The translations under genes and the position numbers were made by a program. From the sequence record NC_105619.1: a stretch of DNA of 48,980 nucleotides; one strand, given 5' to 3'. Numbering within the stretch: the first letter of the stretch is position 1; the number at the start of each line of letters is the position of its first letter. The stretch comes from a phage. The notes below the pieces were generated by a model. The model had not been told where the DNA came from, searched no databases, and saw nothing but the letters and a program-made list of their open reading frames with translations. Shown here one piece after another: positions 1 to 48,980 of this stretch.

Positions 1-525
1 ATGAGTGAACCTAAGAACGCTCCTGTAGTTCAGGGAGGTAATTTCAAAGAGCTATACAAGAAAAAGTTCGGCACTGTTCTTGCTAAAAACCGGGCAATGA
101 CGCCTGAGCAATTATTCGCTCTGTCAGTGAAGTATTTCGAATGGGCAGAGGATAATGCAATCAAGGCGTCGGAATCAGCCAGCTTTCAGGGTGGCGTTTA
201 TGAATCTCTTGTTCATAAGCCGCGAGTGTTTACGTGGACAGGATACAGGCTATTCATCGGTGCAAGTGAGGCCGCGATCATTAAGTGGAAGCGAGAAGAG
301 GAATATAGCGAGGTTATGGAGTTCGTGGAATCTGTAATCAATGAGCAAAAATTCCAACTTGCCGCCAACGGTGTTATTAACGCCTCCTTTATCGGCAAGG
401 ATCTCGGGATCGATAAGCCAGCCTCAATCAATATCGAAAACTCGGCAGCTTCCGCATCGACCTCTGTCGCCACCACAGAGGAAGCAATGAAAGAGGCAGT
501 AAACAGTATTCTTGACATGCTTTAA
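1..525 (+). CDS. terminase small subunit (putative)
   Basis: ORF abutting the large terminase gene; its RBS AAGAGG lies at window end ~48969-48974; no diagnostic motif seen, assignment by position only. Confidence 0.45.
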   Translation: MSEPKNAPVVQGGNFKELYKKKFGTVLAKNRAMTPEQLFALSVKYFEWAEDNAIKASESASFQGGVYESLVHKPRVFTWTGYRLFIGASEAAIIKWKREEEYSEVMEFVESVINEQKFQLAANGVINASFIGKDLGIDKPASINIENSAASASTSVATTEEAMKEAVNSILDML

Positions 526-564
526 TTGCACGGGCGCGAAAGCGCCCACGTAGGAGACTTGATT

Positions 565-2133
565 ATGATTCAATGGGAAGACCTCGACGCAACTCAGAAG
601 TTAGCGATCAAGAAAATGAGCGAGGCCAATTTCGAAAAAATGATTCGGATCTGGTTCCAGCTTATGCAGGCGCAGCAGTTCCAGCCTAACTGGCATCACC
701 TTTACCTATGTCACGAAGTGGAGGAAATTATTGCAGGGCGACGAGGGAATACAATCTTTAACGTCACGCCAGGTTCCGGTAAAACTGAAGTGTTCTCAAT
801 TCACCTTCCGGTGTACGCAATGCTAAAGTGCAAAAAGGTGAGAAACCTTAACGTGTCGTTTGCCGACAGCTTAGTTAAGCGTAACAGTAAGCGTGTCCGT
901 GAGATTATCAGCAGCAACGAATTTCAAGAGCTATGGCCTTGCAAGTTCGGTACATCGAAAGACGAGGAGATGCAGGTTCTTAACGAAGACGGAAAGGTTT
1001 GGTTTGAGTTGATATCAGCTGCGGCTGGAGGTCGAATTACAGGTTCTCGTGGTGGCTACATGATGCCTGGATTCTCCGGGATGGTAATGCTCGACGATAT
1101 CGACAAGCCTGATGATATGTTCTCAAAGGTTAAGCGTGAGCGTACGCACATGCTATTGAAAAACACCATTCGATCCCGTCGTATGCATAACGAGACGCCT
1201 ATTATTGCAATTCAGCAACGACTACATGCTCAGGATTCAACCTGGTTCATGATGAATGGCGGGATGGGTATTGAGTTTGACCAAATCTCAATCCCGGCGC
1301 TGGTGACGGAAGAATACGGAAAGACACTTCCTGATTGGTTGCAGCCTTACTTTGAGCGTGATGTTTTATCGTCTGAGTATGTAGAATTGGATGGCGTTAA
1401 TCATTACTCTTTTTGGCCCAGCAAGGAAAGCGTTCACGACCTGTTAGCGTTACGAGAAGCAGATCAGTATACCTTTGATTCTCAGTATCAGCAGAAACCG
1501 ATCGCGCTGGGTGGCTCCGTGTTTAACTCAGAGTGGTGGACTTATTACGGCAGCAGTCTTGATGCTGACGAGCCAGATCCGGGTAAATATGATTACCGAT
1601 TCATCACTGCCGATACCGCTCAGAAGACAGGCGAGCTAAACGACTACACGGTATTTTGTTTGTGGGGCAAGAAGAATGATAAGGTTTACTTTATCGACGG
1701 CATTCGCGGAAAGTGGGAAGCTCCGGATATGGAGAGGCAATTTACAGCTTTCGTCAATCAGGCATGGAGGCACAATAAATCAATGGGCGTGCTTCGAAAA
1801 ATCTACGTGGAAGATAAAGCGAGCGGTACGGGCCTTATCCAGAACCTCAGGAAAAAGACTCCAATCTCTATCACTCCGTTGCAGCGTAACAAAGACAAAG
1901 TTACCCGCGCGATGGATGCTCAGCCAGTCATCAAGGCTGGGCGCGTAGTTCTTCCAGAAGAGCACCCTATGCTCGCGGAAATCATCGCAGAACATAGCGC
2001 GTTCACTTACGATGACACGCATCCGCACGACGATATTGTCGATAACTTCATGGACGCTGCAAACATTGAACTACTGACAATTGACGATCCTATCGAGAGA
2101 ATGAAGCGACTCGCCGGGATGGTTAAGCGGTAA
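565..2133 (+). CDS. terminase large subunit
   Basis: Start moved to internal ATG (residue 14 of track ORF 526..2133) preceded by RBS AGGAGA; ~520 aa, position between small terminase and portal; ATPase/nuclease architecture typical of TerL. Confidence 0.85.
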   Translation: MIQWEDLDATQKLAIKKMSEANFEKMIRIWFQLMQAQQFQPNWHHLYLCHEVEEIIAGRRGNTIFNVTPGSGKTEVFSIHLPVYAMLKCKKVRNLNVSFADSLVKRNSKRVREIISSNEFQELWPCKFGTSKDEEMQVLNEDGKVWFELISAAAGGRITGSRGGYMMPGFSGMVMLDDIDKPDDMFSKVKRERTHMLLKNTIRSRRMHNETPIIAIQQRLHAQDSTWFMMNGGMGIEFDQISIPALVTEEYGKTLPDWLQPYFERDVLSSEYVELDGVNHYSFWPSKESVHDLLALREADQYTFDSQYQQKPIALGGSVFNSEWWTYYGSSLDADEPDPGKYDYRFITADTAQKTGELNDYTVFCLWGKKNDKVYFIDGIRGKWEAPDMERQFTAFVNQAWRHNKSMGVLRKIYVEDKASGTGLIQNLRKKTPISITPLQRNKDKVTRAMDAQPVIKAGRVVLPEEHPMLAEIIAEHSAFTYDDTHPHDDIVDNFMDAANIELLTIDDPIERMKRLAGMVKR

Positions 2134-2149
2134 TAAATGAGATATAATC

Positions 2150-2175
2150 AGGGCTGTCAATTGACGGCCCTTTTT
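2150..2175 (+). terminator. hairpin AGGGC-TGTCAATTGACG-GCCCT followed by T-run, between terminase and portal
   Basis: Perfect inverted repeat plus TTTTT read directly; possible attenuator. Confidence 0.4.
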
Positions 2176-2187
2176 ATTGGAGGAAAC

Positions 2188-3471
2188 ATGAAAATTGTTA
2201 AGCATGATGGATATAACGATATCTTTAACGGCGGCGCGGACGGATCGCCTAAGCCATTCTTTATGTCTGATGCATCATATCACGTCGGTTCTTTCTACAA
2301 CGACAACGCAACCGCGAAGCGAATTGTGGATGTTATCCCGGAAGAGATGGTGACGGCTGGCTTTAAAATGTCAGGTGTTAAGGATGAAAAAGAGTTCAAA
2401 TCTTTATGGGATAGCTACAAACTTGATTCAAGTCTGGTTGATCTTCTTTGTTGGGCGCGACTTTACGGTGGTGCGGCGATGGTGGCAATCATCAACGACA
2501 ACCGGATGTTAACCAGTCAGGCAAAGCCTGGAGCCAAACTTGAAGGCGTCCGAGTTTACGATCGATTTGCTATCACTATTGAAAAGCGAGTCACCAATGC
2601 AAGATCCCCTCGCTATGGTGAGCCTGAAATTTACAAGGTATCCCCTGGCGACAATATGCAGCCGTATCTAATTCATCACTCAAGAGTCTTTATTGCTGAT
2701 GGTGAACGAGTAACGCAACAGGCAAGAAAGCAGAATCAAGGATGGGGAGCTTCGGTATTGAACAAGTCACTGATTGATGCAATCTGTGACTATGATTACT
2801 GTGAATCTCTGGCTACTCAGATCTTGCGACGCAAGCAACAGGCTGTATGGAAGGTCAAAGGTCTTGCTGAAATGTGTGATGATGATGATGCTCAGTATGC
2901 CGCGCGCCTGCGACTGGCTCAGGTTGATGATAACTCCGGCGTAGGCCGTGCGATCGGTATCGATGCTGAGACTGAGGAATATGACGTTCTCAATTCTGAT
3001 ATCAGCGGAGTTCCTGAGTTCTTATCAAGCAAGATGGACCGCATCGTCTCCCTATCCGGGATTCATGAGATTATCATCAAGAATAAGAACGTAGGCGGCG
3101 TATCAGCGAGCCAAAACACAGCGCTTGAGACTTTCTATAAGCTAGTCGATCGAAAGCGCGAGGAAGATTACAGGCCTCTTCTTGAGTTCTTGTTGCCGTT
3201 CATTGTTGATGAGGAAGAGTGGTCGATCGAGTTTGAGCCTTTGTCTGTTCCGAGTAAGAAAGAGGAGTCAGAGATCACGAAGAATAACGTTGAGTCGGTT
3301 ACGAAAGCTATCACTGAGCAAATCATCGATCTTGAAGAAGCTCGCGACACGTTGCGATCCATTGCCCCTGAGTTCAAACTCAAGGATGGTAATAACATCA
3401 ACATTCGCGAACCGAAAGAAATAACCGAGCCGGAACCGGGGTTAGGGGAGAAGTTAGAAGATGAAAATTAA
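2188..3471 (+). CDS. portal protein
   Basis: Start at internal ATG (residue 18 of track ORF 2137..3471) after GGAGGAAAC RBS; ~430 aa acidic C-terminus; immediately downstream of terminase. Confidence 0.8.
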   Translation: MKIVKHDGYNDIFNGGADGSPKPFFMSDASYHVGSFYNDNATAKRIVDVIPEEMVTAGFKMSGVKDEKEFKSLWDSYKLDSSLVDLLCWARLYGGAAMVAIINDNRMLTSQAKPGAKLEGVRVYDRFAITIEKRVTNARSPRYGEPEIYKVSPGDNMQPYLIHHSRVFIADGERVTQQARKQNQGWGASVLNKSLIDAICDYDYCESLATQILRRKQQAVWKVKGLAEMCDDDDAQYAARLRLAQVDDNSGVGRAIGIDAETEEYDVLNSDISGVPEFLSSKMDRIVSLSGIHEIIIKNKNVGGVSASQNTALETFYKLVDRKREEDYRPLLEFLLPFIVDEEEWSIEFEPLSVPSKKEESEITKNNVESVTKAITEQIIDLEEARDTLRSIAPEFKLKDGNNINIREPKEITEPEPGLGEKLEDEN

Positions 3472-4222
3472 TGGCGTTGCAACACAGTGGCGCTATCCTG
3501 AAATGAGCGAGCGCGCAATGTCGCGCTCCCTACAGGATGTGGCAGCCAAGCTAACTGAAAAAATGCGTGACGAATTAAAGCCGATGAAATTTGATGCTAC
3601 CGACGAAGAGATAGATCAGGCAGAAAGGTCATTGCTTGATTACGTTGAATCGCTCATCGCGCCGATTATCGGTTCTCTATCATCCGTTGCGCTCACGATC
3701 TATAAATTCAACTCTAAGCAGTGGCTGCGTATCGCTCGCAATGCTGGAGGCAAGAAGAATCAAGCCGTAATGCTACTTGCCTTGATTGGTCCTACCGCTG
3801 CCGAAAGCTGGTACTCAGGACAATATAATCTGTGGCGTTCGCAGGTAACTACTTCTATCAGGAAATTTGCCGCCAACATGGTTACAGATTTCACTGACAA
3901 ACTTCGCACGGCATCCGGTCAGGGTAAAAGTAAGGATTTTGTTGTTGAGCTTGCTAAGGAACGATTTGGTATTTACCGGAATTGGGCCAAAAATAGAGCG
4001 TCTGGAATTGTCGGAACATGGAACAGTAGACTGATGCGGCAGCGCATAAAAGACGCTGGTGTATCTTACTATTTCTGGCGCGGAGTGATGGATTTACGAG
4101 AACGTGAAAAACATGTAAGATGGGAAGGTAAGCGCATAGCGGTAGATTCCGATCACGTATTCCCGGGTGAAGAATACAACTGCCGTTGTTGGGCTGTTCC
4201 AGACTTTTACACAGGAGATTAA
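3461..4222 (+). CDS. head morphogenesis protein (Mu F / SPP1 gp7-like)
   Basis: C-terminal hallmark ...VFPGEEYNCRCWAVP (NCRC motif of Mu-F-like minor head proteins); overlaps portal stop. Confidence 0.7.
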   Translation: MKINGVATQWRYPEMSERAMSRSLQDVAAKLTEKMRDELKPMKFDATDEEIDQAERSLLDYVESLIAPIIGSLSSVALTIYKFNSKQWLRIARNAGGKKNQAVMLLALIGPTAAESWYSGQYNLWRSQVTTSIRKFAANMVTDFTDKLRTASGQGKSKDFVVELAKERFGIYRNWAKNRASGIVGTWNSRLMRQRIKDAGVSYYFWRGVMDLREREKHVRWEGKRIAVDSDHVFPGEEYNCRCWAVPDFYTGD

Positions 4223-4224
4223 AA

Positions 4225-5337
4225 ATGAAGGCAAAGCAAAGATTCGATTCAGTAAAAATCAAGGCGCACTTTGATGATAACGGTTTTTTAGTTGACCGCC
4301 CAATCGTGGCGCGAATCGGCGCTCAGGTTTACAAAACGCCGCACGGCGATCGAGTTGAGTTCCGTCCGGCGTCCGAAGTTTTCAAGCAAGACTCCTTGCA
4401 AAGTTTTGCGGGGAAGCCAATTACTGTCGGTCACGTAACGGTAACTCCGCAGAATGCTAAGGACGTTGTTGTCGGGTCGTGTGCTGGCGCTGGTATTGCT
4501 TCAGGGGTTGGCGTTGAAGTTCCTTTGAGTATTTACAGCGACTACGCGATCAGCAAGGCTAAAGCAAAAGAAGCAGGCGAATTATCTGTTGGTTATACTT
4601 CGGTTGATATTGATAAGCCTGGTTGGGGTTCAAATGAGACTGGAGAATATATCTTCGAAGAGGATATGAAACAGGACGAAGCTCCGCCTGAAGGTTGGGT
4701 TAAATTTGACGCGGTACAGACCAATATCAAGGTCAATCATATTGCCCTAGTATTCAAAGGTCGTGCTGGAATTGCTAAATTAAATCTTGATGCCGAACAG
4801 GAATTTCCGTATGATAATAACGTTCAATCAACCAACGAGGACAAGCAGATGAAAAAAATTAAGATCGATTCAGTTGATGTGGAAGTAACCGAAGACGTTG
4901 CGAACCATATCGAAAAGTTAACCGCACAGATCGCTACCATTCAGGGCAAAGCTGACGGCTTCGAAGCAGAACGTGACGCGCTCAAGGTCAAGGTTGACTC
5001 TCTGCCGGAACTGGTAAAAGCAGAAGTGGAGAAGCAGAAAGCTGACGCAGCCGCACGCGCAGAAGTCACCGCAGTAGCAGAAACCGCAGGCGTTAAGCAT
5101 GACGGCCTTGAAATCAAAGACGTTAAGATCGCTGTTGTAAAAGCAATGCTGGACAAAGATGTGAGCGAAAAATCTGATGCATACATCGACGCTATGTTTG
5201 ATGTTGCTAAGGATTCTGATATTATGGCTATTCAGCGTAAAGCGGTAAAAGGCGACTCTATCGAAGACGGCAAGCCGGAAGAGAAAAACGACGCCGCACC
5301 TGTTACGCCAAATTCACGTTTAAGCAAAGTAATGTAA
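4225..5337 (+). CDS. capsid scaffolding protein (putative)
   Basis: Start at internal ATG with AGGAGA RBS; C-terminal Ala/Glu/Lys-rich coiled-coil-like region; position between head morphogenesis and capsid genes. Confidence 0.5.
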   Translation: MKAKQRFDSVKIKAHFDDNGFLVDRPIVARIGAQVYKTPHGDRVEFRPASEVFKQDSLQSFAGKPITVGHVTVTPQNAKDVVVGSCAGAGIASGVGVEVPLSIYSDYAISKAKAKEAGELSVGYTSVDIDKPGWGSNETGEYIFEEDMKQDEAPPEGWVKFDAVQTNIKVNHIALVFKGRAGIAKLNLDAEQEFPYDNNVQSTNEDKQMKKIKIDSVDVEVTEDVANHIEKLTAQIATIQGKADGFEAERDALKVKVDSLPELVKAEVEKQKADAAARAEVTAVAETAGVKHDGLEIKDVKIAVVKAMLDKDVSEKSDAYIDAMFDVAKDSDIMAIQRKAVKGDSIEDGKPEEKNDAAPVTPNSRLSKVM

Positions 5338-5348
5338 GGAGAAAAATT

Positions 5349-5825
5349 ATGGCACAGATTAACGCATCTTATCAGCGCGATATGGCGATCGCCCTTCCGG
5401 GTATGGTTGCAGATACTTCCAAGTACAACATCGACGGCGCTTGTGTCGTTAACGAAGGTGATGTTTTTGTTGGTGCTGCTGTTCAGGTTGTCCAGGCTCA
5501 GGCTGTTGATGGTCATAAACTTGTTAAGGCTATGGAAGCGTCTAAAGTACCGTACGGCGTAGCGATTCGTTCTCACTGGCAGACTGCCAACGCTCAAAAC
5601 CAGATGGTTTATGAAGAAGGCGGTGCAATCAACGTCATGACCTCCGGGCGAGTCTGGATGCTTTCCAAATCAGAAGAAGCACCAACTTTCGGAACCGCCG
5701 TTAAACTTGACGTTGACGGTCAAGAGAAATCTGATGGCACGATTGAAACTGCCTGGACTTACGCTGGCGGCTGGACTAAATACAAAGATATTCAGCTTGT
5801 AGAAGTTCAGTTGCATCAACTGTAA
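5349..5825 (+). CDS. capsid decoration-like protein, paralog 1
   Basis: N-terminus (..ALPGMVADTSKYNIDGACVV..GDV.VGAAVQVV) is paralogous to the N-terminus of the next ORF. Confidence 0.45.
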   Translation: MAQINASYQRDMAIALPGMVADTSKYNIDGACVVNEGDVFVGAAVQVVQAQAVDGHKLVKAMEASKVPYGVAIRSHWQTANAQNQMVYEEGGAINVMTSGRVWMLSKSEEAPTFGTAVKLDVDGQEKSDGTIETAWTYAGGWTKYKDIQLVEVQLHQL

Positions 5826-5885
5826 TTAGCGTTTAATATGGGGACTATCCTTTTTGGATGGTCCTTTTTTTATGGAGAAATAATT

Positions 5886-6653
5886 ATGGCTTACGAAAAT
5901 TTAATGTTGCGCCCGGCGTGTCCTGGAAATCTTTCCGATACTTCAACCTACAATATTGATGGTGCTTGCGTTGCGCAGGGTGATATTGAGTTCGGCTCGG
6001 CGGTACAGGTTATCGGGATCGTTGATGGTGTTAAAGTAGTCACGGCGCTTACTGATGGTGGAACTCCTTACGGTATAGCTTTCCGTTCCCAATATGAACA
6101 CCTGAGCGGTAAAATCTTAGACGGCGAAGTGTGCAACGTAGTTTCTCACGGTCGCATGTGGGCGCTTACTTCTCTTGATGAGGCTCCCGGCTTATTCTCA
6201 AAGTTGCAATTTGGATCTGGTGGCGTTGTTACTGGTGGATCTGGTTCCGTAGGTTGGACCTTCGCGGGTGGCTTTGTTAAGCATGAAGACGGCTACATCA
6301 TTGAGGTTCAGGTGAAACAAAATGCTTTCATCGTCCCACCGCCGCCGCCTCCAGTTGTTCTTGTTGAATCAGCTACGATCACTACCGACAAGGAAAGTCC
6401 TCAGCCGAACAACGTTACGATTCAGTGCGTAGCTAATGTTCTTCCGGTGAACGCTGATGATAAAACTGGCAAGTGGTCAATTGACGCCACCAACATTGCT
6501 ACTGTGGATCCTGACTCCGGTTTGGTTACTCCTGTAGGTGGAGAAGTCGTCGGTAATTTCAGTATTACCTGGACGGCTAATGATGCCAGCAAGACTAAGG
6601 CTACTATTGCTTATCGCGTCGAGGCAGTTCCAACTCCAGAAGATGAGTCATAA
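5886..6653 (+). CDS. capsid decoration-like protein, paralog 2, with C-terminal Ig-like (Big_2-type) domain
   Basis: Start at internal ATG (RBS GGAGAAA); N-domain paralogous to 5349..5825; PPPPPPVV linker then Big_2-like pattern (..VTIQCVANVLPVNADD..WSIDATNIATVDPDSGLVTPV..). Confidence 0.5.
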   Translation: MAYENLMLRPACPGNLSDTSTYNIDGACVAQGDIEFGSAVQVIGIVDGVKVVTALTDGGTPYGIAFRSQYEHLSGKILDGEVCNVVSHGRMWALTSLDEAPGLFSKLQFGSGGVVTGGSGSVGWTFAGGFVKHEDGYIIEVQVKQNAFIVPPPPPPVVLVESATITTDKESPQPNNVTIQCVANVLPVNADDKTGKWSIDATNIATVDPDSGLVTPVGGEVVGNFSITWTANDASKTKATIAYRVEAVPTPEDES

Positions 6654-6691
6654 CACAAAAACACTTTGACGCTTTAACAAAAAGTGCTATT
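6647..6691 (-). promoter_or_regulatory. reverse-oriented copy of the TAGCA-N5-TGTTA promoter module (antisense to late genes)
   Basis: On minus strand AATAGCACTTTTTGTTAA + 22 nt + TATGAC (preceded by TGt). Confidence 0.35.
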
Positions 6692-6696
6692 ATTGA

Positions 6697-6724
6697 AGCC
6701 GTGAACATAATCACGGCTTTTTTA
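6697..6724 (+). terminator. rho-independent terminator
   Basis: AGCCGTGA-acataa-TCACGGCT followed by TTTTTT. Confidence 0.7.
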
Positions 6725-6744
6725 TTAACTAAGGAGAAATAATT

Positions 6745-7704
6745 ATGGCTACTAAAAAATTTGATGAAGCAGACAAAAGCAATGTCGAAATGTATCTGAT
6801 CCAGGCTGGCGTAAAACAGGATGCAGCCGCAACAATGGGTATCTGGACCGCTCAGGAACTACACCGCATCAAAAGCCAGTCCTATGAAGAAGACTACCCG
6901 GTCGGCTCAGCTTTACGCGTATTCCCGGTTACAACCGAGCTTTCTCCGACCGACAAGACGTTTGAGTATATGACCTTTGATAAGGTTGGTACGGCTCAGA
7001 TTATCGCAGACTACACCGACGATCTTCCGCTGGTTGATGCCCTGGGTACTTCTGAATTTGGCAAGGTGTTCCGTCTTGGTAACGCGTACCTGATCTCAAT
7101 CGACGAAATCAAAGCGGGTCAGGCAACTGGTCGCCCACTGTCAACCCGCAAGGCGAGTGCGTGCCAGTTGGCGCATGATCAGCTTGTTAACCGCCTGGTG
7201 TTCAAAGGTTCTGCTCCGCACAAGATCGTGTCCGTGTTCAATCATCCGAACATCACCAAAATTACCTCCGGTAAGTGGATGAATGACGCAACTCCGAAGC
7301 CGGAAACGGCTGAAGCGGAATTGACTCAGGCGATCGAAACCATCGAGACGATTACTCGCGGTCAGCATCGTGCAACCAACATCCTGATTCCGCCGTCCAT
7401 GCGTAAGGTTCTGGCGATCCGTATGCCTGAAACTACCATGTCTTATCTGGACTATTTCAAGTCTCAGAATGCGGGTATCGAAATCGACTCTATCGCAGAG
7501 CTTGAAGATATCGACGGTGCGGGTACTAAAGGTGTGCTGGTGTACGAAAAAAATCCGATGAATATGTCCATCGAGATCCCGGAAGCATTTAACATGCTGC
7601 CAGCGCAGCCGAAAGACCTTCACTTTAAAGTGCCTTGCACCTCTAAGTGTACTGGTCTTACAATTTATCGCCCGATGACTATTGTCTTAATCACTGGCGT
7701 GTAA
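6745..7704 (+). CDS. major capsid protein
   Basis: 319 aa, strong RBS AAGGAGAAA, position after decoration/scaffold genes and before connector genes. Confidence 0.75.
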   Translation: MATKKFDEADKSNVEMYLIQAGVKQDAAATMGIWTAQELHRIKSQSYEEDYPVGSALRVFPVTTELSPTDKTFEYMTFDKVGTAQIIADYTDDLPLVDALGTSEFGKVFRLGNAYLISIDEIKAGQATGRPLSTRKASACQLAHDQLVNRLVFKGSAPHKIVSVFNHPNITKITSGKWMNDATPKPETAEAELTQAIETIETITRGQHRATNILIPPSMRKVLAIRMPETTMSYLDYFKSQNAGIEIDSIAELEDIDGAGTKGVLVYEKNPMNMSIEIPEAFNMLPAQPKDLHFKVPCTSKCTGLTIYRPMTIVLITGV

Positions 7705-7753
7705 TATTATAGGTGCTAACTTAGTTAGTCCCTTTTTTATTGGAGAAATCAAA

Positions 7754-8041
7754 ATGGCTAAAGAAAAAACTGTTGTTATCGTAAACGTTGGTGTAGCTCT
7801 TCAGATGTTCCGTCTTGAAGATGGTTCCTTTGCTCAAGTTCTTCCAGATGAAGAGGTCACGCTTCCGGCTTCCGTTCTTGATTTACCTGGCCTGCGTTGC
7901 TTAATTGCTCGCGAAGAAATCGAAGTTAAAGACGACAGTGCAACCAACCGCAAAATCCGCGATGAAATGGCAAAGATCACGAAGCCAGATCCGTGGGATA
8001 GCAAAAGCGTTAAAGAGCTTGAGGACGGCGGCGAATATTAA
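7754..8041 (+). CDS. hypothetical structural protein
   Basis: ORF with RBS GGAGAAA downstream of capsid gene. Confidence 0.4.
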   Translation: MAKEKTVVIVNVGVALQMFRLEDGSFAQVLPDEEVTLPASVLDLPGLRCLIAREEIEVKDDSATNRKIRDEMAKITKPDPWDSKSVKELEDGGEY

Positions 8042-8048
8042 TCATCAA

Positions 8049-8072
8049 GGCGCTCACGTAGCGCCTTTTTTT
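8049..8072 (+). terminator. rho-independent terminator
   Basis: GGCGCT-cacgt-AGCGCC followed by TTTTTTT. Confidence 0.65.
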
Positions 8073-8085
8073 ATGGGGGTAAATT

Positions 8086-8496
8086 ATGAATCAAGAAACT
8101 TTAATTGCAGTTATCGAGCAAATGCGAAAGCTGGTTCCGGCACTTCGCAAGGTTCCAGACGAAACGCTTTATGCGTGGGTAGAAATGGCTGAGCTTTTTG
8201 TATGCCAGAAGACCTTTAAAGACGCATACGTCAAAGCTCTCGCTCTTTATGCATTGCACCTTGCTTTCCTTGACGGGTCGCTAAAAGGTGAAGATGAGGA
8301 TCTTGAATCGTACTCACGACGCGTTACGTCATTCTCCCTGAGCGGTGAATTTAGCCAGACTTTCGGCGAGGTTACGAAAAACCAGTCAGGAAACACAATG
8401 CTTTCGACGCCGTGGGGTAAGATGTTTGAACAACTTAAAGCGCGACGCCGTGGTAGGTTCGCATTAATGACCGGACTCCGTGGAGGATGCCACTAA
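8086..8496 (+). CDS. head-tail connector / adaptor protein (putative)
   Basis: Position and size in the connector block; helical N-terminus. Confidence 0.45.
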   Translation: MNQETLIAVIEQMRKLVPALRKVPDETLYAWVEMAELFVCQKTFKDAYVKALALYALHLAFLDGSLKGEDEDLESYSRRVTSFSLSGEFSQTFGEVTKNQSGNTMLSTPWGKMFEQLKARRRGRFALMTGLRGGCH

Positions 8497-8867
8497 TGAA
8501 CTACTCACAAATTGAAAGAATGGCTCGCAAAGGCGTTGCTTTCTTCACAGATCCGTCAAGACCTATGAACCTGATAAAGGAAGGTGAATATGGATACGAT
8601 GAAAATGGATTCGAGATTCCACCAATGGAACAGGTTATTCCAATATCTGGAGCCACTCGCAGACCAAATGCTCGGGAGATTGACGGAGAAACAATACGCG
8701 CCTCCGACCTTTTGGGGATCTTCAATAATGATCATGAAATAAACGAAGGCGACTATATAGAGATTGACGGTGTTCGTCATGTTGTAGTTGACGCTCGTCC
8801 GGTTCAGGCGTCATTAGAACCTGTCGCCTATCGTCCAGTATTAAGGAGGGTATCAGTCGGTGGCTAA
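8487..8867 (+). CDS. head closure / head-tail joining protein (putative)
   Basis: Overlapping start, position in connector block. Confidence 0.45.
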   Translation: MPLMNYSQIERMARKGVAFFTDPSRPMNLIKEGEYGYDENGFEIPPMEQVIPISGATRRPNAREIDGETIRASDLLGIFNNDHEINEGDYIEIDGVRHVVVDARPVQASLEPVAYRPVLRRVSVGG

Positions 8868-9303
8868 TTATCAGATTCGTAGATTTCAAGGTGAGATTGA
8901 TGCGTGGATTAAGGCAGCAGAGAGCACTCTTGAGCACGCTATTGAGATATTTGTAAGAGATGTGCATAGCGCTCTTGTTAGCCGATCTCCTGTCGATACT
9001 GGGCGTTTTAAGGGTAACTGGCAGATAACTTTTAACGAAATACCCAGCTACGCATTAAACCGATATGATAAAACTGGCGGTGTAGTACGCAGTGAGGAAC
9101 AGACAAAGACTTATGGCATGTTCAGCCGTGGAGGTGCGATAACCTCGGTTCACTTTTCAAACATGTTGATTTATGCAAACGCACTTGAATACGGTCACTC
9201 ACAGCAAGCGCCAAGCGGCGTAGTAGGATTGGTGGCGTTGAGGCTGCGATCGTATATGTCTGATGCAATAAAGCAAGCAAGGAGACAACAAAATGCACTA
9301 TGA
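8860..9303 (+). CDS. neck / tail completion protein (putative)
   Basis: Position; overlapping translationally coupled ORF. Confidence 0.4.
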   Translation: MANYQIRRFQGEIDAWIKAAESTLEHAIEIFVRDVHSALVSRSPVDTGRFKGNWQITFNEIPSYALNRYDKTGGVVRSEEQTKTYGMFSRGGAITSVHFSNMLIYANALEYGHSQQAPSGVVGLVALRLRSYMSDAIKQARRQQNAL

Positions 9304-9691
9304 GTTATCAGCTGCGGCTAGATCCGCATTTCTGTCAAAGTACAGAGATTTTCCTCACTACATGGAAAACCGCAACTTCACACCACCGAAGGATGGCGGT
9401 ATGTGGCTTAGATTTAATTACATAGAAGGCGATACACGTTATCTATCCATTGACAGAAAATGCAAGTCTTACATTGCTATCGTGCAAATTGGAGTGGTTT
9501 TCCCTCCAGGATCAGGGGTTGACGAGGCAAGATTGAAAGCAAAAGAGATTGCTGATTTTTTCAAAGATGGTAAAATGCTTAACGTTGGTTATATTTTCGA
9601 GGGTGCAATCGTGCATCAAATTGTTAAACACGAAAGCGGGTGGATGATTCCGGTTCGCTTTACAGTACGAGTAGACACAAAGGAGACTTAA
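9293..9691 (+). CDS. tail terminator / completion protein (putative)
   Basis: Position immediately upstream of major tail protein. Confidence 0.4.
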   Translation: MHYELSAAARSAFLSKYRDFPHYMENRNFTPPKDGGMWLRFNYIEGDTRYLSIDRKCKSYIAIVQIGVVFPPGSGVDEARLKAKEIADFFKDGKMLNVGYIFEGAIVHQIVKHESGWMIPVRFTVRVDTKET

Positions 9692-9692
9692 T

Positions 9693-10361
9693 ATGCACTT
9701 ACCAAATGGCGCGCAAATTTTCGTGGAAACCTCTCGCGGAGAAGAGATCGAGGCGACCGCTGTCACTAACGCAAAAAATCCTGTTGCTACAGTTGAATCT
9801 AAGGGAGACTTGGCAAAAGGTGATTACGTTATTGTAACTCAGTCAACTTGGGCTAAGATGGTTAGTCGAGTACTAATTGTTACTGACGCTCAGGAAACAA
9901 GCATTACTCTCGCTGGAATTGACACTACTGATACTCTTGTTTTCCCGGCTGGCGGTACAATGAGCTTTGCAAAAATTACTGGCTGGACTGAGATTCCTTG
10001 CGTACAGGAGATTGGTCAGGACGGCGGCGAGCAGCAGTATTACACTTATCAGTGTTTGTCTGACGATAAAGAGCAGCAGATCCCGACGTTTAAGTCTGCA
10101 ATCTCGCTAACGTACACCTTCGCGCACGAATTTGATAACCCTATCTATCCTATTCTGCGTAAGCTGGATTCTTCTGGTCAGGTAACTGCGGTTCGGATGT
10201 ATGTTCCAAAAGCGAACGAGATGCGCATGTGGGCTGGTATCTTGTCTTTTAACGACATTCCATCTACGCAAGTAAACGAAATGGAAACGGTACAACTCGC
10301 CGTATCCCTGAAGGGTGATTTCACTTTCGTTTCATCCGCTCTGGCATCACCTGGTGCCTAA
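9693..10361 (+). CDS. major tail protein
   Basis: 222 aa ORF directly upstream of the chaperone and tape-measure genes; followed by strong terminator. Confidence 0.6.
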   Translation: MHLPNGAQIFVETSRGEEIEATAVTNAKNPVATVESKGDLAKGDYVIVTQSTWAKMVSRVLIVTDAQETSITLAGIDTTDTLVFPAGGTMSFAKITGWTEIPCVQEIGQDGGEQQYYTYQCLSDDKEQQIPTFKSAISLTYTFAHEFDNPIYPILRKLDSSGQVTAVRMYVPKANEMRMWAGILSFNDIPSTQVNEMETVQLAVSLKGDFTFVSSALASPGA

Positions 10362-10373
10362 ATCATATCCACA

Positions 10374-10408
10374 GGGGGCTTGCGCCCCCTTATTCATTTC
10401 TGTAAAAT
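10374..10408 (+). promoter_or_regulatory. terminator hairpin with embedded promoter (TTGCGC-N17-TAAAAT)
   Basis: GGGGGC-TTGC-GCCCCC hairpin; TTGCGC spans loop and stem, exactly 17 nt, then TAAAAT preceded by TG. Confidence 0.5.
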
Positions 10409-10409
10409 C

Positions 10410-10454
10410 ATCGTATCAACTTTGCACTATTCTCTTTTAACAAAAAGTGCTATT
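10410..10454 (-). promoter_or_regulatory. reverse-oriented copy of promoter module (antisense to major tail protein gene)
   Basis: Minus strand AATAGCACTTTTTGTTAAAA + 22 nt + TACGAT (TGa-TACGAT). Confidence 0.35.
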
Positions 10455-10474
10455 AACCAATCAGGAGAAATATC

Positions 10475-10792
10475 ATGGCTAAATTTAATTTCGTTCTTGG
10501 TCAACTTCCAGACTTCAAACTTCCAGTCACCTTCACCATGCCTAACGGTGAAGATGCAACGATCATTTTCACTGTACGCCACCTTTCCAGTAAAGAAGTT
10601 CAGGATATGTATGCCAACCAGGGAGAAATGAACGACAGCGAGTTCATTACCAAGATCGCGTCAGGATGGAACCTTGAAGAAGAATTTAACGAAGAAAATG
10701 CGCGAAAACTGGTTCAGTATTATCCTTCAGCAGCGTACAACCTGACAGCGACTTACATCAAGGCTCTCGCCGGACACCGCGCAAAAAACTAA
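10475..10792 (+). CDS. tail assembly chaperone (lambda gpG-like)
   Basis: Small ORF upstream of tape measure ending GCA AAA AAC TAA, i.e. slippery heptamer A_AAA_AAC at 10783-10789. Confidence 0.65.
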   Translation: MAKFNFVLGQLPDFKLPVTFTMPNGEDATIIFTVRHLSSKEVQDMYANQGEMNDSEFITKIASGWNLEEEFNEENARKLVQYYPSAAYNLTATYIKALAGHRAKN

Positions 10793-11109
10793 AAAAGGCG
10801 GTCTATCTGTTATATCAGAAGCCGCCAACAGAGGAACAATTGCGATCGGTTGGCTTAAGTCTTTCCGACTATGAAGACGAGGAGCCTGAAACGATAATTG
10901 GCGACGCTGAAATGGTGAAGGCTTGGAATGTTTTTACATCAATGCTCACTCAGTGGAGAAGTTCAGGAGCTGGCGCTTACGGTCTTGATTATAATGTTTT
11001 GCCTATGTTGTTTAAAATCTATAAAATAGAAGATGAAGAACTGGCATTGCAGGACGTTAGGATCATGGAAGCGAAAGCGCTTGAAATGATTGCTAAGCAG
11101 AATAACTAA
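10789..11109 (+). CDS. -1 frame extension of tail chaperone (gpGT-like fusion product via programmed frameshift)
   Basis: -1 frame is open from the slippery site and continues ..KKLKKAVYLLYQKPPTEEQLRSVGLSLSD.. into track ORF 10840..11109. Confidence 0.55.
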   Translation, partial: LKKAVYLLYQKPPTEEQLRSVGLSLSDYEDEEPETIIGDAEMVKAWNVFTSMLTQWRSSGAGAYGLDYNVLPMLFKIYKIEDEELALQDVRIMEAKALEMIAKQNN

Positions 11110-11131
11110 GCCGCCGTTTGGCGGTTTTTTT
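11110..11131 (+). terminator. rho-independent terminator
   Basis: CCGCC-gttt-GGCGG followed by TTTTTTT. Confidence 0.6.
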
Positions 11132-11148
11132 GTATATAAGGGGGGTAT

Positions 11149-14022
11149 ATGGTTGATAAGGTAGCAGGTCTATCGCTTGATGTTGATGTGTCGACAGTAC
11201 AGCGCGCCGTCAAGTCATTGAAAGAGTTTTCAAAAGCTAACGACCAAGCCGCTGACTCTATGGGGTCTTTAATCAATGAGGCCGAGGTTGCAAAACAGAA
11301 GGCTAAAGAACACGCTGAGCAACTTAAGCGCCAGCGCAAAGAGTACGAGGCTGTAGAAAAGGCAATCGATCCTACAGTATCAAAAATGGAAAGGCTGAAG
11401 ATTGCATCTCAGCAGCTTGATAAACTCTGGCAAAAGGGCTTTGTTCCAGATGAAACATTTTTCCGTTTGGGTGAAATGCTGGACATGCAAAATGCAAAAC
11501 TTGCTCGCAGCCGGGCCATGCTTACTGAAGAGGGGCAGGCAGCATTGCAGGAAGCGAAAGCAAAAGAGCAGGCAGCAGCGAAAAACAAAGCGTTCATGGA
11601 TTCCCTTAACAGTCAGGTTAACGCTATTGGCAAAACTCACGCAGAGTTAATGGAACTGAAAGCGGCTCAGCTTGGGATATCAAATGAAGCAGCGCCACTG
11701 ATCGCAAAACTGAAAGAGCAGGGTCGAGCCATGAATGCCGCAGGTATTAGCGCGGGGCAATATAGGCAGGCAATGCGAATGCTTCCTGCACAGATTACCG
11801 ACGTCGTTACATCTCTTGCGTCCGGTATGCCAGTTTGGATGGTTGCCATCCAGCAAGGCGGTCAAATTAAGGACTCGTTCGGAGGGATCGGGAATACGTT
11901 TAAGGTATTGCTCAGCTATATTAATCCGGTCACAGTTGGCGTTGGTGTTCTTGTCGGCTCTTTAGGTCTTCTTGCGAAAGCCGGTTATGACTCTTACAAG
12001 TCAATAACTGATATGCAGAAGGCTCTTGTTGAGACTGGAGGTTACGCAGGAGTCACGGCTGAAGAACTTGATTCTGTTGCTAAAAAGGTGGCTCAGACGA
12101 GCAACTCAACAATTTCAAGCATTCGTGAGATTGTTACTGAACTTGCCAGTACGGGGAAGTATACGCGAGAGCAGATTCAGAACATCACAAAGGCTACCGC
12201 TGAGTGGTCGACAGTAACCGGAAAATCAGCAAGTAAAATCATCGCTGAGTTCGATAAAATCGCAAGCGATCCTGTAAAGGGTCTGGCTAAACTTAACGAG
12301 CAATACAATTTTTTAGAAAAAGGACAGCTGACATACATCGATACTCTAAGCCGTACTAAGGGTGAAACAGAGGCAGTGTCTGAAGCCACGAAATTATTCG
12401 CCGATGTAATGGAAAAACGAATGAAGTCGATCGCTGATAATGCTACCCCTCTGGAAAAAATGTGGAAAGATATTAAGCAATGGGCTTCTGATGCGTGGGG
12501 ATGGGTTGGGGATCATACGCTCGGAGCGTTAAACCTGATTATTGACGTAGTTCAAGGTACGGTAATTCAGGTGAAAATGATTCTTGCTAAGGGTGATGAG
12601 TACATCTCAAACTTTATCGCATCTGCAATTAAGGCTACACAGTCTCTGCCTGGCGTGAGTGATTTTGGTGCTGATGTACTAAAGGAACAGGAGAATATTG
12701 TAAAAAGTTCTCGTGACAACTACGATCAGTTAGCTTCAGAGCTTGATGCCATTAACGCCCGTGTTGAAAAAGGTGAGATGGGATACATTGAAGCAATGAA
12801 GCAGCGCCGTACTCTTGAAAAGCAGTATAGCCAGGAAACTAAGGACGCTATCAAGGAAGAAGCTAAAGAGATCGAAAAGCGAAACCGTGAACGAAATAAG
12901 CAGTCGAAAATTTTACGCTCACCTACAGAGCAATTCGATAAGGAGTTAATTTCACTCAAAGCGCAGCTTAAGGTTTTGCAGGAGCACAAGGAGATCGGGC
13001 AAAAAATATCAGCACAGAGAAAGGCGCTTTTTACGACTGAGGCTACAATTTCTGTTCTTCGAGAAGCTAGTTCTAAGCGTCAGCTATCTGCGGAAGAAAA
13101 AGCACTACTTGCAAACCAAGAGAAGGTTTTAGAGCTTGCGAAACAAAAGGCTGAGATTGGCGATCAGATTGTTAAGCAGCAGCAGTTGAACGCACTTACC
13201 GATAAATCACTGAAATTTGTCAATGATTTGACGGCAGCTACAGAGCAGCTAAACGCGTCTCGCGGGATGAGCACCCGAGAAATGGAACGACAAGCGGAAC
13301 TGGCTAAGATCACCACTGACTATATTAATGCAGGTGGCAGCGAAGGAGATGAAAAACTCCAGAAAATGATCAAGGCACAAAATGATTACTATGCTGCGGA
13401 AGATGCCAAGCGTGCTGACTGGTTAGCTGGTGCTGAAAGCGCATTTGCAGATTACGGCGATTCTGCAATGGATATGTACGGCAACGTGTATGATATCGCG
13501 TCAAGTTCACTTAACGGAATGAGTGATATGATGACCCAATTCCTTACTACAGGTAAGGCAAATTTTGAGGACTTTGCGAAAAATATCATTAGCATGATTA
13601 TCAAGATGATTGCTCAGATGGTAATCTTCAATACGATCTCAGGCATGACGGGAGGTAAGACATGGAGTTTTGCAAGTGGATTGACCTCTAGCGCTTCTGC
13701 GGCATCACAGGCAACTCCTACGCCTGCCGTCTCTGGTTTTAGGTCTTTATCTTCAGGCGTTGCCGTTACCTCGCTTGCTGCCGCTGCGGGTAGTGTTGCA
13801 ACCTCTGGATTTAACGCATCTAAATCCGCACCGAAGGCAGTGAACCAGTCAGCAGGCGGGACGGTCGTTGACGTTAGTGGAATGGAGGTTAGAGTTGACA
13901 ACGGCTCAGATCCGAGGGGGATTTCTCAGGGTGTAGAAATGATGTTCAAAAAAATGATTCGTGAGTCTTGTTCGCAGGGCGGCGAGGTTTATAATTACAT
14001 TCAGGAAAAAACAGGAGGTTAA
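11149..14022 (+). CDS. tail tape measure protein
   Basis: 957 aa, long coiled-coil-rich N-terminal part, hydrophobic Gly/Ala/Ser-rich C-terminal segment, position after chaperone. Confidence 0.9.
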
Positions 14023-14024
14023 TA

Positions 14025-14378
14025 ATGGCGACACTTGACACTTTTGGCTGGTGTACGCAGGTTCAAGGGGGCGGCGGCTCCCTTACCACTACCAACAATG
14101 ACCGCTCAATCCAGTTTGGTAACGGCTACATGCAGCTTGCATCGTCTGGATTTAATACCACTCGACGCGAGTATTCAGTTGTCTATGCCGGGGAAGATTT
14201 CATGGCTGTTTACGACTTCTGTGACTCTCACCGCATTAAGCCGTTCGCATGGACGCCGCCGGACGGTAAGATCGGGATATGGGTAGTAAAGCCTAACAGT
14301 TTGGGAGCGAAGCCAGTATCGCGCGACGTGATGGAGATTAACGTCACGTTTATGGAGCAATTTACATCTATGGAGTAA
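14025..14378 (+). CDS. minor tail protein (lambda gpM-like)
   Basis: 117 aa directly after tape measure, first of M-L-K-I-J order. Confidence 0.65.
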   Translation: MATLDTFGWCTQVQGGGGSLTTTNNDRSIQFGNGYMQLASSGFNTTRREYSVVYAGEDFMAVYDFCDSHRIKPFAWTPPDGKIGIWVVKPNSLGAKPVSRDVMEINVTFMEQFTSME

Positions 14379-14392
14379 CGCCATATAACAAA

Positions 14393-14428
14393 AGCCCGCC
14401 TTGCGCGGGTTTTTTTGTAGCTGTAGAA
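14393..14428 (+). promoter_or_regulatory. terminator hairpin with embedded promoter (TTGCGC-N17-TAGAAT)
   Basis: CCCGC-CTTGC-GCGGG hairpin + T7 run; TTGCGC at 14400-14405, 17-nt spacer, TAGAAT at 14423-14428. Confidence 0.55.
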
Positions 14429-14457
14429 TGGTTGCAGGTAAACAAGAGGAAAAATCA

Positions 14458-15240
14458 ATGAGCGAAAACAAAAAACTTTATGATGAAGAAAGCGGAAAGA
14501 GCCTGTTTCATAACTGCCTTCAGTCACTATATCCGGGAGAGATAATCACTCTCATCGAAGTTGATGGTAGTAAGTTCGGCGCTCAGGTGTACCGATTCCA
14601 CGGTGAGAATATCCAGTACACTCCAGAAGAAATCATGCAGGCCCAGCAAACTGGAACGCTACCGCCGAAGGAAATTACATTCCGTGGCGAGAAATACGGG
14701 GCGCGACCGTTCGGTATATCCGGGATCTCGTTTGACAGCTCCGGAAAGGCAACAAAACCACAATTAACGGTGGCAAACATTGATAGTCGAGTATCTGCGA
14801 TGATTCGTGCATATAACGGACTAATGCAAGCTAAGGTGACTATCTGGATAACTCAGCGTGAGCTTATTAACTCCGATGGCTCAATCGCTGATGGAGCTTA
14901 CCGCAAACTGGTATACTATATCGAGCGTCCGAACTATGTTGATAAAAGCGTTGCACGGTTCGATCTCACATCACCTTACGATATGGACGGCATCATGATT
15001 CCGTCTCGACTCACGCAAAGCGTATGCTATTGGGCGCAGCGTGGATGGTATAAAACCGGGAATGGCTGCGGATATAACGGGCAAAACGGTTACTTTGATA
15101 AAGACAATAATCCGGTAGATGATCCTTCACTGGACTTTTGCCCGGGTACGGTAACGGCCTGCCGCCTGAGATTCGGTGCAAACAATGAATTGGATTTTGG
15201 TGGTTGCGCTGTCGCTTCACTACAGAGGAAAAATCAATGA
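14458..15240 (+). CDS. minor tail protein (lambda gpL-like)
   Basis: Start at internal ATG (residue 20 of track ORF) with RBS AAGAGGAAAAA; Cys-rich C-terminus; position. Confidence 0.65.
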   Translation: MSENKKLYDEESGKSLFHNCLQSLYPGEIITLIEVDGSKFGAQVYRFHGENIQYTPEEIMQAQQTGTLPPKEITFRGEKYGARPFGISGISFDSSGKATKPQLTVANIDSRVSAMIRAYNGLMQAKVTIWITQRELINSDGSIADGAYRKLVYYIERPNYVDKSVARFDLTSPYDMDGIMIPSRLTQSVCYWAQRGWYKTGNGCGYNGQNGYFDKDNNPVDDPSLDFCPGTVTACRLRFGANNELDFGGCAVASLQRKNQ

Positions 15241-15971
15241 TTAGTGCAAAAATTAAACTTGAAATTATGACTCACGCTCAAGAAGAATACCCACGCGAAT
15301 GCTGCGGGGTAGTCACCCAAAAGGGCCGAGTGCAAAAATACCATCGCGTTGATAATGTACATCGCGATCCTGATAATCACTTCATGATGGACGCAGTGCA
15401 ATACGCATGTATTGAGGACGACGCTGACTCAACCACGATCGCAATTGTCCACAGCCACACCGGGGACGGAGCTACAACTCTTCCCAGCGCTCACGATACG
15501 TGCATGTGTAATGAGATGGAAGTGACCTGGATTATTGTTAGCGTACCGGAAGGAGATATGCGATTTGTGAATCCAGAGAAATTACCTCTGATTGGTCGTC
15601 CGTGGTCATTAGGATCATTCGACTGTTACGGTCTTGTTATGGCGTGGCACAAAGAGCACGGCGTAGAGTTACGCGATCGCCGATTGAATTTTGAATGGTG
15701 GAAACCGGAGTACGGAATTAATCTCTATCAGGATTATTACAAGCAAGATGGATTCGTTGAGATTCCAGATCAGAATAACCCATCATTCGGGGATATGGTA
15801 ATCATGCAGATAGGGCAAAATGTTCCGGTATGGAACCACGCAGGCATTTACCTGGGTGATAATCAGATCTTACATCACGCCTTTGGCAAACTTTCGCGAC
15901 GTGATATCTATTCCGGCTGGTATCAGGATCATACTGTTTTAATTGTTCGCCATAAGGATCTTAAATTATGA
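15237..15971 (+). CDS. tail assembly protein (lambda gpK-like; JAMM/MPN + NlpC/P60 domains)
   Basis: JAMM motif E..HSHTGDGATTLPSAHD in N-terminal half; C-terminal half with Cys/His residues consistent with NlpC/P60; overlaps gpL stop. Confidence 0.7.
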   Translation: MISAKIKLEIMTHAQEEYPRECCGVVTQKGRVQKYHRVDNVHRDPDNHFMMDAVQYACIEDDADSTTIAIVHSHTGDGATTLPSAHDTCMCNEMEVTWIIVSVPEGDMRFVNPEKLPLIGRPWSLGSFDCYGLVMAWHKEHGVELRDRRLNFEWWKPEYGINLYQDYYKQDGFVEIPDQNNPSFGDMVIMQIGQNVPVWNHAGIYLGDNQILHHAFGKLSRRDIYSGWYQDHTVLIVRHKDLKL

Positions 15972-16567
15972 ATGATGTAAAAGTAATCAAATTATCAGGT
16001 TCACTTGGAAGGCGCTTCGGCGTCTTTCACAGATTCGCCGTTGACTCTTACCCGGAAGCTATCCGGGCGCTATCCAGTCAGGTGGATGGATTCAAAGAAT
16101 ACATGCAAAGCGAGATAGGATCTCGTAGCAAGTTTGCAATATTTGTGGATGGCGTTAACGTTGGACACCATGAAGAGGAAAAATTCAGGTGCGCGAAAGA
16201 GATAAGAATCGTACCGATCCCTACTGGCTCTAAGACAGGAGGTCTATTCCAGGTTGTATTGGGCGCGGCAATAATGGTTGCAGCATTCTATACTGGCGGC
16301 GCGTCTCTGGCTTTAATGGGCACAATGTCCTCGTCTCTGTTTATGATGGGCGGCGCTATGGTGCTGGGCGGCGTGATGCAGATGATTTCACCGCAGCCGG
16401 GTGGCGCAAACTTTGAAGTTCAATCAAGCAAGAATAAACCTTCGTACGCGTTCGGCGGTGCTGTCAATACGACGGCGGCGGGATACCCTCTCCCGGTCCC
16501 GTATGGATATCGCGCCGGAGGTGGCGCAACTTTCTCAGCAGGTTCTTATGCCGAGGATATGAGTTAA
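15968..16567 (+). CDS. tail assembly protein (lambda gpI-like)
   Basis: Position after K-like gene; Gly/Ala-rich hydrophobic C-terminal region. Confidence 0.6.
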   Translation: MNDVKVIKLSGSLGRRFGVFHRFAVDSYPEAIRALSSQVDGFKEYMQSEIGSRSKFAIFVDGVNVGHHEEEKFRCAKEIRIVPIPTGSKTGGLFQVVLGAAIMVAAFYTGGASLALMGTMSSSLFMMGGAMVLGGVMQMISPQPGGANFEVQSSKNKPSYAFGGAVNTTAAGYPLPVPYGYRAGGGATFSAGSYAEDMS

Positions 16568-16572
16568 AATTA

Positions 16573-16608
16573 ACCCGCCTTGCGCGGGTTTTTTTTCGCC
16601 TGTATAAT
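16573..16608 (+). promoter_or_regulatory. terminator hairpin with embedded promoter (TTGCGC-N17-TATAAT)
   Basis: Identical hairpin CCCGCCTTGCGCGGG + T8; TTGCGC 16580-16585, 17-nt spacer, consensus TATAAT 16603-16608. Confidence 0.6.
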
Positions 16609-16644
16609 GAGTCCACCGATAAATAGCACAAAAAGGTAAACATC

Positions 16645-19600
16645 ATGATTCAAAAAGTGATAAGTGGATCTAAGGGTGGGTCACAGAAGCCTCATAACCC
16701 AGTTGAGATGGAAGACAATCTAATCTCAATCAACAAAATCAAAATCCTGTTAGCTGTATCTGATGGTGAAATTGACGAAACATTCAGCCTAAAGCAGTTG
16801 ATGTTTAACTCAGTTCCGGTGCAAAACGAGGATGGATCGTTCAACTTCGAAGGGGTAAAGGCTGAGTTCAGGCCGGGAACTCAGACGCAGGAATACATCA
16901 AGGGCATGGAAGATAGCTCCAGCGAGGTAACTGTAAATCGTGAGGTTACTACCGATAACCCATACACGATCTCAGTAACCAACAAAACGCTGTCGGCAAT
17001 CCGTATAAAAATGTTCATGCCTCGCGGCGTACGAATTGAAAGTAACGGTGATAAAAATGGCGTAAGAGTTGAGTATGAGGTGCAACAAGCTGTTGATGGC
17101 GGCTCGTTTGAGACGGTGCTCACCGATGTAATCGAAGGCAAAACAATGTCAGGTTACGATCGAAGCCGTCGCGTAAACCTTCCGAACTTCAACAATCAGG
17201 TAATATTCAGAGTTGTTCGAAAGACTCCAGACTCTAACGACTCTAACGTTGTTGATGCGATCCAGGTAAAGAGCTATGCCGAGGTGATTGATGCCAAATT
17301 CCGTTACCCTCTGACAGGTCTTCTTTTCGTCGAGTTCGACTCGAAGATGTTCCCAAACCAGTTACCTACGATCTCAATTCGTAAGCGCTGGAAGATTGTA
17401 AACGTTCCATCAAACTACGATCCGGAATCACGAACCTACAACGGCAATTGGGATGGGACTTTCAAGAAGGCGTGGACTAACAACCCGGCATGGGTTCTAT
17501 ACGACCTGATGATTAATCAGCGCTACGGGCTGGATCAGAAGGAGCTTGGAATCTACGTCGATAAATGGGCGCTCTATGAGGCGGCGCAATATTGCGACCA
17601 GATGGTTCCCGACGGGAAAGGTGGTACGGAGCCTCGCTACCTTTGCGACGTGATAATTCAGTCACAGACTGATGCGTACAAGGTGATTCGAGATATTTGC
17701 TCAATATTCCGTGGTATGAGCTTCTGGAATGGTGAAAGCATCTCGGTAATCATCGACAGACCGCGTGAGCCTGCGTACATCTTCACTAACGACAACGTTG
17801 TTAATGGTGACTTCTCCTATACGTTCGCAAGCGAAAAGAGTATGTACACGACGTGTAACGTGATGTTTGACGACGAACAAAACATGTATCAACAGGACGT
17901 TGAGCCAGTATTCGATCGTGAGGCGACTCTGCGGTTCGGTAATAACGTAACCAGCATTACAGCGATAGGTTGCACGCGTCGAAGCGAGGCTAACCGACGA
18001 GGGCGATGGATTCTGAAGACCAACCTTCGCAGCACTACGGTAAACTTCGCGACCGGGCTTGAGGGTATGATCCCGACAATAGGTGATGTTGTGGCAATAG
18101 CCGACAACTTCTGGTCAAGCAACTTGACTATGAACCTGTCAGGGCGCTTGCTCGAAGTGTCTGGAAGCCAGATTTTCTTGCCGTTCCGGGTGGATGCGCG
18201 CGCAGGTGACTTTATTATCGTAAATAAGCCAGATGGCAAGCCCGTGAAGCGCACAATCTCAAGTGTTAGTGCGGATGGTAAGACTATAGAGATTAACATC
18301 GGATTTGGATTTCCTGTGAAGCCTAACACGGTATTCGCTATCGACCGCACCGACATTGCGTTACAACAGTACGTCGTGACAAAAATCGATAAGGGCGATG
18401 ATGACGAGGAATTTACCTACAAAATCACGGCGGTGGAGTACGATCCTAACAAGTACGATGAGATTGATTACGGAGTTAACATCGACGACCGACCGACGAG
18501 CATCGTTGAACCAGATCAGATCCCTAGACCGGAAAATGTTCAAGTATCCTCAGAGTCGAGAATCGTCCAGGGGATGAGCGTAGAAACGATGATTGTTAGC
18601 TGGGATAAAGTGCCGTACGCAGTTTTCTATGACGTACAGTGGCGAAAGGATAACGGCAACTGGCAAAATGTACCTCAGACGGCAAACAAAGAGGTTTACG
18701 TTGAGGGTATTTACGCTGGCAACTATCAGGTTCGCGTTCGCTCCGTAGCTGGTTCCGGTACGACTTCAGGATGGTCAAATATCGTAGCTGCGACGCTGAC
18801 TGGCAAGCAAGGTGAGCCGGGTCGACCGATTAACCTTACAGCTACGGATGATGTTGTTTTTGGTATCCGTACAAAATGGGGGTTCTCTGATGGTTCTGGA
18901 GATACGGCCTATACAGAGTTGCAACAGTCACCAGATGGAACAGTGGATAACGCAAGTTTGCTTTCTTTGATTCCGTACCCGCAGCATGAGTATTATCACT
19001 CACCGATGCCTGGAGGGAATATTGTGTGGTATCGTGTAAGGACGGTTGATAGGATCGGTAACGTGTCTCAGTGGACTGATTTTGTCAGAGGTATGGCATC
19101 AACAAACGTTGACGATATCATTGGGGAGATTTCTGTCGATATCGAAAACTCGCCGGGTTACGAGTGGCTTGTTGATAACGCAACCGACAACGCGGCGCAG
19201 AACGCAGCTAACGCAGAGGCAGCAATAGAAAACGCGCTCGCCAATGACAAAGACGCGATCTACATGAAGAAGGAGAACGGAAAACGAAAAGCTGAGTACA
19301 CGAAATCACTGAAACTTATTGCTGATGAGACGCAGGCGAGAGTGACGGCGATCGAGCAATTGAAGGCAAGTTTTGGCGATCAGATTAGCGCTAGCAACAG
19401 CGAATTGCGTGAAGTTATCGCAACTGAGACTGGAGCGCTATCGCGTGAAATTGACCAACTCAGGGCAGAGATTGGTGATGATATCCAGGCAAGTTTGACT
19501 GATATCAGAGAGGCTATAGCAAACGAGACTGAGGCGAGAACGCAAGCTGACTTGTCGTTAAGCGCGAGGCTTGGGAATAATGAGGCAGCACTTTCTCAAA

Positions 19601-20094
19601 AACTTGATTCGTGGAGCAATGCGGATTCGACTGGTGCAATGTACGGCGTCAAGCTCGGTCTGAAGTATAACGGCCAAGAATACAGTGCAGGCATGGCTAT
19701 GTCTCTGATTGGTTCCGGAGCTGCGGTTAAGGCGCAGATTTTGTTTGAGGCATCACGATTTGCCATCATGACTGGAATGAATGGTCAGACTCAGTATCCC
19801 TTCGTTGTTGAGAATGGCCAGGTTATTCTAAGTAGCGCGATCATCAAGGATGGATTTATTACTAACGCCATGATTGGTAACGCGATTCAGTCTAACAATT
19901 GGGATGGAAATCAAGGGTGGTATATTAACAAGAATGGTGCAGCTTACTTCATGAACGCAACCGTAAGGGGTGCTTTGTATGCAGATAACGGATCGTTTGC
20001 ATTCAACGGGACAAACAATACGGTTCAGATAAACAATAACGGCATCACGGTTAACCTACCTAACGGGGGCCGAGTGGTTGTTGGTGTCTGGTAA
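16645..20094 (+). CDS. central tail fibre / host specificity protein (lambda gpJ-like)
   Basis: 1149 aa; fibronectin-III-like segment (..YDVQWRKDNGNWQNV..YQVRVRSVAGSG..); last large gene of tail operon. Confidence 0.85.
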   Translation: MIQKVISGSKGGSQKPHNPVEMEDNLISINKIKILLAVSDGEIDETFSLKQLMFNSVPVQNEDGSFNFEGVKAEFRPGTQTQEYIKGMEDSSSEVTVNREVTTDNPYTISVTNKTLSAIRIKMFMPRGVRIESNGDKNGVRVEYEVQQAVDGGSFETVLTDVIEGKTMSGYDRSRRVNLPNFNNQVIFRVVRKTPDSNDSNVVDAIQVKSYAEVIDAKFRYPLTGLLFVEFDSKMFPNQLPTISIRKRWKIVNVPSNYDPESRTYNGNWDGTFKKAWTNNPAWVLYDLMINQRYGLDQKELGIYVDKWALYEAAQYCDQMVPDGKGGTEPRYLCDVIIQSQTDAYKVIRDICSIFRGMSFWNGESISVIIDRPREPAYIFTNDNVVNGDFSYTFASEKSMYTTCNVMFDDEQNMYQQDVEPVFDREATLRFGNNVTSITAIGCTRRSEANRRGRWILKTNLRSTTVNFATGLEGMIPTIGDVVAIADNFWSSNLTMNLSGRLLEVSGSQIFLPFRVDARAGDFIIVNKPDGKPVKRTISSVSADGKTIEINIGFGFPVKPNTVFAIDRTDIALQQYVVTKIDKGDDDEEFTYKITAVEYDPNKYDEIDYGVNIDDRPTSIVEPDQIPRPENVQVSSESRIVQGMSVETMIVSWDKVPYAVFYDVQWRKDNGNWQNVPQTANKEVYVEGIYAGNYQVRVRSVAGSGTTSGWSNIVAATLTGKQGEPGRPINLTATDDVVFGIRTKWGFSDGSGDTAYTELQQSPDGTVDNASLLSLIPYPQHEYYHSPMPGGNIVWYRVRTVDRIGNVSQWTDFVRGMASTNVDDIIGEISVDIENSPGYEWLVDNATDNAAQNAANAEAAIENALANDKDAIYMKKENGKRKAEYTKSLKLIADETQARVTAIEQLKASFGDQISASNSELREVIATETGALSREIDQLRAEIGDDIQASLTDIREAIANETEARTQADLSLSARLGNNEAALSQKLDSWSNADSTGAMYGVKLGLKYNGQEYSAGMAMSLIGSGAAVKAQILFEASRFAIMTGMNGQTQYPFVVENGQVILSSAIIKDGFITNAMIGNAIQSNNWDGNQGWYINKNGAAYFMNATVRGALYADNGSFAFNGTNNTVQINNNGITVNLPNGGRVVVGVW

Positions 20095-20096
20095 CA

Positions 20097-20123
20097 GAAA
20101 GGGGCCGATTGGCCCCTTTTTTT
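20097..20123. terminator. bidirectional rho-independent terminator between convergent genes
   Basis: A-run, GGGGCC-gatt-GGCCCC, T7 run. Confidence 0.75.
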
Positions 20124-21078
20124 AATACATGTTCGGAGTGAAAGGAATTGGCATTGAAATGTTTATATTGAAGGGGAATCGCGCTCCGCTTTGGGTGGAA
20201 TAGTTACCTACTCTTGTTCCGGGGGCGCTTCTCACGTTACCGCCGCTCATACACACGCCCTTGTATCGAATGTTATTATATCCACCTGTAACTCTGCATA
20301 TTGTACCAGTTCTAAGTATTGGGAAAAATCCACCACACCACTGCCACCCGTCATTTATCGCCATAGTCCCACCGAGAACAAAAGGACGTCGAACGCTTGA
20401 GAAAACGATCTGACCAGCAGGATTGCTCATAGTGATTCCGGGGCCGGGAGGTGGTGGGGTGTTATTAAATATTACGAGTTGAACGTATACGCTCGCGCCA
20501 ACGTCATCAATACCGTTATAGTTTGCGTCTCTGCACCATATTGTATTCCCGTCAGATTCCAGTGTTACATTTGGGTTATCCCACATACCGAAAGGAACAC
20601 CCTGGACTGGCAACTGAGCCTGACCGTTAACTTGGATACCTCCAACAAATGCCGCGCTCATCAACCTGGCGTTATTCGGTATCGCCGCGAAGTTCGTTGA
20701 ATCGCTAACAAGTATCCCCTGATTTCCAGCCTGAGCGGGGAGAATTTCGTAACAGTTGCCATAAAACCTCATCCTTCTTCCACCATGACCGTTAAAATTA
20801 CCTACCGTTATTCTCCCGGTTGAATCATTAACCTTCTGAAAGCTGGTTAAATAATACACCTCCGGGATGTAATCCATGTCGTCTATGTAGATAGCCTGAG
20901 ATGGAAGGCAAAAAGCGGTAGATCCTGGACTCATTTGCAGACCAAAATCAAAAACCGATCCAGATGAATCAACCCCGTCCGCTTGTATTGGTCCGCACCA
21001 TGACGGGGCGCGAAGTCCCGAGGTTATCTCCATTGCCGGACGACCGTCATTTAGATTTATGTATATTCCTTGTCCCAT
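20122..21078 (-). CDS. hypothetical Gly/Asn-rich protein co-transcribed with cor (possible receptor-binding / adhesin-like protein)
   Basis: Start moved to ATG (residue 4 of track ORF); overlaps cor stop; Gly/Asn/Ser-rich with PPPPGPG linker; no signal peptide. Confidence 0.4.
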   Translation of the reverse strand: MGQGIYINLNDGRPAMEITSGLRAPSWCGPIQADGVDSSGSVFDFGLQMSPGSTAFCLPSQAIYIDDMDYIPEVYYLTSFQKVNDSTGRITVGNFNGHGGRRMRFYGNCYEILPAQAGNQGILVSDSTNFAAIPNNARLMSAAFVGGIQVNGQAQLPVQGVPFGMWDNPNVTLESDGNTIWCRDANYNGIDDVGASVYVQLVIFNNTPPPPGPGITMSNPAGQIVFSSVRRPFVLGGTMAINDGWQWCGGFFPILRTGTICRVTGGYNNIRYKGVCMSGGNVRSAPGTRVGNYSTQSGARFPFNINISMPIPFTPNMY

Positions 21079-21080
21079 AA

Positions 21081-21311
21081 TTACCACTCTTTAGTTTTGA
21101 TTGATACCTTTCCGCTGAAGTTACCCTGATCGTCGTCGGATGACAGACCTTTGAATCGCATATCGATTTCGCCAGCCGGAACCTTCTTACCGTCAACGAA
21201 TCGCATCATGCAAGATCCGTAAGCGTAAGTAACGCAGTCTCCATTTTTAAGATTCTGAGCGCAACCAGTCAGGATAAATGCAGCAGCAATAATGGTGATT
21301 AACTTTTTCAT
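21081..21311 (-). CDS. cor: Cor-like superinfection-exclusion lipoprotein
   Basis: 76 aa; signal peptide MKKLITIIAAAFILTGC with lipobox LTGC; size and position next to tail genes as for cor/llp-type lipoproteins of FhuA-dependent phages. Confidence 0.55.
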   Translation of the reverse strand: MKKLITIIAAAFILTGCAQNLKNGDCVTYAYGSCMMRFVDGKKVPAGEIDMRFKGLSSDDDQGNFSGKVSIKTKEW

Positions 21312-21337
21312 TTGTATGTCCTCGTTGTTAGTGTGAT

Positions 21338-21366
21338 TGCATTGTATGTCTCATTTACTTTTATTG
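21338..21366 (-). promoter_or_regulatory. sigma70-like promoter for cor operon (TTGCAA-N17-TACAAT on minus strand)
   Basis: Read on minus strand upstream of cor ATG. Confidence 0.5.
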
Positions 21367-21778
21367 CAATAGCACGATTACAATTTTTTCGTGTAACTGG
21401 TGTCTATTTTTGTAACCGGAAGTGGTGTTACAAAATCCACCCCATCCGACCGCAGAGGGATATGATAAAAACTCTATATAATATATATAGATAGATAATA
21501 TTTAATTTTAGCTTTATATATATAATTATTGTTGTGTAACAGTTGTCTATCGTGTAACTGGTGATTTGATTGATTCGTCAAATTTCTATCATATATGTTC
21601 AAAATTTAATCAATATGGATTCTACTTGTAGCTATCTCTGTATTTCTAAGAAAAAGCGGTTACAAGTATTACACAGTAGACATCACACAAAAATAGACTT
21701 AAGCCATTGATTCCGTTAATGCTGGTTGTAACTTGAGCGATATAGACACGCTATTACACATCAATTACATGTATCCGA

Positions 21779-21806
21779 TTGACTAAACGCTGTTAATGGC
21801 TATAAT
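21779..21806 (+). promoter_or_regulatory. near-consensus sigma70 promoter (TTGACT-N16-TATAAT) for recombination operon
   Basis: TTGACT 21779-21784, TATAAT 21801-21806, ~30 nt upstream of RBS AAGGAGA. Confidence 0.6.
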
Positions 21807-21837
21807 GGATTCATCGTAAACGAAGGAGATAAACGCA

Positions 21838-22902
21838 ATGTTCCAAGTATTCACATCAAGTCAGCTTTCTAATGACGAGTATCATAGCAACGAAGGTTGG
21901 GCGGCAGAGTATGTAAGCGGTTCGAGCCTTGCAGAAATTTATCAGACTTGCCCGGCTAACTGGCGATTCAAGAAGAACGAGACGACTAAAGCGCTGGAGT
22001 TTGGTACTCAGTCGCACACCAACTTTGAGAGCCGAGATCTGTTTACTGCATCGTATGCGCGTTGTCCGGCTCCGGCAGAGTTTAAAGATCTCATTACTTC
22101 GCAGGCGGCGCTGGCAGCAAAATTAAAATCATTCGGCCTGAAAGGTACATCCGGAAAGCAGTACCCGGACCTCATCAAAATGATGGTTGATTGTGGCGAA
22201 GACCTTAACGTTCAATACCTGATTGAACTGATCGCAGAAGCTGAGGCGCGCGCTGAAGGAAAGAAACTCGTCGACGCTGATAAATACGACGCCTGCATGA
22301 AGATGAGAGCTATACTTGAACAGAACCCCGATCATGAAGCGTGCATCAACAGCGAAACAGCGCAGCGTGAAATCTCAATCTTCGGTGAAATATCCGGCGT
22401 CAAGGTTAAGGTTCGACTAGATCATCTGGACTACAAAGAGAATGTACCAGGTCGCGTACTGACTGGTTATGATGAGAATGGTGATCCGGTATTTGAAGAC
22501 GTAATTTTCCCGGAAGCACTGATTATCACAGATTTCAAAACTACGATGAGCGCCAACCCGTTAGAGTTCCCTAGACTGGCATACAATCACGGCTATTACC
22601 TGAAGATGGCATTGCAGCATGACCTGCTACGTCGCGCAATCCAGGCTGGCGCTTTTGAAGGAAACTTCCCGGAAGATATTCCGATCGTAGTTCGATTGCT
22701 TGCGCAGGAGAAAAAAGAGCCTTATATCGCACTGGCTTACCGTATGACTATGGAGCAAATCAGGATCGGTCGTAACCAGTACATTAGCGTAGTCCACACT
22801 TACAAGGCTTGCTCTGAAATGGATGTTTGGCCTGGGTACGCTGGCGACGCAAGCGAGATCGAACTTGAAACGCCATCATGGGTGCGTTACCAAAATAAGT
22901 AA
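21838..22902 (+). CDS. PD-(D/E)XK-family recombination exonuclease (RecE/YqaJ-like)
   Basis: Motif ..RLDHLDY.. and ..IITDFKT.. (D..D/ExK); first gene of recombination block with Erf-like and SSB genes. Confidence 0.55.
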   Translation: MFQVFTSSQLSNDEYHSNEGWAAEYVSGSSLAEIYQTCPANWRFKKNETTKALEFGTQSHTNFESRDLFTASYARCPAPAEFKDLITSQAALAAKLKSFGLKGTSGKQYPDLIKMMVDCGEDLNVQYLIELIAEAEARAEGKKLVDADKYDACMKMRAILEQNPDHEACINSETAQREISIFGEISGVKVKVRLDHLDYKENVPGRVLTGYDENGDPVFEDVIFPEALIITDFKTTMSANPLEFPRLAYNHGYYLKMALQHDLLRRAIQAGAFEGNFPEDIPIVVRLLAQEKKEPYIALAYRMTMEQIRIGRNQYISVVHTYKACSEMDVWPGYAGDASEIELETPSWVRYQNK

Positions 22903-22924
22903 ACGGCACAAATAGCTAAACAAA

Positions 22925-22963
22925 TAATTAATGAGGTGTTATAATGCACCTCATACACCAATC
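22925..22963 (+). promoter_or_regulatory. TATAAT box framed by 8-bp inverted repeat ATGAGGTG/CACCTCAT
   Basis: Same -10-between-IR-arms geometry as the early promoter modules. Confidence 0.4.
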
Positions 22964-22976
22964 AGGAGAAGTTAAG

Positions 22977-23624
22977 ATGCAATTATCACCAGAAACAAAC
23001 GAAATCCTTCCTGCACTGTTCAATGCTCGCAACAAATTCGCGAAAGCAAAGAAGGACGCTAAAAACAATCACCTGAAAAACTCATACGCAACTCTTGATG
23101 CAATGATGGCGGCAGTAAGCCCAGCACTAACCGATAACGATATTATGATCCTGCAATCAATGCTGGATACCAGCACTGAAACAACTTTCCATCTTGAAAC
23201 GATGCTTATTCACAAATCCGGGCAGTGGGCCAAATTCTTCATGATGATGCCGATTGCAAAGCGCGATCCGCAAGGCGTAGGTTCCGCAATGACGTATGCT
23301 CGACGTTACTCATTAGCCGCAGCGCTGGGGATTAGCCAGAGTGATGACGATGCTCAGCTTGCAGTGAAATCTGTCAAGGACTGGAAAAAAGAACTTGATG
23401 CGTGTGAAGATATCGAATCACTGAAAGAGGTATGGGCTAACGCTTACCGCCAGACGGACACGGCAAGCAAGTCAATCATTCAGGATCACTACAACGCACT
23501 TAAGGCTAAGTTTGAGATAGGTAAAGCTCGTGGTATTCGCCCGGCGCAACCGGAACAGAAAAAACAGGTTGAAGCAACGAGCGCGAAGCCTGTACAATCT
23601 CAATCAATCACCAACTTCGAATAA
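22977..23624 (+). CDS. single-strand annealing protein (Erf-like, putative)
   Basis: Start at internal ATG with RBS AGGAGAAG; position between exonuclease and SSB; assignment mainly by context. Confidence 0.45.
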   Translation: MQLSPETNEILPALFNARNKFAKAKKDAKNNHLKNSYATLDAMMAAVSPALTDNDIMILQSMLDTSTETTFHLETMLIHKSGQWAKFFMMMPIAKRDPQGVGSAMTYARRYSLAAALGISQSDDDAQLAVKSVKDWKKELDACEDIESLKEVWANAYRQTDTASKSIIQDHYNALKAKFEIGKARGIRPAQPEQKKQVEATSAKPVQSQSITNFE

Positions 23625-23628
23625 TCAT

Positions 23629-23646
23629 CAGGGCGGCTTCGGTCGC
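23629..23646 (+). other. stem-loop GGGCGGC-UUCG-GUCGCCC (UUCG tetraloop) without U-tract
   Basis: Read directly; possible RNA stability/processing element between Erf-like and SSB genes. Confidence 0.35.
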
Positions 23647-23670
23647 CCATAAAATTTAGGAGAGAAAAAC

Positions 23671-24090
23671 ATGCATATTATCACTGGCGAGATCCGTAAA
23701 GAACCGAAGATTCTTGATCGTAACGGCGGAAATACTTATATCATTGAACTGGCTGAAAGCTACAAACCGCGTGATGGCGATCGCGAATACACCAACTACA
23801 CATTCTTTTTTAGCGACGGTGGAAAGCCTGGCCTTGCTGACTGGTATCGTGAAGCGTTCCAAGTTGGTAGAGTTATATCAGTATCGTGCGAGACGTTGAA
23901 GATCTCATCCCGTGAGCACAACGGAACGGTTTACAATTCATTGCAGGCGGCTGATTTCCCTAAGCTGGTATTCAGTCAACGTGGTCAAAGCAACCAGCAA
24001 CAGCTAGCGCCGCAGCAACAACAGCGAGATCAGCAACAACAACCACAACCAAATCCACAATCAACTTTCGATGAAGATATTCCATTCTAG
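23671..24090 (+). CDS. ssb: single-stranded DNA-binding protein
   Basis: C-terminal Gln/Pro-rich linker ending in acidic tail ..TFDEDIPF (SSB-type DIPF terminus). Confidence 0.55.
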   Translation: MHIITGEIRKEPKILDRNGGNTYIIELAESYKPRDGDREYTNYTFFFSDGGKPGLADWYREAFQVGRVISVSCETLKISSREHNGTVYNSLQAADFPKLVFSQRGQSNQQQLAPQQQQRDQQQQPQPNPQSTFDEDIPF

Positions 24091-24099
24091 TTTATAAAC

Positions 24100-24127
24100 A
24101 AAAGGAGCCTTTCGGCTCCTTTTTTTG
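24100..24127. terminator. bidirectional terminator between SSB and convergent tail-fibre gene
   Basis: A-run, GGAGCC-tttc-GGCTCC, T7 run. Confidence 0.75.
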
Positions 24128-24168
24128 CTCTTCGGTTTTTAAAAGTCACTTCTTTAATTTACCAGTGA

Positions 24169-25773
24169 TTACGGCATGTTGACACGAATTGAAACGAACG
24201 CGTCCGAAGGAATGTCAATAGGATCTCCATTACTAAAACCTTCGATCTTATTGGATGCGAAGGACGGAGAAGAATAATGAGTTCGATGATAAGTTTTAAC
24301 AACTATGGAACCATCATGTTCAACCTCATAATCCAACCATATTCTCGGCTGCTTGTTGACATCTACGGGAATCTCAAACCCACAGTTTACACCCCCCCAT
24401 AAAGCCTCTGAGTTAAGACCAAGCACACCAGACACCTTGTATACTCCGGTAGAAATTCGCTCTACTTTAGCCCCTTCAGATTGCTCATTTGTCTCAAATC
24501 TTCCGTCTTTAAAAACTTTTACTATAGGTGACGCAGTCTTAATGAATCCGTTCGGATCTACGGTTGTGTTCACAGTGTCGTATATTGTTCGAGAGGTCTT
24601 CCACCCATAACCTGCAACCCCACCAAAAACCTTTATTTTCCCAGCTTGTTCGAAAGGTATGCTTATCATACTATAGGTATCGCCAGCCCTGAAGAATAGG
24701 TTAGATGAATAGTTCCAGATATCCCACGGGGCCGCAATTTGTTGGTTATTCCTAAACACGCACAATCCGTTAGTATCAAGCCCGGCTAATAAAACATCCT
24801 GTGAGGTTGTGTTGAAAACATAAGCGCCATCTGGTTTACCCAGACCAAAGTCACCAACTCTCATTACGTCTCCTGTAGCGCTTCCTGCATTAAGTGTTGC
24901 AGCAGATCCCAAACCTAAGTGTCCTCTAGCCTCACCTGCATCAGTAATTCCATCAAGGTTTCCTGATTTAGTTAAAAGGTTGTCAGCATTAATACTACCT
25001 GCTGCGTCTTTCGCTTCCTGCGCGCTAACTGCCGCTGCATCTTTTGCGCTAACAGATGCGTCACGCGCTGCCTGTGCATCATTTTTTGCAGAGGTTGCTG
25101 TTTGTGCCGCCGCTTGAGCATCAGTAACATACCCGGATAGATCGCCTTTAGCGTCATTGATTGCCTGAATGGCTGCCGCCTCTTCCGTGTCTATGTGCGT
25201 AACCGCCGCTGATTCTTTATCACCTACATCTGCGATCGCTTGGTCTTTTGCTGCATTAATGCCATCAACAGCACCATCAACAATTTGCTGCGTCTGATCC
25301 TTGATTGAGTTAGTCTCATCTCGCGCTGCATTTGCTGCATCACGAGCTAGTTCAGCCTGACTTTGTGCATCTTGAGCATCAGATTTTGCCTGATTTACAT
25401 CGGCAACTATTTGATTAAGTTTATCCATATCAAGATTTTTTATCAGCTCTACAGCTTCCGCAATCTCAGTCTCTCTGCTCTGGTAGTACCGAAGCGTCTC
25501 AGCGACGTTTTGCGCAAGCCCGTTAACGGTCAATGAATCATTAAGAAGAATCACATACTTTCCGTCAGCGGCAGTCTGACCATCAGTAGAGATAGCCTTT
25601 AGCTCTGTGTCACTCACAATATCGCTGATTACCGCCAGCTTAATTGGTTGCTCCAGGAATACGATAGTTGCACCGACTCGAATCAGAGCAAGCTGATCTT
25701 TCCATTTCGTATCAGTTCCGTGAACCGTACCGTCTGCATCCATTGATGCAGTACCGCGTCTGTATAAAGCCAT
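24169..25773 (-). CDS. tail fibre protein
   Basis: 534 aa; N-terminus [39 protein letters not shown] typical of tail-fibre N-termini; long Ala/Asp/Gln coiled region; Gly-rich C-terminal domain. Confidence 0.75.
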
Positions 25774-25792
25774 AGTGTAAACTCCTTAAGTA

Positions 25793-25810
25793 AATAGCAC
25801 GAATTGCTAA
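25793..25810. repeat. palindromic box AATAGCACGAATTGCTAA in tail-fibre leader
   Basis: TAGCA-CGAAT-TGCTA dyad. Confidence 0.45.
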
Positions 25811-25816
25811 GCAATG

Positions 25817-25845
25817 ATTTTATCATTGTGATACCTGCCTTGCAA
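25817..25845 (-). promoter_or_regulatory. sigma70-like promoter for tail-fibre gene (TTGCAA-N17-TAAAAT on minus strand)
   Basis: Read on minus strand. Confidence 0.5.
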
Positions 25846-25852
25846 TGGGCAA

Positions 25853-25872
25853 TAAAAAACCGCCCAAGGCGG
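25853..25872 (-). terminator. terminator after primase gene (minus strand)
   Basis: CCGCC-caa-GGCGG with A6 on plus strand (T-run on minus). Confidence 0.55.
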
Positions 25873-26808
25873 TTAGAGTAGGTCACTTGCTGAGAATAAT
25901 TTGGCTTGCATTCCTGAACGGTATCCTCCCGGATTCGGGATGATTATTTTTAATTGTCGGTCATCTGCCATATACAAAGTTTCTTTGTCAGACGGTTCGC
26001 ATGCCACCCTTACCTCCCGATCCCCTTTGTATCTGTACGCAACCATCTCGAGGTTTTCAGGGGTGAAGCAGGCCCACACCTCCTGCTTTGTGTGAAATGC
26101 AATATGCTGGGCATCAATCCAGTTCAGGCATAAGTAGATCGCCTTTCCAGTTTTACCAGTCACGGCAACCGAGCAACTCGTGTATTTCTTCGCGTAGAAT
26201 GACTCCCTTCCTTCTTCATCAATAATCAAAATATTGCAAAACTCGTCATCAAGCCCGTTCTCGTGCACAAGTTGACACGGTATGGTGTGAAATACGCTCT
26301 CACTGCCATCCTCGCGACGTTTTACGCCAACGTCGAATGATTCAGTAGGCAGAGACTCAAACATGCTTAGAGGTGTGTTTATGCGCTTCTCTGTGCGCAC
26401 CATAACTTTCATCACTGCATCGTGGTCTGCCATCATAACATTAACACCAGCTACAGGAGTTCGGCGCGCTTTTTTGTTGGCCTTGACAATGTATTCCTGC
26501 GGAACCTTTCCGAGAAATCTCCCCAGGATGTTTATGCATTCGCTGTACGGCATTCCAGTTAGCTTCATTAGCCAACCGATCCCTGAGTCGTTACCGCATG
26601 AGTTGCAGATCGCGCCGCCGTCGCCCGGAGTATTCAGGTTGTCAGTCCAGCGAAAACGGTCTTTGCCGCCGCAGTTAGGGCAAGGTTGGTGCTTCTTGTT
26701 GAAAACCTCGTTAGGTAATCCGCATACGGACTGGAACGCCTCGCGCCATAACCCCTTCATATACGGCAATACGTCCTCTTTCTGAAACATCATAAATTCT
26801 TCGTTCAC
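25873..26808 (-). CDS. DNA primase (zinc-ribbon type)
   Basis: N-terminal zinc ribbon ..CPNCGGKDRFRW..CNSCGN..; adjacent divergent helicase. Confidence 0.55.
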   Translation of the reverse strand: MNEEFMMFQKEDVLPYMKGLWREAFQSVCGLPNEVFNKKHQPCPNCGGKDRFRWTDNLNTPGDGGAICNSCGNDSGIGWLMKLTGMPYSECINILGRFLGKVPQEYIVKANKKARRTPVAGVNVMMADHDAVMKVMVRTEKRINTPLSMFESLPTESFDVGVKRREDGSESVFHTIPCQLVHENGLDDEFCNILIIDEEGRESFYAKKYTSCSVAVTGKTGKAIYLCLNWIDAQHIAFHTKQEVWACFTPENLEMVAYRYKGDREVRVACEPSDKETLYMADDRQLKIIIPNPGGYRSGMQAKLFSASDLL

Positions 26809-26868
26809 TTCCAGATCTCCAAATAAAAAACGCGTAGAAGGATGTTACCCCGCTACGCGTCGTTTGTT

Positions 26869-27321
26869 TTAACTAAAAATGCTATTGGTCGTCCCGATAT
26901 CTTCCTTCTTCACCACTCGCATAAACTTCTTGTTCTTGCATCGCTTCTCAAGGCACTTACCGTTACCGTCAAACTTGAGGTCGAATCGCAACCATGCCGC
27001 GCGGTATCCTTTACACCCCTGGCGACGGTAAGCGCGATGCGCAGCTTCAGCACCTTGCCATGAAATCATATTGCGTTCTTTCCAGCCCTGCACCGTCTGA
27101 TTGCTAACCTTCAGAGCCTTTGCGCAGGCCGCCGGGCCGCCGTAATATTCGATAAGGGCATCAAGTCTCGCTCGCAGTCCGGCGCGCGTTTCTTCTTTAT
27201 GAATATAGAACCCGCAACGCTGGCGAGGCTTTTTATCTTTACCGCGCCGTGTTCCGTTGTTACCATTGATGTGACGTTTATCGATTTCACCAGTTGATTC
27301 TGCGATACGTTGAATACTCAT
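26869..27321 (-). CDS. hypothetical basic protein with HTH-like segment
   Basis: ..AACAKALKVSNQTVQGWKERN.. resembles an HTH recognition helix; Lys/Arg-rich. Confidence 0.3.
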   Translation of the reverse strand: MSIQRIAESTGEIDKRHINGNNGTRRGKDKKPRQRCGFYIHKEETRAGLRARLDALIEYYGGPAACAKALKVSNQTVQGWKERNMISWQGAEAAHRAYRRQGCKGYRAAWLRFDLKFDGNGKCLEKRCKNKKFMRVVKKEDIGTTNSIFS

Positions 27322-27332
27322 CTTGATTCCCC

Positions 27333-27377
27333 TATAGCACTTTTTGCTAAAAACGTTTACTTTATGCCGTGTATTAT
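27333..27377 (+). promoter_or_regulatory. early promoter module (TAGCACTTTTTGCTA box + 22 nt + TATTAT) overlapping divergent minus-strand promoter
   Basis: Arms AACGTTTAC/GTAAACGTT flank the -10; minus strand reads TTGAAT-N17-TATAAT over the same -10. Confidence 0.5.
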
Positions 27378-27408
27378 AGCGTAAACGTTACAACGATTCA
27401 AAGGATTA

Positions 27409-29433
27409 ATGGCCGTGACAATGAACATTAAAAAACAGATTGCATTACTTGGCGAGGACTACATAAAGCGAACTCAGGAGCGATTCACTGTAGGTGAGGT
27501 AGTTCCTTATCCGTATCAGGTTGTTGCTTACGCCGAGATCGCGAAGCGCTTGTCAAACTATGAGCATCCATTCTTCGTTAAAGCGTCTGTATCCGCAGGT
27601 AAGACAATAATATTTGCTATGGTGGCAAAGCAGTGTCAGAAAATGGGCTTAAAAATGCTTGTGCTGGCTCGCCAGGGTGAGATTGTCGATCAGGATAGTG
27701 AGGAGATTGACAACTTCGGGGTAACTAACTCCATATTCTCAGCGTCACTTGGAATCAAGTCCTGCTACTTCCCGATCGTGGTTGGCTCAGAGGGTACTGT
27801 TGCAAATGGCCTCGACAATGAGTTAGCTGATTTCGTACCGCATGTAATTGGGATCGACGAATGTCACCAGGTGGATTGGGAAGACCTTGCGCAAGCCATC
27901 GAGGGTAAGGAAACAATGGAACAAATGAGGGGCGAGAAAGGGAAAATTATCATGGACGGAGATATTCCCCTGATTGGTAATGATGGAAAGCCTTTGCTTG
28001 GAACTAAGCGCAGTCAGTACACGATCGTAATCATGGAAATGATGCGGCGCTGTAAAAAGGTTCACGGTCACGATCTCAGAATATTTGGTATGACTGGATC
28101 TGAATTTCGTGGCGTAGTTCCTATTCTGGTAGAGAATCCGAAAGCATTGGGATTCTGGCGTGAGCGAGTAACTGATATCGACACAAACTATCTGATTGAG
28201 TTCGGCTCTGTCGTTCCGACTATATTCGGATCAACAGACGGAGTTCATTACGATCTTGATAAGTTCAAGGCGTCGAGCGAGGACGGAGTGCAGGACTTTA
28301 CAGAGAAAGACATGAAGGCTATGGAAGATGAGATCCTTCATGATAAATCTCTGACTCAGCGAATCATGCAAATGGTCGCCAAAAAGGCAGAAGAACGCAA
28401 TGCGGTCCTGATTACATGTGCTGGTGTGCGCCACTGCAAAGAGGCAGCGGCAGCACTTCCTCCGGGAAGCACCTATGCAATTATTACTGGAGACACAGAC
28501 AACAAAGCGCGCAAGAAGATTCTTGACGATGTAAGGGCCGGAAAAATTAAATACACATTTCAGGTAATGGCGCTCACTACTGGCGTTAACGTTCCAAATT
28601 GGGATTTCAGTGTAATACTTCGCAAGATAGGATCTCTTACCTTGCTGATTCAGCTTTTGGGTAGGGGTATGCGACTTCTTAAATCCTGGCAGGTTGCTGA
28701 AGGAATGGTTAAGCAAGATCATCTGGTATGGGATTTTGCTGGTACGATGGACGAGTTGGGGCAGCTTTATTTTGACCCTATACTTGAGCAGGCTCAGTTT
28801 CAGAAGCGATTCGAGAACGGAAAAGACCCGAAAACGTGTCCTAAATGTGGTTGCGTAAATAGCTTCTATGCTCGCCGATGCGTTAACGTTATAGACGGTG
28901 AACGTTGCGATCATTTCTGGACTTCTCAGATTTGTGAGGACCAGGTTGACGAGCGCACCGGAAAAATCCTTGTTAAAGGATGCGGCGCAGAGAATGACGT
29001 TGTGGCCCGAGTCTGTCGTTGTTGTGATGTTTCGCTTGTCGATCCTAACCTGAAGTTATCCGGTAAGGCGTACACCAAGAATGACTGGTACGAGGTCAAG
29101 AATTTTGAGGTAACGCTAACCAAAAACCAGAAAGGCATAATATACAAATACACGCTAATTAACGACGAAGGTGATGAGTTCAAGGCGTATGAAAAATTCT
29201 TCCCTGAGTCAGACTCTAAGATTTGCGGTACGCTATGGAAAACGAAAGGTGTATTACCTCATGTGTCAGATCCTAAAATGCGCAGCTACTTTATCGGAAT
29301 GAAGAACGCCATCAAGATTTTGCAATATTCACATCATATTGCTCACCCGGTGCGCGTAACTCATCGTCGCAACCAGAAGAAAGAAGATATTATCTCACGA
29401 AAAGACTTTGGTATGGAGGATATCCCGGAATGA
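27409..29433 (+). CDS. SF2 DEAD/DEAH-box helicase with C-terminal Cys-rich zinc-finger region
   Basis: Walker A ..SAGKT.., DECH box ..IGIDECHQV.., C-terminal CPKCGC..C..C cluster. Confidence 0.8.
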   Translation: MAVTMNIKKQIALLGEDYIKRTQERFTVGEVVPYPYQVVAYAEIAKRLSNYEHPFFVKASVSAGKTIIFAMVAKQCQKMGLKMLVLARQGEIVDQDSEEIDNFGVTNSIFSASLGIKSCYFPIVVGSEGTVANGLDNELADFVPHVIGIDECHQVDWEDLAQAIEGKETMEQMRGEKGKIIMDGDIPLIGNDGKPLLGTKRSQYTIVIMEMMRRCKKVHGHDLRIFGMTGSEFRGVVPILVENPKALGFWRERVTDIDTNYLIEFGSVVPTIFGSTDGVHYDLDKFKASSEDGVQDFTEKDMKAMEDEILHDKSLTQRIMQMVAKKAEERNAVLITCAGVRHCKEAAAALPPGSTYAIITGDTDNKARKKILDDVRAGKIKYTFQVMALTTGVNVPNWDFSVILRKIGSLTLLIQLLGRGMRLLKSWQVAEGMVKQDHLVWDFAGTMDELGQLYFDPILEQAQFQKRFENGKDPKTCPKCGCVNSFYARRCVNVIDGERCDHFWTSQICEDQVDERTGKILVKGCGAENDVVARVCRCCDVSLVDPNLKLSGKAYTKNDWYEVKNFEVTLTKNQKGIIYKYTLINDEGDEFKAYEKFFPESDSKICGTLWKTKGVLPHVSDPKMRSYFIGMKNAIKILQYSHHIAHPVRVTHRRNQKKEDIISRKDFGMEDIPE

Positions 29434-29846
29434 TTACAGACAAAGGTGATTATTTAGAATTTTACGAGAGAGATCCAAGCGACACTCGAAAGGAGGACGC
29501 TCATCAGGTGGATTGTGTATCTTGGCTGAAATACAATTTTCCTCACCTTCTATTTTGGCACACTGTCAATGAAGGTGAAAAAACAATCACATCGGCGCTC
29601 AGGGATGAGCAGGCCGGATTACTTAAAGGCGTGTCAGACTTCGTTATCCTGATTGGTGTTAACTCACGATACCCGTTTGCAGCAATAGAACTAAAGCGGG
29701 TTAATAAGTCAGGCAAAGGAAAGGCGTCACCAGTCAGCGACAAGCAAAGGGAGTTTCTTCGAAAGGTCCGGGAGCGTGGCGGCTTCTCTGCCGTCGCATA
29801 CGGATTCGCGCAATTCAAGATCTCAATTCACGAAATGATGAAATAG
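29430..29846 (+). CDS. VRR-NUC domain nuclease
   Basis: ..DFVILIG..AAIELK..Q..F.. pattern (D-E-K nuclease core). Confidence 0.65.
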   Translation: MITDKGDYLEFYERDPSDTRKEDAHQVDCVSWLKYNFPHLLFWHTVNEGEKTITSALRDEQAGLLKGVSDFVILIGVNSRYPFAAIELKRVNKSGKGKASPVSDKQREFLRKVRERGGFSAVAYGFAQFKISIHEMMK

Positions 29847-29886
29847 CACTTTTTGTTAAAACTGCCGGAATGGAATCTGGCATTAT
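29842..29886 (+). promoter_or_regulatory. early promoter module upstream of dam
   Basis: AATAGCACTTTTTGTTAAAAC + 22 nt + CATTAT; box overlaps TAG stop of upstream gene. Confidence 0.5.
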
Positions 29887-29913
29887 TATTTCACCAAAAC
29901 GAGAGGACTAAAA

Positions 29914-30627
29914 ATGAAAGACTTCAATGATATTGAAACCATCGACTTTGCAGAGACTGGTTGCTCATTCACTCGCGAAGCAATAGCATCAGGCGGTTAT
30001 TATCAGTCGCTAAAAACGCCAACATGCAAAGAGATTTCAGGTCGTAGATATAAGGGAACAAATACCCCTGACGCAGTTCGTGATTTATGGTCAACTCCAC
30101 GAGAGGTTATTGCATACCTTGAGGGGCGCTATGGAAAATATGATCTCGACGCTGCGGCAAGTGAAGAAAATAAAGTTTGCGAGAAGTTCTATTCTCAGGA
30201 AACAAACTGCTTAAAACGTTGGTGGGGTAAAAATAAGCATGTGTGGTTAAATCCTCCTTATAGTCGACCTGATATATTCGCCAAGAAGGCGATCGAGCAA
30301 ATGGAGCACAACAATCAGATTGATATTCTGTTGCCTGCTGATAACTCTACAGCGTGGTTTACTGAGGCACGACAGCACGCGGCTGATATTATCTGGATTG
30401 AAGCGGATTTGACTGAGGATATCGACGGGAATGAGTACGCACGTTCAGGTCGTCTGGCTTTCATATCCGGTGAAACTGGAAAAGCCGTAGACGGCAACAA
30501 CAAAGGTTCGGTTATTTTTATTATGCGCGAACTTAAAGAAGGTGAGACGCAACAGACTCACTACATCCCAATCACAAGCATTTGCCCTTCAGTTAAAAAC
30601 AAGCGCGCAAAATTAAGGAAAGTATGA
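29914..30627 (+). CDS. dam: DNA N6-adenine methyltransferase (Dam-like)
   Basis: 237 aa with NPPY motif ..WLNPPYSRPD.. Confidence 0.8.
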   Translation: MKDFNDIETIDFAETGCSFTREAIASGGYYQSLKTPTCKEISGRRYKGTNTPDAVRDLWSTPREVIAYLEGRYGKYDLDAAASEENKVCEKFYSQETNCLKRWWGKNKHVWLNPPYSRPDIFAKKAIEQMEHNNQIDILLPADNSTAWFTEARQHAADIIWIEADLTEDIDGNEYARSGRLAFISGETGKAVDGNNKGSVIFIMRELKEGETQQTHYIPITSICPSVKNKRAKLRKV

Positions 30628-30875
30628 TGAACGAGAAAATGATTCCTGTTAAGTTAACTGATCAAGGTTTATGGCTGCTTTATCGAGCTACGTGCTGCGA
30701 AATTATGGAGCGAAACGGATTGACTCAGGATGTTATTGGTTGCGATCTGTGGGAGTTCACTAGTTCCCTTGATATGTCTTTCGATGAGATAAAAAATGAA
30801 CATATCGAGACTTGGCCTTCAATTATCCAGAAAGACGTAGAGGAACTTAAAGCAGATACGATCGTTCAGCACTAA
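30624..30875 (+). CDS. hypothetical protein
   Basis: Overlapping start with dam stop. Confidence 0.4.
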   Translation: MMNEKMIPVKLTDQGLWLLYRATCCEIMERNGLTQDVIGCDLWEFTSSLDMSFDEIKNEHIETWPSIIQKDVEELKADTIVQH

Positions 30876-30909
30876 TTGCTAAAAATACCCGGCGAAAGTC
30901 GGGTATAGT
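30868..30909 (+). promoter_or_regulatory. early promoter module
   Basis: AGCACTAATTGCTAAAAA + 22 nt (containing ACCCGGC-GAAA-GTCGGGT hairpin) + TATAGT. Confidence 0.5.
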
Positions 30910-30941
30910 TATTTCATCGAGACAAGATGAGGAATCAGAAG

Positions 30942-31151
30942 ATGGCACGCATTAACGCAAACTTTTTCAATATCGCTCAACAGTCAGCAAAAATGGCTGT
31001 TCATATCACCAACAAGAAAGGCGGTAACTTTGATTGGGATATTGCTATGAACTTCCTTAAAATGGCTTATTACCTATGCTCAGTCAAAGATGTTGAGTGT
31101 TTTATTGAAAGTGTGGAGAAACTAACTAATGCTGATAAAAAAACAAGGTAA
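30942..31151 (+). CDS. hypothetical protein
   Basis: Start at second ATG after RBS GAGGAA. Confidence 0.35.
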   Translation: MARINANFFNIAQQSAKMAVHITNKKGGNFDWDIAMNFLKMAYYLCSVKDVECFIESVEKLTNADKKTR

Positions 31152-31401
31152 ACGAGAAGTTTGGGAGCACGCGAAGGAATGCGGAATCTCAGACGATATA
31201 GCACTAATAGCAAAATATTTCGATATAAAGGATGTTAGCATTATCTCAAACGGAAAGATTTCATTTATGGAAGATATGCCGAGAAAAATGCATAGAGTGC
31301 CAGCCACACCATCACTTGAGTTTTATCGTGAAGAAGGAAAGAGAATTGAGCGAGAGCGAAAAAACGCAAAGAACAACAAGCCTTCCAGGCTTAAATATTA
31401 A
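31129..31401 (+). CDS. hypothetical protein (frame switches to +1 near A6 tract, see findings)
   Basis: Charged protein-like ORF; downstream coding potential continues in +1 frame to 31633. Confidence 0.3.
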   Translation: MLIKKQGKREVWEHAKECGISDDIALIAKYFDIKDVSIISNGKISFMEDMPRKMHRVPATPSLEFYREEGKRIERERKNAKNNKPSRLKY

Positions 31402-31711
31402 CTCAGATGACTACCAGACTATATGGATTGGGAAGAAGAAGGTTAAGCAAATCCATTTCTCTGACTGGTTGCCACCTGACTTTGTTAATGTGCTTTGCAC
31501 TATCGGCATTGAGCAGGAGTTGCATATAGGTTACTACTCACCAGGCCGAAACAGTATGATGCTTGAGGTTGACGGAAAACTTGTTGAGTTTAAATCTTCG
31601 GATCTAGGATTCTGGTTAAAGGCTGTGGCATGAAACTTTATTTTGCTGTAGTATTAACACCGCTAATTTCATTTTCAGTAATGTATTTCATTATCATGTA
31701 AGGATTAAAAT

Positions 31712-32863
31712 ATGTCACAAGCTAAAATCACCACCGAGCAACTTATTGAAGAGCGCATGAGCGGCCTAACACTTCGCGAAATCGCGGAAAAATACGGTAT
31801 GCACATTCGCACTGTTGAAGCGCGCCACGCAAAATTGGCAAAAGAAGGCCACTTCCACGGCAACGAGCATGTTGCTAAGAACGTACCTGAAGGATTCATG
31901 GTAAAAGGTACATCAACGATGATTCGCGGCGATGGGACCGAGGTAGTGCGCTGGGTAAAAACCGATCAGGACCGTGAGAAGATTGCGGCAATGATGGAAG
32001 CGGCGCGTATTGCATTCTGTGAAGACCTGCCGCGAGCAAAGCCAACCGAGCTACTAACCTCGCAAGGGCTTACGACAGCGATGGGTAAGCTGGCACTCTA
32101 TCCGGTATTCGACCTGCACATTGGTGCGCTTGCTCATAAGCATGAATGCGGAGAGAACTACTCTACCGATGTAGCGGAAAAAGTGCTGAGTGACTTCTTT
32201 AATTACGCGATCGATATTGCTCCGAACGCAGAGAAGGCTGTTCTGTTAATCGGCGGTGACTTCCTTCACTCTGACGGTCTTGACGCTGTTACACCAGCAA
32301 GCGGTCACGTTCTGGATCAGGATTCACGATACGCAAAATTGGTGCATGTTGCGATTCGTTCTGTGCGTCGCGCTATCGACAAAATGCTTATGAAACACAA
32401 GGAAGTCGAGGTTCAGATTATTGAAGGTAACCACGACCAGGCCGGGATGATTTGGCTACGTGCTGCAATGTCGGCATATTATGAAGACGAGCCTCGAGTA
32501 TTCGTTGACGTTAGCCCTATGATTCTGCATAAGACTCGATGGGGAAACACCTTATTGGGATACACTCACGGGCACACTATGAAAAAGGCAGACACGCGAC
32601 TTGCAGCGATGGCGGCAGACTTCCGTGCAGACTTCGGAGAGAGCAAGTATGTGTATACTCATAGCGGTCACTGGCATCATCAGACAATCACTGAACACTC
32701 GTTAGGTATCGATGAGGTTCACGGTCAGTTAGGAGCTAAGGATGCATACGCCGCGCGCGGCGGGTGGCGCTCATATCGTCAGGCGGCGGTAATCGTTTAC
32801 GACAAGCAATTTGGTGAGATAGGTCGATTCATCTACCGTCCAGAAATGACAGGATCGCACTAA
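31712..32863 (+). CDS. metallophosphoesterase with N-terminal HTH domain
   Basis: MPP motifs D-x-H (VFDLHIG), GD (IGGDFLHSDG), GNHD (IIEGNHDQ), HGH, HSGHWHH; N-terminal ..LTLREIAEKYGMHIRTVEARHAKL.. HTH. Confidence 0.65.
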   Translation: MSQAKITTEQLIEERMSGLTLREIAEKYGMHIRTVEARHAKLAKEGHFHGNEHVAKNVPEGFMVKGTSTMIRGDGTEVVRWVKTDQDREKIAAMMEAARIAFCEDLPRAKPTELLTSQGLTTAMGKLALYPVFDLHIGALAHKHECGENYSTDVAEKVLSDFFNYAIDIAPNAEKAVLLIGGDFLHSDGLDAVTPASGHVLDQDSRYAKLVHVAIRSVRRAIDKMLMKHKEVEVQIIEGNHDQAGMIWLRAAMSAYYEDEPRVFVDVSPMILHKTRWGNTLLGYTHGHTMKKADTRLAAMAADFRADFGESKYVYTHSGHWHHQTITEHSLGIDEVHGQLGAKDAYAARGGWRSYRQAAVIVYDKQFGEIGRFIYRPEMTGSH

Positions 32864-32897
32864 TTGATAAAAACGCCCGAAGGGATTCGGGTATAGT
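32855..32897 (+). promoter_or_regulatory. early promoter module
   Basis: CGCACTAATTGATAAAAAC + 22 nt (CCCGAA-GGGA-TTCGGG hairpin) + TATAGT. Confidence 0.5.
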
Positions 32898-32928
32898 AAC
32901 CACATCAAAAACAAAGAGGCTACATATC

Positions 32929-33105
32929 ATGAAACGAGTTAAGTGCATCCGAAATGACTCCAAAACACTTCCATTCCGCGTAAATCAGATCTATAGTGTT
33001 GGTTATGATTTCGGTGGTGGATTGTTTGAGATTTACGACGGCCGAGGCTCAGTAATCCAAGCACCTCTGAATTGTTACTACCTGGAATTTATTGATATAA
33101 ATTAA
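32929..33105 (+). CDS. hypothetical small protein (58 aa)
   Basis: ATG after RBS AAGAGG downstream of promoter module; below track length cutoff. Confidence 0.35.
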   Translation: MKRVKCIRNDSKTLPFRVNQIYSVGYDFGGGLFEIYDGRGSVIQAPLNCYYLEFIDIN

Positions 33106-33127
33106 CAATATCATTCATCACCTTACA

Positions 33128-33157
33128 GGCTGGCATGATTTACATGCTGGCCTTTTT
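33128..33157 (+). terminator. putative terminator
   Basis: GGCTGGCATG-attta-CATGCTGGCC imperfect hairpin followed by TTTTT. Confidence 0.45.
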
Positions 33158-33224
33158 GCGTTGTATCAAGTAAATTTGAAGGTTAAAATCGACTCACTTG
33201 TTCAAAAAAATATATGGTGAGATT

Positions 33225-33440
33225 ATGAAAGAATTTTTAACAGCAGCCACGTCAAGCACGGGCGGTGCTTCGTTGGTAGGGGCGGCGACAGGTCAACTTT
33301 ATATTGCTGGCGCTACATTCATTTGCTTTCTGCTTTTTGGCACTTGGGGAGCGTACTGGAAGTATCGTGATAGCAAGGCAATTCAGGAAGCGTTAAACGA
33401 TGGCGATCTAAATAAGGCGCTTAAGATCAGGGGGAGATAA
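33225..33440 (+). CDS. holin (putative)
   Basis: 71 aa, hydrophobic segment ..[21 protein letters not shown].., charged C-terminus, stop overlaps lysozyme ATG (TAATG). Confidence 0.55.
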
Positions 33441-33928
33441 TGAGTTTAAAAAATAACGTTATAGGCGCATCGATCGGGGCAGCTTTGACGTTGACGCCTA
33501 CCCTACTGGAACGAATCGAAGGTATAGAATACGAGGTTTATTACGATATCGCCGGAGTCCCTACCGTATGCAGCGGAATAACCGGGCCGGACGTCATACC
33601 TGGTAAGAAATACACTAAGCGAGAATGCGATGCTTTGTTGATAAAACATATCGGCGTTGCTCAGAGATACGTAGACAAAAAGGTGAATGTTGATATTCCG
33701 GTAACGATGCGCGCGTCATTGTATAGCTTCACTTTCAACGTTGGTACTGGCGCGTTCGGATCTTCTACAATGCTTAAGCTAATAAATCAGAGTAAGCACA
33801 GGGAAGCGTGCAATCAGTTATGGCGATGGGTATACTACTACAACCCAAAAACCAAAAAGCGCGAAGTGTCTAGAGGACTCAAGAACAGACGCGCTGAAGA
33901 GTACGCATATTGCGTTAAGGAATTATGA
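33440..33928 (+). CDS. endolysin (T4-lysozyme-type muramidase, possibly SAR-anchored)
   Basis: Catalytic spacing E-8-D-5-T in ..[20 protein letters not shown]..; weakly hydrophobic Gly/Ala-rich N-terminus. Confidence 0.8.
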
Positions 33929-34329
33929 TGAAACTGAAGAAAACGTGCATTGCGATTGTAGTGGCTGTTGGTGTTATTTCTCTATCAGGTTGCTCGGCGG
34001 CATCTGCCCTGAGCGGTTTAATCGGATCTAAACCTGAAGTTACAGCACAGATTGGAGAGGAGAACACAAAGCAATTAGCAGGAGTAACCGCAAAATCCGA
34101 AGATAAGCGAGATGTTAAAGTTGAAAAGTCCAATGTAGGAAAGGTTGACTCTTCCGTGAAGAAGTCAATTGAGGTGTCAACCATTAAGGCCAACACGGTT
34201 AACGCTGAAAGCATCACTGTGACTAAGCCTGGGAACTGGTATGATCCTATAGTTGGTTGGACCCTCGTTCTCATTGGTCTGTTGCTGGTTTATTTTTCAA
34301 TTCGTAAGGGCGAAAAAAAGGAGGCTTAG
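33925..34329 (+). CDS. unimolecular spanin
   Basis: N-terminal lipoprotein signal with lipobox LSGC plus C-terminal transmembrane segment ..[18 protein letters not shown].. Confidence 0.7.
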
Positions 34330-34450
34330 CCTCCTTTCTTATTTGTACCTTTTTACATTGAGGAGTAATTCACCCTCCTGATCGCAAAGATTGTGCTCAC
34401 TGTCGTTATTTGCCCTCATAGAAGTAAGCAATAGACTGAGCAATCCTTGT

Positions 34451-34858
34451 TCAAATTCTTCTTTCGTAAGCTGGAGTCTTGCGCACAATTCGACGTTCCG
34501 ATCTATCAACGTTTCTACGTTCGCCAAACAATTCCTCATCACTCATTTCTCCAATGTGCATCATTTCCCACGTATATCGATTATTGTAGCCATCAATACA
34601 CATCAGCTTCATCATTACCGGGCGCTTAATCTTTCCCTTGCACCAGTAAAATCCATCCTTACGATCCAAGTAACCATCAGTAACGCAACGAGCGCAAAAC
34701 TCCTTAGATAGCGCGCTTGTAAATTCACGGCGAGTCATTCCGGCGGCCTTAGAGAATCGCTCACTTTCCTTGTGGGCGTATATAAATTTCGCTATGTGCT
34801 GCCGAGTGTATTTGTCGTAACCTTCGCAGAACCTGAACAGATCTAAAAGAAGAAGCAT
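34451..34858 (-). CDS. hypothetical protein
   Basis: ORF immediately downstream of 34863..36431. Confidence 0.4.
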   Translation of the reverse strand: MLLLLDLFRFCEGYDKYTRQHIAKFIYAHKESERFSKAAGMTRREFTSALSKEFCARCVTDGYLDRKDGFYWCKGKIKRPVMMKLMCIDGYNNRYTWEMMHIGEMSDEELFGERRNVDRSERRIVRKTPAYERRI

Positions 34859-34862
34859 ATTT

Positions 34863-36431
34863 TTAACCCATCAGTCGAGGATTGATGAAAACAATATCAT
34901 CAATACGGCAAGTGTAGTTCATCTCTTCGAGCGTAATCAGAAGGCTGTCGATTCGCTCAGATACTTTCTGTTGACCGTTGAACGGCGTAACGTTCCGGCA
35001 CTTTGCAACAATACTATGAATAGGTGCGCGCCCTTTGTTCTTCTTTGCGATCTCAGTGATAACATCAATCAGCTTACGAGATTCAGCCTCATCACCAGCA
35101 TACCCGGCAGCGCTGGCAGACGACAGATAAGTTCTGGAAAGCTCATTGAAAATCATGATAGCTTCCTGCATTGTTTCAAGGTCAATCTCACGGTTGGAAC
35201 GGTTCGGTGATTCACCCTCCCAATTCTTGATCGTGTGTAGAACTGAAGCAATACGCAAAGCGTGCTTATCGAACTTGCCGAGATGACCGCGTAGCATTGA
35301 GTGAGAGTATTTCCCCCCTGCGGCGAAATCAGGCTCCATCGCCTGGCGTGCAAGGTTTAATTCACGCATAGCATTACGGCTCACAGAGAGAACAACGTTG
35401 TCCTCCTTCATGATGTTGTGCACTAGTCTGTAATATTTGCTAACCAGTCCGCGATCGACTTCTTTATACAGTGCATCACCATTTTCATCACAAAGAATAC
35501 GAGTACCTAAAAGCGGTTCCTCTCGAACCAGGAGGAAACGCTCAGATACACCGATACCGCGCTGGCCTGCGTCCATGATACCCTTGATTGTTTCATCCTG
35601 AGCAATTACGCAGATTGAACCGACAGGACACAGAGACAAGTTATTGTCCTGGTTTGAACGAGCAACCTCCATATGGTTTTTATCCCACGCCTTAAGGATA
35701 AGCTCACTGTTAGATTTCTTATCTGAACCGCCATACGTAAGCCCGAGCAATGTATTGATTGCCGTTGCCTCGTCAGATATTACGGAAAAGTGACCTTGCA
35801 CTGCCGCCACTTTCGCAAGACCTTCAGGTGTAGGATCTGATACCGCGAAAACAATATCAGCCATCTTCTTGATCTTCTCTTCCAGTTTTTCTTTGTCCTC
35901 GTACAGAGCCGCCGTAGTGTTGCCTTTAGGATCGTTCTTGATTTCCTTCTCAACCTGACGTAGCTGACTGGTTAAACGGATACGTTCCTTTTTGCGCTCT
36001 TCATTCAGTCGCTGAATCTCCGCACGCATAGGTGTAATCGCCGCTGAGTTAATCGCGGACTTACCTGTTGATGGTGGCTGGCTGATTACCATGTAAAGCG
36101 CTGTCGGCTGTTCCTCTCCGTGATATTGCACCCAAAACTTCCCGAGCATCGCTGCTGAGATGCAACCGATAAAATGAGCATACGCGGATGAAACCGGGAA
36201 CTGGACTGATTCAGCTTTTGCTTTTGCATATTCGAATACCAGGTTATCGCCACCTAACGAAATCAGAGGGAACTTATCGTTTCCGCTGTTGATATCGATC
36301 GGATCTTGCCAAAAAGAAACTGAATCCCCGTAACTGTTTTCACGAATTGCGATCGCCACCGGATTCACTCCAGTGCTATTTGCGATCTCAATAATTTGTT
36401 GGTAATTCAGTTTTGGCTTAATGTTAAACAT
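34863..36431 (-). CDS. hypothetical protein, possible P-loop-like ATPase
   Basis: Start at internal ATG (residue 22) with RBS AAGGAG; segment ..ISQPPSTGKSA.. loosely Walker-A-like. Confidence 0.45.
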   Translation of the reverse strand: MFNIKPKLNYQQIIEIANSTGVNPVAIAIRENSYGDSVSFWQDPIDINSGNDKFPLISLGGDNLVFEYAKAKAESVQFPVSSAYAHFIGCISAAMLGKFWVQYHGEEQPTALYMVISQPPSTGKSAINSAAITPMRAEIQRLNEERKKERIRLTSQLRQVEKEIKNDPKGNTTAALYEDKEKLEEKIKKMADIVFAVSDPTPEGLAKVAAVQGHFSVISDEATAINTLLGLTYGGSDKKSNSELILKAWDKNHMEVARSNQDNNLSLCPVGSICVIAQDETIKGIMDAGQRGIGVSERFLLVREEPLLGTRILCDENGDALYKEVDRGLVSKYYRLVHNIMKEDNVVLSVSRNAMRELNLARQAMEPDFAAGGKYSHSMLRGHLGKFDKHALRIASVLHTIKNWEGESPNRSNREIDLETMQEAIMIFNELSRTYLSSASAAGYAGDEAESRKLIDVITEIAKKNKGRAPIHSIVAKCRNVTPFNGQQKVSERIDSLLITLEEMNYTCRIDDIVFINPRLMG

Positions 36432-36460
36432 CACAATAAACTCCTTAGTTGACGGTGTGA

Positions 36461-36505
36461 ATGATACACCGCCAATGTTACACGCGTTTTGCAAAAAGTG
36501 CTATT
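36461..36505 (-). promoter_or_regulatory. early promoter module (minus strand)
   Basis: AATAGCACTTTTTGCAAAAC + 22 nt + TATCAT; arms GGTGT/ACACC flank -10. Confidence 0.5.
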
Positions 36506-36507
36506 GG

Positions 36508-36933
36508 TTATAAGTATTTGGCCTCAAAGGTTGTGCCGTCAGCAATACTAAAACCAACCTCTTCGCGGAATAATATCCAGCGGCAACCGTCCTCATCAAA
36601 GATGTAACCAGCTACGCCACCGAGAGCGCGACCGCTTTCAACCTGGTAACGCTTGCCAACTTTGAATGATTTTTTCATTGGGTTGCGATGGTCAAGCCCG
36701 GTACACTTGAGTGTTTTGGTTTTAAGTTCAGTGAATTTTGCGAAGAAGATTTCATCAGATCCGTGAATCTGTAATTCATCGTGCTTATCAAGTTTTAAAT
36801 ACTTACCGCACTTTAACTTAACCTCACGAGTGCCATCGTAGCGCTCTCGACCTTTGTACAGGTTGTTAACTTCAAATCCTGTGATTTTGTCTGCTGAATT
36901 GCATTTAAGTTTGATGGATTTCATTGCGTTCAC
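36508..36933 (-). CDS. hypothetical protein
   Basis: ORF with conserved RBS context AACCAATCAGGAG. Confidence 0.45.
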   Translation of the reverse strand: MNAMKSIKLKCNSADKITGFEVNNLYKGRERYDGTREVKLKCGKYLKLDKHDELQIHGSDEIFFAKFTELKTKTLKCTGLDHRNPMKKSFKVGKRYQVESGRALGGVAGYIFDEDGCRWILFREEVGFSIADGTTFEAKYL

Positions 36934-36960
36934 TCCTGATTGGTTATCTTGAATAAGGCC

Positions 36961-37005
36961 ACTTTATCAAATGACCTTACGGCAATATTAACAAATCGTG
37001 CTATT
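36961..37005 (-). promoter_or_regulatory. early promoter module (minus strand)
   Basis: AATAGCACGATTTGTTAATA + 22 nt + TAAAGT; near-duplicate of module at 43568. Confidence 0.45.
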
Positions 37006-37220
37006 TACCAGGGAATATAATCGTCGTCGTCATTATCACCAATATCATCGCCGGGCATCTCGAAGTCGGGATTATATTCACTTTCTGCGTCCATATCCAT
37101 ATTCCCTAGTGCGTCGTCAAGCGTAATTTCTTTATATGCAACCTTGATACACCATTCCGCACTAAGCCCGGCATCTAGCGCGGCAAAATAACGAGTCCAG
37201 AAATTATCCTGTTACATTAA

Positions 37221-37445
37221 TTAGCTCCATGAATTAATGTAAATCGAGTTAGCCTCAAGCGTTGCGCGAACATCCGCATCTGTTGCATTTACTAAGCGCG
37301 ATCCTGGTGTGCTGCCAATAACGTTATTACCGCTCCGAGCCTTAGTTACCGTCATTGAAACAAAACCGGAAGACTTATCCATTTTGATAACTACACGTCC
37401 TTTCGCGTTCAGATGCTTGATGATATTCTCAACTTTAATACTCAT
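37221..37445 (-). CDS. hypothetical protein
   Basis: 74-aa ORF downstream of promoter module 37479-37525. Confidence 0.4.
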   Translation of the reverse strand: MSIKVENIIKHLNAKGRVVIKMDKSSGFVSMTVTKARSGNNVIGSTPGSRLVNATDADVRATLEANSIYINSWS

Positions 37446-37478
37446 TTTTAATTCCTTTATTTCGTTTGGTGTGGGAGT

Positions 37479-37525
37479 AATATACCTTACTCCCTATTTA
37501 TTGTCTTTAGCAATTAGTGCTATCA
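37479..37525 (-). promoter_or_regulatory. early promoter module (minus strand)
   Basis: GATAGCACTAATTGCTAAAG + ~23 nt + TATATT; arms GGGAGTA/TACTCCC flank -10. Confidence 0.45.
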
Positions 37526-37666
37526 GTACTCGGAAATTACTTTACACTCTTTGATTGTTCCACCTAGAACTACTCTCTGCATCATTGCTTGTTGATGGCT
37601 ATCGTAAACGCGAACATTTTTTACGCTGTTAAATTTGCCAGTATAGAAAGTGTGAATATAAATCAT
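37523..37666 (-). CDS. hypothetical small protein (47 aa), translationally coupled (ATGA overlap)
   Basis: ATG overlaps TGA stop of upstream gene; below track cutoff. Confidence 0.25.
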   Translation of the reverse strand: MIYIHTFYTGKFNSVKNVRVYDSHQQAMMQRVVLGGTIKECKVISEY

Positions 37667-37983
37667 TTTTTACCGTCCCATGTTTGATACGCCGTCACAA
37701 GGTTAATGCTATGGTCGAACTCGTCAATGCTAAGCGATCCGATTCGAACCAGTTCTTTATCATGCTTAATATCGATCATCCGGCTATATGGATGACCTGG
37801 CACGTATTTGAACAGTCGCTTGCTGTCGGCGATATCAGCGTTGATTCCGTAGAACCGACCTACTGCCGCCTTAACGCGCTCCATGATGTTTTTTTCGTGG
37901 ATTGCTGCCGCGTTATTCAGTGCCGCAACCGTGCTTCCGTTAATCTTCGGTGACTTCGTTGTGATTTTGTAAGTGTGGTTCAT
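37663..37983 (-). CDS. hypothetical protein
   Basis: Start at internal ATG (residue 20) with RBS AGGGGGAA. Confidence 0.4.
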   Translation of the reverse strand: MNHTYKITTKSPKINGSTVAALNNAAAIHEKNIMERVKAAVGRFYGINADIADSKRLFKYVPGHPYSRMIDIKHDKELVRIGSLSIDEFDHSINLVTAYQTWDGKK

Positions 37984-38200
37984 TATTCCCCCTAACCAGT
38001 CGGGATAGCTTTCGCGCTTCATCAATGATAACAGGTTCAAACCGTTCGAGTCGAACGCGGAACGCGTTCATAAATCCTTCGTTATTCTTCAGTAGTTCGA
38101 ATGCGTCTGTGGCTTCAATGGCGCTATTCCCCATGTAGGCAACTACGCTCTTTTGCGTTTTGCGTGAGATCGCAACTACGCGGTAAATATTATCATTCAT
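37940..38200 (-). CDS. hypothetical protein
   Basis: Start at internal ATG (residue 7) with RBS AGGAGG. Confidence 0.4.
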   Translation of the reverse strand: MNDNIYRVVAISRKTQKSVVAYMGNSAIEATDAFELLKNNEGFMNAFRVRLERFEPVIIDEARKLSRLVRGNNEPHLQNHNEVTED

Positions 38201-38564
38201 GCAATGCCTCCTTAACACGATCCGCTACACATGAGTTGACGGTGATTGAATAGTTAGCAACTCCCCACAGTGCAATATTGCCTAACTCAGTACGCATAGA
38301 TGGGTTGTTTAGCTGGATGATTACCTCTCCAGTGTCTTTATCGACGAAACTAGACACACCCAAACGGTCCACCACGCGCGTTACGCGGTTAACGCACTCC
38401 ATTGCATCACTTACACCATAATAAGCACTTAGAGCGGCTCTCACGGCCTTCTCTTGCTTGTTGTAAATCTTGCGCGCGATGTTCTCGATCGCTACGCTTT
38501 CTTTCTCGTCAGTCTGGATTGCCGTGCTGGCTGAGAAGTCCAGATCAGTGAATTGCTGAAACAT
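38193..38564 (-). CDS. hypothetical protein
   Basis: Start at internal ATG (residue 16) with RBS GAGGAA. Confidence 0.4.
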   Translation of the reverse strand: MFQQFTDLDFSASTAIQTDEKESVAIENIARKIYNKQEKAVRAALSAYYGVSDAMECVNRVTRVVDRLGVSSFVDKDTGEVIIQLNNPSMRTELGNIALWGVANYSITVNSCVADRVKEALHE

Positions 38565-38595
38565 GATTATTTCCTCGCTTGCTGTTGATGGGATA

Positions 38596-38640
38596 ACTAT
38601 ACCAGCCATCTAGGGCGTGCGTTTAACAAAAAGTGCTATT
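38596..38640 (-). promoter_or_regulatory. early promoter module (minus strand)
   Basis: AATAGCACTTTTTGTTAAAC + 22 nt + TATAGT; arms GATGG/CCATC flank -10. Confidence 0.5.
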
Positions 38641-38825
38641 TAGAATTTTACATCTTCAACAAGCTCAACCATTTTGTACCCCAGGCGATAGGAGTCGCCG
38701 AGCAACAACAGACCCATAAATTCATCGTTGGTTATTGACTCCTTGCCAACAGTTTTAAGCTCTCCGTTGTGAATCACGGTATCGCCGATCTTGATTTCTG
38801 ATTTATGAACTAATTTTGTTTTCAT
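38640..38825 (-). CDS. hypothetical small protein
   Basis: 61-aa ORF. Confidence 0.4.
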   Translation of the reverse strand: MKTKLVHKSEIKIGDTVIHNGELKTVGKESITNDEFMGLLLLGDSYRLGYKMVELVEDVKF

Positions 38826-38840
38826 TTTCTGGCCTGTTAA

Positions 38841-39027
38841 TTAGAAGAAAGATACGTAATTTGCAACACCTTTAGCGTCGTCGTTAGGCATTGCCTTGAC
38901 AGCAAGATCATAACCAGCCTCGACCTTATGCTTTGCTGACTCTTCGTTGTGCCCCCCAAATAACCAGGATCTTAACTACGTTTTCTTTGTTCAGAACTTT
39001 AAGATCTTTAGTGATGCGACGTGCCAT
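38841..39027 (-). pseudogene. small gene interrupted by frame change at C6/G6 homopolymer (38952-38957)
   Basis: ATG with RBS GAGGAAAAAC; protein-like frame MARRITKDLKVLNKENVVKILVIWG.. continues in the other frame ..HNEESAKHKVEAGYDLAVKAMPNDDAKGVANYVSFF after the G6 run. Confidence 0.3.
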
Positions 39028-39060
39028 TTTGTTTTTCCTCAATCTCGTTTCGATGAGGTA

Positions 39061-39105
39061 ATTATGCCAAATCACACCGATCGAGTTTTAACAAAAAGTG
39101 CTATC
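39061..39105 (-). promoter_or_regulatory. early promoter module (minus strand)
   Basis: GATAGCACTTTTTGTTAAAAC + 22 nt + CATAAT; arms TCGAT/ATCGA flank -10. Confidence 0.5.
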
Positions 39106-39792
39106 CGCGATAGCTTTAAAAAATCCCCTGGGCGACAGAGATCGTATCAGCTTAGTTTTGGCAGACTTGCCGCCTAGCTTGCTGTGCTGTGCAGAGTACC
39201 CGTCAGGTAGGCTTACAGGTTTTCTCTCGGGCATGACAAAATCGTCAGAGGTCCAAAGGCAAGTTTTCTTCGGGTAAGCATCGCGCGGCGCAATATACAT
39301 CGGGAACCAGGGGTGTGAGTCATTCTCAGGAAGATAGCCGCCATACTCCCAGGGATTGAAAGTGTGATTTGGTTTTCTCCACACAGACGACAGGACGCTT
39401 ACCGGATTCTCAATGATGTAAGTCACGCCAAGGCTATCGCCAATGTTCGCGGCAATCCGGGCGGTGGCGGCAGCCTTCTCCTGGAATAACGGATCGCGTT
39501 CACGCTTTCTTGCGAAGTGAGCGGCACCACTAACAGCCAGGTCAGTGCACGACGGGAAGGCCATAATGAAATCCGGCTTGCCATACACGCCAGCGATAGC
39601 ATCACGCTCAAACGCTGCGTCAATGAACACGTTCACATACTCAATGTTCGGATGCTCCACTCGGGCATTGTACTTTGCATAATCCCCGTGATCGGCTCCG
39701 TCAAAGTTGAAGCACATCACCTTGTTACCTTGCTTAGCCAGTTCATGACCTGCAAGGCCGGAACCGTCGAATAGCGACCAGATTAATTTCAT
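39088..39792 (-). CDS. SAM-dependent DNA methyltransferase-like protein (C5-cytosine MTase-like motifs, compact)
   Basis: Motif-I-like SLFDGSGLAG, Cys-containing FPSCTD (cf. PCQ), ENP (cf. ENV); only 234 aa, no obvious target-recognition domain. Confidence 0.4.
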   Translation of the reverse strand: MKLIWSLFDGSGLAGHELAKQGNKVMCFNFDGADHGDYAKYNARVEHPNIEYVNVFIDAAFERDAIAGVYGKPDFIMAFPSCTDLAVSGAAHFARKRERDPLFQEKAAATARIAANIGDSLGVTYIIENPVSVLSSVWRKPNHTFNPWEYGGYLPENDSHPWFPMYIAPRDAYPKKTCLWTSDDFVMPERKPVSLPDGYSAQHSKLGGKSAKTKLIRSLSPRGFFKAIADSTFC

Positions 39793-39824
39793 TGCAAATA
39801 TCCTCTGATTGGTTGATGAGATGA

Positions 39825-39869
39825 ATCATACCCGATCGGCAGGGCTGATGTGTTGCAAAAAATGCTATT
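39825..39869 (-). promoter_or_regulatory. early promoter module (minus strand)
   Basis: AATAGCATTTTTTGCAACAC + 22 nt (palindrome CCGATCGG) + TATGAT. Confidence 0.5.
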
Positions 39870-40053
39870 CCAATAGTTGCTCATTATTCCACCAGCAATG
39901 GAATATCTGGAATAATTGCGATCCCGATTGATCTCGAATGATGAAACGTGATTATTGCATGGTGTGCAACAGTTGGTTGATTTGTTGCTGAGATTGCAAT
40001 GATTGTGAGAGGGAGGATTTAGTGTTACCCGGTTCGCCTGGTAGTCATCCCCA

Positions 40054-40075
40054 TTTTTAGCAAAAAGTGCTATCG
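40054..40075 (-). repeat. orphan copy of the box (GATAGCACTTTTTGCTAAAAA) without recognisable -10 at +22
   Basis: Read on minus strand within second AT-rich control region. Confidence 0.4.
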
Positions 40076-40399
40076 ATTACACTTTAACTTGTCACGATTG
40101 TAATATTTGTCTAGAATCGCCATTGTGACAAAATTACGCACTGTGACACCTCACAATATACATATAGATATATGTATATATATAATATATATAGTGTTTT
40201 TTTTATTTATATATATAGATAATTATATTGTAATGGGTGTGTATAGTTGTCTTACATTGTCTAGCGTACTGTTGGCATATTTCTATCTGCATGTTTATAT
40301 ATACAGTACTTTTTTGAGGGTCGTATATTTCTATATGGACTCTAGACAGCTAGACAAATGTTACACGGCTTAAAATCGGCTTGCAGGCATTGACAACTC

Positions 40400-40445
40400 T
40401 ACGTCGCGCTGTAACAATGGCAATTGTTGACACGTTATGACGCCA
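40400..40445 (+). promoter_or_regulatory. tandem sigma70-like promoters with perfect TTGACA -35 boxes upstream of first rightward early gene
   Basis: cattTTGACAactctacgtcgcgctgTAACAAT and aattgTTGACAcgttatgacgcc.. Confidence 0.4.
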
Positions 40446-40476
40446 TTTACACGCAAATAGACAAAGAGGATATATT

Positions 40477-40992
40477 ATGAGCAATACCAATCAGGAATTA
40501 AAAATCACCGACATGATTCGCCTAACCTGCGATGCGATGTACCGCGACAAAGGCATGAGCGAGTTCTCTTTCGTGGCTGATGATATGGCCCTGGAAGGAG
40601 CGCGCTTCTACTTCCGCAACCAGGATGTAAGCGATAGCGATCTTGAGTCTGCCGCTGCCGGATGGGTGGACCAGAACCAGGGCGAGGTAGAGAAGAGATT
40701 CAAGTCTGCTTTCATCACTCCGATCATTACCAGGCACTTTTGCAAGTACGGAAAGGTTGCAAAGGTGAAAGTGGGCCGGAATGACGCCGCAATTACGATG
40801 ATAACCGTTATCGTTACAGACGAAGAGTTTCCGGTGAAGAAGCGCCGCAGCCGGAAGAAAGTTAGCCTGGCCGACTGCCTGGATTCGTTCACGCCTGATA
40901 TTGATGATCTCGAAAAAGGTGATGTGACTGTAAGCACAGTGCGCGACCTGGTTCGCCAGATGAAAGCGCATATTGAGAAATGCGGACTGTAA
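40477..40992 (+). CDS. hypothetical early protein
   Basis: 171-aa ORF, RBS AAAGAGGA, first gene after control region. Confidence 0.5.
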   Translation: MSNTNQELKITDMIRLTCDAMYRDKGMSEFSFVADDMALEGARFYFRNQDVSDSDLESAAAGWVDQNQGEVEKRFKSAFITPIITRHFCKYGKVAKVKVGRNDAAITMITVIVTDEEFPVKKRRSRKKVSLADCLDSFTPDIDDLEKGDVTVSTVRDLVRQMKAHIEKCGL

Positions 40993-41004
40993 GGAGGGAT
41001 GGCT

Positions 41005-41265
41005 ATGAGCAAGATTAAGCATGACGCCCTGAAAGGTATTTTGATGCGACTGGAGCCAGGCGAGGCATTCCAGCTTAACCCCGAAACGTTCGGATTCGAA
41101 GGTTTCTATCGGCAAGGGTTGCAGATGAGTTCTCCAGCCGATGAGTTTGTCCGATATGTGCGAAAGCAGTTCGGCGTCGAAATGATTAGCCTGGGCAAAG
41201 TGCAAGGCATCCAGCTATTCATTTTCAAGCCAAATAAGATTCGTTGCTTCACTCTGATGAAATAG
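41005..41265 (+). CDS. hypothetical protein
   Basis: RBS AAGGAGGG; start at second ATG. Confidence 0.45.
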   Translation: MSKIKHDALKGILMRLEPGEAFQLNPETFGFEGFYRQGLQMSSPADEFVRYVRKQFGVEMISLGKVQGIQLFIFKPNKIRCFTLMK

Positions 41266-41305
41266 CACTTTTTGTTAAAACCGGATCGGGGTATCTTGAT
41301 ATAGT
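41261..41305 (+). promoter_or_regulatory. early promoter module
   Basis: AATAGCACTTTTTGTTAAAAC + 22 nt + TATAGT (TGa extended); arms GGGGTA/TACCCC flank -10. Confidence 0.55.
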
Positions 41306-41343
41306 TACCCCATCGAAACGAGATACCAATCAGAGGAATCACC

Positions 41344-41577
41344 ATGTCAATCGTCAAGAACCAGCAAGCTATCGATGCAACCCGCAATAAGAACCTTTGG
41401 GCTATATTCATTACGCGCGCAGGGCAACGCTACGCAGTGCGATCAGGTAACTGCATGGATAAGACCTATCGTGAAACTAACGGCAAATGGGAACGCTGCG
41501 AAAACTTGGCAAACTTCCTGGTCTGGAACGCAGACCTTCAGGGGTTTGATGATATCAGTACTTTAATTGAGGAATGA
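41344..41577 (+). CDS. hypothetical protein
   Basis: RBS context ACCAATCAGAGGAAT. Confidence 0.45.
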   Translation: MSIVKNQQAIDATRNKNLWAIFITRAGQRYAVRSGNCMDKTYRETNGKWERCENLANFLVWNADLQGFDDISTLIEE

Positions 41578-41810
41578 TAATTATGCCACGTTACAATAAA
41601 CAGACAAAACTAACCCGCGTTAACGGGTACATGATTCCGGCAAAATCCACTCACTACGCAATGGGTGCAAAGCACGGAATCTATTTCAAATGGAGAGGTC
41701 AATGGAACTTCGCGGCGATTGGAAACTTCTACATACGAATCACGGGAGAAAACTCGCAAGCGATCGTAGAGCAGTCAATCGGCGACAACAAGATCGAGGT
41801 ACTGAAATGA
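41574..41810 (+). CDS. hypothetical protein
   Basis: Overlapping start. Confidence 0.4.
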   Translation: MIIMPRYNKQTKLTRVNGYMIPAKSTHYAMGAKHGIYFKWRGQWNFAAIGNFYIRITGENSQAIVEQSIGDNKIEVLK

Positions 41811-41917
41811 ACTTCAATACAATAGCGTTATGGTCTGCCGCCTGGTTCTTCTGTATGGGTCACGTCATGGTTGGAGTCGTGGTTATGCTGCTACTGTGTG
41901 CGGGAGCGTTCGAATGA
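41807..41917 (+). CDS. hypothetical small membrane protein (36 aa)
   Basis: ATGA overlap with upstream stop; hydrophobic ..LWSAAWFFCMGHVMVGVVVMLLLCAGAF. Confidence 0.3.
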   Translation: MNFNTIALWSAAWFFCMGHVMVGVVVMLLLCAGAFE

Positions 41918-42087
41918 TTCGAATTCTGATTTGCATGATGGCGGCGGTCGCCCTGGCTATTCTGATAGTGTCAGGTTGCGGAGAGGCCAAAGAGCGATGC
42001 CACAAAACCGGGAACCAGGTTACTACGTTCGTGATGGTCGGCAACGTATTGCTACCAATCACATCAAATGAGATCACTTGCGAATAG
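41914..42087 (+). CDS. hypothetical small lipoprotein (57 aa)
   Basis: ATGA overlap; signal-like MIRILICMMAAVALAILIVSGC with lipobox VSGC. Confidence 0.35.
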   Translation: MIRILICMMAAVALAILIVSGCGEAKERCHKTGNQVTTFVMVGNVLLPITSNEITCE

Positions 42088-42096
42088 GATTTAAAA

Positions 42097-42288
42097 ATGG
42101 CTGATTTTATGCACCAAATGATTGCAGTATTCAAAGGTAGCGAAGATGAGGAAGTAAAAGAGTGCTTTACTGTCAACAAGTCTTATAGCGCTTCGCTAAC
42201 CAGCTTCGGTAACGTATCATTGCTTGATGATAATGGCGATCCCTGGGTATTCGATGAAGATACGGATTGCTTCGAAATTAAAGAATAG
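42097..42288 (+). CDS. hypothetical small acidic protein
   Basis: 63 aa, Asp/Glu-rich. Confidence 0.4.
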   Translation: MADFMHQMIAVFKGSEDEEVKECFTVNKSYSASLTSFGNVSLLDDNGDPWVFDEDTDCFEIKE

Positions 42289-42328
42289 CACTTTTTGTTA
42301 AAACGCGATCATGTGGTTGCGATATAGT
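42284..42328 (+). promoter_or_regulatory. early promoter module
   Basis: AATAGCACTTTTTGTTAAAAC + 22 nt + TATAGT; arms ATGTGGTT/AACCACAT flank -10. Confidence 0.55.
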
Positions 42329-42359
42329 AACCACATCGACAACGAACGAGGACGAGAAC

Positions 42360-42629
42360 ATGAAAATTAAATTACTTTGCACTGGCGGTTACAAAGGATT
42401 TACCCGCGACCTGGAATCGGACCCTATCGTGGTTGATGCAGTGAATCGCGATGATCGACTGGGCGGCTACCGCGTCAAGATCGAAGATCTGGTAAAAGCT
42501 GGTGTGTACGATCTGGATTATGGTTTGTCTGTCGGCCCGGTATTTGGTGCTGATATTAAAGCTGGCGATGAAACGATGTTCTTCTTCGATTGGGAAGTAC
42601 AGGCCAATCCTAAGCCGCGCAAGGTTTGA
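42360..42629 (+). CDS. hypothetical protein
   Basis: 89-aa ORF, RBS GAGGA. Confidence 0.45.
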   Translation: MKIKLLCTGGYKGFTRDLESDPIVVDAVNRDDRLGGYRVKIEDLVKAGVYDLDYGLSVGPVFGADIKAGDETMFFFDWEVQANPKPRKV

Positions 42630-42653
42630 CTACTCAACAATGGCGGCTACCAT

Positions 42654-42845
42654 ATGCGCCCAGGGTATGAGAATCGCACGTTCCCGGTTATCGTTGACTT
42701 TGAAAGAATTACTAGCAACCTGGCATACGTTAACGATGAGCAGTTGCGAGCCGTTGGATTTGTCAGCGGGATGAATAAAGAAGCACTATGCTTCGTTCGC
42801 GAGGAAATGCACGGTTACTATTCTGAGTGTGAGTTAGTTTACTAA
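42654..42845 (+). CDS. hypothetical protein
   Basis: 63-aa ORF. Confidence 0.35.
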   Translation: MRPGYENRTFPVIVDFERITSNLAYVNDEQLRAVGFVSGMNKEALCFVREEMHGYYSECELVY

Positions 42846-42886
42846 GCACGAATTGTCAAATGGTGATTCGTCCTGACTGGTACAAT
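42843..42886 (+). promoter_or_regulatory. early promoter module (variant box)
   Basis: TAAGCACGAATTGTCAAA + 22 nt + TACAAT; arms GGTGATT/AATCACC. Confidence 0.45.
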
Positions 42887-42916
42887 CACCACATCAACCA
42901 CTAAGAGGAAATCATT

Positions 42917-43423
42917 ATGTTGAAATTAGAAGATGTCAAATTCCCGATCAAATTTATCAGCATTGGATGTGGTGAAATTACGTTCACCAGTGAAGATAAG
43001 GGAATATGGGCCACTGATGAGGTGTCGCAGCTTAAGCTGGAATGGTTTATCGCCAGACATAACGAAGTGAATAAAGAAAATTCACCAAATAAGGACTACC
43101 ACTACATTATGAGTGACAATCAGAATGCTTACAGCTTGTATGATAGTTGGAAGATTGAAGGCTCAATATTCAAAGCTGCAAAGCCAGAAATCAAGCCATC
43201 GCTACAGTGCACTCAGATCGAGAACATGCCATTGAGCGCGACGCTAAAGGGTGTCCAACTTGATAGCGAATCCTGGATCGATATTACCGCCACGCCTAAA
43301 GCTATTGAGGTACACGATGATGTGGTGATTATCCTGTTGCATTACGGCAGCTTTAAGCACAAGACTGTATCAGGTGAAATCAGCATTAAGCGCGGAACGC
43401 TTGTACGCTATGAGGTGAAATAA
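42917..43423 (+). CDS. hypothetical protein
   Basis: 168-aa ORF, RBS AAGAGGAAA. Confidence 0.5.
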   Translation: MLKLEDVKFPIKFISIGCGEITFTSEDKGIWATDEVSQLKLEWFIARHNEVNKENSPNKDYHYIMSDNQNAYSLYDSWKIEGSIFKAAKPEIKPSLQCTQIENMPLSATLKGVQLDSESWIDITATPKAIEVHDDVVIILLHYGSFKHKTVSGEISIKRGTLVRYEVK

Positions 43424-43572
43424 TGGCTGCATGGGTTTTGATTATCTTAATGAGTACATGGCCGGATCACGTATACATGGAAAGTCAGCAATCATGCGAC
43501 AAGGCTCGGGAGGTAATTGCAGAGAATAAGCCGTTCGGATATGAAGTAAAAACGATGTGCGTTAAACGATAG
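43423..43572 (+). CDS. hypothetical small protein (49 aa), TAATG-coupled
   Basis: ATG overlaps upstream TAA; hydrophobic N-terminus. Confidence 0.3.
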   Translation: MAAWVLIILMSTWPDHVYMESQQSCDKAREVIAENKPFGYEVKTMCVKR

Positions 43573-43612
43573 CACGAATTGCTAAACCTTCCGCAAGGCC
43601 ATTTGATATAGT
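43568..43612 (+). promoter_or_regulatory. early promoter module
   Basis: GATAGCACGAATTGCTAAACC + 22 nt + TATAGT; arms AAGGCCA/TGGCCTT. Confidence 0.55.
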
Positions 43613-43652
43613 GGCCTTATTGAAGCATGGCAACCAATCAGAGGAATCAGCT

Positions 43653-43952
43653 ATGAAAATCAGATTAACCAGTAGCTACTTTAACCGTGAATCTTTCAAT
43701 CAGTACATAATCACAGATGGAATGAATCCAGATATCGTCCTTGATGTATCTCACAACATTGGCGACGTAATGTTTGTATCAGCAACTGAGCTTGCAAAGT
43801 ACGCAAAGCCAGAACATCGTCACCTGGCAGATCCGCAATTAAGCGATGGAAAGGTTACGGATTACGCATTCACCAAAGGTGAGTATGAAATCGTGAGATC
43901 TGGACCTTTCAGGTTCTGGAATAAACTTAAATCAGGGGAGTTATTCAAATGA
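43653..43952 (+). CDS. hypothetical protein
   Basis: Start at internal ATG after AACCAATCAGAGGAAT. Confidence 0.45.
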   Translation: MKIRLTSSYFNRESFNQYIITDGMNPDIVLDVSHNIGDVMFVSATELAKYAKPEHRHLADPQLSDGKVTDYAFTKGEYEIVRSGPFRFWNKLKSGELFK

Positions 43953-44236
43953 GAAAAACTCATAAGTTAAAAATTGCCCCGGTCCATTTCATCGGTGTAA
44001 TGAACGGCACAAAAACGGCAGAGTTCCGCATTAATGACCGCAACTTCCAGCCTGGCGATATCCTGGAGCTATGCGAGTTCGATCGGGATGAGTTTACCGG
44101 GTGGGAGGTACATGCCAGGGTATCCGATGTTACAGACGTGACGCCATACATCAATCGCGGGTATGACGAGCAAGAATGCGACTTCACGCAATACGTGATG
44201 TTATCAATAAAACCTTACAGAAAGGTTAGACCATGA
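43949..44236 (+). CDS. DUF3850-like (ASCH/PUA-like fold) protein
   Basis: Pattern KTHKLKIAPVHFIGVMNGTKTAEFRINDRNFQPGDILELCE resembles DUF3850 consensus (recalled, not searched). Confidence 0.45.
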   Translation: MRKTHKLKIAPVHFIGVMNGTKTAEFRINDRNFQPGDILELCEFDRDEFTGWEVHARVSDVTDVTPYINRGYDEQECDFTQYVMLSIKPYRKVRP

Positions 44237-44871
44237 AATTTGAGTGCGTATCAAGTAGCGGATCTGGTTTCAAGTGGGGTAAGGTCTACGAAGGCGCTCG
44301 CGTCAATGACAATAGATTCGTCATCACGGATGAGCGCGGTAGAAATGTTAACGTTGTCCGGCGTCACGAATACCAGGAAATATTCCTTCCGTATGGCGGT
44401 AGCTCAAAATATATCTTCCATCGAATCGTGGATGGTGTTAAATTTAAAGACGTAATCGAAGCAATCAACCAACTGCATAATAAAGAGGTCAAATTTATGA
44501 AATTCGAATGTATCAGTGATAACACCAAAAAATTTACCGTTGGCAAAATCTACGACGTGCCTACTGAGCACGCAAAGCACACTGTAGCACTGACCGACGA
44601 CACGGGCCGCCACCGCATTGCAACCGTAACGCACAACGGTGAAGGTCTTCGCTGGAATAGCGGCGGCACTAAGTTCGCAACGTTCGGAAAGAAGCGCAAG
44701 CGTACTTTCTGCGTCAATGGCAAGGTTACAGCGAACAAGATCCACAACGTCAAGCCGTCAGAAGTTGACCGTAAGCCAGCGACGAAGTTTGAAGAGAAGG
44801 AAGATTTGTCTGGTCTGGCTATCGCTCTTGTTCTCCTTGTTGCTTCGATTTCGCTGCTGCTCATCATGTAA
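44233..44871 (+). CDS. hypothetical tail-anchored membrane protein with internal tandem repeat
   Basis: Two ~90-aa repeats each starting MKFEC(V/I)S..(K/T)..GK(V/I)Y; C-terminal TM ..LSGLAIALVLLVASISLLLIM. Confidence 0.5.
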   Translation: MKFECVSSSGSGFKWGKVYEGARVNDNRFVITDERGRNVNVVRRHEYQEIFLPYGGSSKYIFHRIVDGVKFKDVIEAINQLHNKEVKFMKFECISDNTKKFTVGKIYDVPTEHAKHTVALTDDTGRHRIATVTHNGEGLRWNSGGTKFATFGKKRKRTFCVNGKVTANKIHNVKPSEVDRKPATKFEEKEDLSGLAIALVLLVASISLLLIM

Positions 44872-44878
44872 TGCTAAT

Positions 44879-44912
44879 GGGGAATCGGCTCTGAACGGTT
44901 CCCCTTTCTTTT
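44879..44912 (+). terminator. putative terminator
   Basis: GGGGAA..TTCCCC arms followed by TTTCTTTT. Confidence 0.45.
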
Positions 44913-45019
44913 GGAGAAAACACTATGCCAGACTTTTCTAACTGGAATAACGAGCCGCCATCATTTCAGGAGTTGCTATTTTGCCTCCTGATCCTAACAT
45001 TATCTCTTAAGGGTGTTTT

Positions 45020-45238
45020 ATGGCTACTATCATGACAGCAGAAGATGCAGCACGCGACGCAGTGGAAGGGATGCGCCCAAATAGCTCCAGAATCGCCCAC
45101 TACTACAAATCTGATGTGTCGGCAGTGCAATTGGTCCATGAAATTTTAAGGCTCCCACAAGTCGATTCAGCGCGCGTGGTGACGTGCTTAAAAAATTATT
45201 TTTGCATCACTATTAAAACGAATAGCACGAATTGCTAA
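45020..45238 (+). CDS. hypothetical protein (uncertain)
   Basis: 72-aa ORF whose 3' end runs into the promoter box. Confidence 0.25.
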   Translation: MATIMTAEDAARDAVEGMRPNSSRIAHYYKSDVSAVQLVHEILRLPQVDSARVVTCLKNYFCITIKTNSTNC

Positions 45239-45265
45239 AACCTATCAAGGGGAATGCGCTATGAT
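45221..45265 (+). promoter_or_regulatory. early promoter module
   Basis: AATAGCACGAATTGCTAAAAC + 22 nt + TATGAT; arms GGGGAAT/ATTCCCC. Confidence 0.55.
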
Positions 45266-45355
45266 TCCCCTACACCAACAAACGAGGAATCACTAATGAA
45301 ACACTTAATTTGCATTGAAACGCCTAACGATGAATACACTCTTCACGGAATATGA

Positions 45356-45742
45356 ATGTTCAAAGGTCACTACATGACAGCAAGCATTCATGATTCGCGT
45401 CTATGCGATGGCGATCTGGTGATTACATCAAAAGAAGTAAATCCGTACATTATGCAGAATCTTGGCGATAACGAATATATGGCCTACGGCTGCAACGCGG
45501 TGTACAAGCATATCAAGATCCGCAAGCGTGTCGTGCGTGCATTCAAGAAGATTGCAATGAAATACTGGAAGATGAGCAAGAAGGACGCCGGACGCTGGGC
45601 GCGCAATGTTGCTGACTCGTACTTCTATCGTAACGGTGAGTCATGCTACTTCCTGATCGATGAAATTATGGAAAACTACGGCGGCGACTTCGGTCAGTGT
45701 AACTTTGACGATTGGGCTGACTATGAGATCAGTTGTTGGTGA
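45356..45742 (+). CDS. hypothetical protein
   Basis: 128-aa ORF preceded by 19-codon mini-ORF with RBS GAGGAA (ATGAATG junction). Confidence 0.45.
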   Translation: MFKGHYMTASIHDSRLCDGDLVITSKEVNPYIMQNLGDNEYMAYGCNAVYKHIKIRKRVVRAFKKIAMKYWKMSKKDAGRWARNVADSYFYRNGESCYFLIDEIMENYGGDFGQCNFDDWADYEISCW

Positions 45743-45785
45743 TAGCACGAATTGCTAAAACTTGCTCAAGGGCATTTGTTAGAAT
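45741..45785 (+). promoter_or_regulatory. early promoter module
   Basis: GATAGCACGAATTGCTAAAAC + 22 nt + TAGAAT (TGt extended); arms AAGGGCA/TGCCCTT. Confidence 0.55.
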
Positions 45786-45825
45786 GCCCTTCGTTGAGTT
45801 AAGCAACCAATCAGAGGAATAAATC

Positions 45826-46437
45826 ATGGATAAAATCACAATTTGGGGCCAGACAATCAACCTGTTTCTCGGTACTCGCCGCGTGGCAATCTTTGACTTC
45901 GACGGAACACTGAGTGACGGCTCAAAACGTCTTCACCTGCTACCGACGAAAGATTTGCACTTGACGGAAAGCTGGTCTGAGTTCAACCGCGCGGCAATAT
46001 TTGACAATCCTATACGTAGTACGATTGATGTGATGAACTCTATGTTTGCCGCTGGGTATCATGTGATTATTTTAACCGGGCGAAGCGATGAGGTGCGTTA
46101 CGCATCTGAGTTATGGCTTAAGCATCACGGCGCGCGATATGACTACTTAGTCATGAGGCCGCATACCGACAACCGGAAAGACACGGTAATGAAAGAAGAG
46201 GCGGTGCGCGCGATCGGCATTGATAACATTCTGGCAGCCTGGGATGACTCACCGAAAATTATTCCATTATTCCGATCGCTTGGAATAACCACGTATGCCG
46301 TAGTTGACTATGGCGATAACGTTCACGATCATTTAAAATCTCACGGGGTGGATGGGGTTTGCAATCATGAACCATCTGAGCCGCTACCGCCATTTGGCGA
46401 TAAAATATGCATTAAGTGCAAGGAGTTATTGAAGTGA
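45826..46437 (+). CDS. HAD-superfamily phosphatase (polynucleotide-kinase 3'-phosphatase-like)
   Basis: Motif I ..VAIFDFDGTL.. (DxDGT), motif II ..IILTGR.., later ..AWDDS.. Confidence 0.6.
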   Translation: MDKITIWGQTINLFLGTRRVAIFDFDGTLSDGSKRLHLLPTKDLHLTESWSEFNRAAIFDNPIRSTIDVMNSMFAAGYHVIILTGRSDEVRYASELWLKHHGARYDYLVMRPHTDNRKDTVMKEEAVRAIGIDNILAAWDDSPKIIPLFRSLGITTYAVVDYGDNVHDHLKSHGVDGVCNHEPSEPLPPFGDKICIKCKELLK

Positions 46438-46545
46438 ACCTGTACGAATTTATTGCAGCACATCCGGTATTGACGGTTATCATCCTGTTAATCATCAATC
46501 ACACTATCATCAATGTGGCAAAATTATTTTTAGGGAGATACTAAC

Positions 46546-47118
46546 ATGAAAACAGCTATCATTTTAAACGGCGCACCTGGAGCGGGAAAAGACACTATCG
46601 GATGCATCCTGGCTGACACTTACGATCACGTAGCCTTGCGCAGCTTCAAAGCGCCAATGTTTGAGATTGCCCGGGCAATCCTTGGTGAAGCTAACTACGA
46701 GTATTTCATGTTCTTGTATGAGGACCGTCGATATAAAGAAGAGCCAGCATCCATCCTGAACGGTAAAAGCCCACGCCAGTTTATGATCTGGATTAGCGAG
46801 GAAGTCATCAAGCCGCAGTTCGGAAATCGATTCTTCGGTATGCGAGCGGAAAGCAAGGTGAAAGAGTCAAACTCCCTTTCGGTATTTACTGACGGTGGAT
46901 TCAAAGATGAGATCTTGCAAATGATTGAAGGCGATATCCAGGTCAAACTATGCCGCATACATCGCAACGGCTGCAACTTCGATAACGACAGTCGAGATTA
47001 TATCTACCTGGATGATATGATCGGTGTCAACGGTTATCAGGAATGTGACTTCTTCTCTGTCGAAGGTCATCCAGAAATTACCGCTCAGCACATAGCCGCC
47101 ACGTTCATCAATAAATAG
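46546..47118 (+). CDS. P-loop nucleotide/nucleoside-monophosphate kinase-like protein
   Basis: Walker A ..LNGAPGAGKDT.. at N-terminus, as in small phage dNMP/polynucleotide kinases. Confidence 0.55.
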   Translation: MKTAIILNGAPGAGKDTIGCILADTYDHVALRSFKAPMFEIARAILGEANYEYFMFLYEDRRYKEEPASILNGKSPRQFMIWISEEVIKPQFGNRFFGMRAESKVKESNSLSVFTDGGFKDEILQMIEGDIQVKLCRIHRNGCNFDNDSRDYIYLDDMIGVNGYQECDFFSVEGHPEITAQHIAATFINK

Positions 47119-47158
47119 CACGAATTGCTAAAACGTCGATGTGGTGATTTGATATAGT
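47114..47158 (+). promoter_or_regulatory. early promoter module
   Basis: AATAGCACGAATTGCTAAAAC + 22 nt + TATAGT; arms GTCGATG/CATCGAC. Confidence 0.55.
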
Positions 47159-47191
47159 TACCTCATCGACAACCAAGAGAGACAAATCGAA

Positions 47192-47401
47192 ATGATGGTA
47201 TCAACTGATAAGTTTTTTACTTGCACTAAAACTTCTGAAGTATTCGAACTGGTTCATACTGATAATGGTGATTTCATGCATGACGGTTGCTACGTTTTTA
47301 TCGAAGTGAAAGAAAGCGACTATGACGACGGAGTTTATTACAACCCGGCAGTTAACACTCAGTTTTTTACCCCGATCGAGGAAGATGGAGAAGAGGCATG
47401 A
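47192..47401 (+). CDS. hypothetical small acidic protein
   Basis: 69 aa, ~16 Asp/Glu, few basic residues. Confidence 0.45.
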   Translation: MMVSTDKFFTCTKTSEVFELVHTDNGDFMHDGCYVFIEVKESDYDDGVYYNPAVNTQFFTPIEEDGEEA

Positions 47402-47742
47402 TTACGATTAACCTGTCAGAGAAGCAAGCTCGTGAAATCCTGGACACGATCGGCGACCAGTTACACATCAAAGGCGCTACCGCCGAACTTCTTAACCAGA
47501 TCGAAAGGCAGCTCACTCCGGTGTCAACGAATCAATCTGAGTTCGCAGCATGGAAGAGTGAGCGCATCTTGCCAAATATCATCAAGGCATGGAAGCGCAA
47601 GCATAAAAAAGAAATCAACGTTGAGGATTTATTTACCGATGAATTAAGTCCTTCAAAGGTTTCTCAATATCAGTTGCGATACATGGAATCAGTTTGCAAT
47701 CAGGTTTTAGGTGTTAATTTTTCATTTGGTGGAGGTAAATGA
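47398..47742 (+). CDS. hypothetical protein
   Basis: Overlapping start. Confidence 0.45.
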   Translation: MITINLSEKQAREILDTIGDQLHIKGATAELLNQIERQLTPVSTNQSEFAAWKSERILPNIIKAWKRKHKKEINVEDLFTDELSPSKVSQYQLRYMESVCNQVLGVNFSFGGGK

Positions 47743-47972
47743 TGTTCGGTTTAAGTGAAGCGGAATGGAACGTGGTAAAGCGAGCGGCGAAGGAATTAAA
47801 TAAATTCGTCAGTGGCATGAAGAAAGAAGATCGGAAAAACGACAAGATCATGATTTACGTTATTTCTACTCACCATAAAAAGGTCGAATTACTCATCGAT
47901 CGCTACAAATTTGTCTGGACTGCCGGGTATATTGCCGGGCGCGTAGGTAACAAAGAAGGGGATTACGAATAA
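47739..47972 (+). CDS. hypothetical protein
   Basis: Overlapping start. Confidence 0.45.
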   Translation: MMFGLSEAEWNVVKRAAKELNKFVSGMKKEDRKNDKIMIYVISTHHKKVELLIDRYKFVWTAGYIAGRVGNKEGDYE

Positions 47973-48175
47973 TGGCTAATTTGCCGAGGAAAGGCGATCA
48001 GGTTCGATGCGTAACGTCACGCAATGGCGATGCTTTCTCTGCTGGTTGCTCTTACGATGTGGAAAAGGTTAGTAAAGCAAAGAGACTCGTATATGTGTAC
48101 GGCGACGATGGAAACTTGCATGAGATTGATTACCCGCAGGATATGACTAAGGGTCAATTTGAAATTAATGATTGA
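47972..48175 (+). CDS. hypothetical protein
   Basis: Overlapping start (TAATG). Confidence 0.45.
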   Translation: MANLPRKGDQVRCVTSRNGDAFSAGCSYDVEKVSKAKRLVYVYGDDGNLHEIDYPQDMTKGQFEIND

Positions 48176-48339
48176 CCTACGTCCCTGAGCGGTGATAGTA
48201 TTAATCCCGTAGACATACGAGGCGCAATGAGTCGCAACGCGTGAGACGATTCTCACCATTCCAGCTAACAAGCTCGGTTGCATAGTGGTTAAGCAACGCC
48301 GCAGACCCGTAAGCGGCAACAATTCAAGAGGATTGCATA
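48176..48339 (+). ncRNA. candidate structured non-coding region / leader
   Basis: 164 nt without ORF; TTGACC-N18-TAGTAT at its 5' edge; hairpins GAGA-cgat-TCTC, GTTGC-N11-GCAAC, GCCGC-N10-GCGGC. Confidence 0.25.
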
Positions 48340-48501
48340 ATGCAAAACACCAAAGATGAATCAGTCAAAATTGAAATTAAAGTAACTCGCAACGGTGAAA
48401 CCACTCGTTATAAAAAACGATTAAATCCTGGCGAGGCTGTTATTGGTCGCATTGCTGGCGTTATGATTAAGGCGCAGGAAGATGAAGCGATTCAAAGTTA
48501 A
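48340..48501 (+). CDS. hypothetical small protein (53 aa)
   Basis: RBS AAGAGG; below track cutoff. Confidence 0.35.
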   Translation: MQNTKDESVKIEIKVTRNGETTRYKKRLNPGEAVIGRIAGVMIKAQEDEAIQS

Positions 48502-48517
48502 ATTAATTATTCGAAAG

Positions 48518-48667
48518 ATGGGAATGTTTTGCCAGTCGTGCAAGCAATCTTTCGAAACTGAATTATCAGCAACCAGTCAGGATGAAGCCATCACGAAAGC
48601 AAAAAAACTTTCCGGCGCTAACCTTGACACTCACAAAATAAATATTGAATTAATCAAGGAGATTTAA
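48518..48667 (+). CDS. hypothetical small Cys-containing protein
   Basis: Track ORF 48482..48667 trimmed to internal ATG to avoid overlap; start uncertain. Confidence 0.3.
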   Translation: MGMFCQSCKQSFETELSATSQDEAITKAKKLSGANLDTHKINIELIKEI

Positions 48668-48668
48668 C

Positions 48669-48896
48669 ATGACAATTTTTTTATTGATTATCGCTGGTGT
48701 CATTATTTTTGGTGCTGGTTTGTTTGCTGGCTTCGCACTTGTGGCGGCAGCAATTGCGAAGGACGCGAAGGATAAAACTGGTGTATGGCTGACCTACTCA
48801 CCTAAGAAGGACCAATGGGAAATGACTGGCGACCTTGCTCACTGCTACTCTAAAGCGCAGACTCACCCTAAAGGCATTAAACGACGATTATCGTGA
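48669..48896 (+). CDS. hypothetical membrane protein
   Basis: RBS AAGGAG; N-terminal TM ..IFLLIIAGVIIFGAGLFAGFALVAAAI.. Confidence 0.5.
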   Translation: MTIFLLIIAGVIIFGAGLFAGFALVAAAIAKDAKDKTGVWLTYSPKKDQWEMTGDLAHCYSKAQTHPKGIKRRLS

Positions 48897-48906
48897 TAAA
48901 CACTAA

Positions 48907-48966
48907 CCCGCTACGGCGGGTTTTTTTATGCCTGCAATATGGTAAAATAGCACTAAATGTTAAACG
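48907..48966 (+). promoter_or_regulatory. terminator hairpin (CCCGC-TACG-GCGGG + T7) followed by CAATAT/TAAAAT and a copy of the box, upstream of terminase small subunit
   Basis: Same hairpin arms as late modules but loop TACG; AATAGCACTAAATGTTAAAC at 48945-48966 then RBS. Confidence 0.45.
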
Positions 48967-48980
48967 AAGAGGATTGATTT

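Follow-up and report, generated by a model that had tools for sequence, protein, structure and literature searches.

Reversed copies of a marbox-like phage repeat lie at the capsid and tail promoters of a T1-like phage and may oppose late transcription

Introduction

Bacteriophage T1, one of the classic phages, is notorious as a contaminant of laboratories, and we know of no regulator of its transcription programme. The window analyzed here, the whole 48,980-nucleotide stretch of record NC_105619.1, is a T1-like member of Tunavirus, a genus of the family Drexlerviridae. Its gene order is that of T1, the region from 5800 to 10800 is 91-95% identical to T1, pSf-2 and their relatives, and the two ends of the window are contiguous in sequence, as T1 confirms. 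Positions 1-20094 contain the plus-strand late operon, which runs from terS to the tail fibre; genes for replication, recombination and lysis and many small genes come after it, arranged in blocks of alternating direction. A literature search found no transcript maps or start-site data for T1-like phages; genes are called early here from gene content only, and all transcription start sites are predictions.

About 23 copies of a short box with the consensus ATAGCAC-N3-TTG-Y-TAAA are found in the window, and only two of them (6673-6691 and 10436-10454) are oriented opposite to the genes around them. At both positions the plus strand reads TTTAACAAAAAGTGCTATT and the box, AATAGCACTTTTTGTTAAA, thus reads on the minus strand, so that the location and orientation given for these copies in an earlier note on this DNA are confirmed. 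That note took the two copies for early promoters that point antisense into the late structural operon and held in reserve the idea that the box acts there as an operator regardless of orientation. What, then, does a reversed box do among late genes, and what might bind it? The genes that bear on this question are as follows.

5838-6653, plus strand: Ig-like decoration gene
6745-7704, plus strand: major capsid gene
9693-10361, plus strand: major tail gene
10475-10792, plus strand: chaperone gene
26869-27321, minus strand: Cro-like regulator gene, 150 aa

Results

The box and its co-directional modules

Counted as a 19-mer, the box occurs 13 times in the window with no more than three mismatches, compared to an expectation of 0.03. 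All 19 boxes of the early region point in the same direction as the local genes, and in 18 of these 19 co-directional modules a -10 hexamer (TATAGT, TATTAT, TATCAT, CATAAT or similar) is located 19-21 nt past the terminal AAA of the box. In 16 of the 19 modules a hairpin surrounds or immediately precedes the -10 (z -2.5 to -5.6); neither reversed copy has one (z +0.7 and +0.9). The box itself is asymmetric at invariant positions, and its orientation is constant at the putatively activating sites. The module of the helicase gene serves as a reference; it overlaps an opposite-strand promoter, TTGAAT-17-TATAAT, of the Cro-like regulator gene.

27333-27378, plus strand: co-directional module of the helicase gene (box, 20 nt, TATTAT)

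Several familiar elements were compared with the box and rejected. By eye, a sigma-54 promoter (TGGCAC-N5-TTGC) is contradicted by a GG/GC spacing that is 2 nt too short and by the normal -10 that follows, a sigma-28 promoter (TAAA-N15-GCCGATAA) is matched only in part and in a few modules, a -35 at TTGTTA or TTGCTA would need a 22-bp spacer, and either a UP element or an IHF site leaves the invariant GCAC unexplained. A symmetric dimer operator does not fit because the dyad is broken at invariant positions. The stoperators of mycobacteriophage L5 are similar in that many asymmetric copies of one site are spread across a phage genome; however, they act inside transcribed regions, whereas 18 of the 19 boxes here, as well as the box at site 2 described below, are held at a fixed 19-21 nt from a -10. 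Among the box matches listed from viral contigs, most were single chance matches.

The box as a marbox

The box matches the marbox of Escherichia coli and is a candidate target for MarA, SoxS or Rob. The 15-mer marbox consensus derived from ChIP, GCAHWWWWTGYYAAA (PMC6900184), is found in the window 13 times exactly and 21 times with at most one mismatch, against 1.38 expected. When 22 boxes were compared with the consensus 20-mer A(notG)RGCACRWWNNRYYAAA(notG)N, as given in PMC2453137, all but one had 0-2 mismatches and five were perfect; the E. coli marO marbox, verified in MG1655, has one mismatch to the same consensus. The two reversed copies match the 15-mer exactly and differ from the 20-mer at two positions (site 1, at 6673-6691) and one position (site 2, at 10436-10454). 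As the box is asymmetric, it would fit a monomer with two different reading heads.

The spacing of the modules extends the resemblance. Between the 20-mer and the -10 of the co-directional modules are 18 nt, and these modules have no good -35. The micF promoter of MG1655, which is activated by MarA (PMC2787020) as well as by SoxS and Rob, has the very same layout, with a marbox at -51 to -32, 18 nt, the hexamer TAGAAT, 7 nt and then +1. In class II promoters the marbox overlaps the -35 region, with its centre between -36 and -55 (PMC12052159). Like class II E. coli promoters such as micF, the phage modules combine a forward asymmetric marbox over the -35 region with the lack of a good -35, and the two sequences can be set side by side (ACAGCACTGAATGTCAAAAC for the micF marbox, ATAGCACGAATTGCTAAAAC for the phage). 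They differ from E. coli class II promoters in that about 20 copies in a phage genome of 49 kb equal or better the marO marbox in their match to the consensus, in that they serve phage genes and mostly have a hairpin around the -10, and in that binding by a host protein is putative.

On the minus strand, sites 1 and 2 likewise consist of the 20-mer, 18 nt and a hexamer, which is the micF spacing and falls inside the class II range. The hexamers are TGtTATGAC at site 1 and TGaTACGAT at site 2, each exactly 20 nt past the AAA of the box; the spacing of 22 nt given earlier was counted from a 17-nt box and agrees with this value. A usable, conserved -10, with A at -11 and T at -7, is present at site 2 and absent from site 1. 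Of the full promoter architecture claimed for both copies, the box, the spacing and the TGn-hexamer stand, but the TATGAC of site 1 lacks the T at -7 and the hairpin is found at neither site.

Site 1, upstream of the capsid gene

The region between the decoration gene and the capsid gene contains the following features, including a forward promoter that we refer to as PMCP.

6647-6652, minus strand: TATGAC, the -10 of the earlier note, overlapping the TAA stop of the decoration gene
6650-6665, plus strand: conserved ATAACACAAAAACACT upstream of the PMCP -35, with an A5 tract at 6657-6661
6666-6693, plus strand: PMCP, with -35 TTGACG (6666-6671), 16-bp spacer, TG (6685-6686) and -10 TATTAT (6688-6693)
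6671-6690, minus strand: reversed box as a 20-mer marbox, ATAGCACTTTTTGTTAAAGC, two mismatches to the 20-mer consensus
6673-6691, minus strand: box as delimited in the earlier note
6695-6726, plus strand: intrinsic terminator between PMCP and the capsid gene

We compared the window with 63 related loci from viral contigs, whose capsid proteins are 99% to 57% identical to that of the window. In 61 of these 64 sequences, down to 57% capsid-protein identity, a reversed box is found at a distance of 60-80 nt upstream of the capsid gene. PMCP is the best plus-strand promoter match between 5000 and 12000 (10/12, with TG), and the T1 and SA30RD records carry a promoter annotation for it. Among 41 distinct relatives, the -35 begins with TTG in every case (TTGCAC, TTGACG or TTGAAC), the spacer is 16 bp, the TG and the upstream A5 tract are both present in 100%, and the -10 takes one of the forms TATCAT, TATTAT and TATATT. 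In sequences whose box has drifted, a one-base shift compensates. PMCP is a near-consensus promoter of the sigma-70 type, with a predicted start near 6700, and the conserved segment at 6650-6665 is probably its UP-like element. The stem of the terminator (6695-6720) begins 2-5 nt past the PMCP -10. The predicted start thus falls inside the 5' arm, and transcripts from PMCP would escape a terminator that stops transcripts arriving from upstream.

The minus strand of site 1 has no comparable signature. The hexamer TATGAC carries C at -7, T is found at that position in only 2 of the 41 distinct relatives, and its conserved TA is accounted for by the stop codon of the upstream gene. We judge that this hexamer is not a conserved promoter element. 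Given that the conserved signals belong to the plus strand and that -7 T is so rare, site 1 is best described as a forward capsid promoter with no conserved antisense promoter, and the proposal of antisense-direction promoters does not extend to this site.

The box fills the PMCP spacer and contributes the TG as well as the first three -10 bases. The spacer positions are 90-100% conserved, and a plain sigma-70 spacer needs no such conservation. A marbox that overlies the spacer of a sigma-70 promoter, as found here at 6671-6690, has precedent in E. coli. Schneiders and Levy (2004, 2006) reportedly found a marbox in the spacer to be repressive at rob, purA and hdeA. At pbpG, too, a marbox in the promoter spacer is repressive (PMC12052159). 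Site 1 shares with this rob/pbpG type of repression a reversed marbox between the sigma-70 -35 and -10, and resembles the rob promoter (CAAAAAATGCTATTAT) in particular: comparison with the rob sequence AAAAAAACACTGAATGCTAAAACAGCAAAAAATGCTATTAT gave a score of 31, against 16.3 +/- 2.6 for shuffled sequences, only 1 of 2000 of which reached it. Unlike rob, the phage site is far nearer to the consensus and controls a capsid gene, and its repression is putative.

Site 2, downstream of the major tail gene

The second reversed box is accompanied by promoter elements on both strands, P(-)2 leftward and P(+)2 rightward.

10373-10400, plus strand: terminator after the major tail gene, whose loop TTGCGC (10380-10385) is the -35 of P(+)2
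10380-10408, plus strand: P(+)2, with TTGCGC, 17 nt and TAAAAT (10403-10408), predicted start near 10415
10410-10418, minus strand: extended -10 of P(-)2, TGaTACGAT, predicted start near 10403, conservation assessed in 25 distinct relatives
10434-10453, minus strand: reversed box as a 20-mer marbox, ATAGCACTTTTTGTTAAAAG, one mismatch
10436-10454, minus strand: box as delimited in the earlier note

Among the 25 distinct relatives, -12T, -11A and -7T of P(-)2 are invariant, positions -13, -10, -9 and -8 vary freely, and the spacing from box to hexamer is always 20 nt. The TG at -15/-14 is retained in 22 of them, and the other three have better hexamers (TATCAT, TAGCAT and TATCTT). This pattern suggests that P(-)2 is likely to be a real leftward promoter of the extended -10 type, and at site 2 the claim of an antisense-direction promoter is borne out to that extent.

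The forward promoter is also conserved. The -10 of P(+)2 is TAAAAT, TAGAAT or TACAAT in 28 distinct relatives, 27 of which have TTGNNN exactly 17 nt upstream, usually as TTGCGC in the terminator loop. The genes that it serves encode the chaperone, tape-measure and tail-tip proteins. Lineages that lack the site 2 box retain a -10-like element after the terminator, and AHP24, a member of the Rogunavirinae that has no box at either site, carries TTCACA-17-TATAAT, annotated as a promoter, at the place of P(+)2. As the lineages without boxes keep their forward promoters, the forward promoters are ancestral and the reversed boxes add-ons.

Relative to P(-)2 the box at site 2 occupies the class II position, and relative to P(+)2 it covers about +21 to +39. 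The -10 elements of the two promoters abut on opposite strands, and their predicted starts are about 12 bp apart and divergent; therefore, a polymerase at one should exclude a polymerase at the other. The predicted P(-)2 transcript enters the terminator hairpin within about 10 nt, and runs antisense to the major tail gene at its 3' end. On the minus strand this hairpin has no proper U tract, and the only open reading frame downstream of P(-)2 on that strand is at 10107-10295 (62 aa, TTG start). A search of 5800-10900 against Rfam found no known RNA families. An antisense RNA from site 2 is likely to be real, but it may be short.

The remaining boxes of the late operon

The late operon contains four boxes, two reversed and two forward, all of which are located within or just downstream of plus-strand promoters. 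The forward pair is as follows.

48946-48964, plus strand: forward box between the early-operon terminator and terS
16623-16643, plus strand: forward degenerate box, AAATAGCACAAAAAGGTAAAC, following a terminator and TTGCGC-17-TATAAT

The terS ATG is position 1 of the window, 16 nt past the first of these boxes, which leaves no room for a -10. The second box overlaps the ribosome-binding site of the tail-fibre gene (16645). Given that the four late boxes occupy this position in both orientations, and that 19 early boxes are at the activating position, the orientation-independent operator that had been the earlier note's fallback fits better than its first proposal. The interpretation offered in that note is partly supported, and the evidence favours the operator over antisense promoters.

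Discussion

We propose that a single factor acts through the box according to position, activating early promoters and opposing late ones, and put the probability of this reading at roughly 0.55. At about 19 early and middle clusters, the forward box, at about -50 to -31 and 18 bp before a good -10, would replace the -35 and activate in the manner of class II promoters. In the late operon, the boxes would work against conserved sigma-70 promoters from which transcription resumes past terminators. At site 1, a protein bound in the PMCP spacer and over the TG would block RNA polymerase, as at rob and pbpG. At site 2, the reversed box and the extended -10 would draw polymerase to P(-)2 in competition with P(+)2, with the short antisense RNA a by-product or an added brake. 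At the boxes of terS and the tail fibre, the factor would sit at or just past the start sites and hold the promoters off. The late promoters would then open when the factor decays or is titrated by replicating genomes, each of which carries about 23 sites. A small monomer at +21 to +39 would make a poor roadblock, and the logic at site 2 consequently rests on the putative promoter competition. It also counts against this mechanism that the Rogunavirinae keep both late promoters without boxes, indicating that the boxes are dispensable.

Position-dependent control from one kind of site has parallels in other phages. Similar to the arrangement proposed here, lambda cI at OR activates from about -42 (PRM) and represses over the core promoter (PR), and opposing promoters share a control region. 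Unlike the cI operators, the sites described here are asymmetric and genome-wide; they belong to a virulent phage and may be bound by a host protein. In the middle promoters of T4, which use MotA and AsiA, and in the late promoters of Mu, which use Mor and C, a box likewise replaces the -35 at a fixed spacing to a normal -10. However, the MotA box has its centre near -30 and depends on phage proteins, and no homologues of the MotA/AsiA or Mor/C proteins were found in this phage.

As to the factor itself, the sequence of the box leads us on balance to favour the host proteins MarA, SoxS or Rob. An AraC-type protein was sought in the phage by tblastn with MarA and SoxS, where no hit had an E value below 0.57, and in a Pfam search of 20 open reading frames, none of which showed an AraC domain. 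Two points stand against a host factor. In unstressed cells Rob is mostly sequestered, and MarA and SoxS are scarce. In addition, the box is carried by family members labelled as Pseudomonas and Vibrio phages and, should these labels be correct, it becomes harder to argue for a host factor confined to enterobacteria; it is plausible that hosts are mislabelled in this phage family.

The alternative that survives best keeps the same early-on, late-off logic but makes the binder a phage helix-turn-helix protein of the Cro/C2 type, with the likeness to a marbox a matter of coincidence or mimicry. The candidate is the regulator encoded at 26869-27321, which shows a weak match to P22_Cro, has a box in its own leader and has its own sigma-70 promoter. 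It is a core gene of the family, found in 824 phage records with about 50% identity across subfamilies, and a locus search with it returned close relatives only. Since every family member has the regulator, its presence cannot separate a host factor from a phage factor. Two further helix-turn-helix proteins, at 34451-34858 and 38193-38609, are unrelated to one another and have no solved-structure match by sequence. Phage-specific repeats usually bind phage proteins, and retention of the box by the Pseudomonas- and Vibrio-labelled relatives is as expected for a phage binder. The partial inverted repeat TAGCA-N5-TGCTA, centred near -42, has also to be considered, as lambda cI at PRM sits at about the same place. 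However, the marbox consensus is itself partly palindromic, and the repeat is therefore no independent support; moreover, the dyad is broken at invariant positions, and half of the copies have T where symmetry needs C. A phage binder would further require the marbox sequence, its orientation, its exact spacing and the likeness to rob all to be due to chance. We consider a phage binder unlikely, although it is the alternative to be taken most seriously.

It is less probable still that both reversed modules are working early promoters, the antisense RNAs of which pair or collide with the decoration and major tail transcripts. Both sites have the box, the 20-nt spacing and a TGn-hexamer, and the extended -10 of site 2 is conserved as it would be in a working promoter. 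Nevertheless, at site 1 the -7 T is missing from the window and from 39 of the 41 relatives, neither site has the hairpin of 16 of the 19 co-directional modules, the site 2 transcript would meet a terminator hairpin within about 10 nt with no Rfam family downstream, and the two other late boxes point forward and are incapable of producing antisense RNA. Finally, that nothing binds the reversed sites, and the box was reused as promoter material (its reverse complement has TGcTAT) or is a recombination scar, agrees with the TG and -10 bases that it lends to PMCP and with the Rogunavirinae doing without it at both sites, but is very improbable, as conservation across subfamilies reaches 90-100% at spacer positions not read by RNA polymerase, and the site 2 box adds nothing to P(+)2 and is kept nonetheless with a precisely spaced -10 on the opposite strand.

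Returning to the reading in which one factor activates early and opposes late promoters, its most specific form holds that about 20 promoters are wired to host MarA, SoxS or Rob, that the same factor turns early genes on and capsid and tail genes off, and that titration or decay sets the switch; to this full chain we give slightly less than an even chance. If it is true, a virulent phage would run its whole early programme on a host stress regulon, and the switch from early to late expression would be built from one site in different placements. The bile salts, salicylate and oxidants that are sensed by Mar, Sox and Rob would tune phage development, and the antibiotic and stress responses governed by mar/sox/rob would be linked to phage success, which bears on combinations of phages with antibiotics. 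Even with a phage regulator as the binder, the reversed boxes would mark control points at the capsid and tail promoters.

The repeat has been described before, and a full-text literature search found no published link of T1-like phages to MarA, SoxS, Rob or marboxes. In a 2024 re-annotation of phage TLS, 18 intergenic direct repeats of 21 nt with the consensus aaATAGCACnnnTTGnTAAAA were reported (PMC11447400). They were called co-directional with transcription, stoperators, enhancer sites or UP elements were proposed as their function, and similar repeats were noted in T1, Rtp and Rogue1 (PMC11447400). Neither marboxes nor the reversed copy DR7 are discussed there (PMC11447400). These direct repeats are the same element as the box. 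Both reversed sites of the window match the TLS consensus but, being reversed, do not follow the description of these repeats as lying along the direction of transcription, about 76 nt before a start codon. The element is thus a known one, and its reading as a marbox, together with the reversed copies as putative controls of late promoters, appears to be new. TLS DR7 lies on the opposite strand just before a terminator and the capsid gene (PMC11447400, Table S1) and is the homologue of site 1, and TLS DR8 is the equivalent of the tail-fibre copy at 16623-16643.

Terminator and promoter overlap in the late operon

Two copies of the box, the repeated promoter element that resembles the E. coli marbox, lie forward in the late operon, each directly after a junction of terminator and promoter. 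In each case the next start codon or ribosome-binding site is at most 16 nt away, and both arrangements are conserved in T1. The restart promoters, late sigma-70 type promoters that follow a terminator, have their -35 hexamer in the loop of that terminator's hairpin, a compact overlap that recurs across the family.

Boxes and restart-promoter -35 hexamers at late-operon junctions
48946-48964, forward, box directly after the junction
16623-16643, forward, box directly after the junction, corresponding to DR8, the TLS repeat before the tail-fibre gene
10380-10385 and 16580-16585, TTGCGC, -35 hexamer in terminator loop
AHP24 (Rogunavirinae) locus L204, 7881-7909, TTCACA, -35 hexamer in terminator loop

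The capsid promoter is followed by a terminator whose 5' arm contains the predicted start of the promoter (~6700; window 6693-6720). In most of the lineages examined the terminator stem begins 2-5 nt past the -10 of this promoter; in the Klebsiella-phage group the terminator is instead upstream of the promoter.

Hairpins and box subtypes in the co-directional modules

An inverted repeat that can form a hairpin is present in 16 of the 19 modules whose box runs with the local genes (window 22906-47118; RNAfold z -2.5 to -5.6). Its sequence varies between modules, and the -10 hexamer is found either in the hairpin loop or immediately 3' of the hairpin.

Examples of module hairpins (RNAfold)
43587-43618
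45240-45271
47133-47170

Because the 5' arm is upstream of the predicted start, the hairpin could fold only in read-through RNA or in single-stranded DNA. It may serve as a terminator or processing hairpin of the upstream gene, one that transcripts of the module itself escape.

The subtypes of the box are clustered regionally. Copies of the GAA type, ATAGCACGAATTGCTAAA, match the 20-mer marbox perfectly and are confined to the block of small early genes on the right (window 42846-47118), whereas the TAA type is found at 30869, 32857, 37506 and 48950, and the TTT type in the remaining places. These subtypes may represent classes of affinity or timing. Unlike the other 18 co-directional copies, the box at 40056-40074 is without a recognisable -10 at 19-21 nt, where the sequence reads GAACCG; this copy may have no activity or some other use.

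For the minus-strand ORF at 38193-38609, listed as 138 aa, the true start is probably an internal ATG (MFQQF...), immediately upstream of which are a module -10 and a ribosome-binding site.

The regulator-helicase region

Between the genes for the Cro-like regulator and the helicase, a 9-bp inverted repeat, AACGTTTAC...GTAAACGTT, flanks a pair of -10 elements that overlap, one on each strand (window 27352-27395).

-10 elements within 27352-27395
+ strand, TATTAT, helicase gene
minus strand, TATAAT, with TTGAAT 17 nt upstream, Cro-like regulator gene

The two predicted starts are ~18 bp apart and a box is situated in the leader of the regulator gene. The region is possibly an autoregulatory switch.

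The regulator-helicase arrangement is retained in the Tempevirinae phages Motto, with the box TAGCACTTTTTGCTAAAACA (L205 1170-1192), and Vc1, with 84% identity over the region (H87, H88). Their recorded hosts are Pseudomonas aeruginosa and Vibrio cholerae, respectively; the closest relatives of both phages infect Salmonella, Citrobacter and Escherichia, and the host labels are therefore in need of checking.

Follow-up and report, generated by a model that had tools for sequence, protein, structure and literature searches.

Predicted sigma-70-type promoters embedded in terminator hairpins at late-gene junctions of a T1-like phage

Promoter-early stem-loops (PeSLs) are found in the T4-like phages RB49/phi1, PST and nt-1 (Arbiol et al. 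2010, PMC2839356; Comeau et al. 2014, PMC4122927). In these elements the stem-loop overlaps the -35 element, sits between -35 and -10, or overlaps the -10 box, and both promoter and terminator activity have been demonstrated experimentally (PMC2839356; PMC4122927). The modules described here resemble PeSLs in that each is a small intergenic cassette, running from stop codon to Shine-Dalgarno sequence, in which a putative sigma-70-like promoter overlaps a stem-loop. This likeness is one of arrangement, and sequence homology is not claimed. PeSLs belong to early genes in hyperplastic ORFan regions, where they are credited with gene shuffling and where many sequence-conserved copies flank indels and ORFans, whereas the T1-type modules stand before tail and terminase genes, as four copies at fixed core late-gene junctions, family-wide. 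The T1-type modules also differ in having canonical U-tracts and a -35 TTG inside the loop itself. PeSL stem-loops terminate upstream transcription; in the T1-type modules termination is predicted.

T1-like phages (Drexlerviridae) are common coliphages, Klebsiella phages and candidates for therapy, and they depend on the host RNA polymerase. For the late region of T1, 'transcriptons' were proposed by Roberts, Martin and Kropinski in 2004, as summarised in PMC11447400. By the definition given in that summary, late genes are bracketed by rho-independent terminators, with an RpoD promoter for each unit, and the modules described here correspond to it in sequence and conservation only. Current T1 records annotate the terminators of all four modules and carry no promoters at them. 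The -35-in-loop geometry, the 17-nt spacing and the family-wide conservation were not found in the T1 records or in the PMC11447400 summary of transcriptons. The late promoters of T1-like phages have been elusive, and in TLS a re-analysis of 2024 detected just three promoters in the entire genome. In the literature searched we found no 5'- or 3'-end mapping (Term-seq, S1), transcriptome or start-site data for T1-like phages.

The stretch analysed, NC_105619.1 (48,980 nt, referred to as the window), is a complete T1-like (Tunavirus) genome. In the whole window, searches for tRNAs and known RNA families gave no hits. The tail region contains three modules, M1 to M3, with the following features.

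10374..10389, + strand: M1 terminator hairpin GGGGGC-TTGC-GCCCCC, separating the major tail gene (9693-10361) from the tape-measure chaperone gene (10475 onwards)
10380..10408, + strand: M1 embedded promoter (predicted), -35 TTGCGC 10380-10385, 17-nt spacer, -10 TAAAAT 10403-10408, start A10415
14395..14416, + strand: M2 terminator CCCGC-CTTGC-GCGGG followed by T7, separating the M-like (14025-14378) from the L-like (14458-15240) tail tip gene; T1 records mark a terminator here
14401..14429, + strand: M2 embedded promoter (predicted), TTGCGC 14401-14406, 17-nt spacer, TAGAAT 14424-14429, start A14436
16574..16596, + strand: M3 terminator CCCGC-CTTGC-GCGGG followed by T8, with the I-like gene (15968-16567) before it and the J-like tail fibre gene (16645-20094) after it; annotated in T1
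16580..16608, + strand: M3 embedded promoter (predicted), TTGCGC 16580-16585, 17-nt spacer, consensus TATAAT 16603-16608, start A16615

The major tail gene is the V side of the V-G junction, and the tape-measure chaperone gene lies downstream.

A sequence-only reading of this DNA had described G/C hairpins with TTGCGC in the loop and 3' arm and a -10 hexamer exactly 17 nt further on. Direct reading confirmed this at M1, M2 and M3: TTGCGC spans the loop and the 3' arm, and the -35 TTG is in the hairpin loop at these three sites. The hairpins had also been called near-identical and followed by a T-run. This holds for M2 and M3, which have the same hairpin proper (14395-14409 and 16574-16588), followed by T7 and T8 respectively, and which are identical over the 22 nt CCCGCCTTGCGCGGGTTTTTTT, as had been claimed. 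M1 has only the TTGCGC centre in common with the other modules and its arms differ. Its U-tract is broken in this genome (UUAUUCAUUU / TTATTCATTT, 10390-10399) and is T6-T7 in most other clades, so that an uninterrupted U-tract is only partly present at M1 here. The M1 site is already annotated as a terminator in RefSeq T1 and SA12KD, and the hairpin at this junction is kept across relatives with compensatory stem changes. The partial termination and graded expression proposed in the earlier reading are conjectural; M2 and M3 look like strong terminators from their sequence. When folded as RNA, all four modules, including M4 described below, give stable hairpins with energies of -12.7 to -14.6 kcal/mol and z of -2.8 to -4.4, the values for M1 being -14.6 kcal/mol and -3.4. 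A repeat finder grouped M2, M3 and M4 as family D8, aligned in register along 45 nt.

The -10 boxes of M1 to M3 all have the form TAnnnT, with A at -11 and T at -7, and a purine follows about 7 nt past the box (A10415, A14436 and A16615, each exactly 7 nt beyond the hexamer). A start at A14436 would give M2 a 22-nt leader with a Shine-Dalgarno sequence. The -35 TTGCGC matches the consensus at three of six positions, namely TTG, at exactly 17 nt. A standard consensus scan, with a threshold of at least 4/6 matches in each hexamer, called no promoter at M1 to M3; this is probably why annotations lack these promoters, and we do not take the miss as evidence against them. The pattern TTG-N20-TANAAT occurs nine times in the window against 2.64 expected, with nine or more in none of 100 shuffles, and three of the nine matches have their TTG within a terminator loop. 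The TG reported before each hexamer does abut it, at -14/-13, which is one position off the canonical extended -10 (TG at -15/-14). We rejected this TG as an extended -10, an optional feature of promoters, on account of its wrong register and of its replacement by ccg, gtc or gcc in other clades. A canonical TGn-extended -10 is present at the M-L and I-J junctions in several other clades.

A fourth module, M4, precedes the small terminase gene (terS).

48907..48927, + strand: M4 terminator CCCGC-TACG-GCGGG followed by T7, in front of the small terminase gene (window 1-525); annotated in T1
48940..48948, + strand: M4 likely promoter (predicted), extended -10 TGgTAAAAT, sharing bases with the 5' end of a DR copy; start near A48955

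The hairpin proper is 48907-48920, and it has the arms and the TACG loop that the earlier reading assigned to a fourth copy. The module is real, but its -10 had been mis-assigned to CAATAT (48935-48940). We rejected CAATAT because it varies (TAATAT, GAGTAT, AAATAT), and TGgTAAAAT, 8 nt downstream, is the more likely box and the one conserved in divergent clades, where TGnTAAAAT, TGgTATAAT or TGgTATACT is kept before terS. The M4 loop changes freely in close relatives (TACG, TTCG, TCCG, CTCG), and across clades the terS module combines a UNCG loop with a true TGn-extended -10 about 20 nt past the stem. A TGn-extended -10 needs no -35, which leaves the loop free to be a UNCG tetraloop. The terS module would thus follow the same terminator-then-promoter logic, with the TGn-extended -10 as its promoter.

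Conservation was examined in about 80 related Drexlerviridae phage loci, which gave 124 unique junction sequences with tail protein L identity down to 64%. The sequences in all family counts are kin, and p-values overstate their independence. Hairpin, T-run and -10 box recur at all three junctions (V-G, M-L and I-J), the box reading TAAAAT, TAGAAT, TATAAT, TACAAT, TAATAT, CATAAT or TATGAT. The stems flip through compensatory changes while TTG stays in the loop, 16-17 nt before the -10: four consensus pairs show 3-15 double-sided changes each and the loop is fixed. The spacer between TTG and -10 is 17 nt (or 16) in 41/41 V-G, 23/34 M-L and 34/49 I-J unique module-keeping sequences. In these same sequences the stems are 5 to 13 bp long, and 30 to 66 nt separate the -10 box from the start codon. 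At I-J the box is TATAAT or TACAAT in all 49. Exceptions were found: a Klebsiella-phage clade has TAGCCT in place of TTG at I-J, and the V-G module is wholly absent from a few clades.

Position-wise counts were made on 48 representatives, less than 85% identical to each other and aligned with the -10 box as anchor. Among the positions that this anchoring does not force, -12 is T in 44, -9 is A in 43 and -8 is A in all 48. The -35 positions are T in 41, T in 43 and G in 38, and +1 is A in 30. Positions -16/-15 and -5 to -3 carry about 0.1 bit. The claim that a promoter is built into the terminator hairpin is strongly supported at M1 to M3 by this comparison with T1-like genomes, in which the -10, the loop TTG at 16-17 nt and the A at +1 persist, the stems co-vary and the adjacent spacer is random.

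Ordinary internal terminators (attenuators) of phage structural operons have the same hairpin and U-tract after a highly expressed gene. Unlike M1 to M3, they have UNCG-type loops and no -10 box and lead straight into a Shine-Dalgarno sequence. One such terminator serves as an internal control, and a composite of the opposite order is also present.

11108..11134, + strand: promoter-less terminator before the tape-measure gene, with a Shine-Dalgarno sequence and ATG directly after it
6666..6720, + strand: composite before the major capsid gene, promoter TTGACG-16-TGcTATTAT at 6666-6693 and then a hairpin at 6695-6720

In other clades the loops of the pre-tape-measure terminator are UACG, UUCG and similar. 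Loop TTG is present in 35 of 37 coupled modules and in 8 of 32 control terminators (T-H and terS), a difference with a Fisher p of about 1e-9 for sequences that are not fully independent. The capsid-gene hairpin starts about 1 nt past the -10 box, which places the predicted start (~6700) inside its 5' arm. This composite, with its near-consensus sigma-70 promoter, is conserved family-wide, and the T1 record has both promoter and terminator there.

These comparisons bear on another account of the modules, that they are terminators only. The TAnAAT box would then act at the RNA level, for instance in processing or as a leader element of the downstream gene, or would be A+T-rich spacer of the sort that commonly follows terminators, and the annotations of T1, SA12KD and TLS do carry terminators only at the modules. 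We consider this account rather improbable, for the distance from box to loop is constant and that from box to start codon varies (24-66 nt), and the spacer positions next to the box are unconstrained. The A at +7 and the TGn variants suit a promoter, and promoter-less terminators in the same genomes proceed to the Shine-Dalgarno sequence with no such box.

The anatomy of the sequence, the stability of the hairpins, their conservation and covariation throughout the family, and the way they differ from control terminators are best explained if each module is an intrinsic terminator and a sigma-70-type promoter sharing the same roughly 45 bp, and we regard this reading as probable. At the RNA level the G+C hairpin and U-tract would stop transcripts arriving from upstream late genes. 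At the level of double-stranded DNA, TTGCGC of the loop and 3' arm would be a weak -35 element, followed by a 17-nt spacer that includes the T-run and by a good -10 hexamer, with restart at the A 7 nt beyond. The tail region would then consist of separate units (G-T-H-M, L-K-I, J and so on), each with its own promoter strength, and not of one read-through operon. That RNA polymerase terminates and initiates at the modules, how efficiently, and when in infection, we infer from sequence. An unregulated sigma-70 promoter alone does not account for late timing.

The DR repeat family has been published for TLS and T1, with function unknown (PMC11447400). Copies lie near the modules, among them the following two.

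16623..16641, + strand: DR copy ATAGCACAAAAAGGTAAAC in the J gene leader, +9 to +27 of the M3 promoter, overlapping the Shine-Dalgarno sequence
10435..10453, - strand: DR copy in inverted orientation, in the leader that follows the M1 promoter (repeat family D5)

The DR at I-J is conserved in most clades, and the one at V-G is found in several clades and missing in others. The repeat was considered as a core part of the late promoters and rejected: three modules have a copy downstream of them or overlapping them, but M2 and whole clades have none. The early DR promoters of this genome have PeSL-like hairpins, placed between -35 and -10 or over the -10 box.

T4 late promoters require only a -10-type box. 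The boxes described here might likewise be genuine and be read by an RNA polymerase that is modified or assisted by a phage late factor, with the loop TTG incidental. Such a factor would suit the poor -35 (3/6), the late timing, which calls for some explanation, the operator-like DR copies adjoining three of the four modules, and the several helix-turn-helix proteins that T1 encodes. We nevertheless think it unlikely. Conservation within the hairpin is highest at the loop TTG, which lies at the 16-17 nt typical of sigma-70 and is absent precisely where a TGn-extended -10 can do without a -35. The box TAnAAT is the sigma-70 consensus. In the related TLS genome no RNA polymerase or sigma gene was found, and its authors expect the host apparatus to be used (PMC11447400).

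A linker role in gene exchange has been proposed for PeSLs (PMC2839356; PMC4122927). The modules could similarly be kept mainly as recombination linkers for the exchange of tail-gene cassettes, especially of the host-range gene J, their transcription signals being secondary. The 22 identical nt of M2 and M3 fit this, and the I-J module is better conserved among distant relatives (73-84% identity) than the flanking coding DNA (63-73%). Identity also jumps at M1 or M3 in a few relatives (L014, L012, L010), but in 12 close relatives compared in 200-nt windows the mosaic breakpoints are scattered through genes, with no clear excess at modules. Across clades only the positions relevant to function are kept (stem pairing, TTG, T-run and -10), not the overall sequence, and the modules occupy fixed sites of the core operon and not variable regions. 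A primary role as linkers is in our view very improbable.

The overlap of terminator and promoter may itself have a function. After RNA release in vitro, E. coli RNA polymerase remains bound to the template, in many cases together with sigma-70, and starts again from promoters close by (Kang et al. 2020, PMC6978380; Harden et al. 2020, PMC6978322; Song et al. 2024, PMC11347151). The modules share with the templates of these studies an intrinsic terminator closely upstream of a promoter of the same sense. Those templates were engineered and studied in vitro only; in the modules terminator and promoter would physically overlap, and we predict that no diffusion would be needed. The U-tract covers about -26 to -19, so a polymerase releasing its RNA would stand on the embedded promoter. 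Sigma-70 is often retained, and the loop TTG and the -10 could be re-engaged, with restart 19-20 nt downstream. That the same polymerase restarts without leaving the DNA, making each module a terminate-and-restart device, is a fairly unlikely extension. If true, downstream expression would be a fixed, sequence-set fraction of the upstream flux. Each restart would reset the message by giving it a new 5' end and leader, and would spare polymerase, and the modules would be a natural in vivo case of a recycling and reinitiation so far seen only in single-molecule assays.

For the T1 family, we predict from sequence that hairpin-embedded promoters, a known type of phage regulatory cassette, have been missed by current annotations. 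If real, they would account for the transcription of tail and packaging genes despite a strong terminator every few genes, and they would define the late transcription units. Phage engineering and synthetic biology would gain from them compact 45-bp 'stop-and-restart' parts, and they would be a natural template for asking in vivo whether a terminating polymerase reinitiates at an overlapping promoter.

The four terminator hairpin modules of the window, M1-M3 in the tail region and M4 upstream of the small terminase gene (terS), are most likely composite terminator/promoter elements. The window, 48,980 bp, covers the whole genome of a T1-like siphophage (Tunavirus, Drexlerviridae), in which position 1 is the terS start codon. 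The tail region is approximately 95% identical to that of phage T1, DELF2, Sfin-1 and pSf-2. Gene names around the modules were assigned from ORF positions and the T1 annotation.

Genes around the modules
9693-10361, major tail protein V
10475-11109, tape-measure chaperones G/T
11149-14022, tape measure H
14025-14378, M-like tail tip gene
14458-15240, L-like tail tip gene
ending at 15971, K-like gene
15968-16567, I-like gene
16645-20094, J-like tail fibre gene

Hairpin modules
M1 (V-G junction): hairpin GGGGGC-TTGC-GCCCCC, 10374-10389; -35 TTGCGC, 10380-10385; spacer 17 nt; -10 TAAAAT, 10403-10408; A10415 7 nt past the box
M2 (M-L junction): hairpin CCCGC-CTTGC-GCGGG, 14395-14409, then T7; TTGCGC, 14401-14406; spacer 17 nt; TAGAAT, 14424-14429; A14436 7 nt past the box
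M3 (I-J junction): hairpin identical to M2, 16574-16588, then T8; TTGCGC, 16580-16585; spacer 17 nt; TATAAT, 16603-16608; A16615 7 nt past the box
M4 (before terS): arms as M2 and M3, loop TACG, 48907-48920, then T7; no -35; -10 first read as CAATAT, 48935-48940

All elements described in the sequence-only reading are present on direct reading of the sequence, with three details corrected. The hairpins had been called near-identical; M2 and M3 share 22 identical bases and M4 has the same arms, but M1 shares only the hairpin centre and its arms differ. A T-run was claimed for each of M1-M3, which holds for M2 and M3 but not for M1, whose U-tract is interrupted in the window genome. The TG preceding these three hexamers does not form an extended -10, as it abuts the hexamer at -14/-13 and is not in the canonical register. 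All four RNA hairpins are stable on folding (-12.7 to -14.6 kcal/mol). Matches to TTG-N20-TANAAT number nine in the window, where 2.6 would be expected; none of 100 shuffles gives as many, and in three of the nine matches the TTG falls in a late-region terminator loop. M1-M3 are missed by a generic promoter scan (at least four matches in each hexamer) because their -35 matches only TTG.

Conservation was examined in viral contigs, at 80 loci surrounding the L-like gene (L protein identity 100% down to 64%), with the three junctions found by tblastn. In nearly every clade all three carry a G+C hairpin and T-run, followed 6-13 nt past the stem by a -10-type hexamer (TAAAAT, TAGAAT, TATAAT, TACAAT, TAATAT, CATAAT or TATGAT). 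We aligned 48 representatives (<85% identical) on this hexamer and scored conservation at unforced positions. These are T at -12 (44/48), A at -9 (43/48) and A at -8 (48/48); TTG at -35 to -33 is kept in 41, 43 and 38 of the 48, and the base 7 nt past the hexamer is A in 30. Bases immediately flanking the hexamer on either side hold about 0.1 bit. The spacer between TTG and hexamer is 17 or 16 nt in 41/41 unique V-G sequences keeping the module, 23/34 at M-L and 34/49 at I-J. The distance from hexamer to start codon varies at V-G (30-66 nt), so the hexamer is tied to the hairpin and not to the gene start. A role for the box as an RNA-level element is less well supported.

The stems show compensatory changes (GGGGGC/GCCCCC, GGGGCG/CGCCCC, GCCGCC/GGCGGC, GGCGGGGC/GCCTCGCC), with 3-15 double-sided changes at each of four consensus stem pairs. 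A terminator usually tolerates most change in its loop; in these modules, on the contrary, the loop is the best-conserved part of the hairpin. The alternative that the modules are chiefly recombination linkers is less well supported. In 12 close relatives, identity profiled in 200-nt windows jumps at places scattered through the genes, with no clear excess at the modules. The V-G module is absent from a Klebsiella-phage clade (L055, L071, L072) and from locus L040, which have only a Shine-Dalgarno-bearing spacer of 31-45 nt; sister lineages keep it, so this module can be lost. Phage T1 has TTGCAC in place of TTGCGC at V-G (window 10384), which breaks one stem G-C pair and leaves TTG intact, and its current GenBank record no longer annotates a terminator there. 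In one locus (L008, IMGVR_UViG_2974611450) the I-J hairpin is destroyed (CCCGCTCCGCATTCATTTTTTTT) and neighbouring genes have shifted reading frames; V-G and M-L are also concerned, and these anomalies most likely reflect poor assembly rather than biology.

Other strong late-region terminators lie at 2150, 5840, 8047 and 11108. In each of them the next gene's Shine-Dalgarno sequence and start codon follow hairpin and T-run directly, which leaves no room for a promoter. Among late-region terminators only M1-M4 stand clear of the next gene, by 50-85 nt, and this gap opens with a -10-like box. The terminator at 11108-11134, which separates the chaperone frameshift product from the tape-measure gene (T-H junction), served as a promoter-less control. 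It is conserved across the same phages without a -10 box, has loops such as UACG, UUCG, GUUU and UUUU (UNCG-type loops occur family-wide), and probably attenuates tape-measure expression.

Divergent clades retain AACCCGC-UNCG-GCGGGTT with a T-run ahead of terS and, about 20 nt past the stem, an extended -10 (TGgTATAAT, TGgTATACT or TGnTAAAAT). The fourth copy proposed before terS stands as to arms and loop, but its promoter box does not: CAATAT varies among relatives and was rejected. Because the extended -10 is conserved there, the likely M4 -10, judged by comparison of sequences, is TGgTAAAAT at 48940-48948. A loop TTG is found in 35/37 coupled modules and 8/32 controls (T-H and terS; Fisher p ~1e-9, which overstates independence as the sequences are related). 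It therefore occurs where the -10 needs a -35 partner and is missing at extended -10 promoters and promoter-less terminators. At three modules conservation strongly supports the promoter-in-terminator idea, and the promoter of the fourth is corrected; the sequence-only interpretation as a whole is partly supported.

A near-consensus sigma-70 promoter precedes the major capsid gene family-wide (TTGACG or TTGCAC, 16-17 nt, TGcTATTAT or TATCAT).

Other promoter/terminator pairs
6666-6720, strong promoter TTGACG-16-TGcTATTAT before the major capsid gene, then hairpin and T-run (6695-6720) from ~1 nt past the -10; the spacer is an inverted DR repeat (a published repeat family)
33127-33189, strong terminator (33127-33153), then 8 nt on TTGTAT-17-TAAAAT, upstream of the holin/lysis genes (33198-); non-overlapping

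The capsid arrangement is kept in approximately 60 relatives, at capsid identity down to 57%. Transcripts from upstream genes would end at the 6695-6720 hairpin; the promoter's own should escape it or carry a shortened 5' hairpin, because the predicted start lies inside the 5' arm. No polymerase or sigma gene was found in the genome of the related phage TLS by its authors (PMC11447400). This, with the capsid promoter, makes use of host sigma-70 at the modules plausible; use of the -10-like box by a phage-modified polymerase is less well supported.

The DR repeat (ATAGCACnnnTTGnTAAAA, 19-21 nt) has 20 or more copies in the window, and its core AATAGCAC is found 15 times where 1.7 occurrences would be expected. 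The repeat has been described before in TLS and T1, without an assigned function (PMC11447400).

DR copies and associated inverted repeats
41262, 42285, 43569, 45222, 45742, 47115 (+), DR examples
36504, 37004, 38639, 39104 (-), DR examples
16623 (+), 48947 (+), 10453 (-), 6690 (-), late-region DR
27353-27395, 29862-29901, 32873-32912, 41281-41320, 42304-42343, 43588-43627, 45241-45280, 45761-45800, 47134-47173 (+), inverted repeats at early DR promoters
36946-36985, 39046-39085 (-), inverted repeats at early DR promoters

With its palindromic centre TAGCA-N5-TGCTA, the repeat looks like an operator. Early copies lie at about -50 to -32 relative to TATAGT-type -10 boxes, so that their TTG stands 22 nt away from the hexamer and does not qualify as an ordinary -35. 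Of the late copies, one lies in the J leader, one overlaps the terS -10 and one is inverted after M1. Ten of the 12 early DR promoters tested have an inverted repeat, significant at z -2 to -6, that encloses the -10 box or lies just upstream; its arms vary from copy to copy and it has no U-tract. A translation-initiation box, ACCAATCAG(A)GGA(A)T, is repeated before many early and late genes (10457-10472, 41325-41341, 43633-43649, 45806-45822).

The T1 and SA12KD records already list all four terminators, and the homologous TLS hairpins are terminators T28, T42, T46 and T49 of the 2024 re-annotation (PMC11447400). No promoter is annotated at the module sites in T1, SA12KD or TLS. In the whole TLS genome its authors identified just three promoters, and they could not confirm transcriptons; the idea that the T1 late region is made up of such 'transcriptons', units flanked by terminators and with RpoD promoters inside, is credited there to the 2004 T1 genome paper (PMC11447400). 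Among named kinds, the nearest is the PeSL (promoter-early stem-loop) cassette of T4-like phages, in which sigma-70-like promoters overlap stem-loop terminators; in one subclass the stem-loop covers the -35, and both activities have been demonstrated experimentally (PMC2839356, PMC4122927). The T1-type modules, known here from sequence, appear to work alike. Unlike PeSLs they are not in hyperplastic early regions and are not associated with indels, and we therefore do not class them as such. PeSL subclasses also share the architecture of the early DR promoters with inverted repeats.

In the composite reading, hairpin and U-tract would terminate the upstream transcript at the RNA level. At the level of double-stranded DNA, loop and 3' arm would act as a weak -35, with the T-run in the spacer, and the good -10 box would direct restart at the A seven bases on. 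Restarted transcripts would carry leaders of 22-60 nt with a Shine-Dalgarno sequence, and the tail genes would fall into three expression units, G-T-H-M, L-K-I and J onwards. Termination efficiency and timing, like the 'partial' termination and 'graded' expression proposed in the sequence-only reading, are a matter of inference. In single-molecule assays, E. coli polymerase that has stopped at an intrinsic terminator can stay on the DNA and start again from a promoter close by (PMC6978380, PMC6978322, PMC11347151), which suggests a reading of the overlap as a terminate-and-restart device that we regard as rather improbable. The analysis supplies predicted missing late promoters for a widely used phage family.

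Follow-up and report, generated by a model that had tools for sequence, protein, structure and literature searches.

A predicted LptD-type host-recognition module in the T1-like backbone of an SH6-group Tunavirus

Results

We studied a window of 48,980 nucleotides (sequence record NC_105619.1), which belongs to a T1-like phage, i.e., a Tunavirus from the pSf-2/SH6/Shfl1 group. Downstream of its gpJ-like tail gene, a two-gene cassette encodes a 76-aa lipoprotein and a 318-aa protein. Based on homology, we consider it very probable (about 85%) that this cassette is an LptD-type host-recognition module of small siphophages within a T1-like (Tunavirus) backbone. The initial annotation had left three options for the larger protein, namely a receptor-binding protein (RBP) paired with its lipoprotein, a second exclusion factor, or something else. 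Homology to experimentally characterised proteins strongly supports an RBP with a cognate exclusion lipoprotein; the other two options are unsupported. Cassettes of this kind are already described in small T1-like phages, i.e., the finding is real and ordinary, and it opens no new biological question.

Gene organization of the locus

Both ORFs were found at the positions given in the initial annotation, which also correctly described the cassette as running opposite to the tail operon (both ORFs on the minus strand, gpJ on the plus strand). The features of the locus are as follows.

16645..20094, plus strand: gpJ-like central tail fibre / tail tip protein of 1149 aa, putative docking platform of the RBP (Pfam Phage_Tail_Tip, FNIII-A_GpJ, Phage-tail_3; PHROG 31 central tail fiber J)
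19899..20094, plus strand: last ~65 codons of gpJ, C-terminal tip swapped relative to T1 (T1 blastn homology ends at 19898)
20097..20123, both strands: bidirectional hairpin resembling an intrinsic terminator, located between gpJ and the RBP gene, which converge here (GGGGCC-loop-GGCCCC stem at ~20099-20118)
20122..21078, minus strand: RBP of 318 aa, DUF6453 family (Rtp44 / Oekolampad RBP type), predicted LptD binder (Pfam, PDB sequence match, AF2/Foldseek, identity to OzMSK RBP and SH6 ORF49)
21081..21260, minus strand: mature domain (residues 18-76) of the predicted superinfection-exclusion lipoprotein, Rtp45 family (PF24052, PDB 9RPS chain D, conserved motifs)
21261..21311, minus strand: signal peptide and lipobox Cys, MKKLITIIAAAFILTGC, identical to T1 Cor (blastn and alignment to T1)
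21341..21369, minus strand: candidate sigma-70 promoter for the lipoprotein-RBP operon (TTGCAA-17-TACAAT, 9/12 consensus matches only)

The lipoprotein ORF (21081-21311, minus strand, 76 aa) begins with MKKLITIIAAAFILTGC. Its TAA stop codon (21083-21081) is located 2 nt upstream of the RBP's ATG such that the two genes abut, in contrast to the overlap that had been proposed. A purine-rich, SD-like AAAGAGTGG is found within the last lipoprotein codons ahead of the 318-aa ORF. While this ORF starts further upstream, with a GTG at 21087, in the mechanical ORF list (321 aa), we use the ATG as start because the homologues, including the solved Oekolampad RBP, begin at the equivalent MG.GI.

Next, we compared the codons of the cassette with SH6. 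Here, 8 synonymous and 2 non-synonymous changes are observed for the 318-aa gene and 2 and 0, respectively, for the lipoprotein gene. Since the substitutions are mostly synonymous, both ORFs are real genes under purifying selection. Within the RBP gene, there are also plus-strand ORFs of 50-73 aa, which we treated as spurious antisense frames.

The RBP gene and gpJ are convergent with 27 nt between their stop codons. The hairpin in this region folds stably on both strands, i.e., with -19.5 kcal/mol followed by U7 on the plus strand and with -17.9 kcal/mol followed by UUUCUGUU on the minus strand (z scores about -3.0 and -3.6, respectively), which agrees with the bidirectional terminator suggested initially. 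It was revealed by direct folding; a simple terminator pattern scan gave no match at 20097-20123. Rogue1 carries an annotated terminator at the equivalent position. The candidate promoter lies just upstream of the lipoprotein gene in T1-homologous DNA that is ~93% identical to the region upstream of T1 cor.

The 318-aa protein is a member of the DUF6453 family

The 318-aa protein matches Pfam DUF6453 with 423.7 bits (E 4.7e-127; gathering cut-off 25 bits), where residues 4-295 cover profile positions 1-291 of 291, as well as PHROG 1265 (E 1.7e-126). In the PDB, its residues 1-318 align to residues 1-321 of 9RPT chain C, the Oekolampad RBP on LptDE (E 5.9e-67). Structure prediction, which the initial annotation had named as a check, leads to the fold of the same LptDE-bound protein. 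That is, the AF2 model (pLDDT 85.4, pTM 0.84) is matched by Foldseek to 9rpt_C with E 1.3e-20, a TM of 0.73 (query-normalised) or 0.90 (target-normalised) and an rmsd of 2.6 A. No other PDB fold was significant in this Foldseek search, the next best having an E of 0.37.

Among its relatives, the RBP is 99.4% identical to SH6 ORF49 and 68.1% identical to the OzMSK RBP at 100% coverage. Global pairwise alignments over the full length give 42% identity to the RBP of Bas01 and 43% to those of Bas19 and BF9. OzMSK, with its OzMSK/Rogue1-type RBP (Rogunavirinae), is the closest relative with experimental receptor data: it is LptD-dependent, with no infection of either of two lptD loop mutants (Black et al. 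2025, PMC13035648). For Bas01 and Bas19, resistant mutants map to lptD (PMC8594841). SH6 ORF49 is listed as a predicted LptD RBP (PMC13035648). Our literature search for experimental LptD dependence of SH6-type Tunaviruses found none, with SH6 being named only as 'predicted LptD-dependent' (PMC13035648).

The protein resembles the Oekolampad (Bas18) RBP solved on Shigella flexneri LptDE (PDB 9RPT/9RPW/9RQI; Dunbar et al., PNAS 2025, PMC12685063), Rtp44 and the Bas01/Bas02 RBPs in its DUF6453 family, length, collinearity and predicted fold. The Oekolampad/Rtp44/Bas01 group also shares the locus directly after gpJ and the GpJ tip type (tips compared: Bas01 75%, BF9 57%). It differs by an identity of 29% to the Oekolampad RBP (Foldseek, modelled part of 9RPT chain C) and by its genomic background, i.e., Oekolampad-type RBPs are found in Dhillonvirus or Braunvirinae phages, whereas we are dealing with a Tunavirus for which LptDE binding is predicted. 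In the study of the Oekolampad RBP, AF3 did not place this protein correctly (PMC12685063).

Other assignments of the protein were considered as well. Both an enzyme and a generic trimeric fibre or adhesin were rejected given that Pfam provides DUF6453 alone and that 9RPT_C is the only PDB fold relative. The initial annotation had stated that a well-characterised enzyme unrelated to adsorption would speak against its reading; this case did not arise, the homology being to an RBP family. As to the adhesin or fibre-tip-like character suggested there, homology assigns the protein to a family of tail-tip RBPs. RefSeq labels the protein 'membrane protein' and PHROG 1265 reads 'moron ... membrane protein'. 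We dismissed this label, too, since the protein has no hydrophobic segment and its homologue is a soluble RBP. The maximum Kyte-Doolittle value of a 19-residue window is 0.99, and there is no signal peptide.

The composition had been described as rich in Gly, Asn and Ser. Compared to the long ORFs of the window, we find Gly (13.2% vs. 7.2%) and Asn (8.5% vs. 4.8%) to be enriched, while Ser is not (7.2% vs. 6.8%); Pro is at 7.5% vs. 3.7%. The reported PPPPGPG is present at residues 208-214. It is part of the family-conserved motif FNNTPP..G.GITM, in which F204, P209, G214 and N219 are invariant in the family alignment. Furthermore, residues 1-25 (the N-terminal base) are nearly invariant across DUF6453, and variable regions that differ from Oekolampad-type RBPs span residues ~27-110 and ~235-310. 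According to Black et al. (PMC13035648), the RBP residues with absolute conservation lie in the base and not in the loops predicted to contact LptD; these loops form three groupings, which may differ in how they bind.

The lipoprotein combines a T1 Cor signal peptide with an Rtp45-type mature domain

The lipoprotein matches PF24052 with 87.3 bits over residues 3-76 (gathering cut-off 27 bits) and chain D of PDB 9RPS, i.e., Rtp45, with E 1.1e-9. Its mature domain matches the Rtp45-like protein of Bas01 with E 2e-10. The reported lipobox LTGC is present in the signal peptide, Cys26/Cys34 align with the Cys30-Cys38 disulfide of Rtp45, and both the hairpin motif VPAGEIDMRF (family VPAGE(I/V)D(M/V)R(F/Y)) and the C-terminal KEW are conserved. 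Identities amount to 71% for the lipoprotein of Dhillonvirus BF9 and to 36-37% for the Rtp45-like proteins of Bas01 and Rogue1. For Rtp45, an LptDE-bound structure and an exclusion mechanism have been described (PMC12685063). With Rtp45 on LptDE(M) (PDB 9RPS), the lipoprotein shares PF24052, lipobox, Cys pair, hairpin motif, KEW and a gene directly upstream of the RBP gene. In contrast to Rtp45, it has the signal peptide of T1 Cor, its mature identity to the Rtp45-like protein of Bas01 is ~36%, and its binding and exclusion are predicted.

The initial annotation had assigned the lipoprotein to the cor/llp type. The 17 N-terminal residues are indeed the same as in T1 Cor, and the lipoprotein resembles Cor because of this identical signal peptide. 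The PHROG Cor match (E 6.4e-6) is restricted to residues 1-33, and the mature lipoprotein shows no significant similarity to mature T1 Cor (E 0.058 over 8 residues). Vice versa, T1 Cor scores 17.7 against PF24052 and is thus below the cut-off of 27. A PDB sequence search up to E 1 returned Rtp45 (9rps_D) and one chance match and no Llp chain, although Llp is represented in the PDB (8A60). Membership in Cor was therefore rejected given the unrelated mature domains, as was membership in Llp given the PDB search, and the family label is replaced by Rtp45. This also alters the receptor that the label implied, i.e., the homology of RBP and lipoprotein predicts LptD and not FhuA.

What remains of the comparison with T1 Cor plus gp22/gp23-like proteins and T5 Llp plus pb5 is the layout, in which a dedicated RBP is accompanied by a small lipoprotein that disables one receptor from its periplasmic face. 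The mature proteins are unrelated to T1 Cor and T5 Llp, and the receptor is FhuA there and predicted to be LptD here. Also the described modes differ: Llp uses long-range allostery on a TonB-dependent transporter, Rtp45 the physical displacement of an LptD loop (PMC12685063).

Module exchange relative to T1

Homology to T1 (blastn) breaks at 19898 and resumes at 21261. Without its last 100 residues, gpJ is 99% identical to T1 GpJ. For the last 60 aa, the identity is 31% to T1 but 82% to Rogue1, 75% to Bas01, 62% to SPN3UB and 53-57% to Bas19 and BF9 (BF9 57%), each of these phages having an RBP gene of the DUF6453 family. Judging from these alignments, the GpJ tip type co-varies with the RBP type. 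Independently, the GpJ C-terminal tip has been reported as specificity-associated (bioRxiv 10.64898/2026.04.02.716166). The right-hand junction is the codon of Cys17: in the nucleotide alignment, identity with T1 extends through ...CTGACTGGTTGC and divergence follows directly after.

In T1, this slot holds the N15 gp22/gp23-like genes (ST32, ST31) and Cor; signal peptide and DNA upstream of T1 cor match the window. No counterpart of the gp22/gp23-like genes is present in the window, where the DUF6453 gene fills the slot on the opposite strand. That is, T1 has genes reading in the direction of gpJ at the RBP position, whereas the respective gene of the window is convergent with gpJ. T1 homology ends at the lipobox Cys codon and ~65 codons before the gpJ end, which therefore mark the limits of the exchanged module. 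By this sequence comparison, it comprises the GpJ C-terminal tip, terminator, RBP and mature lipoprotein, in place of T1's FhuA-type module.

A lipoprotein-then-RBP pair convergent on gpJ is also found in Rogue1, Bas01 and BF9. In Salmonella phage SPN3UB, the RBP homologue is co-directional between J and the tail-fibre gene, with no lipoprotein annotated adjacent. Rogue1 and the window share ~69% nucleotide identity from the J tip through the terminator into the RBP gene, of which the 3' two-thirds are covered. The lipoprotein, in contrast, falls into the Dhillonvirus subtype (71% to BF9) rather than the Rogue1/Rtp45 subtype (mature domain 37% to Rogue1), while RBP and GpJ tip show 69%/82% identity to Rogue1 and 43%/57% to BF9. 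The cassette itself is therefore mosaic, given a Dhillonvirus-subtype lipoprotein beside a Rogue1/OzMSK-type RBP.

The structure of the genes, their families, the similar fold, the synteny, the junctions of the mosaic and the purifying selection were observed directly. A possible, though on balance doubtful, extension is a three-way mosaic of T1 Cor signal peptide/promoter, Dhillonvirus-type exclusion domain and Rogunavirus-type RBP with matching GpJ tip, implying independent exchange. If so, LptD-targeting phages could swap their exclusion lipoprotein and their RBP separately, given that the two act on one receptor from opposite faces, and the lipobox Cys codon would be a recombination joint that swaps exclusion specificities between FhuA- and LptD-type modules. 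In a stronger version, the SH6-type RBP tip would bind LptD in a mode unlike that of Oekolampad.

Proposed mechanism and alternative explanations

For LptD as target, binding modes, virion location and expression timing, we infer from homologues. The RBP would attach non-covalently to the GpJ-like central fibre, namely to its distal end, through the conserved N-terminal RBP base (residues 1-25) and the co-exchanged C-terminal ~65 residues of GpJ. The other end of the RBP would enter the LptD barrel of the LptDE lipopolysaccharide translocon at the extracellular mouth. By analogy to the Oekolampad RBP, which binds an open LptDE state, this contact would cause irreversible adsorption and trigger DNA ejection. 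The lipoprotein would be exported and lipidated at Cys17. Since Ala and no Asp is found at +2, it probably ends up in the outer membrane, on the inner leaflet. On the periplasmic side of LptDE, its beta-hairpin may be pushed up the LptD lumen, in analogy to Rtp45, and displace extracellular loop 4 of LptD such that RBPs of DUF6453 type could not bind. The infected cell would thus be safe from superinfection, and progeny would be kept from adsorbing to debris. Both genes are presumably co-transcribed leftward from the T1 cor-type promoter, translationally coupled and ended at the hairpin shared with gpJ. The RBP is expected in few copies per virion.

The same RBP and exclusion family could recognise another outer-membrane protein in the SH6-type allele, e.g., the FhuA that T1 uses or a target specific to Shigella. 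The T1-like backbone, the infection of a T1 host strain by SH6, the RBP's identities of only 42-43% to Bas01/Bas19 and 68% to OzMSK, and the location of conserved residues at the base rather than at the receptor-contacting tip are compatible with this. On the other hand, LptD-dependent members of the DUF6453 RBP family are as low as 36-37% identical to one another, such that 68% is well within the family spread. Furthermore, the FhuA, BtuB, YncD and LptD specificities at this locus correspond to four unrelated protein families with no within-family exception reported. Given that exactly T1's FhuA module (gp22/gp23-like genes and Cor) is replaced and that the accompanying lipoprotein belongs to the LptDE-binding Rtp45 family, we consider another receptor improbable. 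The initial annotation and, with its '45% identity to T1 Cor', the SH6 paper implied a FhuA-blocking, true orthologue of Cor, which would account for signal peptide, genomic position, promoter region and the PHROG match. This reading has the least to recommend it since that match ends at residue 33, the mature domains are dissimilar and the significant match is to Rtp45-type proteins, with T1 Cor itself failing the PF24052 cut-off.

The 318-aa protein might also be absent from the virion, i.e., be a membrane-associated moron or second exclusion factor that is expressed together with the lipoprotein. The PHROG 1265 and RefSeq categories fit this picture, as does the transcription of its gene alongside an exclusion gene and opposite to the tail operon. 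In addition, LC-MS/MS of the SH6 virion detected 11 proteins, among which ORF49 is absent (PMC5238451 Table 2). Since SH6 ORFs 44, 46 and 47 (minor tail/tail proteins in RefSeq) are likewise missing from that list, this absence is weak evidence. Lacking signal peptide and hydrophobic segment, the protein does not look membrane-associated; its SPN3UB homologue is placed among co-directional tail genes without an annotated lipoprotein neighbour, and the GpJ tip co-varies with its presence. A non-virion role is thus very unlikely, and we prefer the LptD-type host-recognition module.

Implications

The practical value lies in correct annotation and receptor prediction. At this locus, the phage and roughly 30 close relatives (SH6, Shfl1, pSf-2, Sfin phages, phi2457T and others) are labelled 'membrane protein', 'hypothetical protein' or 'lipoprotein'. 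Such phages are easily presumed to use FhuA like T1, while the evidence predicts LptD, i.e., an outer-membrane protein that is both essential and conserved. This prediction matters for designing phage cocktails that target Shigella and E. coli and for the expected routes of resistance; fhuA (tonA) 'T1-resistant' laboratory strains would be unprotected. Finally, the mapped junctions, i.e., ~65 codons before the gpJ end and the lipobox Cys codon, are natural boundaries at which receptor swaps could be engineered into T1-like phages.

Gene structure and genomic context

The cassette is a known LptD-type module, i.e., a receptor-binding protein (RBP) gene plus an exclusion gene (Maffei 2021, PMC8594841; Black 2025, PMC13035648; Dunbar 2025, PMC12685063), in a Tunavirus background (T1-like, Drexlerviridae). 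The window shows about 92-94% nucleotide identity over 24 kb to the Shigella phages pSf-2, SH6 and Shfl1 as well as the Sfin phages, and the cassette is located between the gene of the central tail fibre and the RecE/Erf recombination genes. Respective features are:

16645-20094: gpJ-like central tail fibre gene
~20099-20118, both strands: terminator-like hairpin
20122-21078, minus: ORF of the 318-aa protein, ATG start at 21078
21081-21311, minus: ORF of the lipoprotein precursor, 76 aa
21369-21341, leftward: sigma-70-like site, 9/12 matches, within T1 cor-homologous DNA
21779-21806, rightward: strong sigma-70-like site (TTGACT-16-TATAAT), 11/12 matches

Both minus-strand ORFs were found where the initial annotation had placed them. 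The ATG at 21078 is the correct start of the 318-aa gene, because homologues including the Oekolampad RBP begin with MG.GI...NDGRP. The two genes had been described as overlapping; the lipoprotein stop codon TAA lies 2 nt upstream of this ATG, and thus the genes abut, with an SD-like purine-rich stretch within the final lipoprotein codons. The proposed bidirectional terminator folds well on both strands when folded directly, while a simple pattern scan gave no hit for this hairpin. Compared to SH6, we find 8 synonymous and 2 non-synonymous substitutions in the 318-aa gene and 2 versus 0 in the lipoprotein gene. Both genes are real and under purifying selection.

The 318-aa protein belongs to an LptD-binding family

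The 318-aa protein is a full-length member of the Pfam family DUF6453 (E 4.7e-127). A PDB sequence search returned one relative, namely chain C of 9RPT/9RPW/9RQI (E 5.9e-67, residues 1-318 on 1-321). This chain is the Oekolampad (Bas18) RBP, resolved by cryo-EM while inserted in the open-state Shigella flexneri LptDE translocon (PMC12685063). An AlphaFold2 model computed from 34 family members is all-beta (pLDDT 85.4, pTM 0.84), and Foldseek reports 9rpt_C as its sole significant match (E 1.3e-20, target-normalised TM 0.90; next match E 0.37). In the model, PPPPGPG (residues 208-214, inside a motif conserved across the family) sits in a coil, flanked by strands 196-205 and 216-218. With regard to the composition, described earlier as Gly/Asn/Ser-rich, we find Gly and Asn (and also Pro) to be enriched but not Ser, and no hydrophobic segment was found in the protein. 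RefSeq (SH6, Shfl1, pSf-2 and others) and PHROG 1265 label the RBP family 'membrane protein' with the category 'moron, auxiliary metabolic gene and host takeover'. For the product of 20122-21078 we reject this label, which conflicts with the solved structure of the homologue and the absent hydrophobic segment.

Among relatives with experimental receptor data, the OzMSK RBP is the closest (68.1% identity, 100% coverage); OzMSK does not infect two lptD loop mutants (PMC13035648). The RBPs of Bas01 and Bas19, for which resistance maps to lptD (PMC8594841), are 42-43% identical. A 2026 preprint (bioRxiv 10.64898/2026.04.02.716166) distinguishes four unrelated protein families at the RBP locus, each specific for FhuA, BtuB, LptD or YncD, and the 318-aa protein fits its definition of the LptD family. 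Black et al. have already included the SH6 counterpart, ORF49 (99.4% identity), in their list of 'predicted LptD-dependent' RBPs together with a model; they locate the conserved RBP residues at the base and not at the predicted contact loops (PMC13035648). ORF49 was not detected by LC-MS/MS of SH6 virions (PMC5238451), and the literature searched on SH6-type phages yielded no direct receptor experiment. Family members also occur frequently in chromosomes of Escherichia, Salmonella and Citrobacter, where they presumably belong to prophages. SPN3UB, a temperate Salmonella phage, has the RBP gene co-directional between J and a tail-fibre gene, which fits a structural role. The cassette proteins are 99% identical to GenBank entries, and the literature already names the predicted LptD binder.

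The lipoprotein combines a Cor signal peptide with an Rtp45-type domain

The lipoprotein matches Pfam PF24052 ('Phage lipoprotein family') with 87.3 bits (cut-off 27), and a PDB search found Rtp45 only (9RPS chain D, E 1.1e-9), which phage Rtp uses for superinfection exclusion (PMC12685063). On the periplasmic side of LptDE, Rtp45 binds between LptE and LptM; its hairpin reaches up the LptD lumen and extracellular loop 4 is displaced by up to 20 Å, such that RBP binding is blocked (PMC12685063). Cys26 and Cys34 of the lipoprotein align with the Cys30-Cys38 disulfide of Rtp45, and both the VPAGE(I/V)D.R(F/Y) motif and the C-terminal KEW motif are kept.

Residues 1-17 (MKKLITIIAAAFILTGC) are identical to T1 Cor. 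T1 nucleotide homology extends from the recombination genes via the intergenic region into the signal-peptide codons and ends exactly after the lipobox Cys codon (21263-21261). The mature domain is unrelated to mature T1 Cor (E 0.058) but significantly similar to the Rtp45 type (E 2e-10), so the cor/llp-type family label of the initial annotation has to be replaced. T1 Cor itself scores under the PF24052 cut-off, and the PHROG Cor match is limited to residues 1-33. Accordingly, the '45% identity to Cor' given in the SH6 paper (PMC5238451) largely reflects the shared signal peptide. Compared to T1 Cor and T5 Llp/pb5, the cassette follows the same logic with different families.

Boundaries of the exchanged module

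The left limit of T1 homology is 19898, about 65 codons ahead of the gpJ stop. Over its body, GpJ shares 99% identity with T1, compared to 31% over the last 60 residues. For the latter, we observe 82% identity to Rogue1, 75% to Bas01, 62% to SPN3UB and 53-57% to Bas19 and BF9, every one of which has a DUF6453 RBP. This agrees with the preprint, which associates the GpJ C-terminal tip with receptor specificity, possibly via RBP compatibility (bioRxiv 10.64898/2026.04.02.716166). T1, in contrast, carries in the same slot two plus-strand genes (N15 gp22/gp23-like) and Cor, i.e., an FhuA-type module. Because T1 homology breaks on both sides, the exchange unit comprises GpJ tip, terminator, RBP and mature exclusion domain (window 19899-21260). 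Within this unit, the best matches of RBP and GpJ tip are of the Rogunavirus type (69% and 82%), and that of the mature lipoprotein is of the Dhillonvirus type (71% to BF9 vs. 37% to Rogue1). By these sequence comparisons, the cassette itself is mosaic. The exact junctions and this internal mosaicism are our small additions to the known module.

Shigella phage pSf-1 (KC710998, 44573-45526) encodes an RBP 97.5% identical to that of the window, while at the DNA level its similarity to the locus is lower and breaks off sooner (86%, query 1-1442). It exemplifies horizontal cassette transfer in which the right-hand junction differs and lies directly upstream of where the lipoprotein begins.

Proposed mechanism

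By homology, the lipoprotein would, after export, receive its lipid anchor at Cys17 and probably be directed to the outer membrane (Ala at +2), where it would block LptDE on the periplasmic face. The RBP, docked on the GpJ tip by its conserved base, would engage the LptD barrel from the cell exterior. The two genes apparently form one leftward operon from the sigma-70-like site at 21369-21341 to the shared hairpin.

Relatives and control region

Nonagvirus Bas19 (ChristophMerian) has a DUF6453 RBP gene without an annotated lipoprotein gene beside it, the gap between RBP and lateral tail-fibre gene (4385-4500 of the comparison locus) being just 116 nt. Likewise, the SPN3UB RBP gene (4501-5460 of its locus), co-directional with J, is without annotated lipoprotein neighbour. 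Thus, the exclusion partner is not obligatory at this locus.

Matches to the mature lipoprotein domain (34-48% identity) are also found in Gordonclarkvirinae podophages (~69-79 kb), i.e., EP335 (NC_070979, 3941-4222 of the comparison locus), Bas87, Bas90, Bas93, ECBP2, SGF2 and MN03. The EP335 gene, surrounded by small early-region genes, clearly belongs to the Rtp45 family (PF24052 E 3.5e-36) and keeps the Cys pair, VPSGEIDMRY and KEW. In the BASEL 2025 paper, these phages are treated as dependent on O-antigen, and no target is given for their short tail fibres. Given the presence of a lipoprotein gene of the LptDE-blocking type, LptD may serve them as terminal receptor or be an exclusion target.

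Five short unannotated GenBank records of 1.5-3.6 kb (OR844656, OR844657, OR844733, OR845207, OR845214; named 'Escherichia phage ECO103 4-12-1', 'EC22.5-2' and 'ECO104 4-5-2') match the window at the locus with 99.8-100% identity and are nearer than any complete genome. The window may thus stem from this set of isolates, which was propagated on E. coli O103, O104 and ATCC 25922.

Finally, the 526-bp AT-rich intergenic region between the leftward cassette and the rightward exonuclease gene (21312-21837) is ~93% conserved compared to T1. Besides the strong rightward sigma-70-like site, it contains several weaker leftward ones and looks like a divergent control region.

Follow-up and report, generated by a model that had tools for sequence, protein, structure and literature searches.

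The origins of phages SPP1 (oriL and oriR) and lambda consist of repeated initiator-binding boxes adjoining an AT-rich region. SPP1 uses two origins and one initiator (G38P), and carries an exonuclease, annealase and SSB module beside its replication genes. SPP1 oriL lies inside gene 38 and the lambda ori inside O, and the repeats of these origins are longer than the words described below (~19 bp in lambda). The origins of SaPIs contain 6–12 penta- or hexanucleotide iterons of element-specific sequence, arranged in opposed directions around an AT-rich centre, and the iterons are read by the C-terminal winged helix of a self-loading AAA+ hexameric helicase (PMC9371898). For the T1-like phages, the TLS paper describes a 21-nt intergenic repeat, ATAGCAC-N3-TTGnTAAAA (PMC11447400), and neither the TLS paper nor the SU57 paper reports an origin or iterons (PMC11447400; PMC7718038). 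Searching the T1-family literature for an origin, transcription maps or iterons yielded nothing beyond the statements in these two papers.

In this study, we analysed the 48,980-nt genome of a Tunavirus (T1-like) phage (NC_105619.1; the window) and focused on the non-coding gap between cor and recE, here called E1 (21312..21837, no strand). E1 comprises 526 bp with 32% GC, against a genome average of 45.6%, and is bordered by the cor ATG at 21311 (minus strand) and the recE ATG at 21838, as the earlier note had it when it called the gap gene-free. By its make-up, E1 is evidently a cis-acting DNA element and no gene, and appears to be built like an iteron-type replication origin. Its closest match is the SaPI ori: E1 has 15 words of 6–7 bp with the same orientation logic, and the phage encodes a predicted AAA+ helicase with a C-terminal winged helix, a DUF3987 protein. 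However, the SaPI ori lies directly downstream of rep, whereas E1 is 13 kb from the phage helicase gene; SaPI Reps form an SF3-like clade, whereas the DUF3987 protein is MCM-like (SF6); and the SaPI ori has one AT centre, whereas E1 combines three-word arrays with two spacers of ~106–108 bp. The E1-type module also occurs in two copies per genome (E1 and E2), unlike the SaPI ori. Unlike SPP1 and lambda, the NC_105619.1 genome yielded no O-like or G38P-like initiator, and the words of E1 are only 6–7 bp long. Like E. coli oriC, E1 has short phased sites on either side of an AT-rich unwinding region, but DnaA boxes (TTWTNCACA, three matches in the genome) and GATC sites (250 genome-wide) are absent from both E1 and E2. 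The 21-nt ATAGCAC repeats of the T1 family are single promoter-associated boxes; the TGTAAC-type arrays are a separate feature, which the TLS paper does not describe (PMC11447400).

Architecture of the cor–recE element

E1 is composed of arrays of 6–7 bp words (TGTAAC, TGTCTAT) placed one helical turn apart, which bracket the two AT-rich spacers and run forward on the left side and in the opposite direction on the right. Seven of the 30 genome copies of TGTAAC fall inside its 526 bp, which make up 1% of the genome (binomial P = 2.7e-8), together with 11 of the 63 copies of TGTAAY (P = 8e-11) and 5 of the 21 copies of GTCTAY (P = 2.5e-6); the best rival 526-bp stretch holds at most 3, 5 and 2 of these words, respectively. 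Hexamer counts in E1 exceeded the 95th percentile of shuffles in three genomes (NC_105619.1, SRT8 and TAH8). Forward words number six in the left half and one in the right, and reverse words two and six (P = 0.04); pooled over seven lineages, the figures are 38 and 8 for forward and 9 and 27 for reverse words (Fisher P = 1.6e-7), with word sets that were picked after inspecting the sequences. The earlier note had taken the repeats for half-sites of operators or iterons. The repeats are real, non-random and conserved, but in place of half-sites we found direct arrays of three words, 9–10 bp apart, with a flip in orientation.

At the left edge of E1, a consensus scan placed a predicted sigma-70 promoter of cor (TTGCAA-N17-TACAAT, 21341..21369, minus strand, 9 of 12 consensus positions), in agreement with the earlier proposal of a leftward promoter. 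It is kept within Tunavirus, whereas other genera have an ATAGCAC-type leftward promoter in the same position. The cor −35 hexamer abuts an ATAGCAC box (21369..21375, plus strand) and shares base 21369 with it. ATAGCAC occurs 22 times in the genome against 5.1 expected, and its other copies lie directly upstream of a −35-like TTGyTA(AAA) followed by a −10 element, oriented with transcription. The box in E1 is a degenerate copy of this promoter-associated 21-nt repeat: it is followed by GATTACAATTTT, not nnnTTGnTAAAA, and has no −10 element at the right spacing, so that it falls short of the full repeat. T1 itself has ATAGAGC in this slot. Next comes the L array (21377..21432, mixed strands), with ATTACA (minus) at 21377, TGTAAC (plus) at 21392, TGTCTAT (plus) at 21401, TGTAAC (plus) at 21411 and GTTACA (minus) at 21427, that is, at spacings of 15, 9, 10 and 16 bp. 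Within it lies the inverted repeat TTTTGTAAC-N10-GTTACAAAA, which had been noticed before and is located at 21408–21435 and not at 21405–21428; the sequence CGTGTAACTGGTG does occur twice in E1 as stated then (21390–21402 and 21551–21563). An alignment of 16 sequences shows almost no variation in the L words, and the slot and spacing recur, with a word particular to each, in IME347, SRT8, damhaus and mar001J1.

To the right of the L array is AT tract 1 (21459..21533, no strand), which has 12% GC, contains TATAATATATATAGATAGATA and is a candidate DNA-unwinding element. It includes the alternating TA tract that had been recognized previously, at 21475–21530 with 7% GC. In duplex stability, AT tract 1 ranks second from the bottom of the genome for 50- and 100-bp segments and at the very bottom for 200 and 500 bp, which fits the unwinding element suggested earlier, and a TATATAGATA-like core is retained in many sampled genera. 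The M array (21535..21558, plus strand) begins 108 bp past the final L word and consists of TGTAAC at 21535, TGTCTAT at 21544 and TGTAAC at 21553, spaced by 9 bp; equivalent arrays were found at relative positions 214–250 in seven other lineages. An AT-rich spacer of 96 bp with 27% GC (spacer 2, 21563..21658, no strand) separates the forward from the reversed arrays, giving an M-to-R1 spacing of 106 bp in E1 and 77–113 bp in other genera. The R1 array (21659..21682, minus strand) has the reversed words GTTACA at 21659, ATTACA at 21668 and GTAGACA at 21676, 8–9 bp apart. The R2 group (21727..21769, mixed strands) has TGTAAC (plus) at 21727, ATAGACA (minus) at 21742, and ATTACA (minus) at 21753 and 21764; the further right-hand copies of the earlier description correspond to the GTTACA, ATTACA and TAGACA words of R1 and R2. 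R2 lies immediately upstream of the −35 hexamer of the predicted promoter of the recE-erf-ssb operon (TTGACT-N16-TATAAT, 21779..21806, plus strand), which agrees with the consensus at 11 of 12 positions, as expected from the first inspection. This promoter is conserved across genera: the form TTGACTAAA...TAtAAT is retained in Tunavirinae and Tempevirinae, and a promoter is also predicted at the same position in the T1 and SA12KD records. Promoter matches thus stand at both edges of E1, and the arrays adjoin the hexamers without overlapping them; the number of promoter-like matches, four against 4.0 expected from shuffles, shows no excess.

Several other signals were searched for. An Rfam search of 21000–22000 on both strands (E ≤ 1) gave zero matches, and E1 had no match in plasmids or E. 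coli genomes. The IHF core consensus matched E1 once (21700–21712), without enrichment. The long-range inverted repeats of E1 did not nest into a fold, and local folds were no better than those of shuffles (z = 0.18 for the TA tract; −0.8, −1.9 and −0.8 for other palindromes); a cruciform or hairpin in the TA tract or in the other palindromes was dropped on these z-scores. The GC skew of the genome follows transcription and gene orientation, without an origin signal.

Conservation of the layout and a second copy

E1 was 90–99% identical across 62 Tunavirus records. Its identity within Tunavirus (91–93.5%) exceeds that at third codon positions of recE (75–85%), indicating that E1 evolves more slowly, and E1 was still 93% identical where the adjoining cor allele had been swapped (55%). 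E1 is evidently under purifying selection of a non-coding kind. A gap of ~500 bp with a like layout was present upstream of recE in every sampled Drexlerviridae genus, comprising nine lineages besides Tunavirus. The shared layout consists of three arrays of words that recur every 9–10 bp, the left-hand ones in forward and the right-hand ones in reverse orientation, with AT spacers of ~106–108 bp in between, whereas the word itself depends on the lineage: TGTAAC, TGTAAT, TGTTCT-like, GTAAC with GTATAC, or GTAAGAT. The E1 of TAH8 holds 11 copies of GTAAGA, whereas shuffles reached at most 5. Conservation of the repeats in related phages had been set beforehand as the test on which the earlier proposal depended; the repeats are present in relatives, and distant genera fill the same slots with their own word. 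Such lineage-specific words in the same slots would be expected of a phage-encoded sequence-specific binding protein.

E1 evidently travels with the replication and recombination module. The Webervirus equivalent lies between the co-directional primase and recE genes, and that of Tlsvirus lies downstream of a rightward tail-fibre gene. Adjacency to the primase is limited to Webervirus; in NC_105619.1, the primase gene is 4 kb and the DUF3987 helicase gene 13 kb away, so that E1 is not next to a putative initiator gene. Of the earlier description of E1 as a divergent control region, the promoter matches at both edges hold, but divergence is not the conserved property, as Webervirus and Tlsvirus illustrate.

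A paralogous copy of the module, E2, was recognized by local alignment and word arrays at 40076..40463, in the same orientation as E1; this copy, near 40.2 kb, was missing from the earlier note. E2 is made up of an L array (40076–40148), an AT tract (40157–40232), forward words (40229–40264) and reversed words (40342–40365), with TGTAAC at 40410 and ATAGACA at 40457 towards its right end. The local alignment of E1 with E2 scored 50 against a null of 22.7 ± 2.5, and the corresponding scores in relatives were 96 (SRT8), 159 (TAH8) and 93 (e4/1c). E2 contains the least stable 100-bp segment of the genome, and in all four complete genomes examined (NC_105619.1, SRT8, TAH8 and e4/1c) the two least stable 100-bp segments are those of E1 and E2. 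TGTAAC-type arrays are confined to these two elements. By sequence comparison, the module is evidently present twice per genome throughout the T1 family. Both early operons diverge from the E2 junction, and sigma-70-like promoters were predicted at the edges of both E1 and E2. Repeated GATTRTTGC-type words to the left of E2 were examined and proved uninformative.

Candidate binding proteins and readings of the arrays

Two phage proteins are candidates for reading the words. The first, a putative self-loading initiator, is the MCM-like (SF6) DUF3987 helicase (34863..36494, minus strand; Pfam DUF3987, E = 3e-42). Its AlphaFold model (pLDDT 89) has MCM subunits as best PDB folds, and its C-terminus is modelled as H-b-H-H-b-b, a winged helix (see also PMC4889955). 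The second is a Cro/YdaS-like HTH protein encoded beside the primase (26869..27321, minus strand; Pfam P22_Cro, E = 4e-5, below the curated cutoff; PHROG 2856), whose family is restricted to T1-like phages. In the mosaic pair e4/1c and ETEP102, which have a common word set, the HTH and DUF3987 proteins are both 90% identical, whereas the rest are more diverged: primase 65% and SF2 helicase 62%, these two being the neighbours of the HTH gene, SSB 57%, RecE 50%, Erf 47%, TerS 64% and TerL 49%. The HTH and DUF3987 proteins therefore appear to co-segregate with the word set in this one pair. Recognition-helix co-variation, examined in an alignment of the HTH protein and at the C-terminus of the helicase, was modest across genera and too little to assign the binder, and PDB sequence searches with the two proteins gave no useful hits.

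E1 shares with iteron-type origins a word cluster beyond chance, an easily melted AT region and opposed repeat directions. Given these features, our preferred reading, which we put forward tentatively, is that E1 may well mark a replication origin of T1-like phages. We infer that binding, melting and initiation at E1 and E2 would proceed as follows. A phage-encoded protein would bind the word arrays, the best candidate being the DUF3987 helicase with its C-terminal winged helix as the binding domain; the Cro-like HTH protein may bind too, or in the helicase's stead. Oligomers on the oppositely oriented arrays would distort and then open the AT spacer, the DUF3987 helicase and the T7-type zinc-ribbon primase would be loaded next, and host DNA polymerase III would then replicate outward in both directions. 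E2 (~40.2 kb) would be a second origin, and the flanking sigma-70 promoters (cor on the left, recE-erf-ssb on the right) may also activate the origin through transcription.

The co-variation of words and initiator is mixed. Words differ by lineage, and the HTH and DUF3987 proteins track them in one mosaic pair, but the E2 element of T1 carries TGTTAATC/GATTAACA in slots that are occupied by TGTAAC in the E1 of T1. The right halves of E2 differ between T1 and NC_105619.1, yet their DUF3987 helicases are 99.6% identical. Given that the words of E1 and E2 differ in T1 and that the helicase is near-invariant, a model in which a single protein recognizes a single word at E1 and E2 alike is too simple. 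We count these T1 words against an origin, together with the promoter-rich junctions, the distance of 13 kb to the helicase gene, the modest variation of the recognition regions of the HTH protein and the winged helix between genera, and a GC skew that gives no origin signal.

Because both copies are situated at promoter-rich junctions, the words could be operators. The Cro-like HTH or another early protein would bind the arrays of E1 and E2, loop the spacers of ~10 helical turns and switch divergent early and middle promoters, with the AT tracts serving as promoter or UP-like DNA. We regard this as rather unlikely, although sigma-70-like promoters edge both elements, E2 is the divergence point of both early operons, and the HTH protein tracks the word set (90% against 62–65% for the flanking genes). 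In addition, the L and R2 arrays precede the start sites of cor and recE by ~45–85 bp, and the words read GTTACA promoter-ward in each. However, direct arrays of three 6–7 bp words are atypical of operators of dimeric Cro-type HTH proteins, the half-sites of the sole palindrome are 19 bp apart, and no good promoter match lies within 100 bp of the M and R1 arrays. Moreover, the elements of Webervirus and Tlsvirus keep the full layout away from a divergent junction, and operators would leave unexplained why the genome's two least stable duplex tracts are conserved at the element centres.

A packaging role is improbable. The pac sites of P1 and SPP1 have short repeats flanking a cleavage region, and phased words could wrap a small-terminase ring, with E2 as the real pac and E1 as a second or vestigial copy; classical T1 work, however, reportedly described a single pac. 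The T1 record begins with an annotated 2.8-kb terminal repeat, and its position 1 maps to ~39955 (T1 base 2 aligns to 39955), ~120 bp left of E2. Also in favour of this explanation, the SU57 paper assigns the pac of T1-like phages to this untranslated region (PMC7718038). On the other hand, the T1 end falls in an E2-specific left segment that is absent from E1, and none of the deposited genomes starts at E1; the end of the T1 record maps beside E2 and not at E1. TerS (64%) and TerL (49%) also differ between e4/1c and ETEP102, against 90% for the HTH and DUF3987 proteins, and the terminase as word reader was set aside as unsupported. That E2 adjoins the mapped end of the T1 genome and its pac region was counted against the origin reading as well.

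A small protein or noncoding RNA in E1 is very improbable: the 46-codon ORF46 (21570–21710; CPTT1_049 in the T1 record) is intact in 15 of 15 Tunavirus sequences and annotated in AY216660.1 and ULIM2, but it is missing from IME347 and other genera and almost all its substitutions are non-synonymous, while an RNA is opposed by the absence of an Rfam match at E ≤ 1, of a nested fold and of local folds better than shuffles. The two other internal ORFs are frameshifted in 7 of 15 relatives (ORF60) or broken in 3 of 15 (ORF42; two frameshifts and the divergent IME347), and frameshifts and non-synonymous drift rule out all three as conserved genes.

Significance for the T1 family

T1 belongs to the seven classical T phages and often contaminates laboratories, and its relatives, the Drexlerviridae, are abundant and are represented in phage therapy collections. 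A cis element that is conserved family-wide, with two copies per genome and a lineage-specific word, makes the question of the origin directly testable. In a more far-reaching form of the origin reading, which we consider doubtful, E1 and E2 would be two T1-family origins fired by the DUF3987 helicase, self-loading on lineage-specific hexamer iterons through its winged helix, with word switches as a replication-specificity code. If this were true, head-to-head MCM loading would have a counterpart in a bacterial virus, and SaPI Rep/ori an analogue in virulent phages, and genus-to-genus word switches would act as a replication-specificity (incompatibility) code. If confirmed, an origin at E1 would be the first for the T1 family, would offer a tractable MCM-like initiator in E. 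coli and would account for a block of ~0.5 kb that is unannotated in most of the matching records listed. It would also define a region to leave intact when T1-like phages are engineered, and would provide a handle for swaps of replication specificity.

Anatomy and constraint of the gap between cor and recE

In this complete 48,980-bp genome of a T1-like phage (Tunavirus, Drexlerviridae), the 526-bp region at 21312-21837, here called E1, separates the lipoprotein gene cor (21081-21311, minus strand) from the exonuclease VIII gene recE (21838-22902, plus strand), which is followed by erf and ssb. Sixty-two phage records match E1, with 92.8% identity to T1 and up to 99.6% to other isolates, and nearly all of them leave it unannotated. 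All features listed in the earlier note were found: a leftward cor promoter match, TTGCAA-N17-TACAAT (21369-21341), a near-consensus rightward promoter, TTGACT-N16-TATAAT (21779-21806), an alternating TA tract (21475-21530, GC 7%), the inverted repeat TTTTGTAAC-N10-GTTACAAAA, which lies at 21408-21435, two copies of CGTGTAACTGGTG (21390 and 21551), and reversed GTTACA, ATTACA and TAGACA copies within 21659-21769. The clustering of these words is not due to chance: E1 holds 7 of the 30 genome copies of TGTAAC (P = 2.7e-8), 11 of 63 of TGTAAY (P = 8e-11) and 5 of 21 of GTCTAY (P = 2.5e-6), and a genome scan revealed no other window of this size approaching these counts.

The words had been taken for half-sites; rather than being scattered, they are organized in arrays with a spacing of about one helical turn. 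A reversed lead word, ATTACA (21377), is followed after 15 bp by the forward L array (TGTAAC 21392, TGTCTAT 21401, TGTAAC 21411) and, 16 bp on, by a single reversed GTTACA (21427). A 108-bp spacer containing the TA tract leads to the forward M array (TGTAAC 21535, TGTCTAT 21544, TGTAAC 21553), and a further 106 bp (GC 27%) to the reversed R1 array (GTTACA 21659, ATTACA 21668, GTAGACA 21676). After 51 bp comes a single forward TGTAAC (21727), and 15 bp beyond it the reversed R2 group (ATAGACA 21742, ATTACA 21753, ATTACA 21764), whose last word starts 15 bp from the recE -35 hexamer.

A coding region or known RNA was ruled out. When the window and 15 relatives were aligned, ORF60 was frameshifted in 7 of the 15 and ORF42 was broken in 3 (L022 and L026 by frameshift, and the divergent IME347); no Rfam family matched E1 at E <= 1, and its local DNA folds were no better than those of shuffled sequences. 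ORF46 (46 codons, 21570-21710, plus strand) is annotated as CDS CPTT1_049 in the updated T1 record and in ULIM2, probably an artefact: it is intact only within Tunavirus, absent outside, and its changes are nearly all non-synonymous. Despite this non-coding character, sequence comparison indicates that E1 is under constraint, its identity to T1, CLB_P3 and SA12KD being 91-93.5%, whereas recE third codon positions there reach only 75-85%. Beside an E1 of 93% identity, T1 and CLB_P3 (L001, L002) carry cor alleles only about 55% identical to that of the window, which sets a sharp boundary of recombination where cor meets E1.

A conserved layout and a second copy

A gene-free gap of 460-560 bp lies 5' of recE in all lineages sampled (Badaguanvirus, Sertoctavirus, Hanrivervirus, Tlsvirus, Warwickvirus, Webervirus, Rogunavirus and the unclassified ETEP102), and also in e4/1c, where three small genes intervene before recE. 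In most lineages the gene to its left is cor or another that points leftward; in Tlsvirus it is a tail-fibre gene reading rightward, and in Webervirus it is the primase gene, which runs in the direction of recE. The divergent control region proposed earlier is therefore not the conserved property. What persists in the relatives is the layout, the repeated word itself depending on lineage. Overall identity to E1 falls to about 52% in IME347 and SRT8, and equal relative positions are kept by three forward words (about 72-100), forward words (214-250), reversed words (335-366) and further words (390-455). The word is TGTAAC in Tunavirus and Badaguanvirus, TGTAAT in Sertoctavirus (with the overlapping hexamer GATTAC eight times), TGTTCT-like and TGTTAT-like in Tempevirinae, GTAAC plus GTATAC in ETEP102 and e4/1c, and GTAAGAT in Webervirus (11 copies against a shuffle maximum of 5). 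Forward words lie left and reversed words right of the centre (seven lineages pooled, words defined after inspection, Fisher P = 1.6e-7). A layout that stays fixed while its word varies by lineage is as predicted for a co-evolving, phage-encoded, sequence-specific binding protein.

A duplex-stability scan of the genome led to a second, paralogous element, E2, a module at about 40076-40463 in the gap (39793-40476) between two divergent early operons. Slot by slot, E2 has the syntax of E1. Behind a reversed lead word come forward words at 9-bp spacing, then a TA tract with more forward words after it; three reversed words at 8-10 bp spacing follow, and a TGTAAC by itself 50 bp beyond them precedes one last reversed word. 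Each of the two spacers falls short of its E1 counterpart by about two helical turns. The alignment of the two elements is significant within each genome: against nulls of about 22 +/- 2.5, the window scores 50, SRT8 96 (over about 310 bp), TAH8 159 and e4/1c 93. When 100-bp stretches are ranked by duplex stability, E1 and E2 are precisely the bottom two in each of the four complete genomes, and E2 holds the least stable one of the window genome. The right half of E2 (40340-40476; with the gene that follows, L034 390-1114 in T1) exists in two forms among Tunavirus genomes: T1 has three GATTAAC words 9 bp apart, two of them as GATTAACA, in place of the CTAGACA, CTAGACA and GTTACA of the window. 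Rightward of this half, the first early gene (40477-40992) encodes a possible E2-specific binding protein; T1 and window versions are 59% identical overall, differing in the N-terminal 120 or so residues and identical in the last 45.

Candidate binding proteins and a putative origin

E1 has the anatomy of an iteron-type replication origin, and we tentatively favour this role, although at somewhat less than even probability. The earlier suggestion of operators or iterons, possibly with an origin, is partly supported and much extended: it stands as to iteron-type anatomy, but not as to half-sites or divergence. Of the systems described so far the SaPI ori comes closest; in it, 6-12 penta- or hexanucleotide iterons surround an AT-rich centre, point opposite ways on its two sides, and are recognized by a self-loading AAA+ helicase through its C-terminal winged helix (PMC9371898). 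The absence of DnaA boxes from E1 and E2, and of GATC from E1 (21312-21837) and E2 (40060-40476), argues against an oriC-like mechanism; the genome, which encodes a Dam methylase, has 250 GATC sites, and about 2.7 would be expected in E1.

Candidate readers include a Cro/YdaS-like HTH protein (26869-27321), encoded beside a T7-type zinc-ribbon/Toprim primase (25873-26808), and a DUF3987 helicase (34863-36494, minus strand). The structures that best match the model of the latter (pLDDT 89) are MCM subunits, and the model ends C-terminally in an H-b-H-H-b-b winged helix. This accords with a published description of DUF3987 proteins as replicative helicases related to MCM that carry a winged HTH at the C-terminus (PMC4889955). 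The helicase frame in the ORF list starts at a TTG 21 codons 5' of the conserved ATG. The SF2 helicase (27409-29433, plus strand) has an N-terminal domain (residues 4-125) forming its own PHROG with no function assigned there (phrog_34481); this domain is another candidate DNA-binding module.

The word sets of the phages e4/1c and ETEP102 are almost the same, and the left part and core of their E1 are 75% identical. Between them the Cro-like HTH protein and the DUF3987 helicase are each 90% identical, compared with 65% for primase, 64% for TerS, 62% for the SF2 helicase, 57% for SSB, 50% for RecE, 49% for TerL and 47% for Erf. This links the cis element to the HTH and DUF3987 proteins, in one genome pair and with the two proteins inseparable. 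A simple one-protein, one-word model is nevertheless incomplete: T1 E2 carries TGTTAATC/GATTAACA in slots filled by TGTAAC in T1 E1, and the helicase is unusually invariant (99.6-100% identity across 56 Tunavirus records) despite the two E2 forms.

Taking the iteron-type anatomy together with the SaPI parallel, we propose the following model. A phage protein, for which the DUF3987 helicase is the likeliest candidate, possibly together with the HTH protein, would assemble on the arrays of opposite orientation in E1, and also in E2, and melt an AT spacer; helicase and primase would then be loaded, and host polymerase would synthesize bidirectionally.

Alternative roles and implications

A less probable but serious rival reads the arrays as an operator or activator field on which the HTH protein acts. 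Both elements have promoters around them, and the promoters of cor and recE have the L and R2 arrays, equivalently oriented, 45-85 bp 5' of them; however, the arrays have direct geometry, some are far from any promoter, divergent gene orientation is lost in two genera, and the melting-prone cores are conserved.

That E1 is a pac-like site is improbable, since the terminase does not track the word set and the T1 end, although just left of the E2 module, falls in an E2-specific left segment (39873-40045; T1 L034 1-106) that E1 lacks. The T1 record begins with an annotated 2.8-kb terminal repeat, and its first position maps to about 39955 (T1 base 2 aligns there), and the pac of T1-like phages has been placed in the untranslated region holding the T1 end, beside E2 (PMC7718038). 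Together these favour a pac role for the segment, possibly as the pac site itself. Words like ATTGCAATGATTG and GATTATTGCA abound in the segment, which is more than 90% conserved between e4/1c and ETEP102 and lies between two tandem leftward ATAGCAC/ATAGCAT-type promoters. ATAGCAC occurs at 22 sites across the window, a 4-fold over-representation, oriented with transcription, as at 27334(+), 29843(+), 36504(-), 41262(+) and 47115(+). It sits directly 5' of a TTGyTA -35-like hexamer followed by a TATAGT/TATAAT -10, so the 21-nt intergenic repeats of TLS look like upstream halves of a conserved promoter class.

Papers on the T1 family found no origin and no iterons (PMC11447400; PMC7718038). E1 and E2 form a duplicated cis element, present across the family and not described before, and they make the old question of where the classical phage T1 has its origin directly testable.

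Follow-up and report, generated by a model that had tools for sequence, protein, structure and literature searches.

The open reading frame at 31712..32863 (+) of the phage sequence NC_105619.1 (48,980 nucleotides, referred to as a whole as the window) corresponds to a gene annotated as 'DNA repair exonuclease' or 'phosphoesterase'. Its product joins an N-terminal helix-turn-helix (HTH) domain to a calcineurin-like metallophosphoesterase (MPE), which raises the question of what an enzyme of this architecture does for the phage and whether the exonuclease label fits.

The gene and its family

The window represents the complete genome of a T1-like phage (Tunavirus). At the nucleotide level the gene is 96–97% identical to its counterparts in the Shigella phages pSf-2 and Shfl1. 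The ORF is intact, consisting of an ATG start and 383 codons plus stop, and a Shine-Dalgarno-like AAGGA read from the sequence lies 7 nt 5’ of the ATG (31700..31704, +). The 383-aa protein is 99.5% identical to the deposited Shfl1 protein, and the orthologue Shfl1p67 is annotated as 'similar to T1p16'. As a T1 gp16 orthologue it belongs to PHROG 704, with a profile match of E 3e-157 that places residues 4–380 on profile positions 2–389 of 390. Homologues fall into 4,629 representative clusters and occur in 2,033 phage records, and the ORF is therefore not a chance occurrence. The family spans Drexlerviridae, Guernseyvirinae, Dhillonvirus and others. A paper from 2026 counts the gene among the persistent core genes of Drexlerviridae and describes an exonuclease-holin-endolysin-spanin module in 508 of 522 members (PMC13164509). 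In the literature on PHROG 704 and T1 gp16 we found genome-announcement mentions and no paper with functional data, NCBIfam returned no family match for the protein, and the family name is a transferred annotation.

A 23-aa hydrophobic micro-ORF (MKLYFAVVLTPLISFSVMYFIIM; 31630..31701, +) lies directly upstream of the MPE gene. Its ATG overlaps the stop codon of the upstream gene (ATGA) and its end is located 10 nt before the MPE start. It is unannotated, and the Shfl1 annotation has no feature at this position. An ORF of 22–29 aa with similar hydrophobicity (GRAVY > 1) is kept at 38 of 84 loci, representing 24 distinct peptides; these 38 are essentially all of the T1-like loci.

The metallophosphoesterase domain

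The C-terminal MPE domain comprises residues 126–383 (32087..32860, +). The core motifs are present in order, as the initial annotation had stated: D134-x-H136, G182-D183, G239-N240-H241-D242, H286-G287-H288 and G319-H320-W-H322, accounting for all five ordered motifs of the calcineurin-like superfamily (DxH, GD, GNH[DE], H, GxH), which do not vary across the family. The beta-alpha-beta-alpha-beta sandwich fold of the MPE superfamily is found as well. The metal and catalytic residues are D134, H136, D183, N240, H241, H286, H288, H320 and H322. In 40 homologues of 30–67% identity D134, H136, G182, D183, N240, H241, H286 and H322 are invariant, and the invariance of the metal ligands down to 30% identity indicates that selection keeps the enzyme active. 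Two loops (residues 186–209 and 340–356) are family-specific and conserved across PHROG 704. The structural assignments refer to an AlphaFold2 (AF2) model from a diverse alignment; a model from close homologues alone reached a pLDDT of 70.9.

Domain searches, which the initial annotation had asked for, bore it out in part: PHROG 704 is matched from end to end and the HTH is significant in homologues, but for the 383-aa protein itself the Pfam MPE and HTH models stay below threshold (E ~0.01–0.1). Metallophos and Metallophos_2 score 15.3 and 15.8 bits with cut-offs of 21.5 and 27, respectively, and the best E value of Metallophos among family members is 2.7e-5, with E <= 0.01 in only 7 of 40 homologues. 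These low scores reflect a family that has diverged beyond the reach of the Pfam models, and PHROG 704 forms an isolated clade within the MPE superfamily.

The motifs also bear on the reaction type. A lambda-type Ser/Thr phosphatase was rejected as a candidate because the protein carries DxHxG, GDxxH and GNHD instead of GDxHG, GDxVDRG and GNHE, and hhalign against lambda NinI gave a probability of 0.5%. The earlier reading had likewise set the protein apart from these phosphatases. A Ser/Thr/Tyr protein phosphatase of this type would share the superfamily with our protein, and NinI is similarly encoded one gene upstream of Q (the late regulator) and the lysis cassette, but with the diagnostic motifs missing such an activity is extremely improbable.

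The N-terminal HTH and beta-hairpin module

The protein consists of three parts: the N-terminal HTH, a conserved beta-hairpin with a helix, and the MPE domain. The HTH is of the sigma-70 region 4 / LuxR-GerE type and covers residues ~5–46 (31724..31849, +), as assigned from Pfam, AF2 and homologues. Pfam HTH matches of the protein itself are sub-threshold (E 0.02–0.1), those in homologues reach 1.5e-9 for Sigma70_r4_2 and 2.4e-8 for GerE, and a family profile searched against the PDB weakly matched GerE, DesR and RhlR (E 0.09–1.2). The AF2 model shows N-terminal helices at residues 8–16, 21–27 and 32–44 with pLDDT of ~90. The net charge of the HTH segment is positive (median +2), whereas the MPE domain is acidic. 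We therefore take the N-terminal HTH to be genuine, and by its type it would be expected to bind DNA.

The fusion of HTH and MPE within 383 aa, as proposed initially, is thus supported by the ORF, the homologue HTH profiles and the AF2 helices. It is not new, since NCBI already names family members by both domains ('metallophosphoesterase', 'winged helix-turn-helix domain-containing protein', 'sigma-70 region 4 domain-containing protein'). To call the enzyme 'DNA-targeted' because of its HTH is a reasonable reading of the sequence.

The HTH is followed by a family-specific beta-hairpin and helix (residues 59–105; 31886..32026, +) with P59 and the pattern 'GFxVKGTSTM...DG....WVKT'. Conservation across 40 diverse homologues is 80% or higher at P59, G66, S68, G75, W81 and K83. 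In the AF2 model strands at 62–71 and 77–86 precede a helix at 88–104, and the hairpin motif is doubled in some homologues, e.g. P0138 and P0267.

Similarity to characterized phosphoesterases

The single protein found no matches in a sequence search of the PDB, and the family profile returned only weak matches to GerE-type HTH domains and to SbcD/PdeM, all with E >= 0.09. Neither search detected similarity to MJ0936, YfcE, the archaeal PolD subunit DP1 or eukaryotic polymerase B-subunits. A fold search of BFVD returned uncharacterized viral relatives only. PdeM, the ligase-associated MPE endonuclease (TIGR04123), was dismissed as the NCBIfam cut-off was not reached.

The annotated name and the GNHD motif, which the initial annotation took as more typical of Mre11/SbcD-type nucleases, suggest an enzyme acting on DNA ends or hairpins in recombination-dependent replication of the Erf/RecE-like kind. 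The best PDB match in Foldseek is indeed MjMre11, GDxxH and GNHD are compatible with this type, the genome carries Erf, a PDDEXK exonuclease and VRR-NUC, and an exonuclease and endo VII adjoin the MPE gene in Eracentumvirus. However, GNHD is common to many non-nuclease MPEs, which leaves the Mre11/SbcD assignment unproven. The MPE core extends to residue ~375 of 383 in the AF2 model, and no capping domain or other extra domain follows. A partner ATPase of the SbcC/Rad50/gp46 type is absent from the whole genome, in which the ORFs of at least 500 aa encode only terminase, tape measure, tail-tip J protein, tail fibre, helicase and DUF3987. In hhalign the family profile gave 1.8% against E. coli SbcD, aligning the GNHD stretch alone, and hmmsearch of the PDB with the family profile placed T. 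maritima SbcD at E ~1.1. The usual neighbors, moreover, are lysis genes and not recombination genes. A bona fide Mre11/SbcD is ruled out by the missing capping domain, the missing SbcC/Rad50 partner and the nil similarity to the SbcD profile; the broader repair-exonuclease reading we consider unlikely.

A functional precedent comes from the mycobacteriophage A10ZJ24, whose Gp48 is an MPE with phosphodiesterase and DNase activity that degrades host DNA (PMC12287305). As a single sequence the mycobacteriophage MPE gave the highest hhalign probability of the three characterized proteins tried (44%, E 2e-4). The profile-profile comparison with the gp47/Gp48 MPEs dropped to 9.6% (E 0.0034) over 84 columns covering motifs III–V only, and a specific kinship with the cluster A enzymes was rejected at the profile level on account of this low and partial match.

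Gene neighborhood

In the window the MPE gene follows genes for a helicase, VRR-NUC and Dam. Downstream lies a 58-aa DUF7244 gene encoding a standalone SH3 domain (32929..33105, +; Pfam E 7.5e-26), then an intrinsic-terminator-like hairpin with an 11-bp stem and a T-run (33127..33153, +; from a consensus scan only), which separates the MPE-SH3 pair from the holin. The lysis cassette (33198..34329, +) consists of holin, a Phage_lysozyme endolysin (PF00959, E 5e-33) and spanin, as seen from the ORFs and the Shfl1 annotation. The MPE gene is found with a lysis cassette, at the end of a late operon or just before terminase, in at least 9 lineages, and its placement beside lysis genes recurs in unrelated phages. 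The set of 79 related loci derives from one alignment and is biased to Enterobacteria phages.

The proximity to lysis genes might indicate that the protein is mainly a transcription factor, with the sigma-region-4-like HTH controlling late or lysis genes and the MPE domain acting as sensor or accessory. The HTH type and the position of the gene, in T1-like phages directly before the lysis cassette and elsewhere by lysis or terminase genes, would suit this role, and we know of no late regulator identified for T1. On the other hand, conservation within the family is lowest in the HTH while the catalytic site is invariant, and the terminator-like hairpin lies between MPE and holin. In temperate relatives the tail and lysis genes precede the MPE gene, all on one strand, so that the protein would be made after its supposed targets. 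A primarily regulatory function is therefore quite unlikely.

A second recurrent association concerns nucleotide metabolism. The window contains a HAD phosphatase of the polynucleotide-kinase 3’-phosphatase type (45826..46437, +; Pfam HAD_PNKP E 8.7e-16; PHROG 415), whose PDB matches are the Pnkp1 and T4 Pnk phosphatase domains, and a dNMP-kinase-like P-loop protein (46546..47118, +; PHROG 139 'deoxynucleoside monophosphate kinase', E 5e-46) with 45% identity to Vp670 gp37. The HAD gene is 13 kb away from the MPE gene here; in other phage lineages tblastn synteny places it directly downstream of MPE, with the kinase as third gene of the trio. The order MPE-HAD-dNMP kinase recurs in Klebsiella T1-like phages, Kagunavirus, Eracentumvirus and a Yersinia phage, and has been described for Pantoea phage AAS23 (PMC8004638). 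In Eracentumvirus the order is 5’-3’ exonuclease, endo VII, MPE, HAD, dNMP kinase, DNA ligase, and in Vibrio phage Vp670 a non-homologous MPE fills the slot in exo-endoVII-[MPE]-x-kinase-ligase. The reported 'early' expression of gp35 in Vibrio phage HH109/Vp670 is not transferable to our gene as no homology is detectable; the synteny alone is informative. A virion-protein reading was also rejected, since the single peptide in the AAS23 proteomics (2.67% coverage; PMC8004638) is a probable carry-over.

With such neighbors the substrate could be a small molecule, such as dNTP/dNDP, cyclic or 2’,3’-cyclic nucleotides or a signal nucleotide of host defense. The HTH would then serve regulation or localization, and together with the HAD and dNMP kinase the enzyme would reshape nucleotide pools or blunt immunity. 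Both neighbors are nucleotide-pool enzymes, a dATP/dGTP diphosphohydrolase-like gene adjoins the locus in a Vibrio phage, and late-gene co-expression would fit the countering of late-triggered defenses. In PUA-Cal-HAD defense a calcineurin-like enzyme with a HAD protein hydrolyzes dNTPs (bioRxiv 10.64898/2026.01.15.699771). Yet a conserved HTH of the DNA-binding type has no obvious use in a soluble nucleotide hydrolase, no PADLOC model matched, and no similarity to known anti-defense phosphodiesterases was found; we regard this explanation as rather improbable.

The HAD neighbor, being of the T4 Pnk / Pnkp1 phosphatase type, could also point to end healing, in which the MPE would act as 2’,3’-cyclic phosphodiesterase or 3’-phosphatase in RNA or DNA repair with the HAD, the kinase and sometimes a ligase, reversing damage from anticodon nucleases or similar host defenses. 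In bacterial Pnkp enzymes the MPE domain is the healing phosphoesterase, and the next gene after the Eracentumvirus trio encodes a ligase. That ligase is, however, annotated as an ATP-dependent DNA ligase, the P-loop partner belongs to the dNMP kinase family (PHROG 139) and not to the polynucleotide kinases, the HAD already supplies the 3’-phosphatase step, and the HTH suggests dsDNA rather than tRNA as target. We consider end healing very unlikely.

Proposed function

Taken together we favor, with moderate confidence, a DNA-tethered Mn-dependent phosphodiesterase or nuclease that acts in phage DNA and nucleotide metabolism. The N-terminal module, HTH followed by hairpin and helix, would keep the enzyme on DNA, where the MPE site would cut phosphodiester bonds in a two-metal reaction of the Mn2+ type. 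D134, H136, D183, N240, H286, H320 and H322 are the predicted metal ligands, and H241 would stabilize the transition state. The enzyme would work as a stand-alone phage nuclease that does without a Rad50/SbcC ATPase, either in DNA breakdown or in end processing. In the version we prefer, host or unpackaged DNA would be degraded to nucleotides, which the HAD 3’-phosphatase and dNMP kinase, both encoded in the window, would then recycle. Motifs II (GDxxH) and III (GNHD) appear in the forms expected of nucleases and phosphodiesterases, and the DNase activity of A10ZJ24 Gp48 may serve as a precedent by analogy. Against this role it counts that the HAD/kinase neighbors occur at only 28 of 83 loci (L001–L083), that a lysis-adjacent placement would be an odd time for starting nucleotide salvage, and that HTH domains are also capable of protein contacts or autoregulation.

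A further-reaching proposal, tentative and on balance unlikely, is that the HTH-MPE protein has gone unrecognized as a widely conserved partner of the lysis and late modules of phages. In many unrelated lineages this DNA-tethered phosphodiesterase would be produced along with holin and endolysin, irrespective of the endolysin family, often coupled to the HAD 3’-phosphatase and dNMP kinase, and in T1-like phages translationally chained to the conserved 23-aa membrane micro-peptide. Its task would be DNA clearance late in infection, nucleotide-pool remodeling or counter-defense and not 'DNA repair'.

The gene itself is an already catalogued T1-like core gene that had been read correctly, and as such an ordinary finding. 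PHROG 704 is nevertheless among the most widespread phage enzymes of putative function, and the label 'DNA repair exonuclease' does not agree with the features of Mre11/SbcD, so that knowing the substrate would correct thousands of annotations. Together with a reason for the association to lysis and HAD-dNMP-kinase genes, the substrate might also reveal how T1-type phages deal with host DNA and the supply of nucleotides. It would likewise become clear whether therapeutic T1-like, Jersey-like and Kaguna-like phages can do without the gene.

Comparison with known systems

The combination of HTH and hairpin distinguishes the 383-aa protein from the known phosphoesterases considered here. Mre11/SbcD enzymes are without this module, as are MJ0936, YfcE, archaeal PolD DP1 and the eukaryotic polymerase B-subunits. 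Lambda NinI, despite its comparable genomic position, is a PPP family protein of 221 aa with no HTH. The MPEs of mycobacteriophage cluster A (A10ZJ24 Gp48, the recombination directionality factor (RDF) gp47 of Bxb1 and gp54 of L5) are ~255 aa long, carry motif I already at residue 10 with no HTH before it, and are encoded in an early replication-gene context. The T1 gp16 orthologues, in contrast, show no material difference from our protein, and the three-part architecture is kept in relatives at 30–45% identity.

An intact gene of T1-like phages

The plus-strand ORF at 31712–32863 is intact, encodes 383 aa and carries an AAGGA 7 nt 5' of its ATG. All motifs reported in the initial annotation for this calcineurin-like metallophosphoesterase (MPE) are present and in order: D134-L-H136, G182-D183, G239-N240-H241-D242, H286-G-H288 and G319-H320-W-H322. 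Among 25 aligned orthologues (65–89% identity) slightly under one third of the positions are invariant, partly including the N-terminal region. Across 40 representatives with 30–67% identity only D134, H136, G182, D183, T194, N240, H241, H286 and H322 are invariant, i.e. the metal ligands and one family-specific threonine. The window protein itself stays below the Pfam thresholds for Metallophos and helix-turn-helix (HTH) families (E 0.014–0.1). Scanning 40 homologues singly gave best values of 2.7e-5 for Metallophos, 1.5e-9 for Sigma70_r4_2 and 2.4e-8 for GerE besides matches to many other HTH families, which bears out the proposed fusion of an HTH to an MPE domain. PHROG 704 ('DNA repair exonuclease') covers the protein end to end (E 3e-157). 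The HTH-MPE gene is hence confirmed as real and correctly read.

Megablast with the ORF matched 228 phage records, best among them the Shigella phages pSf-2, phiL and Shfl1 (96–97% nucleotide identity), all belonging to Tunavirus, Drexlerviridae. Since the 48,980 bp open with the small and large terminase genes and contain the complete set of T1 genes (tape measure, tail-tip J protein, Erf, PDDEXK exonuclease, primase, helicase, VRR-NUC, Dam), the window is essentially a complete T1-like genome. Its MPE protein shares 99.5% identity with the Shfl1 orthologue Shfl1p67, which is labelled 'DNA repair exonuclease' and carries the remark 'similar to Enterobacteria phage T1p16'. The gene had already been catalogued among the core genes of T1-like phages, so that little about it is new.

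In an exhaustive HMMER search 4,629 representative clusters passed E ≤ 1e-3, and 958 of these also passed E ≤ 1e-30. Almost all matches are 370–420 aa long with alignments starting around residue 20–60, so the architecture is conserved in the family. By tblastn, homologues were found in 2,033 phage records with hosts including Escherichia, Klebsiella, Salmonella, Vibrio, Campylobacter, Rhodobacter, Yersinia and Ruegeria; Drexlerviridae, Kagunavirus, Jerseyvirus, Dhillonvirus, Eracentumvirus and Casjensviridae are among the lineages. Depositors named the proteins 'DNA repair exonuclease', 'metallophosphoesterase', 'putative phosphoesterase', 'oxidoreductase', 'DNA polymerase II small subunit', 'winged helix-turn-helix domain-containing protein' or 'sigma-70 region 4 domain-containing protein', thus annotation pipelines have already noticed both halves of the fusion. 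A literature search for functional data on any family member found none.

Predicted architecture

A first AlphaFold2 model, built on close homologues, had a mediocre pLDDT of 70.9. The second, from 45 sequences with 38–84% identity, reached pLDDT 81.7 and pTM 0.71. It predicts an N-terminal three-helix domain (residues 8–16, 21–27 and 32–44, pLDDT about 90), a two-stranded beta-hairpin (62–71 and 77–86), a long helix (88–104) and, after a poorly conserved linker, the MPE sandwich, which begins near residue 126 and extends to the C-terminus. The hairpin bears the family signature P59-x-G-[FY]-x-V-K-G-x-S-T...D-G....W-V-K-T. In some distant homologues, e.g. P0138 and P0267 of alignment A2, the motif G[FYH]x[VI]K..S....G....W[VI] is tandemly doubled, suggesting a repeatable small binding module. 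Two loops are kept across the family and modelled with low confidence, 186–209 (H186, D188, T194-P195, H199, L201-D202, D204, R206) and 340–356 (D344, G351, S354, R356), as expected if substrate or partner orders them. Median net charge is +2 for the basic HTH segment versus -5 for the acidic MPE domain.

A micro-ORF upstream

The 78-nt 'intergenic' gap 5' of the MPE gene holds an unannotated plus-strand ORF of 23 codons (31630–31701) that would encode the hydrophobic peptide MKLYFAVVLTPLISFSVMYFIIM. The start codon of this ORF and the stop codon of the gene upstream overlap (ATGA), and 10 nt separate its end from the start of MPE. In 38 of 84 loci, practically the whole T1-like set, a hydrophobic ORF of 22–29 aa is found at the equivalent position; all 24 distinct peptide sequences conform to M-[KR]...P...[MI]-Y...[IV]-M. 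The Shfl1 annotation has no feature at this position. For the plus-strand ORF at 31232–31633 the mechanical call gives 133 aa, the T1p17-like Shfl1 annotation gives 96 aa and PHROG matches cover residues 50–133; the latter two suggest an internal true start near 31346.

Relation to known metallophosphoesterases

The comparison of folds with known MPEs gave 11.6 for GpdQ and YfcE, 11.5 for LpxH and 11.3 for Rv0805. Foldseek with the first model ranked MjMre11 top, weakly (E 8e-5). On these grounds the predicted fold excludes PPP phosphatases and is compatible with nucleases and small phosphodiesterases alike. A nucleotide phosphodiesterase is one of the less likely candidates. For a protein phosphatase, hhalign gave only 0.5% for the family against lambda NinI, and the initial view that the protein is not a lambda-type phosphatase holds. 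Against Bxb1 gp47 we obtained 44% with the single sequence and 9.6% profile versus profile, over motifs III–V only. PDB sequence searches with the protein and family produced no significant match, and NCBIfam and PADLOC scans of the protein no match; at the level of sequence profiles the family stands alone.

A true Mre11-like recombination nuclease, the rival favored by the Foldseek rank and by common annotation, is a less likely reading, and the family was not classed as Mre11/SbcD. Mre11/SbcD enzymes have a capping domain and an SbcC/Rad50 partner, whereas we found neither a capping domain in the MPE protein nor an SbcC/Rad50-like gene across the whole window genome. Since hhalign against E. 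coli SbcD moreover gave only 1.8% and the family is isolated at profile level, the 'Mre11/SbcD-type' label of the initial annotation overreaches.

Genomic context

In the window, helicase, VRR-NUC and Dam are followed by three small genes, micro-ORF, MPE, DUF7244/SH3, terminator-like hairpin, holin, endolysin and spanin. The strong hairpin (33127–33153, plus strand; 11-bp stem and T-run), placed after the DUF7244/SH3 gene and before the holin, is a putative terminator, suggesting that the lysis genes are transcribed separately from the MPE-SH3 pair. Elsewhere the MPE gene lies on the same strand as lysis genes within about 1–1.5 kb: in Dhillonvirus (holins, endolysin, hypothetical, MPE, hypothetical, small terminase), Rhodobacter phage RcBigEagle, a Vibrio siphophage, the temperate Sulfitobacter phage pCB2047-C and Yersinia phage YenM_534, and also in three metagenomic phage contigs, two of them with an integrase as well, where it is the last gene of a tail-lysis operon. 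This amounts to at least nine unrelated lineages, an observation rather than a statistic (window 31712–34329 and fetched loci L004, L086, L087, L088, L089, L090, L092 and L094). The neighboring endolysins fall into four unrelated Pfam families (Phage_lysozyme, Peptidase_M15_4, Glyco_hydro_108, Glyco_hydro_19), therefore the adjacency is not simply a single inherited block. Exceptions are Guernseyvirinae (Kagunavirus L002:4771–7170, Jerseyvirus L085:19609–21358), with MPE in a small opposite-strand island between tail-tube and tail-chaperone genes of the tail module, and Eracentumvirus, with MPE among DNA-metabolism genes. The Kagunavirus island also carries a superinfection-immunity gene (PF14373), HAD and kinase; the Jerseyvirus island lacks the latter two.

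Directly 3' of MPE, 28 of 83 fetched loci (L001–L083) encode a HAD phosphatase of polynucleotide-kinase 3'-phosphatase type (PF25109) and a P-loop protein matching PHROG 139, 'deoxynucleoside monophosphate kinase'. The three genes keep this order in T1-like phages of Klebsiella, in Kagunavirus, in Eracentumvirus and in the Yersinia phage, and it has been described for Pantoea phage AAS23 (PMC8004638). In Eracentumvirus a 5'-3' exonuclease and endo VII lie upstream of the trio and DNA ligase downstream. Such company would also suit an end-healing enzyme, an unlikely reading. The window has its HAD (45826–46437) and dNMP-kinase-like (46546–47118) genes, both on the plus strand, 13 kb from MPE; on the circular map the terminase follows them within a few kb.

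In Vibrio phage Vp670 (L098:27457–30420) the genes run exo, endo VII, MPE, x, kinase, ligase. The MPE here is gp35, a 'calcineurin-like phosphoesterase' by annotation, which fills the same slot and has an N-terminal extension of its own; homology to the HTH-MPE family was not detectable, and the slot looks like a non-orthologous replacement inside a functional module. Its kinase gp37 is 45% identical to the window dNMP-kinase-like protein, so the name 'phosphomevalonate kinase' is probably wrong. In Vibrio phage 93E29-1a an 'endolysin' three genes 3' of MPE (L087:8911–9282) matches PF18909 (E 1.5e-23), the N-terminal domain of dATP/dGTP diphosphohydrolase and thus a further nucleotide-pool enzyme; the label is probably a mis-annotation.

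Proposed function

A late-gene regulator could account for an HTH protein encoded beside lysis genes, but the invariant active site means that the protein is an enzyme. HTH, acidic catalytic domain and DNA-metabolism neighbors point to DNA as its substrate. Taking these together with the Gp48 precedent described below, we give about even chances to a DNA-tethered, Mn-type phosphodiesterase or nuclease: the HTH module would keep the enzyme on DNA and the MPE site would cut, working without a Rad50-like partner. The role we prefer for this tethered enzyme is DNA breakdown that would supply the HAD and dNMP-kinase salvage enzymes. Its frequent late position next to lysis genes fits salvage less well than late DNA-clearing or counter-defence, a more novel but less probable reading. 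The mycobacteriophage MPE Gp48, a phosphodiesterase and DNase that breaks down the DNA of its host (PMC12287305), is the closest experimental precedent, although not a close relative of the family.

Follow-up and report, generated by a model that had tools for sequence, protein, structure and literature searches.

The window analysed here is the whole stretch of 48,980 nucleotides in sequence record NC_105619.1, the genome of Escherichia phage vB_EcoS_SA32RD, a T1-like coliphage (Drexlerviridae, Tunavirus). The phage was isolated on non-O157 STEC, from the faeces of South African dairy cattle (PMC6956337). At the nucleotide level the window is 90-95% identical to phages EF3-1, Sfin-3, SH2, IME18 and pSf-2. 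Exact-protein look-ups with two neighbouring genes and the 33-aa product discussed below found no other assembly of SA32RD. The locus under study is a small leftward gene with the following features:

39036..39040, minus strand: Shine-Dalgarno-like GAGGA, 8 nt 5' of the ATG and kept in the relatives in the alignment
39027-39025, minus strand: ATG start, which opens a frame of 33 codons
38926..39027, minus strand: truncated ORF of the deposited sequence, with 33 codons before the TAA (38928-38926), translated as MARRITKDLKVLNKENVVKILVIWGAQRRVSKA
38952..38957, minus strand: G6 run (C6 on the plus strand), which spans Trp24-Gly25 and is the site of the extra base
38841..38951, minus strand: out-of-frame C-terminal remnant, 36 codons plus TAA (38843-38841), translated as HNEESAKHKVEAGYDLAVKAMPNDDAKGVANYVSFF

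From the ATG, the 0-frame reads MARRITKDLKVLNKENVVKILVIWG, crosses TGG GGG G and goes on with AQRRVSKA to the TAA. The codons at the run are TGG for residue 24 (38958-56), GGG for residue 25 (38955-53) and GCA for residue 26, while the +1 frame starts with CAC at 38951 and runs through the remnant. When one G is deleted, a protein of 61 aa results, and a tblastn search with the IME18 orthologue returned two HSPs in two frames with their junction at the G6 run. An earlier note on this DNA, made from the letters alone, had described a leftward start with a good ribosome-binding site and a stop 33 codons in, a frame switch at the six-C run and a single 61-aa ORF once one base is removed. The minus-strand reading bears out the start and the stop, the HSP junction agrees with the position of the switch, and all coordinates and peptide strings of the note are correct. 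In the frame of the remnant, no ATG, GTG or TTG is found ahead of Met46, so meaningful translation of the remnant is not expected. The window has just four C/G runs with 6 bases or more, and longer A/T runs are common (seven A7, nine T7 and two T8). The public record of SA32RD annotates exactly the truncated 33-aa product as “hypothetical protein SA32RD_50” (P0039), and the extra G is therefore part of the deposited sequence.

The repaired 61-aa sequence matches the family DUF7421 (PF24196) with 137.2 bits, against a curated cut-off of 27 bits, and PHROG 7717 (phrog_7717) with an E-value of 1e-41, in both cases over residues 1-61 of 61. This end-to-end match, which also confirms the single 61-aa ORF proposed in the earlier note, means that the pair of open frames is not a chance arrangement. 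The deposited 33-aa product itself bears a precomputed PF24196 match; its residues 1-25 are authentic DUF7421 sequence and residues 26-33 are the out-of-frame AQRRVSKA. The gene order of Tunavirus is present in the window, with a cytosine methyltransferase gene followed by DUF7421 and then by a 61-aa PHROG 3623 gene. Instead of a single intact frame of about 61 codons, the window has a frame that breaks at codon 26 and ends after 33 codons. The window copy is therefore a disrupted allele (pseudogene) of the DUF7421 family and not a functional member.

The family is strongly conserved, and the greater part of its near-invariant residues lie 3' of the break (E36, A37, G38, K44, A45, M46, P47, D49, D50, G53, A55, N56, Y57 and F61), and the lost C-terminal half carries the conserved pattern EAG...KAMPNDD..G.ANY..F. 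The AlphaFold model, which was made for the intact homologue P0001 and not for the repaired window sequence, is helical with a pLDDT of 80 and has helices at residues 7-10, 14-23, 28-45 and 51-60. On this model the break is predicted to fall in the loop 24-27, and the 33-aa product would be without the long C-terminal helices 28-45 and 51-60. Among PDB structures, Foldseek returned nothing significant (best E = 0.36, for weak three-helix look-alikes), and no publication on DUF7421 was found in a literature search. DUF7421 can be described as a predicted small helical accessory protein of T1-like and some T4-like coliphages. The gene is common to the siphovirus Tunavirus and to the T4-like Krischvirus (RB49, Phi1, JSE, GEC-3S and others), at about 75% amino acid and 73% nucleotide identity, which suggests a fairly recent horizontal exchange between unrelated coliphage families.

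A further feature lies upstream of the gene:

39090..39114, minus strand: terminator-like hairpin and T-tract, between the cytosine methyltransferase gene (39792-39088) and the DUF7421 gene

This hairpin (39114-39090) holds one copy of the 17-nt motif TAGCACTTTTTGTTAAA, which forms its descending stem and T-tract. The motif has 14 sites in the window at no more than 3 mismatches, 7 of them exact, against 0.26 expected by chance; they include 6673-6689(-), 10436-10452(-), 29844-29860(+), 38622-38638(-), 39087-39103(-), 41263-41279(+) and 42286-42302(+). At the sites examined, it stands at or just past a gene end, and T1, pSf-2, IME18, EF3-1 and SA30RD contain 5-8 exact copies. The motif has the look of a terminator or regulatory box that is conserved among T1-like phages.

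All five aligned relatives contain an intact 186-nt CDS of 61 aa at the same position, with a run of G4 or G5: the relatives read ATT TGG GGA TAC (G4) and ADB-2 reads TGG GGG TAC (G5), while the window reads ATT TGG GGG GCA C. The comparison of orthologues, which the earlier note had suggested as a check, thus gives one 61-aa gene that is split in the window by a single-base indel at the homopolymer. The protein is uninterrupted in 174 of 175 matching GenBank phage records, the frame is kept in all seven IMG/VR contigs that match a degenerate pattern spanning the site, and 37 of 40 protein clusters have members of 61-66 aa. A metagenome scan for the site found nothing.

Out-of-frame run lengths were seen in two sequences only, the window and the Logan contig SRR20950691_6083 (P0040; 34 aa). 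Like the window, this contig has a single-G indel in the same run, where it reads TGG GAT (G3), but the change is of opposite sign (G4 to G3, -1) and lies in a different T1-like background, a contig of 51.6 kb with other flanking genes. P0035, from another contig, is a truncated variant of 54 aa that leaves the family frame after Met46. The gene is absent altogether from T1 and from the sibling phage SA30RD, and it is therefore dispensable. From these comparisons, DUF7421 is an accessory gene that is occasionally lost or broken, and the Trp-Gly G-run is its natural indel hotspot.

The sequence beyond the break gives some indication of its age. All residues of the remnant are found in intact homologues with the exception of His26: Asn27 is present in Sfin-3 and P0001, His33 in pSf-2, Val43 in IME18, ADB-2 and pSf-2, while several further homologues have Val54. 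The other nucleotide differences of the remnant from EF3-1 are synonymous, and even the TAA that ends the shifted frame stems from a natural CAT (His33) variant in common with pSf-2. Because the out-of-frame remnant shows no decay, a genuine lesion would be very recent, and the break is by this measure either recent or artefactual. Set against the nearest relatives, the change at the run is a complex one (GGGG-AT-ACA to GGGG-GGC-ACA), with two substitutions and one insertion within 3 nt, and the in-frame His26 intermediate was not found in any other sequence.

Two explanations from the earlier note, a recent mutation and a sequencing error, are both plausible. According to the second, the phage in reality carries G5, its 61-aa gene is intact, and the homopolymer was miscalled in the deposited consensus; we regard this as a real but distinctly less probable explanation. 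The lesion lies exactly within a homopolymer, the allele is unique among 175 GenBank homologues, and the remnant is undecayed. The clustering of three changes within 3 nt can also arise from a locally poor base-call, and SA30RD, which comes from the same laboratory, likewise has one disrupted gene, the cytosine methylase. Against it stands the -1 indel that an independent k-mer assembly has in this run and that shows the site to be mutable; the remaining evidence comes from the genome as a whole.

For the whole-genome indel comparison, blastn gap lists of the window versus pSf-2, T1, IME18 and EF3-1 were used. Indels that are not a multiple of 3 lie between genes or form compensated pairs in divergent stretches, and besides the G-run only three such indels are shared against all four relatives (25865, 26823 and 47183), all of them intergenic. 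The window has one more A in the A7 run of the tape-measure gene (13948) versus pSf-2 only, and it is probably pSf-2, where the annotated tape-measure gene is shorter (2808 nt vs 2874 nt), and not the window, that carries a homopolymer frameshift there.

Intactness was then screened with 163 annotated proteins of IME18 and pSf-2, with an explicit stop check since tblastn HSPs run through stops. Of these proteins, 139 are intact in the window and DUF7421 alone is frameshifted, the sole frameshift among about 150 conserved CDS. In a separate greedy-ORF frameshift screen, the matches were artefacts from upstream extensions of real genes. A terminal-branch test used the 11,762 codon columns that six genomes have in common. 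The private changes of the window are 258 synonymous, 48 nonsynonymous and 1 stop, which gives an N/S ratio of 0.19, within the span of 0.12-0.32 of the five relatives. Such a normal ratio indicates that the window sequence is not riddled with random errors. An assembly prone to homopolymer errors is marked by several homopolymer frameshifts and an excess of private nonsynonymous changes, neither of which was seen; the window contains dozens of longer A/T runs, yet no other conserved CDS is frameshifted.

Three other small, conserved accessory genes are disrupted in SA32RD, each by a stop codon:

37005-37217, minus strand: homologue of pSf-2 gp81 (70 aa, 99% nt identity), with GAA to TAA at codon 2 (37212-37214)
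42360-42845, plus strand: homologue of IME18 gp24 / pSf-2 gp60 (162 aa), with TGA at codon 90 (42627-42629)
45296-45742, plus strand: homologue of IME18 gp17 (148 aa, 88% aa identity), with GGA (Gly) to TGA at codon 20 (45353-45355)

The first of these reads ATG TAA, a start followed by a stop, where all relatives have ATG GAA, and in the second the relatives have CGA or CGT (Arg) at codon 90 where the window has TGA. In the third, an ATG stands directly after the stop (TGAATG), so that a restart product of 128 aa is conceivable. In total, four conserved loci are disrupted in the window, compared with 0-1 in T1, EF3-1, IME18, pSf-2 and SA30RD. These three lesions are substitutions to stop codons and not homopolymer indels. 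Because homopolymer miscalls cannot explain nonsense codons, and because the N/S ratio is normal, real loss-of-function changes are favoured, in early genes that the phage can do without.

A genuine mutation, a +1-base insertion in the Trp24-Gly25 G-run, is thus the most likely origin of the allele and in our view probably the correct one. The path may have started from an ancestor with TGG GGG (G5, as in ADB-2), to which replication slippage would have added one G to give G6. The ribosome would then read eight wrong residues and stop at codon 34, and the 33-aa product would keep the N-terminal helices only, with the conserved C-terminal half lost; such a null allele could be tolerated as the gene is dispensable. 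Taken at sequence level, the allele is a recent and non-programmed loss of function.

The cytosine methyltransferase gene next to DUF7421 also varies among these phages. In SA30RD (40155-40856) it has an in-frame stop, and the annotated CDS is 549 nt and described as “partially similar”; in IME18 (15856-16512) it is C-terminally shorter. The cytosine methyltransferase/DUF7421 module looks prone to decay.

The four null alleles might also have a common cause. The G6 frameshift could be one of four adaptive knock-outs in small early accessory genes, together with those at 37005-37217, 42360-42845 and 45296-45742, that were selected as the proteins trigger or are sensed by defences of the STEC host, with the G-run serving as a recurrent and reversible off-switch hotspot; we consider this very unlikely. 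A narrower proposal, in which the Trp-Gly G-run is a hypermutable contingency tract that toggles the gene in phage populations, perhaps as an escape from host defences by which the protein is sensed, appears very unlikely. It would fit with the presence of G3, G4, G5 and G6 at one site, with two independent out-of-frame alleles of opposite sign and with the knock-out of four accessory genes in SA32RD. However, the tract is short, is dictated by the conserved Trp-Gly and is not expanded, and 174 of 175 isolates are in frame. Contingency tracts are long and often vary in length among close relatives, and the known phase-variable poly-G tracts of phages have about 9 bases or more, whereas only 3-6 G are present here.

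In terms of significance, the main value of the ordinary insertion mutation or miscall described here lies in annotation: the SA32RD allele is an ordinary inactivated copy of a known domain-of-unknown-function gene, which the public record wrongly annotates as a CDS of 33 aa. The entry for SA32RD_50 ought to be marked as a DUF7421 pseudogene with a frameshift, or else the base call should be rechecked. The locus also adds some modest evidence from nature that Tunavirus phages can do without DUF7421, as the gene is absent from T1 and SA30RD and is broken independently in at least three sequences. Moreover, four null alleles in small early genes are an unusual load, and they could help in choosing accessory genes to be tested for their cost on given hosts.

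Programmed slippage, the third explanation in the earlier note, is not supported. By this account the G6 template would yield the full-length protein, either because tRNA-Gly slips on the ribosome (by +1 on GGG-G, or by -2) or because slippage occurs in transcription of the G-run, and we find it extremely improbable. The tRNA-Gly could re-pair perfectly one base on (GGG G to G GGG) and the conserved frame would then follow, which makes the mechanism possible and no more. The shift is not conserved, as the orthologues are single-frame with G4 or G5, and it is absent from the 174 in-frame GenBank homologues and from all the IMG/VR contigs. The A-site codon of the 0-frame is the common GCA, neither a stop nor a rare codon, and no RNA structure was detected (z = +0.73 against shuffled controls, of which 150 in 200 fold as well or better). 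The known cases of transcriptional slippage in bacteria need A/T runs of about 8-9 bases or more, and a G6 run is not known as a slippage tract in enterobacteria. Compared with the programmed +1 frameshifting of prfB, the window is alike in that a +1 shift is needed and re-pairing of the P-site tRNA is possible, but it is unlike prfB in that the A site has no stop or slow codon, no Shine-Dalgarno-like stimulator lies upstream at a prfB-like spacing, and the shift is not conserved. Conservation among orthologues and stimulatory elements, two marks of a programmed frameshift, are both missing from the G6 site.

The closest known system is the intact DUF7421 gene itself. Its members in Tunavirus are hypothetical proteins of 61 aa, for example EF3-1 gp45, Sfin-3 gp72, SH2 gp78, IME18 gp34 and pSf-2 gp72, and further members are found in the Krischvirus phages RB49, Phi1 and JSE. 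The window gene agrees with the Tunavirus genes in its position (3' of the cytosine methyltransferase gene and 5' of the PHROG 3623 gene), its ribosome-binding site and its start, and the repaired protein is 90-92% identical to the nearest intact DUF7421 proteins. It differs from them in the extra G in the Trp24-Gly25 run, which places residues 26-61 out of frame and leaves a product of 33 aa, and in His26, where intact homologues usually have Tyr, Phe or Asn.
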